Shown here: piece after piece, positions 1-64,000 of the stretch
Layout: every line of letters starts with the position of its first letter
Numbering within the stretch: the first letter of the stretch is position 1
DNA from: Mobula birostris
Taxonomy: Eukaryota
DNA length: 64,000 nt
NCBI RefSeq assembly: GCF_030028105.1
Contig: NC_092375.1
Location: 68,051,130 to 68,115,129 of the forward strand
Direction of reading: 5' to 3'
Notes under the pieces: model-generated
What the model was told of the DNA's origin: nothing
The model's input: the letters and a program-made list of their open reading frames with translations, nothing else
The model's database searches: none
Program-made: the position numbers and the translations under genes

Positions 1-3000
1 GGAATTAACAAGCAGTGTGGACAAAGGAGAAGCAGTGGATGTCATTTACTTAGATTTTCAGAAGGCATTTGATAAGGTGCCTCACATAGAACATAGAACA
101 TAGAATAGTACAGCACAGTACAGGTCCTTCAGCCCACAATGTTGTGTTGTCCCTCAAACCCTGCCTCCCATATAAGCCCCCACCTTAAATTCCTCCATAT
201 ACCTGTCTAGTAGTCTCTTAAACTTCACTAATGTATCTGCCTCCACCACTGACTCAGGCAGTGCATTCCACGCACCAATCACCCTCTGAGTAAAAAACCT
301 TCCTCTATTATCCCCCTTGAACTTCCCACCCCTTACCTTAAAGCCATGTATTGAGTAGTGGTGCCCTGGGGAAGAGGCGCTGGCTATCAACTCTATCTAT
401 TCCTCTTATTATCTTGTACACCTCTATTATGTCTCCTCTCATCCTCCTTCTCTCCAAAGAGTAAAGCCCTAGCTCCCTTAATCTCTGATCATAATGCATA
501 CTTTCTAAACCAGGCAGCGTCCTGATAAATCTCCTCTGTACTCTTTCCAATGCTTCCACATCCTTCCTATAGTGAGGTGACCAGAACTGGACACAGTACT
601 CCAAGTGTGGCCTAACCAGAGTTTTATAGAGCTGCATCATTACATCGCGACTCTTAAACTCTATCCCTCGACTTATGAAAGCTAACACCCCATAAGCTTT
701 CTTAACTACCCTATCCACCTGTGAGGCAATTTTCAGGATCTGTGGACATGTACCCTGAGATCCCTCTGCTCCTCCACACTACCAAGTATCCTGCCATTTA
801 CTTTGTACACTGCCTTGGAGTTTGTCCTTCCAAAGTGTACCGCCTCACACTTCTCTGGGTTGAACTCCATCTGCCACTTCTCAGCCCACTCCTGCATCCT
901 ATCAATGTCTCTCTGCAATCTTTGACAATCCTCTACACTATCTACAACACCACCAACCTTTGTGTCATCTGCAAACTTGCCAACCCACCCTTCTACCCCC
1001 ACATCCAGGTCATTAATAAAAATCACGAAAAGTAGAGGTCCCAGAACAGATCCTTGTGGGACACTACTAGTCACAATCCTCCAATCTGAATGTACTTCCT
1101 CCACCACCACCCTCTGCCTTCTGCAGGCAAGCCAATTCTGAATCCACCTGGCCAAACTTCCCTGGATCCCATGCCTTCTAACTTTCTGAATAAGCCTACC
1201 ATGTGGAACCTGGTCAAATGCCTTACTAAAATCCATATAAATCACATCCACTGCACTACCCTCATCTATATGCCTGGTCACCTCCTCAAAGAATATGAGT
1301 TGGCTTAACATGATAAAATCCTATGGTGTTACATGAAATATACTGGCATGGAGAGAGGAATAGCTGACAGGCAGAAGGTAGTGATTGGGAATAAAGGGGG
1401 CCTTTTCTGGTTGGCTGTCAGTAACTAGTGGTGTTTCTCAGGGATCAGTATTGGGACTGCTACTTTTCACATTGTTTGTCAGTGATTTAGGTAGTGGAAC
1501 TGATGACTTTGTGGCAAAGTTTGCAGATGATACATAGTTAGGTGGAGGAGTAGGTAGTGTTGAAGCAATGCGTTTGCAGCAGGACTTAAACAAATTGGAA
1601 AAATGGGGAAAAAAGTGGCAGATGGAATACAGTGTCAGGAAATGTATGATAATGCATTTTGGTAAAAGGAACAATAGTGCAGACTGTTATCTAAATGGGG
1701 AGAAAATTCAAACATCAGAGGTGCAAGGGGTCTTAAGAGTCCTTGTGCAAGACTCCCAGAAGGTTAATTCACAGGTTGATTCTGTGGTAAAGAAGGCAAA
1801 TGCAATATTGGCATTGATTTCAAGGGGAATAGAATATAAAAACAAGGAGAAAATGCTGAAGCTTTATAAAACACTAGTCAAGCTGCACTTCAAGAATTGT
1901 CAACAGTTTTGGACCCCTTATCTCAGAAAGAATTTCTGTCATTGGAGAGAGTCCAGAGGAGGTTCACGAGGATGATTCTGGGAATGAAGGAAATTTTATG
2001 GTCGGCCGCCAGTGAGTAATGGTGTTCCTCAGGGGTCTGTATTTAGACTGCTTCATTTCACATTGTTTGTCAATGATTTGAATGGTGGAATTGATGACTT
2101 TGTGGCAAAGTTTGCAGACGATACGAAGATAGGTGGAGGGGTAGGTAGTGCTGAGGAAGCAATGTGATTGTAGCAGGACAGACAATTTGGAAGAATGGGA
2201 AAAAAGTGGCAGTTGGAATACAATGTTGGCAAATATAAAATAATGCATTTTGGTAAAAGGGACAATCGTGCAGACTATTACCTAAAAGGAGAGAAAATTC
2301 AAACATCAGAGGTGCAAAGGGACTTAGGAATCCTTGCGCAAGAGTCCCAGATAGCTAATTCGCAGGTTGAGTTTGTGGTAAAGGCAAATGCAATGTTGGC
2401 ACTACTTCAAGGGGAATAAGATATAAGAACAAGGAGATAAAGCTGAGGCTTTATAAGACACTAGTCCGGCCGCACTTGGAGACTTGGAATATTGTCAAAA
2501 GTTTTGTGCCTCTTATCTCAGAAAGGTTGTATTGTCATTGGACAGAGTCCAAAGGAGGTTCACGAGGATAATTCCAGGAATGAAGGGGTTAACGTATGAG
2601 GAGTGTTTGGCAGCTCTGGGCCTGTACTCACTGGAATTCAGAAGAATGTGTGGGGATCTCATTGAAACCTACTGAATGTTAAAAGGACTAGATAAGGTGG
2701 ATGTGGAAAGGACGTTTCCTCTGGTGGGGGTATCTAGAACTAGAGAGCACAGGCTCAAAATTGTGGGGTGACCTTTTAGAACAGAAGTAAAGAGGAATTT
2801 TTTTAGCCAAAGAATGGTGAAGCTGTGGAATGCTTTGGTCTATGGATATATTCAAGGAAGAAGTTGATAGATTCCTGATTGGTCAGGGCATCAAGGGTTA
2901 TGGTGAGAGGGCAGGTGTATGGATCTGGGATCAGCCATGATGAAATGCTGGAGTGGGCTCAATGGGCTGAATAACCTAATTCTGCTCCCATGTCTTATTG

Positions 3001-3008
3001 TCTTATAG
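1..3008 (+). mobile_element. Old degenerate CR1 LINE RT/3' fragments (1-85, 1294-1990, plus a second copy of the same RT region at about 1998-3008)
   Basis: LDFQKAFDKVPH at about 49-85 resumes at 1294; KFADDT, KWQMEY, ERVQRRFTR motifs; 3' tail tcttattgtcttat near 3000. Confidence 0.85.
86..1293 (-). mobile_element. Young 5'-truncated CR1 LINE inserted into older CR1
   Basis: ORFs 733..1311 and 338..718 carry RT motifs (DFSKAFD, PQGSVLGP, KFADD); (tctatgt)n tail at about 86-106; nearly identical to 38795-39990. Confidence 0.93.
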
Positions 3009-3009
3009 T

Positions 3010-4270
3010 CATATGGAAATGCTTTGAGCACCTGGAAATGGATCGTATAAAACCTACATTCCAGCTACATTGGACCCTTTTCAATTCACCTACTGCCCAC
3101 ACCAGTTCTCTAATGATATCACAGACTCGGCCCTCCACTCCATCCTGTCCTACCTAGAAAATGAAGCTTCATCTTCCAGGATGTTGTTCATTAACTTCAG
3201 CCCAGAGTTTAATATGATCATCCCTCAGAGGCTGGTGGGTAAATGTGTTCATTGGAACTCAACACCCCGCTCTTAACCGGATACAGCCAGCCTGAGTTTG
3301 CAGGAAAATCTCAAGCTCTATCCAGGGCTGCGTGCTCATCCCACTGCTGTTCACGCTGCTGACTTATGATTGAATTGCTAGAACCAGCTCAAAACACATC
3401 ATCAACTACGCCGATGATACAATGATTGGCCTAATCAGCAATAATGATGAGTAAGCATACAGAAAGGAGATAGAGAGGCTTTTCAAATAATGTGAGAACA
3501 ACAACCTGAGTCTCAATGTGTTCAAATCAGAAGAGCTGATTGTGGACTTCAGAAAGGCACAGGTTAATCACTCCCCATAGTTCCTTGGTGTTGTCAGAAT
3601 AGCTGATCCAACCCAGACACACAACACCTCCACACTTGTCAAGAAGACACAGCACACTCTGAAGAGCTTGAAGCATGCAAGGTTCCCTACCTCCATTCCA
3701 ACAACTTTCTACAGGAGCACCATCAAGAATGTCCTGTCTGGCTGCATCATCTGGTGGTCTAGAAGCTGTAAGGCGTCAGACCACAAGACCCTACAGATAC
3801 TAAAAACCACTGGGTGGATCACCAGGATTGCACTCCTCCCTACTACTGACAGTTGCTAGGAGCTTTGTATACAAAGGGCTTGAAGCATTTTCCAGAATCT
3901 CTACCACCAATGCCACAATCTCCTTGACCCAATGCCATCAGGAAGGAGGTACAGAAGCACCAAGACTAGGATTAATAGACTTGGGAACAGCTTCTTCCCT
4001 CAGGCTGTAACATAAATGAATACTCTGCCACCACTGAGGTCTCGCCATTAGGACAGCGAGCTGTTTACTGTTTACTGTACTGTTTGCTGTTTACCTGTGC
4101 TGTGGACTACATACACTTTGAATCATATTTTACGAACTTATTGGTGGTAATAGTTTGTTTGATGTGCTGTGTGATATATGTTTTGTGGGTGCACCATGGT
4201 CTGGGGAGAACCTTGTATCATTTGGTTGTACATATATGAACAATCAGATGACAATAAACTTGAACTTAAA
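3010..4270 (+). mobile_element. Rex1/Babar-type LINE, degenerate 3' portion
   Basis: LDPFQFTY, RMLFINFSxxFNxIIP, QGCVL, YADDT motifs; tail aataaacttgaactt. Confidence 0.75.
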
Positions 4271-5689
4271 TACTGCCATTGAAAATGAGAATATTTTGGT
4301 TAAGACATCAAGAAAGTGTGGACTTTTTTTTCGAAGGAGTCATGACTCTCTGGAATTTTCTACCTCAGAGGACTTGGTCATTGATTGCTTCCAAAACAGA
4401 GATCAATGTGTTTCTGGATATTACAGGGATTGATGAACATGAGGATAGAGCATGAAGATGACAGAGATATAAAAGAATTAGTCATGATCTTGTTGATGAA
4501 CAGAGGCGACTCAAGTTGTCATGACCAAATACCTTCATTTTGCTCCAATTTCTTATGTACATCTGTTTATGGTTATGCAGTTTCCCTTCAACTCAGTGCA
4601 AGCTGGACAAAACTTGGGCTGCTAGTTCATTATCATGATTTAATTCACCAGCCAACATTAACCACAAGTTTATTCTCCATTTTCATAAGTGGCTGGCACC
4701 ATATTCTTCATATTTTATTAAACAGAGGTGGATACCATTCAGCCTATCAAGTCTATGCTGCCTATCAGACCAATCCCATTCCCTTCTTATTTCCTGGTAT
4801 CCTATTCTCTCTCAATTGCTAGTAATTGCTATGTACATTAGGAGTTAATTCTAGTAACTAATTAAACTACCAATCTTTCCAAGTAAACACAGATTAAAAC
4901 CAGAAAGCATTTAAAAGAGCAAGCACTTTTGGATGGTACAAGTAGTGGATGTCACTGCACAGGTCCCTTGGAGCTTCCCAAAAGCTAATCATGACAATTC
5001 ATGAGAATAGACATTTAGAATTACTGATGCAGCATGGGATGTCCTTTTAATATAGGGTCCAGGAAATCAGCAAAGCAAATGCTAAATCAGTTATGGAAGG
5101 AGCAAGCTGATGAAGTCATCAGGAGGAGTTATGTCACAAAATATTAATGTATTGAAGAAAAAGGTTCCATTGCATCATACATCATAGCATCATTTTCTAA
5201 ATTAGTAAACAAGTATTTGAATTCTATTTCTCACCAACCACACCAACAGTTGCAATGTACTGTTCAAAGTCACACACCCCATTACTCATCGAAGTTCCAT
5301 CAGTCAGAATTCAGATCCTAAAATTCATATGACGTACACCAACCGTAATGCACTTAACACCAATCCAAGCCTCATATCTATAACTTTCACGCACAGTCAG
5401 CTCTTTGCACAGTAGGGGTATAGTATTGGCATTTCTATTGGTTTATTATTGCCACATGTATCAAGATAGTTGGAGATGGTTGTCTTGCAAATGGTTTATA
5501 CAGATCAAATAATTACACAGTGCGTTAAGCCAGAATAAGGAAAAATAATAACAATGCAGAATAAAATGTAAAAGCTACCAAAAAGGTGCGGTGTAGGTAG
5601 GTAAACAATAAAGTGCAAGATCATAATGAGGTAAATTGTGAGGCCAAGAGTCCATCTTGCAGTTTCTTGTGGTCATGTGCAGAACAATT

Positions 5690-6630
5690 ATCATATCAAG
5701 CCACATCAACTCCTGCTTTCCAGACAACCTCGACCCATGCAATTTGCCTAGCACAGAAGTAGGTCTTCAGTAGAAGTATCTTCCTGTCCCTCCCCTCATC
5801 TATGAGACATCTGGTCAGTAAAAACATTTAGGTCAGACTATTGTTTATTGACTACAGTTCTGGCTTTGATACTATTATTCCAAGCAAACTCACTGGCAAT
5901 CTTTAGACCCTAGAAGTCAATGCCTTCCTCCACAAATAGATCCTTGATTTCCTGACCAACAGACCATAATAAATAAGGACAGGCAGCAATACCTCTGCCA
6001 CAATTATGCTAAACACTGGTGATACACAAAGTTGCACCCTCAGACCCCTACTATACTCCCTGTATACTCATTGCTATGTGGCCAGATTCTGCTCTAACTC
6101 TATCTGCATCATATATATATATAGAAGACTGCATCACAAATAATAATCAGTCAGAGTACAGCAAGGAGACAGAGTGCTCAGTGACATGGTGTCATGACAA
6201 AATCCTTTCCCTCATTGACAGCAAAAGAGCTGATCAATGACTTCAGAAAGGTGGGGAGAGGGAGTTGCAGTGCACATGCTCCTGTCGACATCAGTGTTCT
6301 TGAGATTGAGAGGGTCGAGAGTTTCAAGTTCCTTGGAGTAAAATCACCAGTAGCCTGTCCTGATCCAATTGCATTGATATCACAGCCAAGAAAGCTCACC
6401 AATACCTCTACTTCCTCAGAAGGCTAAAGAAAATTGGCTTTCCTCCATTGACCATTATCAATTTTTATCAATGCTCATAAGTAAAGCAACTGCTCTGCAC
6501 GTGAGTGCAAGGAATTGCAGAGAGTTGTGGCAACAGCTCAGCACATCACAGTAACAAGCCTTCCCTCTATGGATTCTGTCTATACTTCTCACTGCCTCAG
6601 TAAAGCAGCCAACATAATAAAAAAGCTCAC
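5690..6630 (+). mobile_element. Rex1/Babar-type LINE fragment
   Basis: LDPxQFA-like, RLLFIDYSSxFxTIIP, KELIxDFRK, IERVESFKFLGV motifs with many stops. Confidence 0.7.
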
Positions 6631-6781
6631 CCACCCCTTCCTTTCAAGACTTGATGAAGGGTCTTAGCCCGAAACATCGATTCTTCATTCCTTTCCATAG
6701 ATGCTGCCTGACCTGCTAAGTTCCTCCAGCACTTTGTATGTGTTACTTTGGATTTCCAGCATCAGTAGAATCTTTTGTGTT
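6630..6781 (+). mobile_element. Penelope-like element 3' terminal fragment with degenerate hammerhead core
   Basis: ttgatgaagggtcttagcccgaaacatc (6651-6678) followed by gatgctgcctgacctgctaagttcctccagc, the same tail as the PLEs at 47578 and 58185. Confidence 0.75.
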
Positions 6782-6899
6782 AAAGATTAGCTTTAAATTG
6801 TAACATGTCCATCAAAATATTGGAACGTATAGTGAAATGCATCATTTGGGAAACCTGAAATTGTGACCATGCTTCCAACATTAATATGACATGCCTACA

Positions 6900-9800
6900 G
6901 ACCCTCCTGGGCCATGTGCCAGTGAGGGTCAAAATAGGATGATCTGGCAGATGAATGATTGGCTGAAGAACTGGTGAGGGGGCAGGATTTCAGATTTCTG
7001 AATCATTGGGATATCCTCTGGGGAAGGTATGACCTGTACAAAAAAGAAGGGTTACCCCTGGACCCAAGGGGGACCAAAATCCTTGCAGGAGGTTTGCTAG
7101 AGTTGTTGGGGAGGGTTTAAACTAATTTGGCAATTTGGGAACCGGAGTGATAGGGCTGAGCGTGGAGCAGTTGGTATACAAGTAGATGCAGTGTGTAGTG
7201 AGACTGTGAAGAAGGCAGGCAGCTGAGGCAAATTTGGGCAAATACAGTCAATAAGGTAAGCTGAAGTGTAACATGGGAGCAAATTCAAAAAAAAAGTAAT
7301 GAATTTAGAACTAACAGTGTTATAGTATACAGATTAAGGTAGATGATCATGTAGTGCAGTTAGAGATTGGCAGGTATGACGTTGTGGGCATCACTAAGTC
7401 GTGGCTGAAAGAAGATCAGAGTTGGAAGCTTGATATCCTAGAATACACATTGTATCAAAAGGATAGGAAGGTAAGCAGAGAGGGTGGGAAGGCTCTATTA
7501 GTAAAAAGTAAAACAAATCCTTTGAAGGAGGTGACATAGGATTGGAAAATGTAGAATCATGAGGGTTAAGTTCAGAAACTGCAAGGCTAAAAAGATCCTT
7601 ACTATATATACAGGTCTCCGAACAGTAGCCAGGAAGTGAGGTACAAAATACAATGGGAGCTAGAAGAGGCATGTTAAAAGAGCAATGCTACAACAGCAAT
7701 GGAAGATTTCAATATGTAGGTAGATTAGGAATAACCGGTTGGTGCTGGATCCCAAGAGATGGAATTTGGAGAATGCATATGAGATGGTTTTTTAGAGCAG
7801 CTTGCAATTAAGGTCACTATGGGAAAGCAATTCTGGACTGGGTGTTATGTAATGAAACAGATTTGACTGGGGAGCTTAAGGTAAAGGAACCCTTAGGAGC
7901 AAGTGATCATAATATGATAGAATTCACCCTGCAATTTTAAAGGAAGAAGCTAAAATCAGATGTATCAGTATTACAGTGAAGTAAAGGGAGTTACAGAAAC
8001 ATGACAGAGGAGCTGGCCAAAGTTGATTGGAAGAGAACACTAGCAGAACAGAAATGGCTAGAGTTTCTGGGAGTATTTCAGAAGGTACGGGTTAGATACT
8101 TCCCAAAGATGAAGAAGTATTACAAAGGGAGGATGACCCAACCGTGGCTGACAAGGGAAATCAAAAACAGTTTAAAAAAAATACAAAGTGTATATAATAT
8201 AGTAAAAATTAGTGGGCAGTTAGAGATTTGGGAAGCCTTTAAAAACCAATGGAAGACAACTAAAAAAGCCATAAGGAGAGAAAAGATGAAATATGAAGGT
8301 AAGCTAACTAATAATATAAAACCTAAGGTTATTCAGATATATAAACAATAGAGGTGAGAGTGAATATCAGACTGCTGGAAAATGACACTGAAGAGACAGT
8401 AATGGGGGATCAAAAAAATGTCGGAAGAACTTAATAGGTACTTAGCATCAGTATTCACTGTGAAAGACACTAGCAGAATGCCAGAAATTCAAGAGTGCCA
8501 TGGAGGAAAAGTGAGTGTACTTGCTATTACTAAGGAGAAGATGCTTGAGAAGTTAAAGGCTCTGAAGGTAAACAAGTCACCTGGACCAGATGGACTACAA
8601 CCCAGGGTTCCGAAAGAAGCAGCTGAAGGGATTGTAGAGGCATTAGTAATGATCGTTCAAAAATCACTAGATTCTAGAATGGTTCCAGTGGACTGTAAAA
8701 TTGCAAATGTCACTCCTCTCTTTAAGCAGGGAAGGAGCCAGAAGAAAGGACATTATAGGCCAATTAACCTGACTTCAGTGATTGGGAAGATGTTGGAGTC
8801 TGTTATTAAGGATGAGGTTTTAGTATACTTGGAGGCTCATGATAAAATAGGCCCCAGTCAGCATGGTTTCCTTAAGAGGAAATTTTGCCTGACAAATCTG
8901 TAGAAATTCTTTGAGGAAAAAATAGGCAGGATAGACAAAACAGAGTCAGTGGATGTTTTATACTTGGATTTTCAGCGGGCCTTTAACAAGGTGCCACACA
9001 TGAGCCCGGTTAAAAAGATTACAGCCCATGGTATTACAGAGAAGATACCACTAGTGTGAATAGAAGGGTGGCTGATTGGCAGGAGGAAAAGAGTGGGAAT
9101 AAAAGGTTTCTGGCTGGGTGCCTCTTGGTGCTCCACAGGGGTCAGTGTAGGGACTGCTTCTTTTCAGATTATATGTCAATGATTTTTAAAATGGATTTGA
9201 CGGCTTTGTGGCCAAGTTTTCAGAAGATATGAAGATAGGTGAAGGGTCAGGTATTGTTGAGGAAACAGGAAGGCCAGAAGGGCTTAGATATACTGGGAAA
9301 ATGAGCAAAGAAGTGGCAGATGGAATATAGTGTAGGGAAGTCAATGGTCATGAACTTCGGTAAAACAAGTAAAGGTATAGACTATTTTCTAAACGGAAAG
9401 AAAATTCAAAAATCAGAGGTGCAAAGGGACTTTGGAATCCTCATGTAGGACTTCCTAAAAGTTAACTTGCAGGTTGAGTCAGTGTTAAGGAAGGAAAATA
9501 CAATGTTACCATTCATTTCAAGAGGACTAGAATATAAAAGCAAGGGTCTAATGCCAAGGTTTTATAAGGCATTGGTCAATCTGCACTTGGAATATTCTGT
9601 GCAGTTTTGGGCCCTTTGTCTAAGAAAATTTGTGCTAACATTGGAGAGGGTCCAAAGGAGGTTCACGAGAATGATTCCATGAATGAAAGGGTTAGCATAC
9701 GAAGAGTGTTTGATGGCTCTGGGCTTGTACTCGCTGGAGTTTAGACAAATGAGCAAGGACCTTATTGAAACCAATCGAATATTGAAAAGGCTCAATAAAG

Positions 9801-10970
9801 TGGGATGTGAAGAGGATGTTTCCTATAGTGGGGGAGCCTATGACCAGAGGGCACCACCTCAGAATAGAGAGATGTCCATTAGAACAGAGATGAGGAGGAA
9901 TTTATCTAGCCAGAGTGTAGTGAATCTGTGGAATTCATTGCCACAGACAGCTATAGAGTACAAGTTATTGGGAGTGAGTTGGTGGACAGTGATGACTTTC
10001 AGCTAATCTGTGAAAACAGCTTACTTCTACCCTTAATGTTTCTTTTTCTCCCCTTCAGGGTGGATGGGGTTCTGTCATAGACCCTGATCTAGAGCTGCAC
10101 TCAAACCTTGGTTCTTTGAGGTGTTAGTTCCTGCTCTCAGGGCTCACCAACCAGCCGTTTTTCAATAACCCAAAGATATGGCCTAGAAGAAAGGCACACG
10201 TTCCAAGGCTTTGCAACCTCGGGGATGAGCTGATTCTATGCTAATGCCACTAAATGAAGCGTTGCAGGAGAAAATGGAATATCGGAAAGAGCAGATCAGC
10301 TGTCTGGGACTCTATACTTGGATCGCACTCTTCCTCTCTTTCTCTCATTCATGGGGGAGAGTTTGTTGTCAATTCTGGAGTTGGAGAACACAGAAAAATG
10401 TAATGTTGCAGACTTTAACACTGTAAACCAGCTTGTTTTGTTTATGTCTCCCCTCTCGCAGAGTGACACCTCTCTGCCCTTTATTAGGGAGAGAGAGAGT
10501 CTGTGGTATGTCAAATTGTCTGATAAAAGATTAGTTTTTGTTGTACTGCAGATCATGGTCTCTTTTGGTGTCTTTGCTATTACTTGCTTGGTGGGTGGAG
10601 GGTGCTGATGGTTTTTGCTGAAGTAAGTGGAGGAGGGGTGGGTCGCTGCTTTAATGCGGCCTGTGCATGGAAGGGGGAGTGGGGGGGGTACTTTGGGGTC
10701 CTAACATTTTTACTGCCACTCATTCTTTGGGGCACTCTTCTGTTTTGTTAATGTTTGTGAAGAACGAGAATTTCAAGCTGTATATTGTATATATTCTCTG
10801 ATATCAAATGGAACTATTGAACTATATTTAAAGCAGCAGTTGATAGTTCTTAATTAGTCAGGGTGTCAAAAGTTACGAGAACACAGGAGAATGGGATAAT
10901 AAATCAGCTATGATGTAATGGCGCACAGAATTGATGGGCTGAATGGTCTGATTCTCTTCTATAACTTATG
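6900..10970 (+). mobile_element. Degenerate CR1 LINE (end of ORF1, APE, RT, 3' tail), interrupted at about 9972-10823
   Basis: ORF1 end EGLN* at 7111-7125; YDVVGIT, KSPGPDG, YRPINLTSV and ERVQRRFTR motifs; CR1 3' sequence resumes at tatttaaagcag (about 10824). Confidence 0.85.
9972..10823 (+). mobile_element. Unclassified non-coding insertion with short-repeat tail (likely non-autonomous retroelement)
   Basis: Splits the CR1 3' sequence (aagttattggg | tatttaaagcag); ends in gaactattgaactat; no RT motifs. Confidence 0.55.
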
Positions 10971-11067
10971 GAGACAGGTTATCAGTCTCTTATTGGACAG
11001 CAATACTATAGATACCTTTTTTGAAGCAAGATGATGTGTTAAATCCTATTTCTATATACCATTCACT

Positions 11068-12000
11068 GGCAGGGTGGCACAGAAGCTTGCAGAGTTACTG
11101 CCTTGCAGCACCAGTGACCTTGCTTTAAACCTGGTCATGGGTGCTGTCGATGTGGAGTTTGTATGGTCTCCCTATGATCACACAGATTTCCTCCATGTGC
11201 TCCAGTTGCTTCCACATTGCAAAGACCTGCAGACGTGGTAAGTTAATTCAGTGGTTCCCAACCTCCAGGCCGCGGACTGATACTGGGCCGCAAAGCATGC
11301 AGGAGTGGAGTGGTAGCTGGAATGCACCCAGTACCTCTTTAAGAAAAAAGCCAAAATAAACAAGCTAATTAATTAGGTGCCACCCAGAAGCCAGTCTTCA
11401 TTAGAGGAACTGAAGTGGAGGGGGTCAATAACTTTAAATTCTTCGGCATTAAGGATCAACGTTTCTCTCTCTGAAAAGTGTCAGAGGATCTGTCCTGGGA
11501 CCAGCACGTAACTGTCATTACAAAGAAAGCACGGCAGGGCCTGTATTTTATTAGAAGTTTGTACAGATTCAACATGTCACCTCGATCCTGACAGCCCTGT
11601 CTTTTCAGCCTGTCTGGGCTGGTGTTTAAATTGACCAAACAATGGAACAGCTAAAGGCTCCAGCGCTCTGGAAAGAGGAGTGAACATTGCGTAGAGCAAG
11701 TGAAATCGGCAATCACCCCTGATCTGGGCCAATATTTACGTGCTGGGTGGCACCTAATTAATCAGCTTGTTTATTTCGGCTTTTTCCTTAAAGATGTGCT
11801 GACTGCGCTCCAGCTACCGCTGCACCCCTGCATGCTTCGCGGCCCAGAGGGTGGGGACCACTGAGTTAATTGACCATTGTAAATTGCCTCCTGTGTGTAG
11901 CTGAGTGATAGAATATGGGGGTCAATTTATGAGAATGTGCAAAATTGTAATTGATATAAGATTAATGGAAAAGAGTGATTGGCGGTTGGCACAGGTTCAG
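11068..12000 (+). mobile_element. V-SINE/HE1-like SINE, split by a hAT MITE
   Basis: V-domain-like tgtggagtttgta...tttcctccatgtgctccagtt...ccaca..caaagac; resumes after the TSD as gaccattgtaaattgcc. Confidence 0.65.
11249..11863. mobile_element. hAT-superfamily MITE with long internal inverted repeat
   Basis: Termini CAGTGGTTCCCAACC...GGGTGGGGACCACTG; exact 8-bp TSD AGTTAATT (11241-11248 and 11864-11871). Confidence 0.88.
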
Positions 12001-14999
12001 TGAGTATTTAGTGTAAACCTGAGATTTCTATTCTTAAGTATCTGGACCATCTTCCTTAAAATCTGTTTGCAAACCTCATCCCACTTTCTTCCTTGTAGTT
12101 GGTACCAACATGGATATTGATGTCTGTCTGTTCAGCTTCACTAATATTCTGAAATTCTACCTTCATGGAAGCAAATCTGCAACTACAGAAGTAACTTTCT
12201 TGTGTCCCCAACTATAAATATCATGACAATCATTTCTCTCTTGATCCTTCTACTCCCACCCTGTATTGCTAAAACATTCATAGTATAATGGATTTGTCTA
12301 TAACTGCTTGTCAGAAGTCAATTAACATGGCAAACCACCCAGCAGTGTACTTGACAATTCACTTGTTCTTATTTGTCCATCTGGTCATTCCCCTCTGGCT
12401 GCCCTTTCTTGAATGTTGGTCTGCCGATAAAACACCAAACTTCATGGATGGTCTGCAGTGCTATTAGTTATTGATGGGTATCCAAAACCCATACCTGAAT
12501 ACCTACAGCTGAAAGTACTTTCTGATTGCTTCAGAGATGTCTAATATTGTGGAATTTCCACATGCACAGGATTTATATTGCTACTGGTCTGATGTGCCCT
12601 GTGAAGCCACTAATTAATTATCAAATCAATTCAATAAACAGAAATCAAGTACTCGAACTTGTTTGCATAAAACTTCCCCAATCACCAAATATTTGTGTTT
12701 TATTATCCATATGTAACAAAACTCTGAAGAACTGAACTTCTTGCTACTAACTGTATACTCTAGCAACTGCGCCCCCCTCGTACTTACAAGCAGATAGTTA
12801 GTTATTCCTGAACCAATTTGACCAGAGAAGAATGTTCTTAATTAATTACAAAGATTAATATTATATAATTATTTCATTAATTTATTTTTTAATTTCAACT
12901 TGCAGCATATGCACAAAGTAGAACAACCATTTGTGATCTTTCATATACTCTCATGATTCTCACCGTTAAGCGGAAAGCACATATTAATTCTAGCATATTA
13001 AACTTCATAGATCTTAAATATTTTATGTCAAATTAATATTTACATCGATTGACAATGCTTCTGGAGTTAATTCATGGTGGTGAATACTAAGGTTAATGAG
13101 AAGTGGTGTGTGAACACTTGCTGTTTTTAAAGGCACCAACTATTAGGTTATATAGTCTCTGCATTATCCATAATATCAAAACCATTGGTTAATATGGAGA
13201 TGATCTTATGACATGTATGTTTGAACATTTATCATATTCTTTCCATGAAGCTATAGGGGCCCAAAAATGACTACATCAAGGGAGCAAGATACATGACATC
13301 TGAGTGGGAACATTTAATAGAATAGCCTAATGAGTAATACAATGCCAACTGTAGACACTCTAATTTTACATATAGCAATGTACACTAAGGGTTAAAAAAA
13401 ACTATGAAAGACCAAACAACAAACTCTATTTTATCTTTTATCAGCATTGATTGAAGAGGATAATACTGTCTGGAATCACACTTTGTTGACCTGCAAAGAG
13501 CTGATAGATTGAATATTTGCCTTCAAGATACCATTTATCCTTTTTAAAATAAATCTTCAGGAATGAATTTAGCAGAACCAGATTTTGCTACAGTCCCAGG
13601 TTGCCCATTAGGTAATTTATCAGAGTTGCATCTCAAACCAAATTCAAGTGTGATGCCCTGAATTTGTTTACTGCTGTTCAATTATTTAATGTCAATGAAA
13701 ATTTCTACCTGTGATAGCACTAGTTTCACAGTAAATCTTGATTGGAATGTCTAATAATAAAACTATTCTGTCAAAATAAATTTTGAAAGTAAAACCATGA
13801 CTGGAAAAGGTAAAATTTAAATAAATCAAAATTTGTATTATTCATAGACTTTTTTGTGTTGCTAATGAGTAAAAATGCTAGAGGTACTAAGTGAATCACA
13901 TCCTTTATTAAAGCAAGTCAACATTCAAACAACAGCAGTGGGCGATAAGGCAAGGAATAAATCAACTTGGCAATCCTAGTTCTAACATATTATCACCCAT
14001 ATATTCACTGCATTGTTTTAAAATGTAACAGTCTCATACCAATTATGCCTATCAATGTCAACTAACCATGTACAAACTTTACTTCAGAATGCAAAATATT
14101 TGCATACAAATATAGCTAATAACAACTGATTTAACCAATCAGCTGGTTTCCAAACCCTCTGTGATCTTTACAATTACAAAGCAATCTTTATCACTCCTGA
14201 AGTACCTACCTCAGGTGCCTTTAATTCTAACATATTGTTTCCTCCCATAGCATATTAACCATCAACATAATTTCTGATCATACATTCTCCTGCCCATGCT
14301 CTGCCAAGCCATGCTTGCATGACAAATCCTTCCAGGCACATTCTGCACATTACATTTTCAATCAACATCTTAAGTGTTATAGAAATGTACTGATGGATCA
14401 CCACTTGACAATTGTCCCCTTTTCACCAATTTATGCCAGTACCTCATGACTCCATCTTTACAATCTTTCAAAACCTGGTGATGGGAGTATTTTCACAGTA
14501 TTTCCCACTTGAAATTACTTCTCCCAGCATTACGATCTGTGCCACCACAATCGCCCCTTTTCTTATCCTCCACTCCTCTTTCCAAGTAAGACTGAATCAA
14601 CTCAGCCATTTCTACAACTAATAATTCTTTAGAATTTCATCTAAGGAATATCCTTTGGAGGAATATTGGGTGGTCCTTTAGATAAACAAATTTTTCAACT
14701 ACCATTTCATTGTTTCCTCCAAGTGTGATAAATTATTCCGCTTCTCCCTTAGACATCCTTTATGAAATCTAGTGAACACTCATAGTTATGATATCAAGAA
14801 AGTAAACCATGTCAGGTTCCCTTAGGGCACAGAATTAGACAAACGATGCTGATGTGAACTTCTGTCTTTGTTTTTCCTTCTTTTTCAACAATGCCTTGGG
14901 ATCAGGGATAACAATTTCATATCAGTCTTCTTGTTCTGAGATGACTAACAAGGCAAATGTGGAAAAGCACTCAAGAAGAGGTTGTTCATTCTGGTGGGA

Positions 15000-15700
15000 T
15001 TATAGGTATGAACCCTCCTCCGATCCTCCAATCCTCCAATAGTCAGCAGGACTTTGAGGAGTAGTTAGATACAGTAGAGAGATTGCAGCTCGTTGTCAAC
15101 ATGCTAAAATAGTACTAGTGGGAAATTTTAACTTTCCTAATATTCACTAGGCCAGCCATAGCGTAAAAGGCTTGGACAGAATAGAATTTGTGAAGCGTGT
15201 CCAAAATCAATAAATAGACAGACATAGTAGAGAGGATGCAACACTGGAACTCCTCCTAGCAAATGAAGTAACACAAGTGGCAGACATGTCTGTTGGCGAG
15301 AACTTTGGATACAGTGACCATAATTCTTATTAATTTCTAAAAAGTTATGAAGAAGGATATGACTGGTTCACAGGTTAAGGTCCTGAACTGGAGCACAGCA
15401 AATTTTGGTGCCATCAGGTGGAATATTGCAGTGGTTGATTAGGTGAGATTGTTTACAGATGAAGGAGTGTCTGTAAAATGGCAGACCTTTACGAGAGTGA
15501 TGTTAAGGGTTCAGGGCCTGTATGTCCCTATTAGGGTTAAGAGCAAGGTTGTCAGATTTTAGGAATATCAGTTGACAAGATATATTGAGGATAGATGAGG
15601 GTAGGCGGTGGATTCTCTCTATGTGGACTTTACAAAGGCCTTTAACAAGGTTCCACATGGTAGGCTTGTCCAGAAGGTTAGATCACATGGGATTCATAAT
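15000..15700 (+). mobile_element. Highly decayed CR1 fragment (APE and RT pieces)
   Basis: GxFNFPNI, SDHN and DFxKAFxKVPHGRL-like remnants. Confidence 0.65.
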
Positions 15701-16529
15701 TGATTCAGTGTTAAGAAGCACTTCCCTGATAGAGGATATTGACATTGGTTTGTTGTCCTATTACCAAATGTGGAGGAATTTTTCCACTGCTTTGAGATGT
15801 CACCTGTCATTAATTCAGTCCTCAGACAGATTTAAGAAAGGCAGGGGTCATTACTGCCCATAGCCCAAGTTTTACTAACGGCTGTGATGGCACATTGACA
15901 ACCTTTGCAGTGAGATAAAAATCCTGATAAATGGGAAGTGATTTCTGTTTTCTTGGGTTTTGCCAAGAAACTTTATTGAGAGTGAGCAGTGTGTTGCAGC
16001 AGGGACAGGTTGGTACAAGATATTTTGGTTGAGGATATTTGATTGCTCTGCTGAGCATTGGCTGACCCTCTCATACATTAGAAAACATTTCCTCAAGGAT
16101 GCTTTGATCCTCTGACCTCACAGCCACAATGATCTATTCCATAGAAGTGCATGATCCAAACAGTAATACAGGTACTTCCAATGTGCACGTGACTAAAATA
16201 TAGCCTGGTCACAGTAGTCATTATGTATCCAATATTTCTGTCTTTACACCAGTAAAGGAGGCACCTATAGCCTGCAAAGTTTTAGAATCTGGTGAAGTCC
16301 TAATCAGTGTCATGATAAAATCTTGATCAACCCCAAGCCAATGCGCATAACCTCCAGTAATTGCCCTTATAATTCCTACCACTGAAAATTAACATTCTTT
16401 TACAGGTGTACCTTTCATACCACTTTTATTTCTTTGTGCCCTGACTCCATTCTTTCACCCTACCATTTTTCTTTCCCCCTACCATTTTTCTTTCCAGAGA
16501 TGAGGGCACTGGAAATATACACAATTGGT

Positions 16530-17480
16530 ATATCACACTGAGCACTGGTGCTCCCCGGGGTTGTGTGCTCAGTCCACTGCTGTTCATGCTGCTGAATTAC
16601 GACTGCACTGCCAGATTCAGCTCAAACCTCATCATCAAGTTCACTGATAATACTACATTAGTGGGCCACATTGACAACAATGATGAGTCAGCAAACAGAG
16701 AGGAGGTAAAGAGGCTTGTCAGATGGAGCGAAAATGACAGTCTGAGTCTCAATATGGACAAGACAAAATAAATGATTGTGGACTTCAGGAAGGCACAAGT
16801 TGGCCACTCTCCATTGCACATCAATGGCTCTGGCATGGAGAGTGAACAGTACAGTTCCTTGATGTGCTCGTAATGGATGATCTAACCTGAACTCACAACA
16901 CCCCCTCACTAGTCAAAAGGCATAGCAGCTTCTACATTTTCTGAGGATATTGAGGCGTGCAAGACTCCCTGCCCCCATTCTAACAACTTTTTACAGAACA
17001 CCATCAAGAGTGTTCTGTCTGGCTGCATCATTATGTGGTATGAAAGACCCTACAGAGGACAGCAAACACAACTGAGAGGATCATTGGGGTCACATACCCA
17101 CCACCCCCACTTGTGGTATTTACCAGGAGCGTTGCAGATGAACAGCCTAAAGCATTGTTGAGGATACCACCTGTCCCACAGACTTTTTGACCTACTATCA
17201 TCAGGGAGAAGGTACAGAAGCATCAGAACTAGAACTGCTAGACTGGGTAGCACTTTCTTCCCTCAAGTTGAAAAATTAATGAATATAGGAGAGCGAGGTG
17301 TTTACCGTACTATTTAACTGTGGTGTGCTTTACTACATGCATATTTTATGAACATATTATTTTGGTTCATGTGCTGTGTGTGATATATGCTGTGTGGGTG
17401 TACCATGGTTTGGAGAAATATTGTCTCATTTGATTGTACTGTATATATGTACGATCAGATGACATTAAACTTGAACTTGG
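16530..17480 (+). mobile_element. Rex1/Babar-type LINE 3' portion
   Basis: STGAPxGCVLSPLLF, IKFTDNTT, MIVDFRK motifs; tail attaaacttgaacttg; same family as 3010-4270. Confidence 0.75.
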
Positions 17481-18294
17481 TCGCCTATGCTGCATTCTGA
17501 AGGCTTTTACGGGTTGTATGGACAATAAAGGTATCGCTACTAAGCTTTCTTCTGAATAGATTACGTATCATCACCCAGAATCAGGATTTTCCTTTGTGTA
17601 TACTGGCTGACCTCATTAAAAATGTAGTTTTGCAGAACCGTCCCCTGGAAAAAGTATAGGTCAATTCGATTCACCGGCTTACTAGCACTCAATAAAGCTG
17701 TCACCTTTTCCATTGCATATTTCTATTCATTCTTCTCAGTTCTAACCCATTTTCCTTTCCTTCAGACTTGTTTACAACCTCCCTACTTCCTTAATCAACA
17801 ACATCCATGATTTGGAGTTATCACGATCATTTTGATTAAAAATATAGCTGCCCTCTTTCAACCTTCCATTGAATCCTAAATACTTCCATTTATTTTCTGG
17901 CTTTAACAACTTAAGGATGCCCCTAAGCACATTCGAAGTTAGCCACTCTTATAAAAGTAAGCAGTATGACATACAAATTACATGCCTCTTAGTGAATTAA
18001 GGGTGGTGAAAAAAATTCAGACCTTAGAATTCATAGTTTTGAAACCATTACAAAATGGAACATTTCAAAAATATTGCACTGGTAAAGTGGCTAACTCCAA
18101 AAGACTCAGTCCTTCTGCTGAATACCAGGATTCTGCTCAACTCAGAAGCTTCCATATGTGGCAGAATATATAATATTTTTCGGACTCTGTTTTCAGGTTC
18201 TTGTACACACTGACCTCTAGAGCCTTATATGTTTGGATGGCATCCCACCCCGGAAAGTTTGCTCCATCTATCCTCTGTGCCCAGTCTTCTTTCA

Positions 18295-20045
18295 CAAAGT
18301 TAGGAGAGCTAGAAGGGGGCATGAGAAGGCATGTATGTGAAGAACAGAAAGATGGCTAGAGTGAAGGTAGGACCAATTACAGATGGTAGAGGAAAAAGGT
18401 CCTTTGAGTCAGATGAGGTAGGGAATTCTTAATAAATACTTTGCTTCAGTTTTCGTCAGGAAGAGGGACCTTGCCTTGCCATTTGTGAGGACAGCATAAG
18501 AGGCTGATTTGCTTCAACATGTCGAAATTAAGAAAGAAGACGTGCTGGAACTTACAAAAAACATTTGGATAGATAAGCCCATGGCGCCAGACAGGATATA
18601 TGCCAAGTTACAATGGGAAGAGAGGAAAGAGAATGCTGTGCTTTTGGTGATAATCATTGCACCCTAACTTGTTAGCCGATTGGAGGGTGGCATATGTAAT
18701 TCCTTTGTTCAAGAAAGGGAGTAGGGATAACCTTAGGAATTATAAACCAGTGAGTCTTAATTTAGTGATGGGCAAATTATTGAAGTGACTGAGAAACTGG
18801 ATTTACGAGTGTTCGGAGAAACATAGGGTTCATCAGCATGGCTTTGTAAGGGGCAGATTATGCCATATGAGCCTAACTAAATTCTTTGAGGATGTGACAA
18901 ACCACAGTGGTGAAGGTAGTGCAGTGGATGTGGTGTATATGGATTCTATATAAAAGCGGTCATTAAGGTTCCTTATGGTAAGCTCATTCAGGAGGCATGG
19001 AATCCAGAGAAAGCTGGCTGTGTGGATACGGAATTGGCTTGTCCATAGAAAGTAAAGGGTGGTAGTGGATGAGCATATTCTGCCTGGAGTTTGGTGACCA
19101 GCGACGTTTTGCAGGGATCTGTTCTGGGAACCCTGTTCTTTCTGATTTTTATAAATGACTTGGATGAGGAAGTTAAGGGGTGAGTTAGTAAGTTTGCAGA
19201 TGACATTAAGGTGGGTAGAGCTGTGGATGGTGTGGAGGTTGTAGGTTGCAATGGTATATTAACAGGATGTAGAACTGGGCTGTGAAGTGGCAATGGAGTA
19301 CAACCTAACAAAGTGTGACATAATTCACTTTGGAAGGTCAAATTTGAAGGCAAAACACAGGGTTAATAGCAGGATTCTTAGCAGTGTGGAGGAATGTAGG
19401 ATTTTGGGGTCCACATCCATATATCCCACAAAGTTGCCATGCAAGTTGATGGTGGGTAAGTATGGTGTGTTAGCCTTCATTTATCGAGGGATTCAGTTCA
19501 AGAGCCACAAGTTAATGTTGCAGCTCTATAAAACACTGGCTAAACCACACTTAGAATATAGTGTTCAGTTCAGGTCACACCATTATAGGATGGATGTGGA
19601 AGCTTTAGAGAGGGCGCAGTGGAGATCTACCAGGATACTGCCTGGATTAGAGGGTATGTCTTATGAGGATAGTTTGAGTGAGCTGAGGCTTTTCTCTTAG
19701 GAGTGAAGGTGGATGTGGGGTAACTTGACAGATGATACGAGTCAAAGATAGAGTGGATAGTCGAGACTTTTTCTCAGGGTGGAAGTATCTAATATGAGGG
19801 GGCATAATTTTAAGGTGATTAGAGAAAAGTCTACAAGGGATGTCCAAGATAAGTTCTTTACACAGAGAGTGGGATACCTTGCCAGGGGTCATCGTATAGA
19901 CAAATTTATTCGAGGCATTTAAGAAACTCTTAGATAGAGCTATGTAGAGGGAATGGTTAGATATTAAGAGTTGGATAAAAGGTCAGCACAAGATTGGGGG
20001 CTGCAGGACCTGTACTGTGCTCTAATGTTCTATGTTCACTGTTCT
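18295..20045 (+). mobile_element. 5'-truncated degenerate CR1 LINE
   Basis: NYKPVSL, QGSVLG, KFADD, HLEYSVQF motifs; tail ctaatgttctatgttcactgttct. Confidence 0.85.
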
Positions 20046-20311
20046 AACGTGGGTCCTGCAGCTACTTTCAAGGCTAACCATTTTACCTCCTGTTTGTTTT
20101 TGCATAAAGGAAATATACTGGCCTTGATATCAGCAAACATCCTCCTCTCTTCTATGCAAAGTTGTAGTGAAGCTTCGGTTTTTACCAGAGTGACAAATGG
20201 ATTCCTGATTTCATATCTCAACTGAAAAATAGACTTTTTACAATGCAGTTCTTAAATACAAGTCGAGTTTTTTTAAGTAATTACATGTTCAGTCTTCTGG
20301 AAAGGAACATG

Positions 20312-20403
20312 TATGGAACAAACTGCCAGAGGAATAAGAAACAAGCTACTAGAGGAATATGGAACTGACTGCCAGAGAAATATGGAACAGGCTGCCAAAG
20401 GAA
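20312..20403 (+). repeat. Four tandem 23-bp units (consensus tatggaacaagctgccagaggaa) at the start of a CR1 3' fragment (to about 20585)
   Basis: Units at 20312, 20335, 20358 and 20381 with no spacers; the unit is the CR1 WNxLPEE coding segment. Confidence 0.8.
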
Positions 20404-21336
20404 GTGGTTGAGTCAGGTACAATGACAACACTTAAAAGACAAAGTTAAGCGCTTCGATAGGCAGGTTTGGAGGAGTATGGGTCAAATGCAAGCAAATGGG
20501 ACTAGTTTAGATGGGCATTTTGCAAAGCGAGGATGAGTTGGTCCAAAGGGCTTGCATCCATGCTATTTGACTCTGCGACTCTACTACAATACTCTTACTC
20601 AGCAGATGAGAGTGCTATCAATGTGCCATGTTTCATACCTTGAGTATAGAATAAGGGAAGACAGGTCAATTTATTGACACATATCCTCCACACAGCATGA
20701 ATTCATGAATAACCTTACCCACAATGGTGTCCCCAAACTGAAAGAGAAAATCAATTACTGATAAACTGGCAGAGGAAGCTCTGCAAAACCTCTCTATCAT
20801 CCTAAATCCAAGCAAATAAAACTCTGGAACATTTCACCAGCCGAATGGCCTACTTCTGCTCCTTTGTCTTATGGTCTTATAACATGTACAGTATCTTCAA
20901 CTATCCATTCTGCACATTTCATAATCCCATGTTCTTACCATTATTTTAATACATAAAGTCCAGTAATTATTTTGTAAACTCATTACTACATGATACTGAT
21001 CCAGAACAGGAAACTATTTTTTGCTTGGTCCCTGAAGCCCCATGATACCTAATTTCAACCAAAGTATCATTGGGAATACTGGAGATAGCCAAAGACCCCA
21101 TGATCAGGAAGTCTAAAAAAATTAGTAAAGTTCCAGCTCATGATTGTTATTTAGTGTTCCACAATACAATATGAGTAATTTTTCACTGTTTGAGGAAGTA
21201 TAGGATTAGTTGTGTATGATAAACCCCTCAATACTTTTTGTGATGATTAATGATTTCAAAACTATTATAAGTATAGAACTGAATTACATCTAACTAATTC
21301 ATTTGTTAAATAATATAATTTGGCTTTGCAGCTTAC

Positions 21337-21450
21337 CTAAATGTTACATTCATTTTTTGACTTTGCACCTTCAATTTGGCAAACAAGGCTATAAGGCATT
21401 CGAAGTACTCGGTCTTAAAAAGAGAATCCCGATGTTCCATTAAAATCACC
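21337..21450 (-). CDS. CFAP47: CFAP47 internal coding exon (last confidently placed in window)
   Basis: ttccccag|G GTG ATT TTA ATG GAA...TTT AG|gtaagc; 114 nt, phase 2 to 2; VILMEHRDSLFKTEYFECLIALFAKLKVQSQKMNVTF; VILxE start fits CFAP47. Confidence 0.8.
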
Positions 21451-22488
21451 CTGGGGAAAATGAAGTAAGATAACATACTCAACACAAAAAGATTAAACTA
21501 AAAAGCAATGAATTTCCATTGGATACTCCTACTGTAATTTTGGCAGAAATGCTGCAGGAACCTTCTAAAAATGGATTCAAGGTGAAACAGAGCAGGACAA
21601 CTGCTGCAGAGCCACGGAGAGTAAAAGGTAAGCAATTATCATTTCACAGGTGTCTCATTCTGGTAATGCATTGGAAAAGCTGAGTTGTTCCAGGAATGAA
21701 ACATGGTGATCAGTCCTCAGACAACATAGTCCAAAGGTAGCATGTACCCTGATGCAAAATTTTCATCACATATGACTCATTCCTAAAATGCTGAGCCGAA
21801 TAGCTGTTACTCTATTTCATTTCCCCCTCCAAAATAAAATCAAATTTAAATTTCATAACTCTGAAAGAAATTATACAACTGAATCTTTAAGCAACTAATC
21901 TTCCAGATTTCTCAAGACTCTTCTATTAAAGTTAAATGAGCAAAAACCCTCAAAGAAAATAATCTTTTATCTTCTTTGCAAAGTAAAGTATCACTATCTG
22001 AAATTTTTCAGCAACAGATGTGGACTCACCAGCAAGATACCAAGAGATAATGTTTTAAAGGAAAATAACGTATGATTTTCCAAAAACTTATTTATAAGTA
22101 AAGAATTAAATTACTTCCAATACAATGTTAAAATGTCAATTCAGAAAGGGGCACATTTTTCTCCATTTTTCTCTATATGGGTAGTCTATTTCTAATATTG
22201 GCTGAAGATTGTGACACCTGTACACAAATAGATACCAATGAAATGCAATCACTTTGATGGTTAAACAAGTTTTTCTTTCCAAAGAAATAGTTCAGAATTA
22301 TTCATTTTGATATTTATTATCAAACTATGCATAGAAGAAAATGCACTGTGATCAAAGATTTAAAGAAAGCCTAAGCCTTTATATTTCTGCTTATCATTTA
22401 TCAAAATGAAAGCTTTGGTCAAACTCACATGCGTCCTAGAATAATAATATGTCAATAGATTTTACTTCAGCTATTCAACAATTCATAC

Positions 22489-22577
22489 CTGAAATCTCCC
22501 TTTACATTCAATGGGTTGATAATACTCAATTGTATGCTTTTCTGCTCATAGCATGGAGATTCACATTTAATAGTGGC
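22489..22577 (-). CDS. CFAP47: CFAP47 internal coding exon
   Basis: ttttctag|GCC ACT...TTC AG|gtatga; 89 nt, phase 0 to 2; ATIKCESPCYEQKSIQLSIINPLNVKGDF(R) (KCESPCY motif). Confidence 0.9.
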
Positions 22578-22751
22578 CTAGAAAATTGTGAAAAACATAA
22601 TACAAAAGAAAATAATTTACTATAAAACTCTCAAATGCTTACATATTCAAAAACAACTGAACTCAATAAAAGAGCAATTGATAAAATGAAAAAGAGTATT
22701 CAATAGCAAAAGACAAAAACATAAAAGTTCTGAAAGAATTTTCATTTAACA

Positions 22752-23009
22752 TGAATAGGAGGAATTTCTTTAGCCAGAGAGTGGTGGATCTGTGGAGTTC
22801 TTTGCCACAGGCAGCTGTGGAGGCCAAGTCTTTATGTATATTTAAGGCAGAGGGTTGATAGATTCTTGATTGGTCAGGGCATGAAGGGATACAGGGAGAA
22901 GGCAAGAGGTTGGGGCTGAAAGGAAAATTGGATTAGCCATGATGAAATGGCAGAGCAGACTCAATGGGGCAAATAGCCTAATTCTGCTCCTGTATCTTAT
23001 GGTCTTATG
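22752..23009 (+). mobile_element. CR1 3' end fragment
   Basis: aggaatttctttagccagagagtggtg... to tail tcttatggtcttatg. Confidence 0.8.
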
Positions 23010-23457
23010 ATCAGTTAATACTAGATTAACACTGCAGCTGAATTCTCATTTCAAGGTACATAACTCAGTAAAAGAAGCCATTCTAAACTGAGATATTTTC
23101 TGTGATTATTTTCTGTTATAATTGTTCTTTCTCTCCAAATTAAAAATAGGGAGAAAATAACAAAAATCACAGAAAACAACTCCCATTTTGTGAACATAAG
23201 ATTAGACATTCTATGAAGGTCCAAAGCATGAGTAAAAACCAACTTGGATTGGAATTATGTTGAAGAAAAATTGAAAGCACACTGATATGGTGTAAATGTT
23301 GTAAGCAAATGAATGGCAATGTATGAATGTAGTGTGTTTTATGAATAAAATATATTTTGAAAGAAAAAACTGTACTCACAATTAAGATATAAAGAAGACC
23401 AAAAACAAAATTTTGAAGGATGCACAGACATCAGATTGCAAATTATTATTGACTTAC

Positions 23458-23608
23458 AGTTGGATTTATCTTGTTTATTTGTGATATTAGTGAAAATGTT
23501 GTTGTTGAGCACACTATTCCTTTCTTCAATCTTGATACAAAAATTAGTAGAGCTCGTTCTGGGTTCAGGAAATGGCTTGTGAATTCCACATTTATATCAA
23601 CATAACTC
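23458..23608 (-). CDS. CFAP47: CFAP47 internal coding exon
   Basis: taaacag|G AGT TAT...CCA ACT|gtaagt; 151 nt, phase 2 to 0; SYVDINVEFTSHFLNPERALLIFVSRLKKGIVCSTTTFSLISQINKINPT. Confidence 0.88.
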
Positions 23609-24813
23609 CTGTTTAAAATAAATGTTTATCATTCAATAAACAGAAACCTATCAAATACCATACTTTAAGTCAACAAAAGTAAATTGCAGCTCTTGCAATC
23701 AGGATTATCTGAAATGCCACTAATGTGGCATTATATTTCCTAGTAATAAGATGTACGAAGATATTATCTCCCCTACATGTTAACCTCATAAAGTTTAAAT
23801 TCCACTTTCAACACTAGCTTGTGTTCACAACTGTATTTGCTATTAGAAATGTTTAGTTTCACGTTCCAATTCTGCTATTGAAATCATATGCAGTGAATTT
23901 CAATACTTTTATTAAAATCAACACATATGATACTGGAGAAGTTCAGTGAGTCAGGCAACATCTACGGAGGGAAATGGGAAGAGAATGCTTCAGGTCAAGA
24001 TTTTTTCTCTGTACTGGCTAGGGTCAAACTGTGAGATCTTGAAATGTAGTGAAAGCCACACAGGACATGATGGCAGTGGAGACAAGTACAAGATGACAAC
24101 ATTGGAAACTAAGTTCTATTGTGTGTTTTGCTCACAGATGCCCAATTACTGATCAATCCTAAAAAAAATATATACTCATTGACGTTTCCCACTCAGTTTT
24201 CACAGTCTTGTAAAATTGCAATTCTATCATGAAAGACCTGAAATTAAGATTTTCAGGTCTTTACAGAATCGCAAAACCATGCCATCCTCTGGACTAAATA
24301 TGGAAGTTCACTCATATTTGCAGAGTTTTGATCCAAAGCAAATCCATATTAAATTATTATCTCACAACAAAAGCTCAGTATGAGCAATGTTTTTTCAAAG
24401 TATTAAGTCTCGAAATTGATCAGTACTTGCAAAAGAACGTTTGTTAGTTCTTCAGCCTTACAGGAGAAAATAAACTTAGCTTAGCAAAATATACATATCA
24501 GAAGTGCAGGTGAGGGAGGCAAAGGGTAATGGAGGAGTAAAGGTTGGGTGAGGAGCAGGGGCGTAGGGAGTAGATATCCACGGGTTCAGAATGATTTAGG
24601 GAATAACTGATAAGCAGAAGAAATAGTCAAGTATCTACAGAAGGGTCAGGGTGAAATCAGTCTGTGAGGAGCTAGTGAGCTAGTCAGGAACACAAATAGC
24701 ATTTAGGGATAGTCATTCAAGGGTTGTGATCAACATTTGAAATGAGGATAGTCATGTCTGAATGTAATCATTAAGGGAGTAGATAAGAGTCTGAAGTGGC
24801 CATTGATCATCAT

Positions 24814-25015
24814 AGCACACAAGATTCTGGAGGAACTCAGCAGATCAGGCAGCATCTCTGGAAATAAATAAACAGTTGATATTTCAGGCTGAGACCTTTC
24901 ATCAGGGCTCAATTGTTTATTCATTTCTATAGATGCTGCGAGACCTGTTGAGTTCCTCCAGCACTTTGTGCGTGTTGCTCTGGATTTCCAGCATCTGAAG
25001 AATTGCTTGTGTTTA
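24814..25015. mobile_element. Fold-back Penelope-derived element with hammerhead core in the loop
   Basis: Arms at about 24816-24878 and 24910-24974 are imperfect reverse complements; minus strand reads ctgatgaaaggtctcagcctgaaatatc (24905-24878). Confidence 0.75.
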
Positions 25016-25517
25016 CATAAGATGCCAATTATCCCATTGAATACATGCCTGATTTTTGTGAAACAGCTTGGCTAGTTCTATTGTTCTCATTTTTCCAAGA
25101 GGTCAGGTAAATTATTTTTCTTCAAATGCCTACATAATTTATTTTTGAAGGTCCTGATATATGCTATTTATACCACATTTACAAGTAATGAGTTTCAGAT
25201 TATAACTACTCTCTGTGTAAGAAATGATTTTCCTCACATACTCCCTGGTTCTTTTCCCTTTCACACTTTAGCTCTGTTCCCTGGTCCAAAAACAATTCAC
25301 TTATGCAACAGATTTTATTTATCCTATCAAAACTCATGCTGATGGCATATACTTCCATCAAATATCCTCTTAACATTACTTTGCTCCAAGAAAAATACTC
25401 ACTGCTTATGCATATTAATATACTATATATTAAAAAGAAACACGGTGGTTCTTGTACTGACGTTAGTGGAAAAGTGTTGACCTAAGGAAAAAGACTTAGG
25501 AGCAGGGATTGCACAGT

Positions 25518-25986
25518 TGTGATTCACTGAGGGAGAACTAAATACTACTTCTAAAGGGGATTTAGATGAATGGGGTTCTCAGCACCTCACATTCACCCCT
25601 CACCCACCCCCTGTGCAATTAACATGGGCACTCAAACATGGGTACACAGGGTCAGTTGTGTCAGACCTGCATAGGCAGGCACCTCTCAGTCTCCACCCAG
25701 CTAACAGGAGTCATCTGCCACTTGCTTCCAAGTCATCACCTGCACACTATTAAAACTCAGCTCTCATCCACAGCCCTTTGTTCACCCATCAAACCAGCCA
25801 GCTTCATCCAGTTCCTCTAGTCATCTGTTACCTTGTTGTTTTGTTGTGCTAGGTATCTGTTCTCTCGTTTTTTGGCCCCTCTTGGCTTGTTATTTTGCAA
25901 TTTATTAGTAAAATATCATTTACTGCTACAGTAAATCATCTCTGCTGCTCTGCTTTTAAGTTAAGCCTCCTCTATACTTCCTGATA
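25518..25986 (+). repeat. Possible solo LTR
   Basis: Starts tgtga and ends cctgata; TATA-like tattaaaa followed by a T-rich segment and agtaaa; no TSD found. Confidence 0.3.
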
Positions 25987-27276
25987 ATTGCCCTGGAGAG
26001 CTCCACTGTACAATCCTTTTCCACACTGAAGAGACCACGAGCCTCCAGACCTTAGATGCTGGAGCATCAGATCGTCCTTCTATGACAGCTTGCGAAAACT
26101 ACACACAAGTTTTACTCTTATTAAATATCTCTCATTTGGAGACACTGAAAGGGTTTAAACATAATTTAATTAAAAATTAATTATTGGGAACAAAGACAAG
26201 ATACATCTAGTTAAAGTGCATCAACATACAGTAAATTATTATAACATGAAAATAAATGAAATAATGAAATAAAGAAAAATAAACAACCATCATAGTCAAA
26301 ACTTACAATCCATTTCAAATGAATAGGGTTATCACTTGTACATCTGCCATAGCACTTATAAAGTTGAGAAGACATACCCTAAATGAATCTAGTCCCTTCG
26401 CGCAGTGTGATCTAGGGTTATCAGTGGGCTCAATGATTACTCCAGTGATATCATGGGAAATCAGGTGCACTTGCTTCCTACTTGCAGTACATGGAAGTGC
26501 AGAAGGCAAAACTTCCATTGACACTGTAGCATCACTGGCTCAGTAATTACGATTTTGTGTATCATTTGAAATTCACATATAATTAAACCACAAAATATAT
26601 CATTTTCACAGTATTTTGTGAAGAAACTATCTCGCAAACGTCTCAAAATCTGATCCATTTGCTAGCTGTCTATAAGTATAATAGAAAAGGATGCGCACCT
26701 GGTTTCTACAAACAACATTTTCAAATTAATCTCAAAATTGTTGTCAGTTTCATGCAGTAATAATGCTAAAAACTTTCATTTAAAAACTGCTAAAAACTAT
26801 GGATATTTCAAAAAGGGTTTCCTGTTGAATGATCCCAACTCCCAACACAAAGAAACAAGGTGTTTGGAAATTTTGGTCATATTATACCATCTTGTTAGCA
26901 TAATGGAAAAGAAAGTGTTTGATCTGTCAGCCTCCCTGAAGTAATCCCTCCTTGTTATCTGTTATCTGGGCTAGAGTCAGAATATCTAATCCTTTAATCC
27001 AATAGTATGGGTTATGAACCATGTGAATCCTCTTGCAGAGGTAAAACCATAAATTATATGTGAATATCTTTGATATCTAGCAAGGATCCACTTGGGTTTG
27101 TAAAACAATAAAATGTTTAGCTGAAATTTTGTAACATAGATTGTTAGGGAAAAAATTACTCTATCGGAAAAAATGTATTGGAGGCAGAACTCAAAGACGG
27201 CAGATATTAAACAAAAAATGTTGTCTTCATAAGTACAAAATAAATCAAAGAGGGCACATATCAATCCATAATTTAC

Positions 27277-27389
27277 CTTGATGAAATTGACACTTTGTTT
27301 CCATTGGGCAATGAGAAACTTCCTGCATCTTTTCCTACTATTATTGCAAAATAAACCACGCGTTTGTCGATTGGATTTTGCAATCGAAT
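27277..27389 (-). CDS. CFAP47: CFAP47 internal coding exon
   Basis: aatgcag|ATT CGA...TCA AG|gtaaat; 113 nt, phase 0 to 2; IRLQNPIDKRVVYFAIIVGKDAGSFSLPNGNKVSISS(R). Confidence 0.88.
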
Positions 27390-28255
27390 CTGCATTAAAA
27401 AATAATAATTAGTTTTATCTTTGACAAAGTTTATTATACAGTGTTCAGGGATTATTAAGCTAAATACCTGATTCTACGTATTTCCATAAACCTTTCAATA
27501 AAGCATCTCTCATGAACCCTCCTGTTGGTCTTCGATGTTCCCTTTGTTAAAGGACTCACACTGAGTCTACAGAGAATGGCATTATATTATATTATAAATT
27601 TGTGTTTTTAAAAAAGACCAAATACTCAAAAACTACCAGAATATCTGTAAAAGTAATACCCGTAACTAAATCTGAGCATTACTCCTAGAATCAATCACCA
27701 ACAAATTACCAATTACTAAATTGGTAACTCAGATTGGTGATTGGTAAATCAACAAATCACCAAGTATTTGGTGATGACATAAATTGAAGTAGTCTTCAGC
27801 CAACAGGATGACATCAAGATTGGAGACATAATGGAAAGTAAGGAAGGCTATCAAAGCTTGCAGTGGGATCTGGATCAGCTGGTAAAATCAGTAGGCACTG
27901 AAGAGTGCAGTAAAACAGAGGGATCTGGGAATACAGATCCATAACTGCTTGACTGTAGCATAACAGATAGATAGGGTTGTTTTTGATGCATTAGTCTTCA
28001 TAAATCAAGGCACTGAGTACATGTGTTGGGATGTTATGTTGATGTGGTAATTTGGAGTATTGTGTGCAGTTCTGATCACCTTCCTACAGGAAATATATCA
28101 ACAAGATTGACAGAGTGTAGAGAAAATTTACAAGGATGTTGCCAGTACTTGACCTGAGTTATAGGGAAGGGGTGAGTAAGTTCGGACTTTATTCCCTGGT
28201 GCATAGGAGAATGAGCAAAGGTTTGATTGAGGTGAACAAAATTATGAAGGGTATA

Positions 28256-28570
28256 TTATTAAAATAAGCACCAAACTGCACCAGTTTCTGGGACTTAGAT
28301 GCTCTAAATCTCTGGAATATGGCTAGCTGGTGTGGCCTCTTTAAGGATTCAGGATTGTCCTATTAATTGGCAGCCATGTTTTGGCACCAGGACTTCAGTG
28401 TTTAAGGAGCATCTGAATGGAGATTTGGTGCTAATTGTAAGCTCTACTTGGATTATTGTCTAACATCTAGTTTAATATTCTGTTCTCGTTTCAGTCTCGC
28501 GTATCTTGATTCCAGCCTGGGATACTCCAGCACTTGGGTCCAACCATCCTCACCTAGGTCTCCTGTCACA
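28256..28570 (+). repeat. 5' LTR of Gypsy element
   Basis: Aligns to 33884-34208; ends ...taggtctcctgtcaca; start uncertain by 2 nt (TG lost). Confidence 0.88.
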
Positions 28571-29260
28571 GTATGATTGAGTCAAAAGTGAACCCAGCAG
28601 GGTATTGGAGTCTCTCACCTGCTGTGGCCAGCCAGAGAGAAAGGATTTCTAGACAGAGCCTGGAGATACATGACCTCCAGGTTGTCGTGTGGCAACTTTC
28701 ACAAGGGGGAAGTCAGAGTGCTCAAGTGAGGCTGTTGGTCACTCTGCAGAGCCTAGAGAGATTAGATGGTGACCCGGGTTCTACCCGTGGCTTCTTCAGT
28801 CAGAGCTCATTAGTGTTCGAACTCCAGCCATCCCGGTTCCCTTTGGAGAACGAAAAGGTAGCTTTCATTATCTCCCTCCCGAATGGGAGAGCGCTGGCCT
28901 GGGCCACAGCGCATTGAGAACAAATGTCGGAGATTTGCTCAGATATGGAGGAATTCATGGCCACCATGACATGAAGAAGGTGTTCCATTACCCTGCCAGA
29001 GCCAGCCAAGACTTGCCTGACGAAGGTGTCAGGGTAGTTGGTTATCGGCCAACTATGCTATCAACTTTTAAACTTTGGCCCAAAAGAGTGGCTGAAGCAG
29101 GGAAGTCTTGGCAACTCTACTGTCACAGACTCCGAGACAAACTAAAGGATGCCCTCACCCTTGGAGAGCCTGCAGAGGATTTGGAGGTTCTGATCGACCA
29201 GTCCACCTGCCTCAATAATTGTCTGGCTGGGCGAAAGTGGAGACTACTTCCAGAGGTCCA

Positions 29261-30479
29261 TAGGGAGAACCTTGGGGACTATAGACCGGTGAGTCTTACG
29301 TCGGTGGTCTGCAAACTATTGGAAAGGATTCTTAAGAATAGGATCTACGAGCACTTGGAGAAGTACAGTCTTCTCAAGGATAGTCAACGTGGCTTTGTGA
29401 AGGGAAGGTGGTGCCTCACGAGTCTAATTGAGTTTTCTGAAGAGGTAACAAAAGAAATTGATGAGGGTAGGGTGGTAGATGTGGTCTACATGGATTTTAG
29501 CAAGGCATTTGACAAGGTCCCCCACAAGAGACTCATCCAGAAAGTCATGAGGCATGGGAGCAGTGGAACCTTGGCTGTTTGGATAAAAAATTGGCTTAAA
29601 GGAAGAAAGCAGAGGGTAGTAGTGGAAGGAAAGTATTCTGCCTGGAGGTCAGTGACTAGTGGAGTACTGCAAGGATCTGTCCTGAGACCTCTGCTCTGTA
29701 ATTTTTATAAATGACCTGGATGAAGAGGCGGAAGGATGGGTGAGTAAGTTTGCGGACGACACGAAGATTGGAGGAGTTGTAGATGGAGCTGTAGGTTATC
29801 AAAGGTTACAAGAGGATATAGACAGGATGCAGAGTTGGGCAGAAAAGTGGCAGATGGCGTTCAATCCGGATAAGTGTGAGGTGATGCATTTTGGAAGGAC
29901 AAACCAGAAGGCTGAGTACAGGATTAATGGTCGGTTACTTAAGAGTATTGTGTTCACTTCTGGTCACCTCATTATAGGAAGGATGTGGAAGCTATGGAGA
30001 GGGTGCAGGGGAGATTTAACAGGATGTTGCCTGTATTGAAAAACAAGTCTTATGAGGCAAGGTTAGCATATCTGGGACTTTTCTCTTTGGAGCATAGAAG
30101 GATGAGAGGGGACTTGATAGAGGTCTACAAGATTATGAGAGGCATAGATAGGGTGGATAGCCAGTACCTGTTTCCCAGGGCACAAATAGCAAACACCAGA
30201 GAGTATATGTACAAAGTTAAGGGAGGGAAGTTTAGGAGAGACATCAGGAGTAAGTTTTTTCTTACACAGAGGGTTTTAGGTGCCTAGAATGACTTGCCAG
30301 GGATGGTGGTGGAGGCTAAAACATTAGGGGTATTTAAGAGCCTCTTGGATAGGCACATGGATGAAAGAAAAATAGAGGGTACTGTGGGTTTAATACCTTT
30401 TTTCTTAAAGGAATATAAGGGTCGGCACAACATCGAGGGCTGAAGGGCTTGTACTGTGCCGTAGTATTCTAGCGTCTAG
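29261..30479 (+). mobile_element. 5'-truncated CR1 LINE nested in Gypsy gag
   Basis: YRPVSLTSV, DFSKAFDKVPH and KFADDTK motifs; tail tattctagcgtctag; gag resumes after 30480. Confidence 0.92.
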
Positions 30480-33400
30480 GTCAGAGATAGCTAGCCTGAG
30501 CCTGGTCTCAATGCATTGCAGTTCCATTCCCTGATCTCAAACAATGTCCAGCCCATCTCCTGCTCAGTACCTGATGAGTCGATGCAAATTGGCTGCCCAA
30601 GACTCTCCATCATTGAGGTCCCAGCGTCAGAGTTGAGGTGGTTACTTTTACTGTGGGGAACAGGTCATCTGCGGGCCAAATGTCTGAAGCTGCAGCTTTA
30701 GGGAGGACTGCTAAGACCATCCAGTGTTGAGAGGACTGTGACAGTAGCAGCCACTACTCCCAACTCCATGGATTCTGGTATCTGAGATCTCTTGGGGTAA
30801 GTACCAAAGAGAAGTGAATGGTTTTGTGGGCCCTAAGGCAGTTGGTAATTTCCTGGACTTGGGGATCACCTGTTGGCTCAACATAGTACCGCTGAAGTTC
30901 AGCCAGTCAATGCTCACAACTATTCTGGATAGTCACCTGCTAAGTTTCAAGCAGATCCAGCAGCAGATAATAGTTTTGTGGATGAGGATTGAGGATCATG
31001 TGGAGGACATTAGTTTCTAAGTCATCGATTTGTCTCTCACACCTCTGATCCTCAGCACCTTTGGCTGTCCCAGCATAACCCTTCTATGAAGTGGAAGGAA
31101 GGGAGAATCATTGCTTGGTCCAGTCATTGCAAGAGGTTATGTTTGCAATGTGGTGTTCCAACCGTCAGACTCCCCCAAGACCAATGACCAATGAGGGGGC
31201 AGACTTCAGTCTGGGGTAGTCTGAAGCATTCTGGAGACCCAGTCTGGCCCTCAGACAGACAAGCTGTCTCCAGCCAACAGGACCATGCGAATCCCGATGC
31301 TGTCTAGTCCAGCACATGCTGGAAATAGACAGGGTGGTTTCTAGATTGGGAGCAAACCAAGGAGCCTGGAACTCTAGCAGCTAAGCCTAAGGGATCCAGC
31401 TGCCAGGTCCTGACTAAAGGAAGGACTCCTAAATGCAGACCCTTGGAGCTTAGCTCTGGAGGCACAAGGGCCATTTGTAATGCCTTGTTACTGTCGTGTG
31501 AGGATATGGACAAGGATTTGGACTTTGACTTGGCCACTGTTTCAATGAAGGAGTCTAGTGAACCTATGGAAGATATTGAGTTCTGTCAAATCACCCCTGT
31601 CACTTAAGGAGCCTCGGGAGTCATCCTCAAAGAAAAAATCAAAGTTAATTGCAACACCCAAATCAGTCGATATCCTTTCTATCTGCAAGGATTTGGAAGA
31701 GGCCTTCAGCAAGGAAAAGGCCTCGACTCTTCCACCACACTGACCAGACAACTGTGCTATAGATTTACTGGCTGGTATTGTACACGCTCACTGACACGGA
31801 GAGAAGTGCTATGTACATGAAAGAGGCACTTGCCATGGGATTCATTCAGCCCTCCTCCTCATCAACTGGTGTGGGTTTCTTCTTCATACAGAAAAAGGAT
31901 GGGAGCCTGCAGCCATGCAGTGATTAGAGGGTTGAATTGCTTAACAGCCAAGAATCGTTATTCCCTTCCACTCATGAACACAGCCTTCAAGATTCTCCAA
32001 GGGGTAAGAGTACTCATGAAGCTAGACTTGGGAGAGTGCGTACAATCTGGGTTACAAAAAAGAGGGCAACAAATGGAAAACTGCATTCAACACACCGATG
32101 AGGCACTATGAGTACCTGGTCATGCCCCTCAACCTCACAAACATTCCAGTTTTCCAGACCTTTATAAACTGTGCTCCAGGATGTTTTCCATAAGTACGCT
32201 TTCATCTTGGATGATATCCTAATCTTCTCAAAGTCCCTGAAGCAACATGTTGCTCATCTCAGGGATATTTTATAGAGGCTTCTAGACCGTGAATTTATGT
32301 CAAGCTGGAGAAGTTTAAATTTCATGTGACCACCATTTCACCTTTGGGTTTTATCAAGTCTAATGGAAGTCTCAAGGTGGACCCTACTAAGACCCAAGCA
32401 GTCACAGATTGGACTTGTTTCACATTGGATGGTTATAGCCAACAATTTCTGGGACTTGCCAACTTCTACCAGAAGTTCATCAGCTACTTCAGCTCAAGGG
32501 CAGCTCCACTGACAGCCCTAAGTAAGAAATCCATGGTTCCTTTTGTTTGGACTACCAACGTGGAGGCTGCATTTGCGGAGGTCAAACAGCTCCCATTTTG
32601 GTTTCACCTAACCCAGACCCTTTCCTTCATCATGGAGGTGCATGCAGTATTGTATCAAAGGACACCTTCAGACAGTAAACTGCACCCATGTGCATTCTTC
32701 TCCAGGCAGCTATCACCGGCAGAGATGAACTATGACATTGGGAATAGAGAGCTGCTTGTGGTCAAGTTGGCTTTGGAGGAATGGTGTTACTGGCTTGAGG
32801 GAGCTAAGAACCCTTTTATCATTTGAACAGACTACAAGAACCTGGTTTGTATTCAGGAGGCCAAGAGAATGCATTTTAGGCAGGCCAGGTGGTTTCTCTT
32901 CTTTAACCCCTTTAATTTTGTCCTGACCTATCCATCGGTGTCGAAAATTCAGAAACAGATGCCTTGTCCTGTCAGTTCAATAAACCCAAATGAGAGGAGA
33001 GCCAACCGCCATTTTGTTCGTATTCATGTCATGTTTTTGGAGGGTGTTCAGTATGCTGACTGGGGCAAGTCTTTCCTGTGTTTCACCCGTGGTCCAATGG
33101 CCAGATGGAGTGGGCCAACCAAAAATTGGAATGAACACTAAGATGCCAGGCCTCAGAAAGACCAGATGTGTGGTGTGACCATTTGATGTGGGGCAGAGGT
33201 CACCCAGAACACTTCACTGCATTTGGCACATGGGATGTCGCTGTTTAAATGCCAACTTGGATATTCTCTGCCATTCTTCCCTGAGCAGGAGGTTGAGTTT
33301 GCGGTTCCTGCAACTGAAGATCTCGTTCAACGCTGCAAGGAGGAATGGACTAGAGCAAAGCAGAATTTTGTTAACCTCTACCCACAAAACTGAAGTAAAG

Positions 33401-33883
33401 GCTAACCACAAGAGAAGACTGGGACCAGCTTTGCATCTTGGGAAACAAGTTTGGCTATTTACACAGAATTTGCCACTCTGAGTGGAGTCTAACAAATTGG
33501 CACCCAAGTTCATTGGACCCTGCAAAGTTCTCAAAAAAAGTAAACCCTGTGGCTTACACCTTGCAGCTCCCCAAGACTCTCAAAATCAATCCCACTTTCC
33601 ACATTTGCAAATTAAAACCTGTGAACACCAGCCATTTAGCCCTACCGCCATCAGTCCCACCACCACCTAGGTTTGTCAATGGTGAACAAGTCTTCACCAT
33701 GAGAAGAATTTTAGAATCACAAATTGTTTGGGATGTTCAACAGTTCTTCGTGGACTGGGAAGGATTCAGACCCAAGGAATGGTGCTAGGTTCCCGGAAGG
33801 GACAACTTGGATCCAGCTCTCATCTATGACTACCTTCACCGTCTCTCCAAGCAACCACGGCCATCAGAAGAGGGGGAGGGGTC

Positions 33884-34208
33884 TGTTATGATAATACACC
33901 CAACCACACCAGCTTTTGGGGTTTAGACGCTCTAAATCTCTGGAATACGAAGAGCTGGCGCAGTCCCTTTAAGATTTCAGAACCATCCTGCTAATTTGCA
34001 GCTATGTTTTGGCACCAGGCTTTCAATATTTAAGGAGCACCTGAACTGAGGTTCAGTACTCAATTGTCAGCTCTACTTGGATTATCATCTAGTGTTTAGT
34101 TTAGTATTCTGTTCTTGTTTTTGTTTCAGTTTCATATCGTGTCTCCATTCCAGCCTCGGATACTCCAGCACTTGGGTCCAACCATCCTTGCCTAGGTCTC
34201 CCATCACA
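33884..34208 (+). repeat. 3' LTR of Gypsy element
   Basis: TG...CA termini (tgttatg...catcaca), preceded by the polypurine tract agaagagggggagggg. Confidence 0.9.
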
Positions 34209-36076
34209 TATAGATAAAGTAAATGCAAGCAGGCTTTTTCCACTGAGGTTTGGTTAGATTAGAGCTGGAGGTCTTGGGTTAAGGATGAAAGGTGAAATGT
34301 TTATGGAGAACATGAGGGGAACCTCACTCGAGGGTCATGACAGTGTGGAATGAGCTGCCAGCTGAAGTGGTGGATGCTGGTTCGATCTCAACATTTTAAA
34401 AGAAGTTTGGATAGGTACGTGGATGGAAGGGGAATGGAGACTATGGTCTGGGTGCAGGTTGATGAGACTAAGCAGGTTAATAGTTCAGCATGGACTAAAT
34501 TAGCCAAAGGGCCTGTTTCTGTGCTATAGTGTTCTTTGACTCTGAGTCGAATAAATCAAAGATCATTCCAATAAGCTAAATAACATTTGCTACATTTTTG
34601 AGGTGCAAGCTTTCAGAAAAGCATCAAATTAGTTTTGCGCCAAGAACAGCATTGATTTGTCTACGTAGCATATTTCTATTGTAGATGAGTGCTACACACA
34701 TCCATGCCCTTCCCAATAAGGTAAACAATGGAAATTGAATTCTAAATTTCCATCAGCCACCTTGACAACCAAACACCATGTATTATTGAAATTGCAAGGC
34801 AAACAAGTTTGTTTATAACTGCTGAAAGGAAACAATTAAGTTGACCAAGACTTTTTTTAATTGCTCATATTTGTCCCATTCCTAATACCTTCAAGAAGGT
34901 GGTAAGTAGCCTCCTTAAACCACAAAATCTTTTGTGACAGAGGTACTCCCAATGTATTATTATTCCAAAATAGATATTGATTCTCATGACAGTAAAGGCC
35001 ATCAAGTATGTTTCTAAGCTCAGGATGATATGCAGATGATAAGAATTTACAGAAGGCAGCATACTCATGCCCTTGTTGCAATTGTTTTAGTTAGGAGAGG
35101 TCAAGGTTTGGAAAGTATTGTCAAAAAGTCTTCAGCAAAAAAATCTTTGACATGTTATTGCACAGAATTTTTGCTGGATACAGCAGCTATAATGTGCTAT
35201 GGGTGGAGAGAATTTAAGTAATGCATAGGGTTCCAATCAAATAATTTGATTTATCCTATGTTACCTTGAGCTTCTTGCTAATTGGTGATACCTCAGGCCA
35301 ATGGAGAATTCTCCTTCACACTTCTATCTTGTATGACTGTATCATTTAAGCTTTCAGTCAATGCTGAGTCTTAGCTTCATAATGATGAAGGTGTAAAGCT
35401 AATGCCATTAATTATCAAGAGGATATCTTGAGATTCTTTCTGATAGCTATCATTACTGAAATGTGTGCCTCATTTCTGATGCATGCATACTGATATTGAT
35501 CTAATTTGGCAAACAAAACTATTCTAATATAATGGCCTCCATTTTCATGTTTTACAAGCAAAATCATTGATTTTTCTATCACTCAGCTCTCAAAATCACA
35601 TCATTACACAATCATTTGTGCAATTGTTTTGTAGTGACAAGGTTTTAAAATCAAAGCGTAAAATATCAATAGGCAAATAGGATATGTAACACTCTCAGTA
35701 TATCAAATTTGAAGACAGAATATAATATTAATGGTAAGGCTCATAGCAGTGTAGAGGATCAGCAAGATCTTGGGACCCGTCTCCATAGGATACTCAAAGC
35801 TGCTGTGCAAGTTGACAATGTTGTTAAGAAGGAATGTGGTGTGTTGGCCTTCATCAATCATGGGATTTGAGTTCAAGAGCTGTGAGGTAACGTTAAAGCT
35901 ATAAACATTTTGAACCAAACATTTTGAAAAGCTCAAACAGATAAATAGAGGGATAGCTCAAGTGAAGTGGCCAGAGCGTGAGTGGGCCAGTGAAGGAGTG
36001 GAGCTTTGAGGCTTTGACTCGAGAGGCTTCGACGAGAAGAGGCAGAGGACAAGCTAGCTCGCAGTTAGTTTTTACA

Positions 36077-37015
36077 ATGTCCCCTGAGACGGTGATGTGC
36101 CTCTCATGTGAGATGTGGCAGTCTTGGGGGAACGCCCCTCTCCCGCAGAGTCACATCTGCCAGAAGTGCATACGGCTGGGCGATCTGGAAGACCGTGTAA
36201 GGAATCTGGAGCAGCAGCTGGATGACCTTCAACTCATAAGGGAGAGTGAGGCAGTCATAGATGAGAGCTACAGGGAGGTAGTCACACCTAGGCTGTCGGA
36301 AGCAGGTCGTTGGGTGACAGTCAGAGGGGGGAAAGCGAAGGTGAGCAGACAGGTAGTGCAGAGCACCCCTATAGCCATTCCCCTGAATAATAAGTTTACC
36401 GTCCTGGCTACTGTCAGTGGGGACGACCGACCAGGTGTGAGCCACGGTGGCAGGGCCTCCGGCACTGAGTCTGACCCTGTGGTGCAGAAGGGTGGGACGG
36501 AGAAGAGGAGAGCTGTCGTCATTGGAGACTCTATAGTCAGCGGAGCAGACAGATTTTGTGTACGTGAGAAGGACACCCGCATGGCTTGTCGCCTCCCGGG
36601 TGCCAGGGTCCGGGATGTCTCTGACCGGGTGCACGACATCCTGGTACGAGAGGGAAAGCAACCAGAAGTCGTGATACATGTTGGGACCAATGACATAGGC
36701 AGGAAGAGGGATGAGGTCCTGAAGTGTGAGTTTCGGGAATTAGGCAGAAGGTTGAAGAACAGGACCTCAAGGGTGACGTTCTCAGGATTGCTGCCAGTGC
36801 TACATGACAGAGATGGTAAGAATTGAAGGAGATGGCAGTTGAATGTGTGGCTGAGGAGTTGGTGCAGGGAGCAGGGTTTTAGATTTTTAGATCATCGGGA
36901 TCTCTTCTGGGGAAGGTGGGGCCTGTACAGATTGGATGGGTTGCACCTGAACTCGAAGGGGAGCAATATTCTTGCAGGTACGTTTGCTAGCATGATTCGG
37001 GAGGGTTTAAACTAA
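36077..37015 (+). pseudogene. CR1 ORF1p (zinc finger, coiled coil, SGNH/GDSL esterase) with one premature stop
   Basis: CLSC...CQKC; LEDRVRNLEQQLDDL; VIGDS, HVGTND, DGLHLN; TGA at 36824 (likely from TGG); natural stop TAA at 37013-37015. Confidence 0.9.
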
Positions 37016-39941
37016 TTTGCGAGGAGGATGGGACCCAGAGCGATAGAGCAGTGAAAGAAGTACATGGAGTAAAGCCAGATCTAACATACAGAGAGGCTTT
37101 GAGGAAAGAGAAGCAGAATAAATGGTGTAAAGACAGTAAGGTAGAAGGGCGGAAATGTGTGTACCTCAATGCAAGAAGCATCAGGAACAAAGGTGATGAA
37201 CTGAGAGCTTGGATACATACATGGAATTATGAAGTAGTGGCTATTACAGAGACTTGGCTGGCACCAGGGCAGGAATGGATTCTCAATATTCCTGGATTTC
37301 AGTGCTTTAAAAGGGATAGAGAGGGTGGAAAAAGGGGAGGAGGGGTGGCATTACTGGTCAGGGATACTATTACAGCTACAGAAAGGGTGGATAATGTAGC
37401 AGGATCCTCTTTTGAGTCAATATGGGTGGAAGTCAGGAACAGGAAGGGAGCAGTTACTCTCCTGGGGGTATTCTATAGCCCCCCTGGTAGCAGCAGAGAT
37501 ACAGAGGAGCAGATTGGGAGGCAGATTTTGGAAAGGTGCAAAAATAACAGGGTTGTTATCATGGGTGGCTTTAACTTCCCTAATATTGATTGGCACCTGA
37601 TTAGTTCCAAGGGTTTAGATGGGGCAGAATTTGTTAAGTGTGTCGAGGATGGATTCCTGTCACAGTATGTGGACAGGCCGACCAGGGGGAATGCCATACT
37701 AGATCTAGTACTAGGTAATGAACCGGGTCAGGTCACAGATCTCTCAGTGGGTGAGCATCTGGGGGACAGTGACCACCGCTCCCTGGCCTTCAGCATTATC
37801 ATGGAAAAGGATAGAATCAAAGAGGACAAGAAAATTTTTAATTGGGGAAAGGCAAATTATGAGGCTATAAGGCTAGAACTTGCATGTGTGAATTGGATTG
37901 ATGTTTTTGCAGGGAAATGTACTATGGACATGTGGTCGATGTTTAGAGATCTCTTGCGGGATGTAAGGGATAAATTTGTCCCGGTAAGGAAGATAAAGAA
38001 TGGTAGGGTGAAGGAACCATGGGTGACAAGTGAGGTGGAAAATCTAGTCAGGAGGAAGAAGGCAGCATACATGAGGTTTAGGAAGCAAGGATCAGCTGGG
38101 TCTATTGAGGAATATAGGGAAGCAAGAAAGGAGCTTAAGAAGGGGCTGAGAAGAGCAAGAAGGGGGCATGAGAAGGCCTTGGCGAGTAGGGTAAAGGAAA
38201 ACTCCAAGGCATTCTTCAATTATGTGAAGAAAAAAAGGATGACAGGAGTGAAGGTAGGACCGATTAAAGATAAAGGTGGGAAGATGTGCCTGGAGGCTGT
38301 AGAAGTGAGCGAGGTCCTCAATGAATACTTCTCTTCGGTATTCACCAATGAGAGGGAACTTGATGATGGTGAGGACAATATGAGTGCGGTTGATGTTCTG
38401 GAGCATGCTGATATTAAAGGAGAGGAGGTGTTGGAGTTGTTAAAATACATTAGGACAGATAAGTCCCTGGGGCCTGACGGAATATTCCCCAGGCTGCTCC
38501 ACGAGGCGAGAGAAGAGATTGCTGAGCCTCTGGCTAGGATCTTTATGTCCTCGTTGTCCACGGGAATGGTACTGGAGGATTGGAGGGAGGCAAATGTTGT
38601 TCCCTTGTTCAAAAAAGGTAGTAGGGATAGTCCGGGTAATTATAGACCAGTGAGCCTTACGTTTGTGGTGGGAAAGCTGTTGGAAAAGATTCTTAAGAGA
38701 TAGGATCTATAGGTATTTAGAGAATCATGGTCTGATAAGGGACAGTCAGCATGGCTTTGTGAAGGGCAGATCGTGTCTAACAAGCCTGATAGAGTTCTTT
38801 GAGGAGGTGACCAGGCATATAGATGAGGGTAGTGCAGTGGATGTGATCTATATGGATTTTAGTAAGGCATTTGACAAGGTTCCACACGGTAGGCTTATTC
38901 AGAAAGTTAAAAGGCATGGGATCCAGGGAAGTTTGGCCAGGTGAATTCAGAATTGGCTTGCCTGCAGAAGGCAGAGGGTGGTGGTGGAGGGAGTATATTC
39001 AGATTGGAGGATTGTGACTACTGGTGTCCCACAAGGATCTGTTCTGGGACGTCTACTTTTCGTGATTTTTATTAACGACCTGGATGTGAGGGTAGAAGGG
39101 TGGGTTGGCAAGTTTGCAGACGACACAAAGGTTGGTGGTGTTGTAGATAGTGTAGGGGATTGTCAAAGATTGCAGAGAGACATTGATAGGATGCAGAAGT
39201 GGGCTGAGAAGTGGCAGATGGAATTCAACCCGGAGAAGTGTGAGGTGGTACACTTTGGAAGGACAAACTCCAAGGCAGAGTACAAAGTAAATGGCAGGAT
39301 ACTTGGTAGTGTGGAGGAGCAGAGGGATCTCGGGGTACATGTCCACAGATCCCTGAAAGTTGCCTCACAGGTGGATAGGGTAGTTAAGAAAGCTTATAGG
39401 GTGTTAGCTTTCATAAGTCGAGGGATAGAGTTTAAGAGTCACGATGTAATGATGCAGCTCTATAAAACTCTGGTTAGGCCACACTTGGAGTATTGTGTCC
39501 AGTTCTGGTCACCTCACTATAGGAAGGATGTGGAAGCATTGGAAAGGGTACAGAGGAGATTTACCAGGAGGCTGCCTGGTTTAGAAAGCATGCATTATGA
39601 TCAGAGATTAAGGGAGCTAGGACTTTACTCTTTGGAGAGAAGGAGGATGAGAGGAGACATGATAGAGGTGTACAAGATAATAAGAGGAATAGATAGAGTG
39701 GATAGCCAGCACCTCTTCCCCAGGGCACCACTGCTCAATACAAGAGGACATGGTTTTAAGGTAAGGGGTGGGAAGTTCAAGGGGGATATTAGAGGAAAGT
39801 TTTTTACTCAGAGTGGTTGGTGCGTGGAATGCACTGCCTGAGTCAGTGGTGGAGGCAGATACACTAGTGAAGTTTAAGAGACTACTAGACAGGTATATGG
39901 AGGAATCTAAGGTGGGGGCTTATATGGGAGGCAGGGTTTGA
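37006..39941 (+). pseudogene. CR1 ORF2p (AP endonuclease and reverse transcriptase), disrupted
   Basis: YLNARS, AITETW, SDH, YRPVSLT, DFSKAFDKV, PQGSVLG, KFADD; frameshift near 38695, TGA at 38942, frameshift near 39810. Confidence 0.92.
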
Positions 39942-40522
39942 GGGTCGGCACAACATTGTGGGCCAAAGGACCTGTACTGTGCTGTACTATTCTATATTCT
40001 ATATAAGACCTTAGTTAGACCCCACTTGGAGTATTGAGTTCAGTTCTAGTCACCTCATTACAGGAAGGACGTGGATACTATAGAGAATGCAGAGGAGTCT
40101 TACAAGGATGTTGCCTGGATTGGGGAGCGTGTCTTATGAGAACAGGTTGGGTGAACTTCGCCTTTTCTCCTTGGAGCGATGGAGGATGAGAAGTGACATG
40201 ATAGAGGTGTATAAGAGGATGAGAGGCATTGATCATGTGGACAGCCAGAGGCTTCTTCCCAGGGCTGAAATGGCTAACACCAGGGGCCATAGTTTTAAGA
40301 TGCTTGAAAGTGGGTACATAGGGATGTCAGAGGTAAGTTTTCCACACAGCGAGTGGTGGGTGCATGGAATGCACGGCCAGCGATGGTGGTAGAGGTGGAT
40401 ACAATGGGGTCTTTTAAGAGACTCTTAGATAGGTACATGGAGCTTAGAAAAATAGAGGGCTATGCGATGGGGAAATTATAGGTAGTTTCTAGAGTAGGTT
40501 ACAGTAGGTTCTAGAGTAGGTT

Positions 40523-43500
40523 GAGTGCGAACAGTTTAAAAAGAGGAAGAAAGTCGCAGACTTTTTCTCTTCGGATCAAGAAGACAGCGGTAAGAGGCTA
40601 AGGACTTCCAGCGAGAAGACATTTTATTTCTCGGAGTAGGAGAGAGGCCAGACTGCGCAGGCGCGTGGCGTCAACCAGTTGAGCGCGAAGAGTTTAAAAA
40701 GTAAACCACCATATCTAGCGGGCAGCGTCGGAGCGGGCTGCGGAGTGAGAGGGTGCAGAGTGAGAGGGCTTTGGCTCAATGGGCTTCGGCGGAGACGGGA
40801 AGAGGCTTCCTGCGCCCTTTGAGTCTCATAGTAACGGAGTAAGTTACAGTTTTTTGGTATTTAGTACAAACAGTAGCACCAGAGGTATGCATCTAGGATT
40901 AGTGTTGGGCTTGAAGTGCCAGATGTGGGGACCCTGGGAGACTCCCAGCCTCCCCAAGGATTACATCTGCACCAGGTGCACTGAGATGAGGCTCCTGAAG
41001 GACCGTGTTAAGGAGCTGGAGATGGAAATTGATGACCTACGGCTAATTAGGGAAAGTAAGGAGGTGATAGATACTACCTATAGAGAGGTAGTGGATAGCA
41101 CCCCTGTGACAGTCCCCCTCAGAAATCGATATATTGTTTTGGATACTGCTGAAGAGGCAGACCTGACAGAGGAGGACCACAGTGAACGAGACTCTGGCAT
41201 CCTGCCCAGTGCCGAAATCAAGAGAGCAAGAAGAAATGCGGTAGTTATAGGGGATTCCATCGTAAGGGGGACGGACAAGAGATTCTGCGAGCTGGACGAG
41301 GATACCCAGATGGTGTGTTGCCTCCCTGGTGCCCAGGTACAGGATGTCTCAGATTGAGTCCGAGTATTCTGAGGAGAGAGGCAGAGCAGCCGGAAGTCTT
41401 GGTACATGTTGGTACCAATGACATAGACAGAAAAAGAGAGGAGGTCCTGAAGAAAGATTACTGGGAGCTAGGAAGAAAATTGAAAAGCCGGACCTCCAGA
41501 GTAATAATATCAGGATTGCTGCCTGAGCTGCGCACTAATAATGGTAAGAATAGCAGAATTAAGCAGATGAATGTGTGGCTAAGTAACTGGTGCAGGGGGC
41601 AGGGCTTCAAACTCTTGAATCATTGGGATCTATTTTAGGGAAGGTATGACTTATACAAAAAAGATGGATTACACCTGAACTCAAAAGGTCGTAATATCCT
41701 GGCGGGATTGTTTAATATAGCTGTTAGGGAGGGTTTAAACTAAGTTGGCAAGGGGAAAGAAACCAAGGTGTTATGGTCAAGGAAGAGGGAAATAGAACTA
41801 AGTCAAAAATACTGTGCAGCAAAGATGGCAAGAAGGACAGGCCGGAGAATATATAGGATAATTTGCTGCAAAATAGAAATATAGCAAAATCAGCAACAGA
41901 TACTGATCTAAATATACTGTACTTAACTGCATGTAGCATTAGAAATAAAGTGGATGACCTTGCTGCACAGCTGCAGGTTAAAAGATATGACATTGTGGCC
42001 ATCACCGATTCATGGCTAAATGATGGATGTGATCGGGAGCTGAATATCCAAGGATACACAGTGTATAGGAAAGATAGGAAGGTAGATAAAGTGGGTGGCG
42101 TGGCCCTGATGGTAAGTAACGATATCAAATCAATAGAAAGAAGGGACATAGGATCAGAAGAGGTAGAATCCTTATGGGTAGAATTAAGAAATGGCAAGGG
42201 TAAAAAGACACTATTAGCAGTTATATACAGGCCTCCAAACAGCAGCCGGGATGTGGACTACAAGTTACAGCTGGAAATAGAAAAAGCATGTCAGAAGGAA
42301 AATGTCAAGATAATTATGGGGGATTTTAATATGAAAGTGGATTGGGAAAATCAGGAAGGTAAAGGATCTCAGGAGAGGGAGTTTGTGGAATGCCTACAGG
42401 ATGGCTTTTTGGAGCAGCTTGTCCAGAAGCCCACCAGGGGACCGGCAGTTTTGGATTGGGTGCCGTGTAACGAACCTTAGGCGATTGGGGAGCTGGAGGT
42501 AAAGGAACCCCTTGAAAGTAGTGATCATAATATGATTGAGTTCAGTTTCAAATTTGAAAAGGAGAAGCTGGTATCAGGTGTATCGATATTTCAGTGGAAC
42601 AGGGGAAATTACAGTGGTATGAGAGAGGAACTGGCCCAAGTCGATTGAAAAAGTAAGCTAAATGGAGGGACGGCAGAGCAGAATTGGATGAAATGCAGGA
42701 AAAATATATTCCAAGAAAAACGAAAATCATGAATGGAAAAATGGCACATATGTGGCTAACGAGAGAGGTTAAGGCAAAAATAAAAGCAAAAGAATCGGCG
42801 TACAAGGAAGCAAAAATTAGTGGGAAAAATGAGGACTGGAAGACTTTTAAAAACTTACAGAAGGAAACTAAGAAAGTCATTAGGAAAGAAAAGATGAATT
42901 ATGAAAGGAAGTTGACGATTAACATAAAAAAGGATGCTGAGTTTTTTTTAAATATATGAAGAGTAAAAGAGTGACGAGGGTAGATACGGGACCGATTGAA
43001 AATGATGCTGGAGAAATTATAATGGATAACAAAGGGATGGCGGAGGAACTGAATGAGTATTTTGCATCAGTCTTCACAGTGGAAGACATGAGCAATATAC
43101 CTGATAGCCAGAGGTATCAGGGAATAGAATTAGGTACAGTCAAGATTACTAGAGAGAAGGTGCTTGGGAAGCTAAGTGGACCAAGAATAGATAAGTCTCC
43201 CGGTCCGGATGAGGTGCACCCAAGGGGTCTGAAGGAGGTGGCTTTGGAGATTGTGGAAGCATTGGAAATTATCTTCCAGGAATCAATAGACTCTGGCATG
43301 GTTCTGGAGGACTGGAAGGTCACAAATGTAGTTCTGCTATTTAAGAAAGGAAGGAGGCAGCAAAAAGAAAATTACAGACCTATTAGTCTGACATCGGTAG
43401 TTGGAAAGATATTGGAGTCAATCCTCAAGCACGAGGTTATGAAATACCTCGAGGTGCATGACAAGATAGGCCGAAGCCAGCATGGTTTCATGAAGGGAAG

Positions 43501-44767
43501 ATCCTGCCTCACCAACCTACTGGAGTTTTTTGAGGTAATCTCGAATAAGATTGACAAGGGAGAGGCTGTGGATGTTGTGTATTTGGATTTTCAAAAGGCC
43601 TTCAATAAGGTGCCGCTTATGAGGCTGCTTAACAAGATGAGAGCCCATGGAATTACAGGAAAGATATTGAAATGGGTGGAGCATTGGCTGATAGGCAGAA
43701 AGCAAAGGATGGGAATAAAGGGATCCCATTCTGATTGGTTGCCGGTTACTAGTGGTGTTCCGCAGGGGTCGGTGTTGGGGTCGCTTTTTTTTATGATGTA
43801 TATCGATGATTTGGATTATGGATTAAATGGTTTTGTGGCTAAGTTTGCGGATGACACCAAGATAGGTGGAGGAGCAGGAATTGTTGAAGAAACGGAAAGG
43901 TTGCAGAGAGACTTAGTTAGTTTAGGAGAGTGGGCAAAGAAATGGCAGATGAGATACAACGTTGACAAATGTACAGTTGTACATTTCGGAAGAAGAAATA
44001 ATCGGGCAGATTATTATTTAGATGGGGAGAAAATTCAAAAATCGGAAGTGAAAAGGGACCTGGGGGTCCTCGTGCAGGATACCCTAAAGGTTAACCACCA
44101 AGTTGGATCAACAGTAAGGAAAGCGAATGCTATGTTGGCATTCATTTCAAGAGGAATAGTGTATAAGAGTAAGGAGGTGTTGATGAGGCTCTATGGGGCA
44201 TTAGTGAGACCTCATTTGGAATACTGTGGGCAGTTTTGGGCCCCCTATCTTAGAAAGGATGTTCTGATGTTGGAAAGGGTTCAGAGAAAATTTACGAGGA
44301 TGATTCCTGGAATGCAGGGGCTAACATATGAGGAGCGTTTGTCGGCTCTTGGATTGTATTCATTAGAGCATAGAAGAATGAGAGGGGATCTCATAGAAAC
44401 GTTTCGAATGTTGAAAGGGTTGGACAGGGTAGATGTGGAAAGGTTGTTTCCCTTGGTGGGTGAGTCCAGGACAAGAGGCCATAGTCTTAGAATTACAGGG
44501 TACCCAGCTAAAACAGATGAGGAGAATTTTTTTTAGCCAGAGGGGCGTGGATTTGTGGAATTCGTTGCCACATACAGCTGTGGAGGCCCGATAAAGGAGG
44601 AGATTGACAGGTATCTAATTAGTCAGGGTATCAAGGGATATGGGGAAAAAGCCAGAAATTGGAACTAGATGGGTGAATAGTTTAGCTCATGGGGGAGCTG
44701 TGGAGCAGACTCGATGGGCTGACTGGCCTACTTCTCCTTTGTCTTGTGATTGTGATATCTTATGATT
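40523..44767 (+). mobile_element. Near full-length CR1 LINE of a second subfamily (copy B)
   Basis: CpG-rich 5' UTR; ORF1 from ATG 40887 (CTRC, VIGDS, HVGTND, DGLHLN, EGLN* at 41743); ORF2 APE and RT (42956..44536); TSD GTTACA (40498-40503 and 44768-44773). Confidence 0.93.
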
Positions 44768-46309
44768 GTTACATGGTCAGCAAAACATTGTTGGCCGAAG
44801 GGCCAGTAATGTGCTATAGGTTTCCGTTTCTATGTGAACCAAAAGATGCTGGAAGTCTGTAGCTAGTCAGATAATATCTTTGCAGTAAGAAACATTTTTG
44901 GTCAATAATCTTTCACTAGAACTTGGAAAATCTGGAAAGAAAGCATGCTTTAATTGCAGATAAGATTTCAGATAAACAGTCTCTTTTGTTTGAATTGGAA
45001 TTGGCCAGTTCTAATGAAAGGCCAGGTTCTGGAAATGTGACATTTTTTCTTTACCCACATAAATGCTGTCTGTATCCAATGTTCACTTACATTTCATTTT
45101 GTCAGCAACTGTAATGTTTTGTACCTGATAATTTTATACTTATTTCTCACTCCCTCCTTTCTACCAACTTGATTCTTTGCTCCTGCCTCCCTACACTGTT
45201 TTATTTTCCCTCTGTGTTGATCTTTCTAACTTACTTTTGTCACTCTTATTCTCTCATTTCATCAATATGTCCCTCCTATCAATGCTTCATACCAATTTTT
45301 TTTCATTCTGTAGAGTTTTATGCTTCATGCTCACACCTTAGTTCAATGCAGTGAATTGTTACACACACATTCTGAAATATCATTCATTCTCTTCAGGATA
45401 GTCTCAGTATAGCAAGATTTGGATAGAGAAACTGCATAGTCATATTGAAGTTGTATCAGTTTAATGGATTTATATCTACTAGTTATATAACAGAGTTGAG
45501 GAATTTCTTTAGCCAGAGTATAGTGAATCTGTGGAATTCATTGCCACAGACACCTATAGAGGCTAAATCATTGGGTATATTTAAATCAGAGGTTCCTAAT
45601 TAATAAGAGCATCAAAAGTTACAAGGAGAAGGCAGGAGAATGGAGTTGATTTGATAAATCAGCCATAATGGAATGGCAGAGCAGGCTCGATGGCGGAAAA
45701 AGCCCAATTCTGCTGCTTTATCTTATGGGCTAATTATCTCAAATTCCAGAAAATAGTTGATACACTAAATAGTCTGAAAAATGTAAAATAACAATGAAAC
45801 TGTTTCAAGCAATATTAATCCTGAACTACTTTTTATATGATATTCACTTCAAACAATATGACAAACTGTGAACATTCCAAACCCCTTCTCATACACTCCT
45901 GTTGGTCCTGATATTCACGAAATTTGCAATCGAATTAGTAACAATACAGGGAAAGAGACTACAAACCATATTCTGGAAATAGAAAATTGAACTGAATATC
46001 TTGAATTCGTTTTTGTAAGTAGATAGGAAGGGTTCAGAAGAATATGCGCCAAACACAGCCAAATGGGACTAGCTTATATGGCGTCTTGTTCAGCATGGAC
46101 AAATTAGTCTGAAGGCATGTTCCCATTCTTTATTGCTTTATCACTTTATTAATTACTCTGTTGAAAGTTTTGATTTTGCAATATTATTTAGAGCTTATGA
46201 ATTTCAATCCCTACAATAAACAGTAAAGAAAAGAATTATTGTCTTAAAATAATCATTAAAAATATCCATAATAAGCAATGATTTTGAAAGGACAGTTAAT
46301 TTTGCTTAC

Positions 46310-46444
46310 TTTTTTAACAATAGTAGCATGCAGTTCACCAACAAACTTAACAGTCATCTTGGGTAGGTAGCTGGGAAGCCGTTCATATAAGTAAGCACAC
46401 AGCATAAGCATCATGATAGGATTTGGATCTGAAATATCTGTGGC
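46310..46444 (-). CDS. CFAP47: CFAP47 internal coding exon
   Basis: aaaaag|GCC ACA GAT...AAA AAA|gtaagc; 135 nt, phase 0 to 0; ATDISDPNPIMMLMLCAYLYERLPSYLPKMTVKFVGELHATIVKK. Confidence 0.92.
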
Positions 46445-47136
46445 CTTTTTAATTAAGATAAAAAGAACATTACATTTTAACCAAAAAATTACAATTAATA
46501 TATTAAGAGCTAGTGATAGGTATTTAATTGATTACGAATTTATGAACGTCAATTGCACTAAAACATCTTCAAAAATACAGCAATTGGAAAGTTCAGGTTA
46601 ATTTCATCAAACTAGCAAGATTTAAAAAGACATTTGGTAAAGGAATCAAGGTAGAGAAGAGTACAATGCCAAAAAGGTGAAATAAATAAATGTTATGACC
46701 AAAAATCATCAATAAAAGTATTTACAAAGAGGTTATCAGCACAGAAAACATGAAACAATAACAGAAAGGGAATCCATAATACCTTTTCCATAAGAAATAA
46801 AAAAACAATTACGAGAGTAAACGTACTAAGGAAGAATAGGGTAGAGCCGAATTGATAGAACAAATATGGTCGTCCAAGTGACAAGCAAGCTGCAAGGAAA
46901 AAAATCCTGGAAAAAAATGTTCTTATATTTAAAAGGCATAGCTATGAAGATCCTACATGTTACATAAAGGAAATACTGTTTACCAAAGTAAAAACAATAA
47001 TGATGCATTTTGAATTTTATTGATATCTTAACTATGACTAATTTTTTTTATCATTACTCTGTGCAAGAAGCTATTGATTTAACAGTTCTGTATTCTGGTC
47101 AAATTGTGTTTCTATAAAAATAATTATTCAGTTTAC

Positions 47137-47253
47137 CTGTATGTCAAAATCAAGGCCAACAGCATTAAATGCATTGAGGAGTACCAGGCTATTATGGAGG
47201 CATTGCTCAGGACTAGCTGGATATGTGTACATATACATCAGATGAGTCAGAAT
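47137..47253 (-). CDS. CFAP47: CFAP47 internal coding exon (CH-like domain)
   Basis: tttacag|ATT CTG...ATA CAG|gtaaac; 117 nt, phase 0 to 0; ILTHLMYMYTYPASPEQCLHNSLVLLNAFNAVGLDFDIQ. Confidence 0.92.
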
Positions 47254-47577
47254 CTGTAAAGAAGAGAGATTTGTTGCATCACTACATAACTGAATATATC
47301 TGTGAAGTGATTCTGGATAACAAAGTTTAATATTTCTTGTAAAATAGAAATTGTTAAGCAGATGGAATACAAGTTTATCAACACTTAAGAGTATTTTGTT
47401 CATTTCTGGTCTCCTCATTATAGGATGAATGTGGAAGCTTTCGTGACGGTGCAGAGGAGATCTACCAGGATGTTGCCTGGATGTGAGTTTGAAACATTCC
47501 TCAAGCAAGTAACCAACAAAATTATATGAGGATATGGCTCTCAAAAGGACAAAACCACTGATTAAAAATATTAAAAA

Positions 47578-48550
47578 AGGCAAACAACAGGAATTCTGCA
47601 GATGCTGGAAATCCAAGCAACACACATCAAAGTTGCTGGTGAACGCAGCAGGCCAGGCAGCATCTCTAGGAAGAGGTGCAGTTGACGTTTCAGGCCGTGA
47701 CCCTTCGTCAGAACTAACTGAAGGAAGAGTGAGTAAGGGATTTGAAAGTTGGAGGGAGAGGGGGAGATCCAAAATGATAGGAGAAGACAGGAGGGGGAGG
47801 GATGGAGCCAAGAGCTGGACAGGTGATTGGCAAAGGGGATACGAGAGGATCATGGGACAGGAGGTCTGGGAAGAAAGACAAGGGGGGGGGGACCCAGAGG
47901 ATGGGCAAGAGGTATATTCAGAGGGACAGATGGAGAAAAAGGAGAGTGAGAGAAAGAATGTGTGCATAAAAATAAGTAACAGATGGGGTACGAGGGGGAG
48001 GTAGGGCCTAGCGGAAGTTAGAGAAGTCGATGTTCATGCCATCAGGTTGGAGGCTACCCAGACGGAATATAAGGTGTTGTTCCTCCAACCTGAGTGTGGC
48101 TTCATCTTTACAGTAGAGGAGGCCGTGGATAGACATGTCAGAATGGGAATGGGATGTGGAATTAAAATGTGTGGCCACTGGGAGATCCTGCTTTCTCTGG
48201 CAGACAGAGCGTAGATGTTCAGCAAAGCGGTCTCCCAGTCTGCGTCGGGTCTCGCCAATATATAAAAGGCCACATCGGGAGCACCGGACGCAGTATATCA
48301 CCCCAGTCGACTCACAGGTGAAGCGTTGCCTCACCTGGAATGGTGGTAAGGGAGGAAGTGTAAGGGCATGTGTAGCACTTGTTCCGCTTACACGGATAAG
48401 TGCCAGGAGGGAGATCAGTGGGGAGGGATGGGGGGGACGAATGGACAAGGGAGTTGTGTAGGGAGCGATCCCTGCGGAATGCAGGGGGGGGGGGAGGGAA
48501 AGATGTGCTTAGTGGTGGGATCCCGTTGGAGGTGGCGGAAGTTACGGAGA
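47578..48550 (-). mobile_element. Penelope-like element 3' portion (GIY-YIG endonuclease)
   Basis: ORF 48008..48448: FTCESTGVIYCVRCSRCGLLYIGETRRRLGDRFAEH...HFN...EQHLIFRLGSLQPDGMN; pyrimidine-rich 3' region; hammerhead-bearing tail. Confidence 0.92.
47679..47716 (-). ncRNA. Minimal type I hammerhead ribozyme of the Penelope-like element
   Basis: Minus strand UAGUU-CUGACGA-AGGGUCACGGCCU-GAAAC-GUC^AACUG: intact core, helix I UAGUU/AACUG, short helix II, palindromic ACGU helix III. Confidence 0.8.
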
Positions 48551-48633
48551 AAAAAAAAAGGCAGTTCTGTTTTGCATTAACTCATAAATGGCTTCTGATT
48601 AAAGAGATACCAACACATTAGCTGAAGTATCTA

Positions 48634-49011
48634 TACTCTTTGGAGAGAAGGAGGATGAGAGGAGACATGATAGAGGTGTACAAGATAATAAGAGGAATAG
48701 ATAGAGTGGATAGCCAGCACCTCTTCCCCAGGGCACCACTGCTCAATACAAGAGGACATGGCTTTAAGGTAAGGGGTGGGAAGTTCAAGGGGGATATTAG
48801 AGGAAGGTTTTTTACTCAGAGAGTGGTTGGTGCGTGGAATGCACTGCCTGAGTCAGTGGTGGAGGCAGATACACTAGTGAAGTTTAAGAGACTACTAGAC
48901 AGGTATATGGAGGAATCTAAGGTGGGGGCTTATATGGGAGGCAGGGTTTGAGGGTGGGCACAACATTGTGGGCTGAAGGGCCTGTACTGTGCTGTACTAT
49001 TTTATGTTCTA
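48634..49011 (+). mobile_element. Young CR1 3' fragment (same subfamily as copy A)
   Basis: Near-identical to 39625-39995; ORF ERRRMRGDMIEVYKI...GAYMGGRV. Confidence 0.92.
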
Positions 49012-49815
49012 TTAAATGATCCATCTGCAAGAATTACTACGTGTGCATGTACAATATCCTCAAGGTAGCTGTAATTGTGCCTGCCACAGGAAATTTTCAC
49101 AGAAACTTTTCCCAGATACACAAGTGAATCACAGGCCTGCACTAGCCATATGGCAAACACCAAAAGGGCCAGAGATCTCAAGGGATGGTGGGCTCATCTT
49201 TGTGAGAAAAAATATATGACGTAGCAAATGGCAAAATACCAAGCATTCAATCCATTTCAAATAACTACACCCTTTCATTATATCTGGATTTTATGTGTTT
49301 TACATAACATGCTGTGTTGCTAAATCACACAAAGCCTTGTCTTTTGACAAGACTCTGTGTGAGATTTGCTGAATAGTCTAATTGACTTGGTACTGGATAA
49401 CGCAAGTTAACATGCATTCTTCTCTTGAACAAGAATAAAATTTATCAGAAATTTAAAATTAAAGTCTTCTGCTACAAAAACAAGGACTTTGGTTTTTAAA
49501 ATCAATTTGTTTGCTTTAAAATCTGAAGAAAGCATTAGAGATTTGGTACAAAGTCAATTTAATTGGCTGAGTTGTTTTACTGTTGGTTTGATCTGTTTTT
49601 CATTTTATGTTGGCTATAAAAAATGTGAATCCATCTTTTGTGGAAACCATTCAATTTCACATGAGATTGATCAAGAACTGCTGTAAAGTGTACAACATCA
49701 AAATTAACAACTAAAACTCACTGTCCACTTAAAGAATTCATCGACTAATAAACAAATCAATGTTTTTAAAGAATTATCAAAAAATTAAACAGAGTTACTT
49801 TATAAAGTCACCTAC

Positions 49816-49913
49816 CACTTCAGGACAATAAGCAGCCAAGACAGCTGCCAGCACCAAACCATCCAACAAATCTAAATCAAAATTAATTATCCAGCGTATT
49901 GGTGGGACACCAC
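49816..49913 (-). CDS. CFAP47: CFAP47 internal coding exon (CH-like domain)
   Basis: aaatag|GT GGT GTC...GAA GTG|gtaggt; 98 nt, phase 1 to 0; GVPPIRWIINFDLDLLDGLVLAAVLAAYCPEV (calponin-homology-like NFDxDLxDGLV...AYCP). Confidence 0.92.
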
Positions 49914-49973
49914 CTATTTAAAAGAAGAGAATAAAGATAAACCAATCATGTCAAAATAAAAAAAATAAAGGTA

Positions 49974-50239
49974 CAAGATTCAAGATTGCTTAAATTCATC
50001 TCCTGTACAAAGGTGTAAAGGAGAACAAAATAATTGTTACTCCAGATGTGATGCAGCACAAAAAAAGAAAGATCAAGGATATAATAATAATAATTAATAA
50101 TAATAAATGAGTCTGGTGATTCTGGCATGGATGCTAAGTAGTCTCCTTCCTGTTGGGAGTAGGACAAACAGTTTATCAGTAGGGTGGGTGGGATCCCTCA
50201 TGATGTTACTGGCCCTTTCCTGGCACCTTTCTGTGTGTA

Positions 50240-50278
<39 letters not shown>

Positions 50279-50870
50279 CTATCCTTGTTGGTGGGTAGGC
50301 TGGTACAGGTGATTACGTTGGCCAGTTTTCCTGTCCACCACAGTGTAGTTTCCATATCAAGCAGTGATGCATCTCGTTAGGATATTCTCTACTGCATATC
50401 TGTAGAATGACGTGAGTGTGGATGTACAAAGTCTAGCTCTCTTCAGCCTTCTCAGAAAGTTAAGGTGTTAATGATTAGGATGTGTTCTGGGACCATGAGA
50501 GGTTGTATGTGATGCTCACTCCCAGGAGTTTGAAACTGCTTGCAGTTTCCACAGCTGTGTTGCCATTGTAAAGGAGGGGTGAATGATTTAAGTTCTCCTG
50601 AAGTCGACAGCCGTATCCTTTGTCTTGTTGACATTAAGGAAGAGGTTATTTGTCGGGTATCAAAATCAAGCTTTTCCACTTCCTCTCTGTGCACCATCTC
50701 ATCGTCATTGGTGATGAGCCCCACAGCTGTCATATCATCAGGGAACTTGACAATGGGATTGCTTTCATGCTTGGCTAGGTAGTCATGAGTGAGCAGGTTG
50801 TACTGCATTGGGCTCAGCACACAGCCCTGGGGGGGCACCTGTGTTGAGGGTGATGGGGTGGAAGGAGTGG
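49974..50870 (-). mobile_element. Rex1/Babar-type LINE fragment
   Basis: ORF 50452..50838 PQGCVLSP...VKFPDDMTAVGLI; tail caagattcaagatt at 49974. Confidence 0.75.
50232..50278. repeat. Compound (TG)n(TA)n microsatellite
   Basis: tgtgtgtatgtgtgtgtgtgtatatata... Confidence 0.95.
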
Positions 50871-52669
50871 TTGTGCATCATGACTGTTGTAGAGCAGTTC
50901 TGTTGGCAAGCATATTGGTAATTTGCACCTTAGCAAAAGGCACCCAATATTGTAACTTACAACATCATTTAAAGTTGGCCTGTACCACATAAAGCTACCT
51001 GCACCTCTTGAAAGGAGCTGAGTGACTCTAAGAAATGGGGATTAGTGAGCAGAGCAGCGACTGCAATTTGGTCAAAACGACAGTGTGTTAAGTGGAAGAA
51101 AGTCGGCTTTGCTCCTTTACATTACTCCAAATGAAACTTCTGTGGTGCAGATGAGGAGCAGTAGTGAGATCAATCTGCAGGACTGGTTTAGCGACCCTCC
51201 TGTGGATGGGAGAGATATCTCAAGAGGTAAATGGAAAGAGGCAAGCAACAAAGATTGAAAAGAATTTAAAGACATTATATGTATTTCTCAGGGTCAGTGC
51301 TTATGTTTTCCAAAAACAAAATGCTGGAAGAACTCAGAAGGTTAGGCAGCACCTATAGATCAAAAGGATAGTCAACATTTCAAGTTGAGATTCTCAATCA
51401 GAACTGCGTGTAGAGGGAAGACTACTAGTGTAAAGAGGTGAAGGGGAGGGATGAGGCAACAGTTAGCAGGTGATAGTTGGACCCAGGTCAGGAAGGGAAT
51501 GATGTGCAGATGACGGGGAAGAAAGGGCGAAAGAAGGGTGGAGTAAGAAATTAATGACGTGGAGACAAGCACTACAGATATTGGAGTCTGATAAATAAGG
51601 GAGGTAACAAGTGGATCCACAAGAACAAACCCACATGATTCTTCCCCATTAAAAAAGTCACTTTTACACATTAGCTCAGTGAAAATACTTTGTGAAGCCC
51701 AAGTGCTCAGTAGGGGGGCATTCATTCGGCTCTCCTCTACGCACAGGAGTGAATCTTGGAAATCATTAGGATTGGTAACAACAAATGTTACCTATCTGAA
51801 ATAAAACAAAAAGTGTTGGAAAGACGTGGCACGTCTACTAACATCGGTGAAGGAAAAAATAGAGTTAATATTTCAAGCTAGTGCATTGTTGACTATTTCA
51901 GACATATTTTGTTTTATTCCTGGGAAATGTGTTTTGCTAAATGGTAACCAGTGATTTTAACCCAGGAAATAAATACAGTCAGATTCAGCAAAGTCAACTA
52001 TGTAACATGTTCTTTATGATATCCATCTTATGGTTCTTTATGGATATCTTCTGTTAAAACATAGTCTAAACACAGCTGGTTCTTCCAGAGTAAAACTTTA
52101 ATTGACAAGTCATTTGATTATTCGTCAACAATTTAACAGTGGAAAAATAGAAAACAACAACAGCCCAACATAAACATTAAGAAAAACAAATTTTTTATCA
52201 AAGAATGCCATATTGCATGAGTAGGGAAAATCATCACTATCATCAAACCAAAGGCCTCTAAGTCCTGATCTTAAAAGTACTGCCTACTTCAAGACACTGA
52301 ATTTTCACTGAGTAAGTTTAATTTATATGTGTAGATAAAAGAAACAAAGTTCAGTTTAGTATTGCATATTAATGCACCATTATAGAATTACATTGTTATG
52401 GTGGGAAGTGTGGATTACATTCCTAGAAAATGGGATGCATCATGATTTTCTGTAATGTGATGTTCTGTCTGCACATCAAGAAACAAGAATTTCAATAAAA
52501 TACATGCTGTGATGATTTATTTATTTCTTTTCCACATATATTCCAAGAGAGCAAATTTGGTTCTCTATTTCATATTTTAGGTAGTAACTTATCAATTCTG
52601 TTGCAACAAATTTCTGAACAGCCATAATGCAGGGTAGCCTCAATTTATACATGCAAATTTATGGCTTTA

Positions 52670-54258
52670 CAGGTGTCCCCCGCTTTTCGAACGTTCGCTT
52701 TACGAAACCTCACTGTTACAAAAGACCTACATTAGTACCCTGTTTTTGCTTTCAGAAAGTGTTTACACTGTTACGAAAAAATTTCAGCACGCAAAAAAAT
52801 CAGCGCGCGATAAAAGGCAACGCGCGCCCCAAGCAGCCACTCTCCCCAGATTCAGAACGGCATTGCTTAAACACATGCCTGTGAGCAGCCATTTGCAAGA
52901 TGAGTTCTATGGTGTCGGAAAAGCCTGAAAGAGCTCGTAAGGGTGTTACACTTGGCGTTAAAACTAGACATAATTAAGCGTTTCAATCGTGGTGAATGAA
53001 GCAAGGACAACATGAGTTTGGCTTGTGGAGGTTGACGAAGATGATGTTGAAGAGGTTTTGGCATCCCACAACCAAGAACTGATAGAAGAAGAGCTGATGC
53101 AATTGCAAGTGGAAAGGATAACAATCGAAACCGAATGAGTAATGATAAAGTACGACTTTAATTTTGAAAGGGTACGTAGGTTTAGGGGATATTTGCAAGA
53201 TGGTTTGAGTCCTTACAAAGAACTGTATGATAGAAAAATGCGCGAGGCTCAGCAGTCAAGCAAGCCTTCCACATCAGCCACAGCAGACAACGAACCTCGA
53301 CCTTCGACACCGAGGCGGGCAGTCATAGGAGAAGATGAGTTGCCTGCTCTAATGGAAATAGCCAACGAGATGGCACCCCAGTGTCCCACCACCCCAACAC
53401 CCAGTCCGTGGACAGATACTGTACCGATTCGCGGAGAATACAGCAGTAGCCGGGAGGCACACAGCACATCTTTAAGAAAAAAGCCAAAATAAACATGCTA
53501 GTTAATTAGGTGCCACCGACACGTAATTGTCGGCCCAGATCAGAGGCGATGCAATTGGCAGTCGGCACTGATCTGGGCCGACAATTACGTGCCGGGCAGC
53601 ACCTAATTAATTAGCATGTTTATTTCAGCTTTTTTCTTAAAGATGTGCTGGGTGCCTGCCGGCCACCACTGCATCCCTGCATGCTTCACGGCAATGTATT
53701 GGTTGGTGGCCCGGAGGGTGGGGGCCACTGCACCACCCAACCTGCAACGACTCAGCCTAACACACCATCATCAGTGTGCTCAGTGCTGTCTTCCCAATTC
53801 CTGCAAGTGATACTACACTGTACGTACATTATTTCTACTTTATATCGGCTATGTATTTTTACGTGTTATTTGGTATGATTTGGCAGCTTCATTGCTTAAA
53901 GGTTACTGGAGAGCGCTTGCGCTGTGCTCTTGCCAACAGCGCTTGCGTGAGATTTTCTGCCCACAGCGCTTGCGTGAGATTTTTGCTACGGAGAACAGTT
54001 CAGCAATGACTGTGGAAAAGTATTTCTACTTTATATAGGCTGTGTATTTATCATATCATTCCTGCTTTTACTATGTGTTACTGTTATTTTAGGTTTTATG
54101 TGTTATTTGGCATGATTTGGTAGGTTATTTTTGGGTCTGCGAACACTCACAAAATTTTCCCATAAAAATAAATGGTAATTGCTTCTTCATTTTACGACAT
54201 TTCGGCTTACGAACCGTTTCATAGGAACACTCTACCTTCGGATGGCAGGGGAAACCTG
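52670..54258 (+). mobile_element. Internally deleted Tigger/pogo-type DNA transposon
   Basis: TA|CAGGTGTCCCC...GGGGAAACCTG|TA; N-terminal HTH-like RKGVTLGVKLDIIKRFNRGE and C-terminal EVDEDDVEEVLASHNQEL remnants; no DDE core seen. Confidence 0.85.
53379..53730. mobile_element. Palindromic hAT-type MITE nested in the Tigger element (same family as 11249-11863)
   Basis: cagtg...ggggccactg termini; about 100-bp inverted arms ctttaagaaaaaagccaaaataaaca..taattaggtgcc..ggcccagatcag; flanks tggcaccc and caccaccc (imperfect TSD). Confidence 0.75.
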
Positions 54259-55319
54259 TACTTGCAATGATAATGAACAATTTCGCACATCTAGTCATTA
54301 TTATACTTAAGTTTATTGTCAAGGCAGATCATAAAATGAATTAATATAGGTTGCTGGTTAACACAGTCCAGATAGTTTTGGAAGTAAATACCTCCAGATA
54401 TTATATGTTTTCAGAGGAACCTCCTGCCAGTGTCTTTTTTAAATAACTATCAAATTGGTTACTGATAGGCTTCTACTAATTATAGCAACAGTGTAAAGCT
54501 TTGCTTTCTTGATTTCTTTAAAGTTACTGAACACTATAGGAAACTTCGGAGTAGTGATCATATACTTTCTCCTGTCTTCAAGGCTTATGCACAAACCAGC
54601 TGTTCTCATTTACTACAGTAGACATTCCTCTTAGAATGCCTGACATGACTGGAAGAATAACTAGAGGTCATACTTCAGAAGACAATGAGTCAGAAGACAA
54701 AAAGGAATTGGGAGGAATATTCTCAACAGGTCCATCAGATCCATCCAGTGTTCAAGGAGCAATTCACCAATAAATTCATAGTACAGAAGAATAAAAATAC
54801 AAAACAAATATAAATCAAAGAATGCCATATTACAGAGAAACTTGAACTAATCACATATATACATTTCCTTTGTATCTACCCTTTCCAAATATACTCATGC
54901 TGACTTTTAGTGAACAAGGTGTAGATGCCTTTGGCCATGACCATCACCAGCCTGGATCTGGAAAGCCCAGCTTTGCACTACATCATTTTATTGTGGTTAC
55001 ACTAGAATGGGATAACCAGGTGGCCAATGTCAAGGCCACTAGCAGAGCAGCAGGGTTAGAAAGAAGACAGTAGCTCTGAGCTCTGAGTTATGACTATACT
55101 CGTGGGCAGAAATTCGATTCTACCAGTCTGTGGACAGAGATTATTTGACTGCTCAAACACTCTACAAGACAAGTTGAACACTGGTTCTATCAACCATACA
55201 GCTATTAAGTCATAGAGTCATAGGAGAACTCAACCTACCTAGTCTGTACTAATCAGCAACCACACTTACACTCATCTTAAATAAATCACCATATTCCCAT
55301 CAATTCTCCCAAATTCCAG

Positions 55320-55460
55320 TACACTTTGGGACAATTTACAATGATCAGTTAACCTGCACATCTTTTGGCTATGCAAGGAAACTGGATTACCCAGAGGAAA
55401 CTCATATGGGCACAAATAGAAGAGCAAACTCCACACAAGAGGTCAGAATTGAACCTGGTC
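55320..55460 (-). mobile_element. V-SINE/HE1-like SINE fragment
   Basis: Reverse complement of the V-domain (tgtgtggagtttgc...tttcctctgggt..tccagtttcct..ca..ccaaa). Confidence 0.6.
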
Positions 55461-56609
55461 ACCGAGGCTTCCAGTAACTGATCTGAGCCACATAGCTGCA
55501 AGCTATGCAAAGGTCTGGCCATGATTTAAATTTTAAGTTGTTTCTATGTGTATTTCACTGAAAGCTCAGATATCAGTCTTCATATCATGAATCAGGATTG
55601 ATTCTACAAAAAATGCTGATAGGGTGGAACTCATCTTCGAAGTTAGAAGTAACAGGGTTCAAAACAGTATAGCAAATTCATGCTGAAGTCCTTAATGCTC
55701 TTTAAGACTGCATTCAGGCTTTCTGGCAAGCATACCAATGCATTAATCATAGCAGTGTGTATACCCAATAGTCTCTTCCTGTAGGCCAACCCTATCAAGT
55801 GTTGGTCACAGTCCCCAAAATCAGAGCCTATGTAATGAACTTTTGTGATCACAGCCTTCTTGCCCCTCAATCTGTTACTGTCTCATCAATTCATGGCTAG
55901 GTAACAGTTCCTTCAAAAGAAAGACAGCATGACATAGGGTTCAGATGAGAGATAGTCATGTAGCGTAAAAATAAGATACGTATACTTTCACAGTCAGCAT
56001 CTTCAAAACTACAAGAAATTGTTGATTAGAGTGAAATGCAATGTGAGAAAGAGGATTAGCTATAAGGTAATGCCATCTTCTATCAAATCAATCTGCTTGT
56101 GAGTCCCAGCAATGAACGTCCCATGATGGCCAGCATGCTTTCCTCTGTAGAGGTTAGAAAATTTTGTTTAGTGGTTCAATGTTTTCAGCTCTAACTGTGT
56201 GCCATTCACTCTGCTCAAGAGAGTCGAGAGCAACATGAGTCATACTATGTGTTTCAATGTATAAAGTAGGCATAAGCTATAGGATTGAATGAATAAAGAT
56301 AGGTGAGTCTATGAATGTACAATATCAGTCCTAATTGTTTAATGAGTGTGTGGTGAATTGAGAAAGTGTGAAGGCTAATGGTCCATTTAGTAGACTATGA
56401 CATATGCAGATATATTCACTAACTATGAACAGAAGTATGAGATCACTGAACTTCTCAAGGTACAGCTTTTGGATCTTTAGAGCTTGAACCTGCATTTACC
56501 ACCATGATTATCAACTGTCATCTAGAAAGTCAGTGTATATTAATCCATTTAACTTGTGTGGATTGACCACATCGCTTTGCCCTTCCCCTTCCTTCATGAA
56601 TATCATTGA

Positions 56610-58312
56610 TGAAGGATGAAATACGTCAATAAACTTCCTACCTACATCAGTGACACTTGGCACGTTCTTGATCTTTTCAATGATTTCAATCCCCAGCCCC
56701 AATCATCTTATTTTCCTATGGATGTCCAGTCCCAATACACCATCAGGAAGGCCTCAAAGCTCTCCATTTGTTTCTGGACAGCAGGCCCAACTAGTTCCCC
56801 TCCAACACCACTCTCCTCCGTCTGGCAGAACTTGTCCTCACTCTCAGTAGTTTCTCCTTCGGCTCCTCCCATTTCCTTCAAACAAAAGGTGTAGCCATGG
56901 GCACTCGCTGTTTCTGCACCCATGCAGAGCTCGTCAACTTCATCAACTTACCCTCCAACTTCCACCGTGCCTCAAATTTACCTGATCCATTTCTGACACC
57001 TCCCTCCCTTTTGTCGATCTCTCTGTCTCTACCTCTGGAGCCAGCTTAACTACTGATGTCTGTTATAAACCCACTGACTCTCACAGCTACCTGGACTATA
57101 TCACTTCCCACCCCGTTACTTGTAAAAATGCCATCCCCTTCTCTCAATTCCTCCATCTCCGCTGCATCTGTTCACAGGATGAGGCTTTTCATTCCAGAAT
57201 GACAGAGATGTCCTCCTTCTTCAAAGAAAGGGGCTTCCCTTCCTCCACCATCAATGCTGCCCTCAACCGCATCTCTTCCATTCCATGCATGTATGCCCTC
57301 ACCCCATCCTCCCACCACCCCACCAGGGATTGGGTTCCTCTTGTCCTCATCTACCACCCCATAAGTCTCAGCATCTAGCATATAATTCTCTGTAACCCAC
57401 CATCTCTAACAGGATCCCATCACCAAGTACGACTTCCCACTTTCTGCTTTCCACAGGGATCGCTCCCTAAGCAACTCTGCCCATTTGTCCCTCTCCACTT
57501 ATCTCCCTCCTGGCACTTATCCATGTAAGCAGAACAAGTTGCTACACCTGCCCCTACACCTCCTCCCTCACTACGATTCAGGACCCCAAACAGTCCTTCC
57601 AGGTGAAGTGACACTTCACTTGTGAGTCTGTTGTGGTCATCTACTGTATCCAGAGTTTCCATTGTGGCTCCCTATATATCAGTGCTTCACCGAGCACCTA
57701 TGCTCTGTCTGCCAGAAAAAGCAGGATCCCCCAATGGCCACTCATTTTAATTCCACTTCCCATTCCCATTCCATCATGTCAGTCCATGACCTCCTCTACT
57801 GTCGCAATGAGGCCACACTCAGGTTGAAGGAGCAACACCTTATATTCCGTTACGGTAGCCTCCAACCTGATGGTGTGAACATCGATTTCTCAAACTTCCA
57901 GTAATACCCCCATCTCCTTCACTATTCCCATTCCCCATTCCCATTTCCCTCTCTCATCTGATCTCCTTATCTGCCCATCAACTCCCTCTGGTGCTGTTTC
58001 CACTTTTCTTTCTCCCATAGCCTTCTGTCCTCTTCTATCAGATTCCCCCAGCCCTGTATTTCTTTCACCAATCAACTTCCCAGCTCTTTACTTCACCTCT
58101 CCCCTCTCCCAGGTTCACCTATCAACTTGTGTTTCTTCCTCCCCTCCCCCCACTTTCTTACTCTTCATCTTTTTATCTCCAGCCCTGATGAAGGGTCTTG
58201 GGCCAAAATGTTGACTGTACTCTTTTCCATAGATGCTGCCTGGCCTGCTAAGTTCCTCCAGCATTTTGAGTGTGTTGCTTAGATTTCCAGTATCTGTAGC
58301 TTTTCTCTTGTT
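56610..58312 (+). mobile_element. Degenerate Penelope-like element (RT remnants, GIY-YIG, decayed hammerhead tail)
   Basis: LPTYI.DT, MDVQS.YT, AELVLTL, QTKGVAMGT, YKPTDSHSYLDY, IPFSQFL, EQHLIFR.GSLQPDG; ctgatgaagggtcttgggccaaaatgtt at 58185. Confidence 0.88.
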
Positions 58313-58714
58313 ATTAAACCACTCATATTTTGTGTTCTTAATATCACTATCCATGTCACAATGTGTTATGTAATGACTTCTCCCAGCTGCTGGTGCTATA
58401 GTGCAGCATTAAGGGGTATAAAATGACTATAAATCATGCAGGTTAGCTATTATTGCTGCTCAGCACTTAGAAAAGTTAAAGGGTGCTTTTCATGTTATTA
58501 GGCCCTGACATGGTGTGCAGCCATTCAGTGTAGTCAGAATTGAGTGTATGCTTCAATCATGGCAATTGACAGGCAGCATGAAGGTGATGTGCTGCTTGCT
58601 TCAGAAACAATGGCATACGTTAATTTCACAATGCTCATTTTCAGTAATGAACCAATTTTACCTCCAATTATTTTAATTTACATTCTAAAGGCAAAAGAAT
58701 CACTTAACAGTTAC

Positions 58715-58913
58715 CTTTCTTGCAGCATTTCCACACAGTACTTTTCATGGATTCATAGTGAAAGTTGAGCCATATCAACAGGGCACGCTCACCAGTGGAA
58801 TATATATTGCTGGAAAGGGGATCAGCATTTATTCTTGGTAAGTTTTCCATGCTGCTTTGACTGCCCAGTATATTGTTGACATCCTTCAGTGTCAACCGAG
58901 AAAGAACAAAAAC
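58715..58913 (-). CDS. CFAP47: CFAP47 internal coding exon
   Basis: ttcttag|GTT TTT...AAG AAA G|gtaact; 199 nt, phase 0 to 1; VFVLSRL...DPLSSNIYSTGERALLIWLNFHYESMKSTVWKCCKK (SNIYS-x-xERxLLxWxNxxYE motif). Confidence 0.92.
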
Positions 58914-59521
58914 CTAAGAAACAATAAATCGTCTTTGTTAAAACTATATAATCCTTTTTACAGCAAACGTGTGCATCAAAGAAAATAAAGCATAATCATC
59001 TAGCAGTTAATTTACAATTGACTCTTTTACATCTGATGAGTGTAATAGCCCCAAAGTACCAGTTTGAAACATCCACTCTCTTCTCTCCACCCATAGTTTG
59101 ATGTGTATCAATTAACCTCATGTAATGATGTCTCTTCTGCTGCTAACCACTTTAACCTATTTCTTTTCACAAACTTCAGCAAAACATCTAAAGAAAAATG
59201 CTCCAACATTTCAAATAATGAAGCATTTAGGTGTTTCCAGAGAAACTGATGTAGACACTTAGTCTATCAACTGAATTCAATTAATTACCTCTAATCTTAT
59301 TCAATAATGTCATATGCAAATAATATTGTCTAGAATTTGCAGAAAGGCTATTGCCTTTAAATAAAGTCATAATGCCTGTTCTAAACGTACAAAAGGTTAT
59401 TCATTTAATCAAACAAACCATTAAAAGATGCTAATGTGCTGATCTGTTTTATTATAACATTAGAAAATTCACTATGTTAAATTTTGCATGTATAAACCAT
59501 AATGTATTTGAATCATTTTAC

Positions 59522-59617
59522 CTTGTAAATTTGAAGCAACACATCACACCATGAACGTTTGCTTATTGATTCAAAGACGCTATCATCCAGTTCAAAAATG
59601 TCAGCACTTTCAGGGTT
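59522..59617 (-). CDS. CFAP47: CFAP47 internal coding exon
   Basis: ttttcag|AAC CCT...TAC AAG|gtaaaa; 96 nt, phase 0 to 0; NPESADIFELDDSVFESISKRSWCDVLLQIYK (CFAP47 SKRAWTDVxLQIYK motif). Confidence 0.9.
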
Positions 59618-62391
59618 CTGAAAACAATGCTGAAAAGGTGACATATAATTTTGATGCCATGTTATTTTAAGGTGTTTTTTAAGTACAAATCCATGCATTA
59701 TTGCAACTTTGAATGATGGATTTAATCTAGTTATCAGTGTTTTAAGAAATATGGACTGAACAGGTAATCATACCTATTATACAATGCAAGATATACAACC
59801 ACTATTACACTATTACGTATTATTTATTCTAAAACTAACTTAGAGTAGCATTACAAATATATTTTCTCCCATTCATAACAAGAAGCATTTTCAGGAAAAA
59901 CCAAAAACCTGAAATCAACCAAAGGCTAGACTCAGCAGTTCCAATCGTAGTAATATCTCTACGATAGGATTTTTAAAAAAAATAATCTGATCAAAATAAC
60001 CTTCTCTGCAGAGTTTTCTCCTTTATTGATACTAGTCTCTTTTGCAACAGAAACGAATGACATTGTTATTGATACTCAAAACTGTGATGGTGCTTCATTT
60101 TTCCAAAACTTTTGCTATTTTTAATGCAACATGGGAGATGGACATTAGACAAATGCCCCAATGTCCAAATAGAATTATTACTCCAAATATATAACAAATA
60201 GAGTGATTTATCTTTCCTCCTCTAACTGTACATTAGGATAAATAAAGGGTTCCATGAAAGTTGTTAAAAATGATCAAACAAATTTGTTTCAATTATATGT
60301 ACAATTAAATGGCAATCAAAAACTACATCAGAGACCTACACTTCTCCCGTATGAATACCTGTCAACTCCTCTTCAAGTTTTCCATACCAAGTGTCCTCAT
60401 TTAACAGTTAGTTCTAAGAGTCCTTTAAATGTAAATAAATCAGAACTGATGAACTTAACTGAATAATTTGTGATGTATGGCTGTTCGGTGTCTATTGATT
60501 ACGTGTTATAAATGCCCAGTTGTGTCCCACTTTGACAAGTAAAGTATCTGCACATTGAGGGTGCGAGTTGCACGAATTACTGTATTGGAAATCAAACTGA
60601 GACATCATAAGCCGCTGCTTCATAGAACACTGCAGTGCAAGTAGATGATGACATCAATTACAAAATTTGCTGATTTAATATCAGTCGTATCACATTGATC
60701 TCCTAATGCAATTAACATGTTTGACAAATGTGGAAAACCAAACAAGCAGGAAAAGGAAGGACCACCCACCTAGGTGTTTGGAAAGATTCATCATTACCTG
60801 GAGATTAAGAATGCTGCTGATGTCTAGAGAATAATAATATTTACATGGAGTGTTAGCCCAGAAGATGAAGGACTTGTGTTGAGTTCAAGGTTTCACAAAA
60901 TTCATTAGTTAAAGTTAGATGCCTCAACAATCATTCCTCTTTATCAACTATGATGACAAGTAGAAAATATACTGCACTAAATAACACTGTTTTCAAGAAG
61001 AGGGAGGAGCAGAGGGTAAATGGGTTCTTAGCAGAATAATTAATCCATCGGGGATCTTCCAGCGGAAATCTCTTATGACTACCTTGGTAGAATATTATAG
61101 AGATCCTGACTGAAATATGAAATATATTCCCAATTCAACAAACACTTGATCATCTGCATATCAGGCTTCCTCCAGGAAAGACCTGGATAGATCTGTAACC
61201 TAACCCAGCTTTCTGTGCACTGCTACATTAGGAACAGTGTGTTGTGTTCCTTATTCCAAGAGAGCTGAATATACTGTATCTCTTTCTCCTTGGCAAGAAA
61301 TAAGCTGGTAGAACAAAAATATAGGTTTGACAGGATTGGAGGCATCCCATTGGTACACAATACTTTAGCTTGCAAGTGTATTACTTTAATAGTGTTTGGT
61401 ATCAACTCATGTGCCAGCACCGGAAGACGTGCATTCTAGAATGCCAAGTTAGTGTCTTCATATACACAGAGCATAATTCTGATCAATACGCAACATTTAA
61501 GATTCAATTATGAAACTTTTGTTGCAACTGCTATACAACCTGAAGATTCCAAGCATCCATGTCTATCACTTTTCACAGAATTTCTGATTTCACTCTACAA
61601 CTCGCACACACAATGACACTATGCTTCCACTGAAAGCCATGTTGCAACACCCAATGCAATCAACCAAATCACTAAAATTCATAATAGCCCACAGTACTCT
61701 GCACAGAAGAACAATTAAGGGTTTGGTCATCCCATGATCATATTACTGTGGAGCAGCACTTGAATTGCATACTGCCTGCAACAGCTTGGGTGGCTATGGG
61801 TTAATCACTTAACACTAAACCTGTTTTTCAGCACCACCTGATTCAACTCTCTTTACTCAGAACAAATAAGTGTGATATTGAATTCAGATTTAGAGTGGGT
61901 GTTCAAAATGTTCGGTAGATGAATGTGCAGAATTGGGTTAAATGTGCAGTAAAAATCATCAATGTTTAAGATTGTGTTATGTCTTTGTGTTAGTCTAAAA
62001 TTTGTGATTATTACATCTTTTAGGAAATAAGAGTGCTAAATGCAATGCACCACTAAAGGTATATAAACTGACTGATAACAATTAATAATAGGTGAGAGTA
62101 TTTGTATAATTGATACATGTCATTAAAATATGCAATACTTAGTGTGCCAATTAATAGTAAAACACACAAAATATAAATGTGCATCAGTGCTCAATATTCA
62201 AGGAAGCCATATAATTAAGGGGAAATATTAACCTTTCTTAATACCACACCACCAAGAATCAGGAAATCAAATATTTTCTTTGGATGAAGAGTTGTCCAAA
62301 TGCTTGTTTTACAGCTTGAATAAAAATTCTCTGAGGTGGAACAAAATGTTCCTCATAAATTTAACATATGTTTGAGTAATAAGATTCATAC

Positions 62392-62473
62392 CTGTAATTG
62401 ATACCATTGTTTAAACTGTTCCGGCTCCAATAAGAACTCTGGTTTCACGTGAGCAAGGCAAGCTCCTTGAGCT
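62392..62473 (-). CDS. CFAP47: CFAP47 internal coding exon (first in window)
   Basis: tttcag|A GCT CAA GGA...TTA CAG|gtatga; 82 nt, phase 2 to 0; encodes AQGACLAHVKPEFLLEPEQFKQWYQLQ, resembling the recalled CFAP47 AQGGCISHVLPEFLLEPE segment. Confidence 0.88.
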
Positions 62474-62797
62474 CTGAAATAAGACATAATTAAAACAGGA
62501 AGGAATATGTTAATTATACCCAGGGAGTGAATTCATATATTATGTTTCACAGTTTTCTGGACAAACATTATAATATTTTGGAAACTTTATTATAACATGA
62601 AACTGGAATGTGGCATCATAATTGATTTTCATATTCAATAGTTGGAAAATGTAGCCATATTCAAAATTTAAAGTTGAATAACCAAAAGTATTCTTCAACT
62701 GGAATTCAGAACCAACCAAATAGGCTATACATGAATGCATTATAGATAAAAGACTAGAAGTTGCAAAGGGAAAATCTCTGATACAATAAATTATCTC

Positions 62798-62945
62798 AAA
62801 CACGAGAAAATCTACAGATGCTGGAAATCCAAAGCAACACACAAATACTGGAGGAACTGATGGTCTCGGCCCGAAACATCAACTATTTACTCTTTTCTGT
62901 AGATGCTGCCTGGTTTGCTGAGTTCATCCAGCATTTATATGAGTT
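62798..62945. mobile_element. Short fold-back Penelope-derived fragment with truncated hammerhead core
   Basis: Inverted PLE tail joined to ctgatggtctcggcccgaaacatc and the forward tail. Confidence 0.7.
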
Positions 62946-63533
62946 TCAGAAAAATATCAATTTTCTTGGGTTCACAGATCAAATAAATATACCTGTTGCA
63001 ACTTTCATCAATTAAAACTGCAGAGCTAATCATATGCAGTCAAGCTTAAACTACTGCAACCGTAGGATTTGTTTTTAATTTGTTCTTGAGATATGGACAA
63101 TATTAGGGAAGCATTACATGATATCCTACTTCTATTCTGCCTGAGGAGGTGTTGATGGGTTGCATTTTGTGCAACGGAATCTCTTTGGTTCTTATAATGG
63201 CATCAAGTTAGGGAAATGATTGATTTGACTCGAAAACAATGAAGGGAAACGAGAGCAGATAATGTCAGAAATATTTGTGATTCAGAGAGAAAAATCGGAA
63301 GTCATGTTTTTAAAAGGACTATATTTAGCTAAAAAGTTTGTACTTCTTGCAATAAATTTAGTATTCTCATCTGATGCATTATACGCTATCTAAAAAATGT
63401 AGGCAAGAATTTGACAAGTTTACTTTGACAGCATAACTTTAACTATTATTTCCTTGCGGAATACTAAACTATTGCCCTATCATTGTAGACATGGTATTGG
63501 TATTAAATTTCTGGAGAAAGATTATCTCTAAGG

Positions 63534-63601
63534 CATGGAGTTCCCAACCATTTTTATGCCATGGATCCCTACCATTAATCAGAGGGTCTGTGGAACCCCT
63601 G
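63534..63601. mobile_element. 68-bp hAT (Charlie-like) mini element
   Basis: catggagttcccaacc...ggaacccctg; exact 8-bp TSD CTCTAAGG (63526-63533 and 63602-63609). Confidence 0.8.
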
Positions 63602-64000
63602 CTCTAAGGGATGAAAGTTGGGCACTGGCACTGGTGCTGCCTTGACAAATAATAAATTGATGAGCGGTGAGGTAATTATATTCATTTTTGTTTGATTTAC
63701 CCATTACTTAACAAGTGTGAATTTTGCCTGTTATGTCTCATCCTACTTTGCCAAATGAGCTATGACTGCATCTGCACACCATAGAAATTATAAGCCAAGT
63801 GTTGACATTATCAGAAATAGGTTCATCACTGATGAGAAGTCAAGGATTATGAACAATGAATTTGGATCTTGGAGAAAAAAAGGCTGAGAGAAGATGCAGA
63901 TCTTTGAACTGAGAGCATCAGAAATGTTGCAAGAAACCTGAAAATTTATTTGACTAAACATGATACAATGAAACCTAATTTTAGAAATAGATAAAATCTG

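Follow-up and report, generated by a model that had tools for sequence, protein, structure and literature searches.

A conserved, in-phase U_UUA_AAC heptamer at the ORF1-ORF2 junction of CR1 LINEs as a probable site of -1 ribosomal frameshifting

Among described systems, the closest are retroviral gag-pol and coronavirus 1a/1b, where a structural ORF is followed by a polymerase ORF that lies in the -1 frame and has no start of its own. The IBV site is U_UUA_AAC, and this heptamer is named together with G_GGA_AAC and A_AAA_AAC among the most shift-prone ones on mammalian ribosomes (PMC5009743, part of the text). For LINEs, the Dictyostelium elements TRE5-A and TRE3-A are stated to need a -1 frameshift for ORF2 translation (PMC5911963, legend in a review). 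They are APE-type non-LTR elements too, but they belong to another element group and host and their ORF1 is unrelated. LINE ORF2 translation has been called a long-open question, and the non-LTR passages of the same source deal with HeT-A frameshifting, TART and L1 and do not mention CR1 (PMC5009743). Mammalian L1 is also bicistronic, with low ORF2 output after ORF1, but an unusual reinitiation is described for it that gives a separate ORF2 protein (PMC5009743, part of the text). In most vertebrate species, the CR1 group dominates among retrotransposons (PMC13343379, part of the text), and the canonical CR1 of vertebrates is described with an SGNH esterase ORF1, an APE-RT ORF2 and a short tandem 3' repeat (PMC13343379; PMC3905857, both in part). 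In the available parts of these two sources, a 2026 survey of the CR1 group and a study of the esterase structure, the word frameshift is absent and ORF2 translation in CR1 is not addressed; the available parts of PMC11835228, PMC5006619, PMC4255032 and PMC1925062 likewise hold nothing on CR1 recoding. No report of frameshifting in CR1 was found in the literature covered, to which the older turtle CR1, CR1 esterase, SART1, L1 and mosquito T1 papers did not belong. The original chicken and turtle CR1 papers are said to describe closely spaced and overlapping ORFs. A -1 frameshift in LINEs has thus already been stated for the Dictyostelium TRE elements, and an earlier mention for CR1 is possible.

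The window analyzed here, a whole stretch of 64,000 nt from the Mobula birostris genome, contains a near full-length LINE at about 36.0-40.0 kb (Table 1), which we take to be a CR1 element from its ORF1 homology and from the usual features of the family. Its ORF2 encodes APE and then RT (Pfam Exo_endo_phos, RVT_1). A preliminary description of this DNA had ORF1 ending in GAG GGT TTA AAC TAA, and this ending is found at 37001-37015, where T TTA AAC forms an X_XXY_YYZ heptamer in the phase of the upstream ORF. The -1 frame, said to run unbroken into ORF2, is indeed open from 36991 to 38703 (570 aa) and encodes the APE domain (Exo_endo_phos, E 1e-15); the first ORF2 ATG was correctly placed at 37561, a position deep inside that domain. 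The same 15 nt had been claimed to recur at 7111 and 41729. Both matches are exact, and the -1 offset is present at 41729 despite one stop in the linker of that copy, but the copy at 7111 is too decayed for an offset to be assigned. Within the window, the 15-mer has three matches at up to two mismatches compared with 0.20 expected, and 1 of 100 shuffles reached three. The main copy is dead, with an early ORF1 stop at 36824-36826 and an ORF2 broken at about 38.7-38.9 kb. Because both ORFs of this fossil are broken, the question concerns the family and not the copy.

CR1 shares heptamer and phase with gag-pol and 1a/1b, and likewise has a structural ORF upstream of a polymerase ORF that lies in the -1 frame without its own start. 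It differs from them in being a non-LTR retrotransposon without a protease, in having the stop codon directly adjacent to the heptamer, and in carrying a G-rich box where neither pseudoknot nor hairpin was found. Programmed -1 frameshifting at U_UUA_AAC, leading to an ORF1-APE-RT fusion, appears to us the likely reading of the junction, and one we hold with good confidence.

Table 1. Positions of CR1 features in the window
Feature	Position	Strand	Remarks
ORF1: Cys-motif N-terminus, coiled coil, SGNH esterase	36077..37015	+	Homologues with PF13472; model of a homologue
Last upstream stop of the -1 frame	36988..36990	+	Five codons, no ATG, before the heptamer
Slippery heptamer U_UUA_AAC, in ORF1 phase	37006..37012	+	
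ORF1 stop codon, directly 3' of the heptamer	37013..37015	+	TAA or TAG across lineages
G-rich box, candidate stimulator	37023..37032	+	10 nt past the heptamer; A at 37025 interrupts the run in the window copy
AUG-less linker, open in the -1 frame	37013..37164	+	
APE endonuclease domain of ORF2	37165..37776	+	Residues 58-261 of the frame from 36994
C-terminal part of ORF2 with RT match	38945..39841	+	Split from the N-terminal part by breaks in the window copy
Junction of a second CR1 subfamily	41729..41743	+	Heptamer 41734-41740; -1 offset; 192 nt to the APE motif
Junction of a third CR1 copy, decayed	7111..7125	+	Heptamer 7116-7122

Beyond the window, the junction is a real, deeply conserved recoding-type signal of a major vertebrate LINE clade, and its conservation lies at the level of DNA, at synonymous sites of the heptamer. 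In the 4.0-Gb genome, GGAGGGTTTAAACTA, which is nearly equivalent to the 15-mer, is found at 10,489 sites, compared with 20 for its reversed control. Of 178 copies left after de-duplication, 148 had been collected blind to the junction, using either ORF1 protein sequence that lies upstream of it or a degenerate DGLHLN pattern. An in-frame Leu-Asn-stop ending is present in 92 of the 148, the other 56 showing indels, truncations or other decay. Among these 92 copies, 87 read T TTA AAC, four T TTA AAT and one A TTA AAC, and none uses a Leu codon other than TTA at the heptamer; the Leu-Asn pair located 20 codons upstream is encoded by CTG (60) or TTG (47) and by AAC (68) or AAT (47) in 117 colinear copies. 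Genome-wide, the exact heptamer stands in 12,996 of the 14,173 anchored copies with any N-YTN-AAY-TA ending (91.7%), and a loss of about 2% per free site would be the decay expected after insertion. By both counts, synonymous variants of the heptamer codons are rare. A tree of 20 lineages from the Mobula genome, birds and other animals gave 1, 0 and 0 changes at the heptamer third positions compared with 1-11 (mean 6.1) at 17 conserved control codons, the representatives for the tree and for the set of 28 behind it having been selected for a match at 8 or more of 9 junction letters, so that conservation is overstated in these sets. Eight of these 28 were dropped from the tree for indels, missing APE or duplication. 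The junction-blind and genome-wide counts are free of this selection bias.

The base that opens the heptamer is held in the same manner. Of 117 colinear copies, 116 have T as the last letter of the codon before Leu, while the first two letters of this codon vary between subfamilies: GGT, ACT, GCT, AGT, TGT, GTT, GAT and AAT are used in the Mobula genome, and CAT, TCT and TTT are also found outside it. In 90 proteins ending in xLN, x takes 14 different residues; E, K, Q, M or W stands at x in 1 of the 90, compared with 37% and 44% at the two preceding positions. Codons for these residues cannot end in T, so their rarity at x fits a fixed third T. In the predicted structure, the terminal residues of ORF1 fall past the last helix of the esterase model.

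ORF1 homologues with PF13472 were found in rays, sharks, a chimaera, frogs, a turtle, a snake, a lizard and a bird. The closest named proteins are those of rays, with 91% to a Mobula protein, and in a rough tree, built without support values, homologues of the window type group apart from L2-like esterases. Of 266 proteins fetched, 180 end shortly past the catalytic motif, and the xLN ending occurs in 90 of these, including named frog, turtle, snake and lizard proteins; the protein P0107 of a gull-family bird ends xLN as well. By type, the ending is present in 88 of 136 CR1-like proteins versus 2 of 44 L2-like ones. A metagenome scan returned 50 loci, of which 12 contain the junction and the remainder are cut short, L2-like or unrelated. 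T TTA AAC is present in eleven of these 12 foreign loci; the exception, L062, has G TTA AAC (G_UUA_AAC). Ten of them are presumably of bird-CR1 type, judged by resemblance to P0107 and by the usual features of the group, L061 matches a sturgeon-named protein cluster, and L062 is more distant.

The downstream ORF overlaps the heptamer in the -1 frame, and this offset is constant among copies. Eight subfamilies show a repeated mode in the spacing between heptamer and APE motif, and all eight modal values are divisible by three (162, 258, 162, 150, 216, 201, 192 and 240 nt); three older clusters have no mode. The offset is kept in 9 of 10 foreign loci over 105-291 nt, with distances of 105, 150, 117, 159, 285, 270, 117, 117 and 291 nt, and 104 nt in one broken copy. 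Subfamilies and foreign loci together thus show 13 different linker lengths with one -1 offset, the distance ranging from 35 to 97 codons across lineages. An APE motif was not found in 58 of the 178 copies; where it is present, 86 of 120 copies are in frame and 34 are out of frame, and both the out-of-frame and the motif-less copies are read as decay. A 1,090-aa open frame resembling a natural fusion proved to be an assembly gap with a tandem repeat. In the 86 in-frame copies, stops in the linker number 0.23 per 45 codons for the -1 frame, compared with 3.65 and 4.88 for the other two. On the upstream side, 8 of 10 subfamilies have a stop in the -1 frame 1-5 codons ahead of the heptamer, and no ATG occurs in the open -1 stretch upstream of the heptamer in any of 123 copies. 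With this frame closed and devoid of ATG, the heptamer cannot be accounted for by initiation further upstream or by dual coding, and entry from ORF1 into ORF2 is confined to the few codons that contain it. The rarity of synonymous variants and the constancy of the offset support the frameshift reading of the CR1 junction made in the preliminary description; that ribosomes slip there is what we infer.

The other explanation to be weighed seriously is termination-reinitiation, by which ribosomes would terminate at the ORF1 stop, start again on a -1-frame codon close by, whether AUG or not, and make a separate ORF2 protein, with the heptamer and G-rich box serving as cis signals. We regard this as improbable. 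SART1 uses UAAUG coupling and makes a separate ORF2 protein. Compared with L1 and SART1, the CR1 frames overlap at the slippery heptamer, and many lineages are without a usable AUG. In the window's subfamily, no Met precedes the APE motif in 30 of 32 copies, and the first Met is residue 186 in four of five long copies; Met is also missing before the motif in 6 of 7 and 2 of 3 copies of two other subfamilies and in L061. In-frame linker AUGs are present in several other subfamilies (12 of 15, 5 of 6, 3 of 3 and 3 of 3 copies), and an ATG lies 2 nt past the ORF1 stop in four of eight bird-type copies (L063, L064, L067 and L074), with GTG in L065. These linker AUGs and the four bird-type ATGs are the main support for reinitiation, and AUG-independent initiation is considered likely for mammalian LINE ORF2 (PMC5009743, part of the text). 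However, the linker Met positions (38, 39, 46 and 54) are not shared between subfamilies and the frame upstream of them stays open, and the codon past the stop is mostly not start-like, being TGG, TGC, AGT or TTG in the Mobula genome and TGG, TCG or CCG in other bird-type copies. No start codon is conserved at or near the ORF1 stop, given that ATG is limited there to 4 of 8 bird-type copies. The expectation that APE is not preceded by a conserved AUG is therefore borne out in part: there is no shared place for one and the window's subfamily lacks it, but AUGs do stand in the linkers of other subfamilies and in the four bird-type copies. Reinitiation also offers no reason for an in-phase X_XXY_YYZ heptamer preceded by a free residue with a fixed third base. 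The L2-like relative L071 has an overlapping ATGA stop-start, which suggests that the wider group may use reinitiation, and frameshifting and reinitiation could coexist in some lineages.

Less probable still is that ORF2 is expressed from a spliced or internally started transcript, the conserved letters then serving in RNA processing or as a signal in the DNA. ACTAA looks like a branch point and TTTGGCAG like a splice acceptor, a likeness seen in some subfamilies only, and some public gene models join CR1 ORF1 and ORF2 pieces (P0025). The acceptor-like AG, however, is missing in several subfamilies and lies only a few bases from the branch-like motif, and splicing would explain neither the presence of the heptamer in ORF1 phase beside a stop nor the interchange of TAA and TAG while the heptamer stays fixed. 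None of the sequencing runs with matching sequence is on record as RNA. For contigs of four runs guessed to be RNA, the listed joints (15 of 25) included no GT..AG pair and the listed differences (40 of 117) no heptamer variant, which is too little to weigh for or against splicing. A constraint on the proteins or simple descent, with ORF1 needing its Leu-Asn end and ORF2 a Phe-Lys-Leu start and no role in recoding, is just as implausible and already largely refuted by the closed upstream frame and the tree. In its favor, some other ORF1 codons are uniform in the Mobula genome too (His CAC in 10 of 10 subfamilies, for example). Against it, changes at control third positions approach saturation in the 20-lineage tree, the -1 frame cannot be entered upstream, and the end residues lie outside the modeled ORF1 fold.

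If the junction is a frameshift site, translation would in most cases terminate at the ORF1 stop, and a minority of ribosomes would slip back by one base, tRNA-Leu moving from UUA to UUU and tRNA-Asn from AAC to AAA. The slipped ribosomes would continue with ...E-G-L-N-L-I-C..., pass through the variable linker and translate APE and RT, so that, as with gag-pol, the ORF1-APE-RT fusion would be made in a small, fixed proportion. The ORF1 coiled coil, a helix at residues 31-71 in the predicted model of a homologue, could then recruit the polymerase to ORF1 particles in a set proportion. Human L1 is impaired when its ORF1 and ORF2 are forced into one protein, which counts against a fusion in CR1.

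The pause needed for slippage would probably come from the adjacent stop together with the G-rich box 10 nt downstream, rather than from a pseudoknot. In one plant virus, a stop codon close to the site has a strong effect on frameshifting (PMC5009743, part of the text). At the level of local structure, no conserved hairpin or pseudoknot was seen 5-9 nt downstream of the heptamer: consensus folding energy was 0.0 for 18 cartilaginous-fish and for 8 bird-type sequences, folding of the window copy gave z = +1.10, Rfam gave no match, and a local stem search around the junction yielded no stimulator. The G run starts exactly 10 nt past the heptamer in 64 of 109 copies and within 8-12 nt in 88, and it is absent in 20. 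Since third-codon positions of the box hardly change (1 and 0 changes in the 20-lineage tree) while GGG makes up only 48 of 145 Gly codons in APE, the box looks like an RNA-level signal. A two-tier G-quadruplex, which is a weak form, is predicted in only 10 of the 28 representatives. G-quadruplexes can stimulate -1 slippage at UUUAAAC, with an optimal spacing of 6-8 nt that the 10-nt spacing of CR1 exceeds (PMC3919603, part of the text). Binding of the box by a protein may be another option.

Other heptamers may occupy the same place in more distant relatives. All nine distant homologues ending in GN end in Q-G-N, which would fit G_GGA_AAC, and seven further proteins have K-N at about the same place, which would fit A_AAA_AAC; both observations concern protein ends. 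Scans of viral contigs for the DNA of these Q-G-N and x-K-N homologues gave nothing, and a scan of genome contigs gave five loci without the CR1 junction, so the idea of a heptamer swap is drawn from the protein ends. Tentatively, CR1 elements across animals might make a gag-pol-like polymerase fusion through an ancient signal of a new type. This signal would consist of the heptamer, the stop next to it and, at a constant distance of 10 nt, an unstructured G-rich box that works by binding a protein or by forming a G-quadruplex, and lineages would have exchanged U_UUA_AAC, G_GGA_AAC and A_AAA_AAC for one another in place. We consider this wider scenario conceivable but rather doubtful.

For the family itself, -1 frameshifting at the junction, if true, would explain how CR1 elements make their reverse transcriptase and would settle ORF2 translation for this clade. 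Annotated ORF2 starts would have to be corrected, and CR1 would offer a frameshift signal without evident RNA structure. The CR1 polymerase would be redefined as an ORF1 fusion, tying the esterase and the coiled coil directly to the integration enzyme.

Among the mobile-element remains in the window is a second CR1 copy, from a different subfamily, in which the RT frame extends over 531 aa. The other frames listed with it are presumably remnants of two further element types: the decayed stretch resembles a gypsy-type LTR element in its words reminiscent of gag, RT/RNase H, integrase and chromo, and the frames with a GIY-YIG-like motif resemble Penelope-type pieces.

Mobile-element remains in the window
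Feature	Position	Strand	Parts
Second CR1, near full-length	40600-44536		5' region, ORF1, same junction, RT frame
Decayed frames, LTR-element-like	28558-33788		CR1 fragment within
Frames resembling Penelope-type pieces	48008-48508	-	GIY-YIG-like motif
Frames resembling Penelope-type pieces	56986-57378	+	GIY-YIG-like motif

An apparent 1,090-aa fusion frame at another locus (L251, G000:C24:46968600-46974600) was rejected, since it is made up of a gap in the assembly and a tandem repeat that comes after it; this copy belongs to a group of near-identical duplicates on contig C24.

CR1 ORF1 is also found in public protein records. A protein labelled as a Pseudomonas aeruginosa SGNH hydrolase (P0021) shares 76% identity with shark-type CR1 ORF1, ends in EGLN and is probably host contamination. 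Pieces of CR1 ORF1 inside models of ordinary genes (TMEM204, RPS24, ABHD14A, HAO2 and NUBP1 isoforms; P0014, P0015, P0020, P0034, P0066, P0106) are exonisation or annotation error. Three distant ORF1 homologues (P0165, P0238, P0254) terminate in F-F-R or F-F-H, and the DNA behind these protein ends could hide a U-rich shift site.

In the L2-like esterase elements (loci L070 and L071), the T TTA AAC heptamer is absent from the ORF1 end. Stop and start overlap there as ATGA in L071, and L070 carries TTGA at the matching place. Together these motifs at the ORF1 end, 3' of which the reading frames towards APE are disrupted in both loci, hint that the L2-like sister group of CR1 may use reinitiation.
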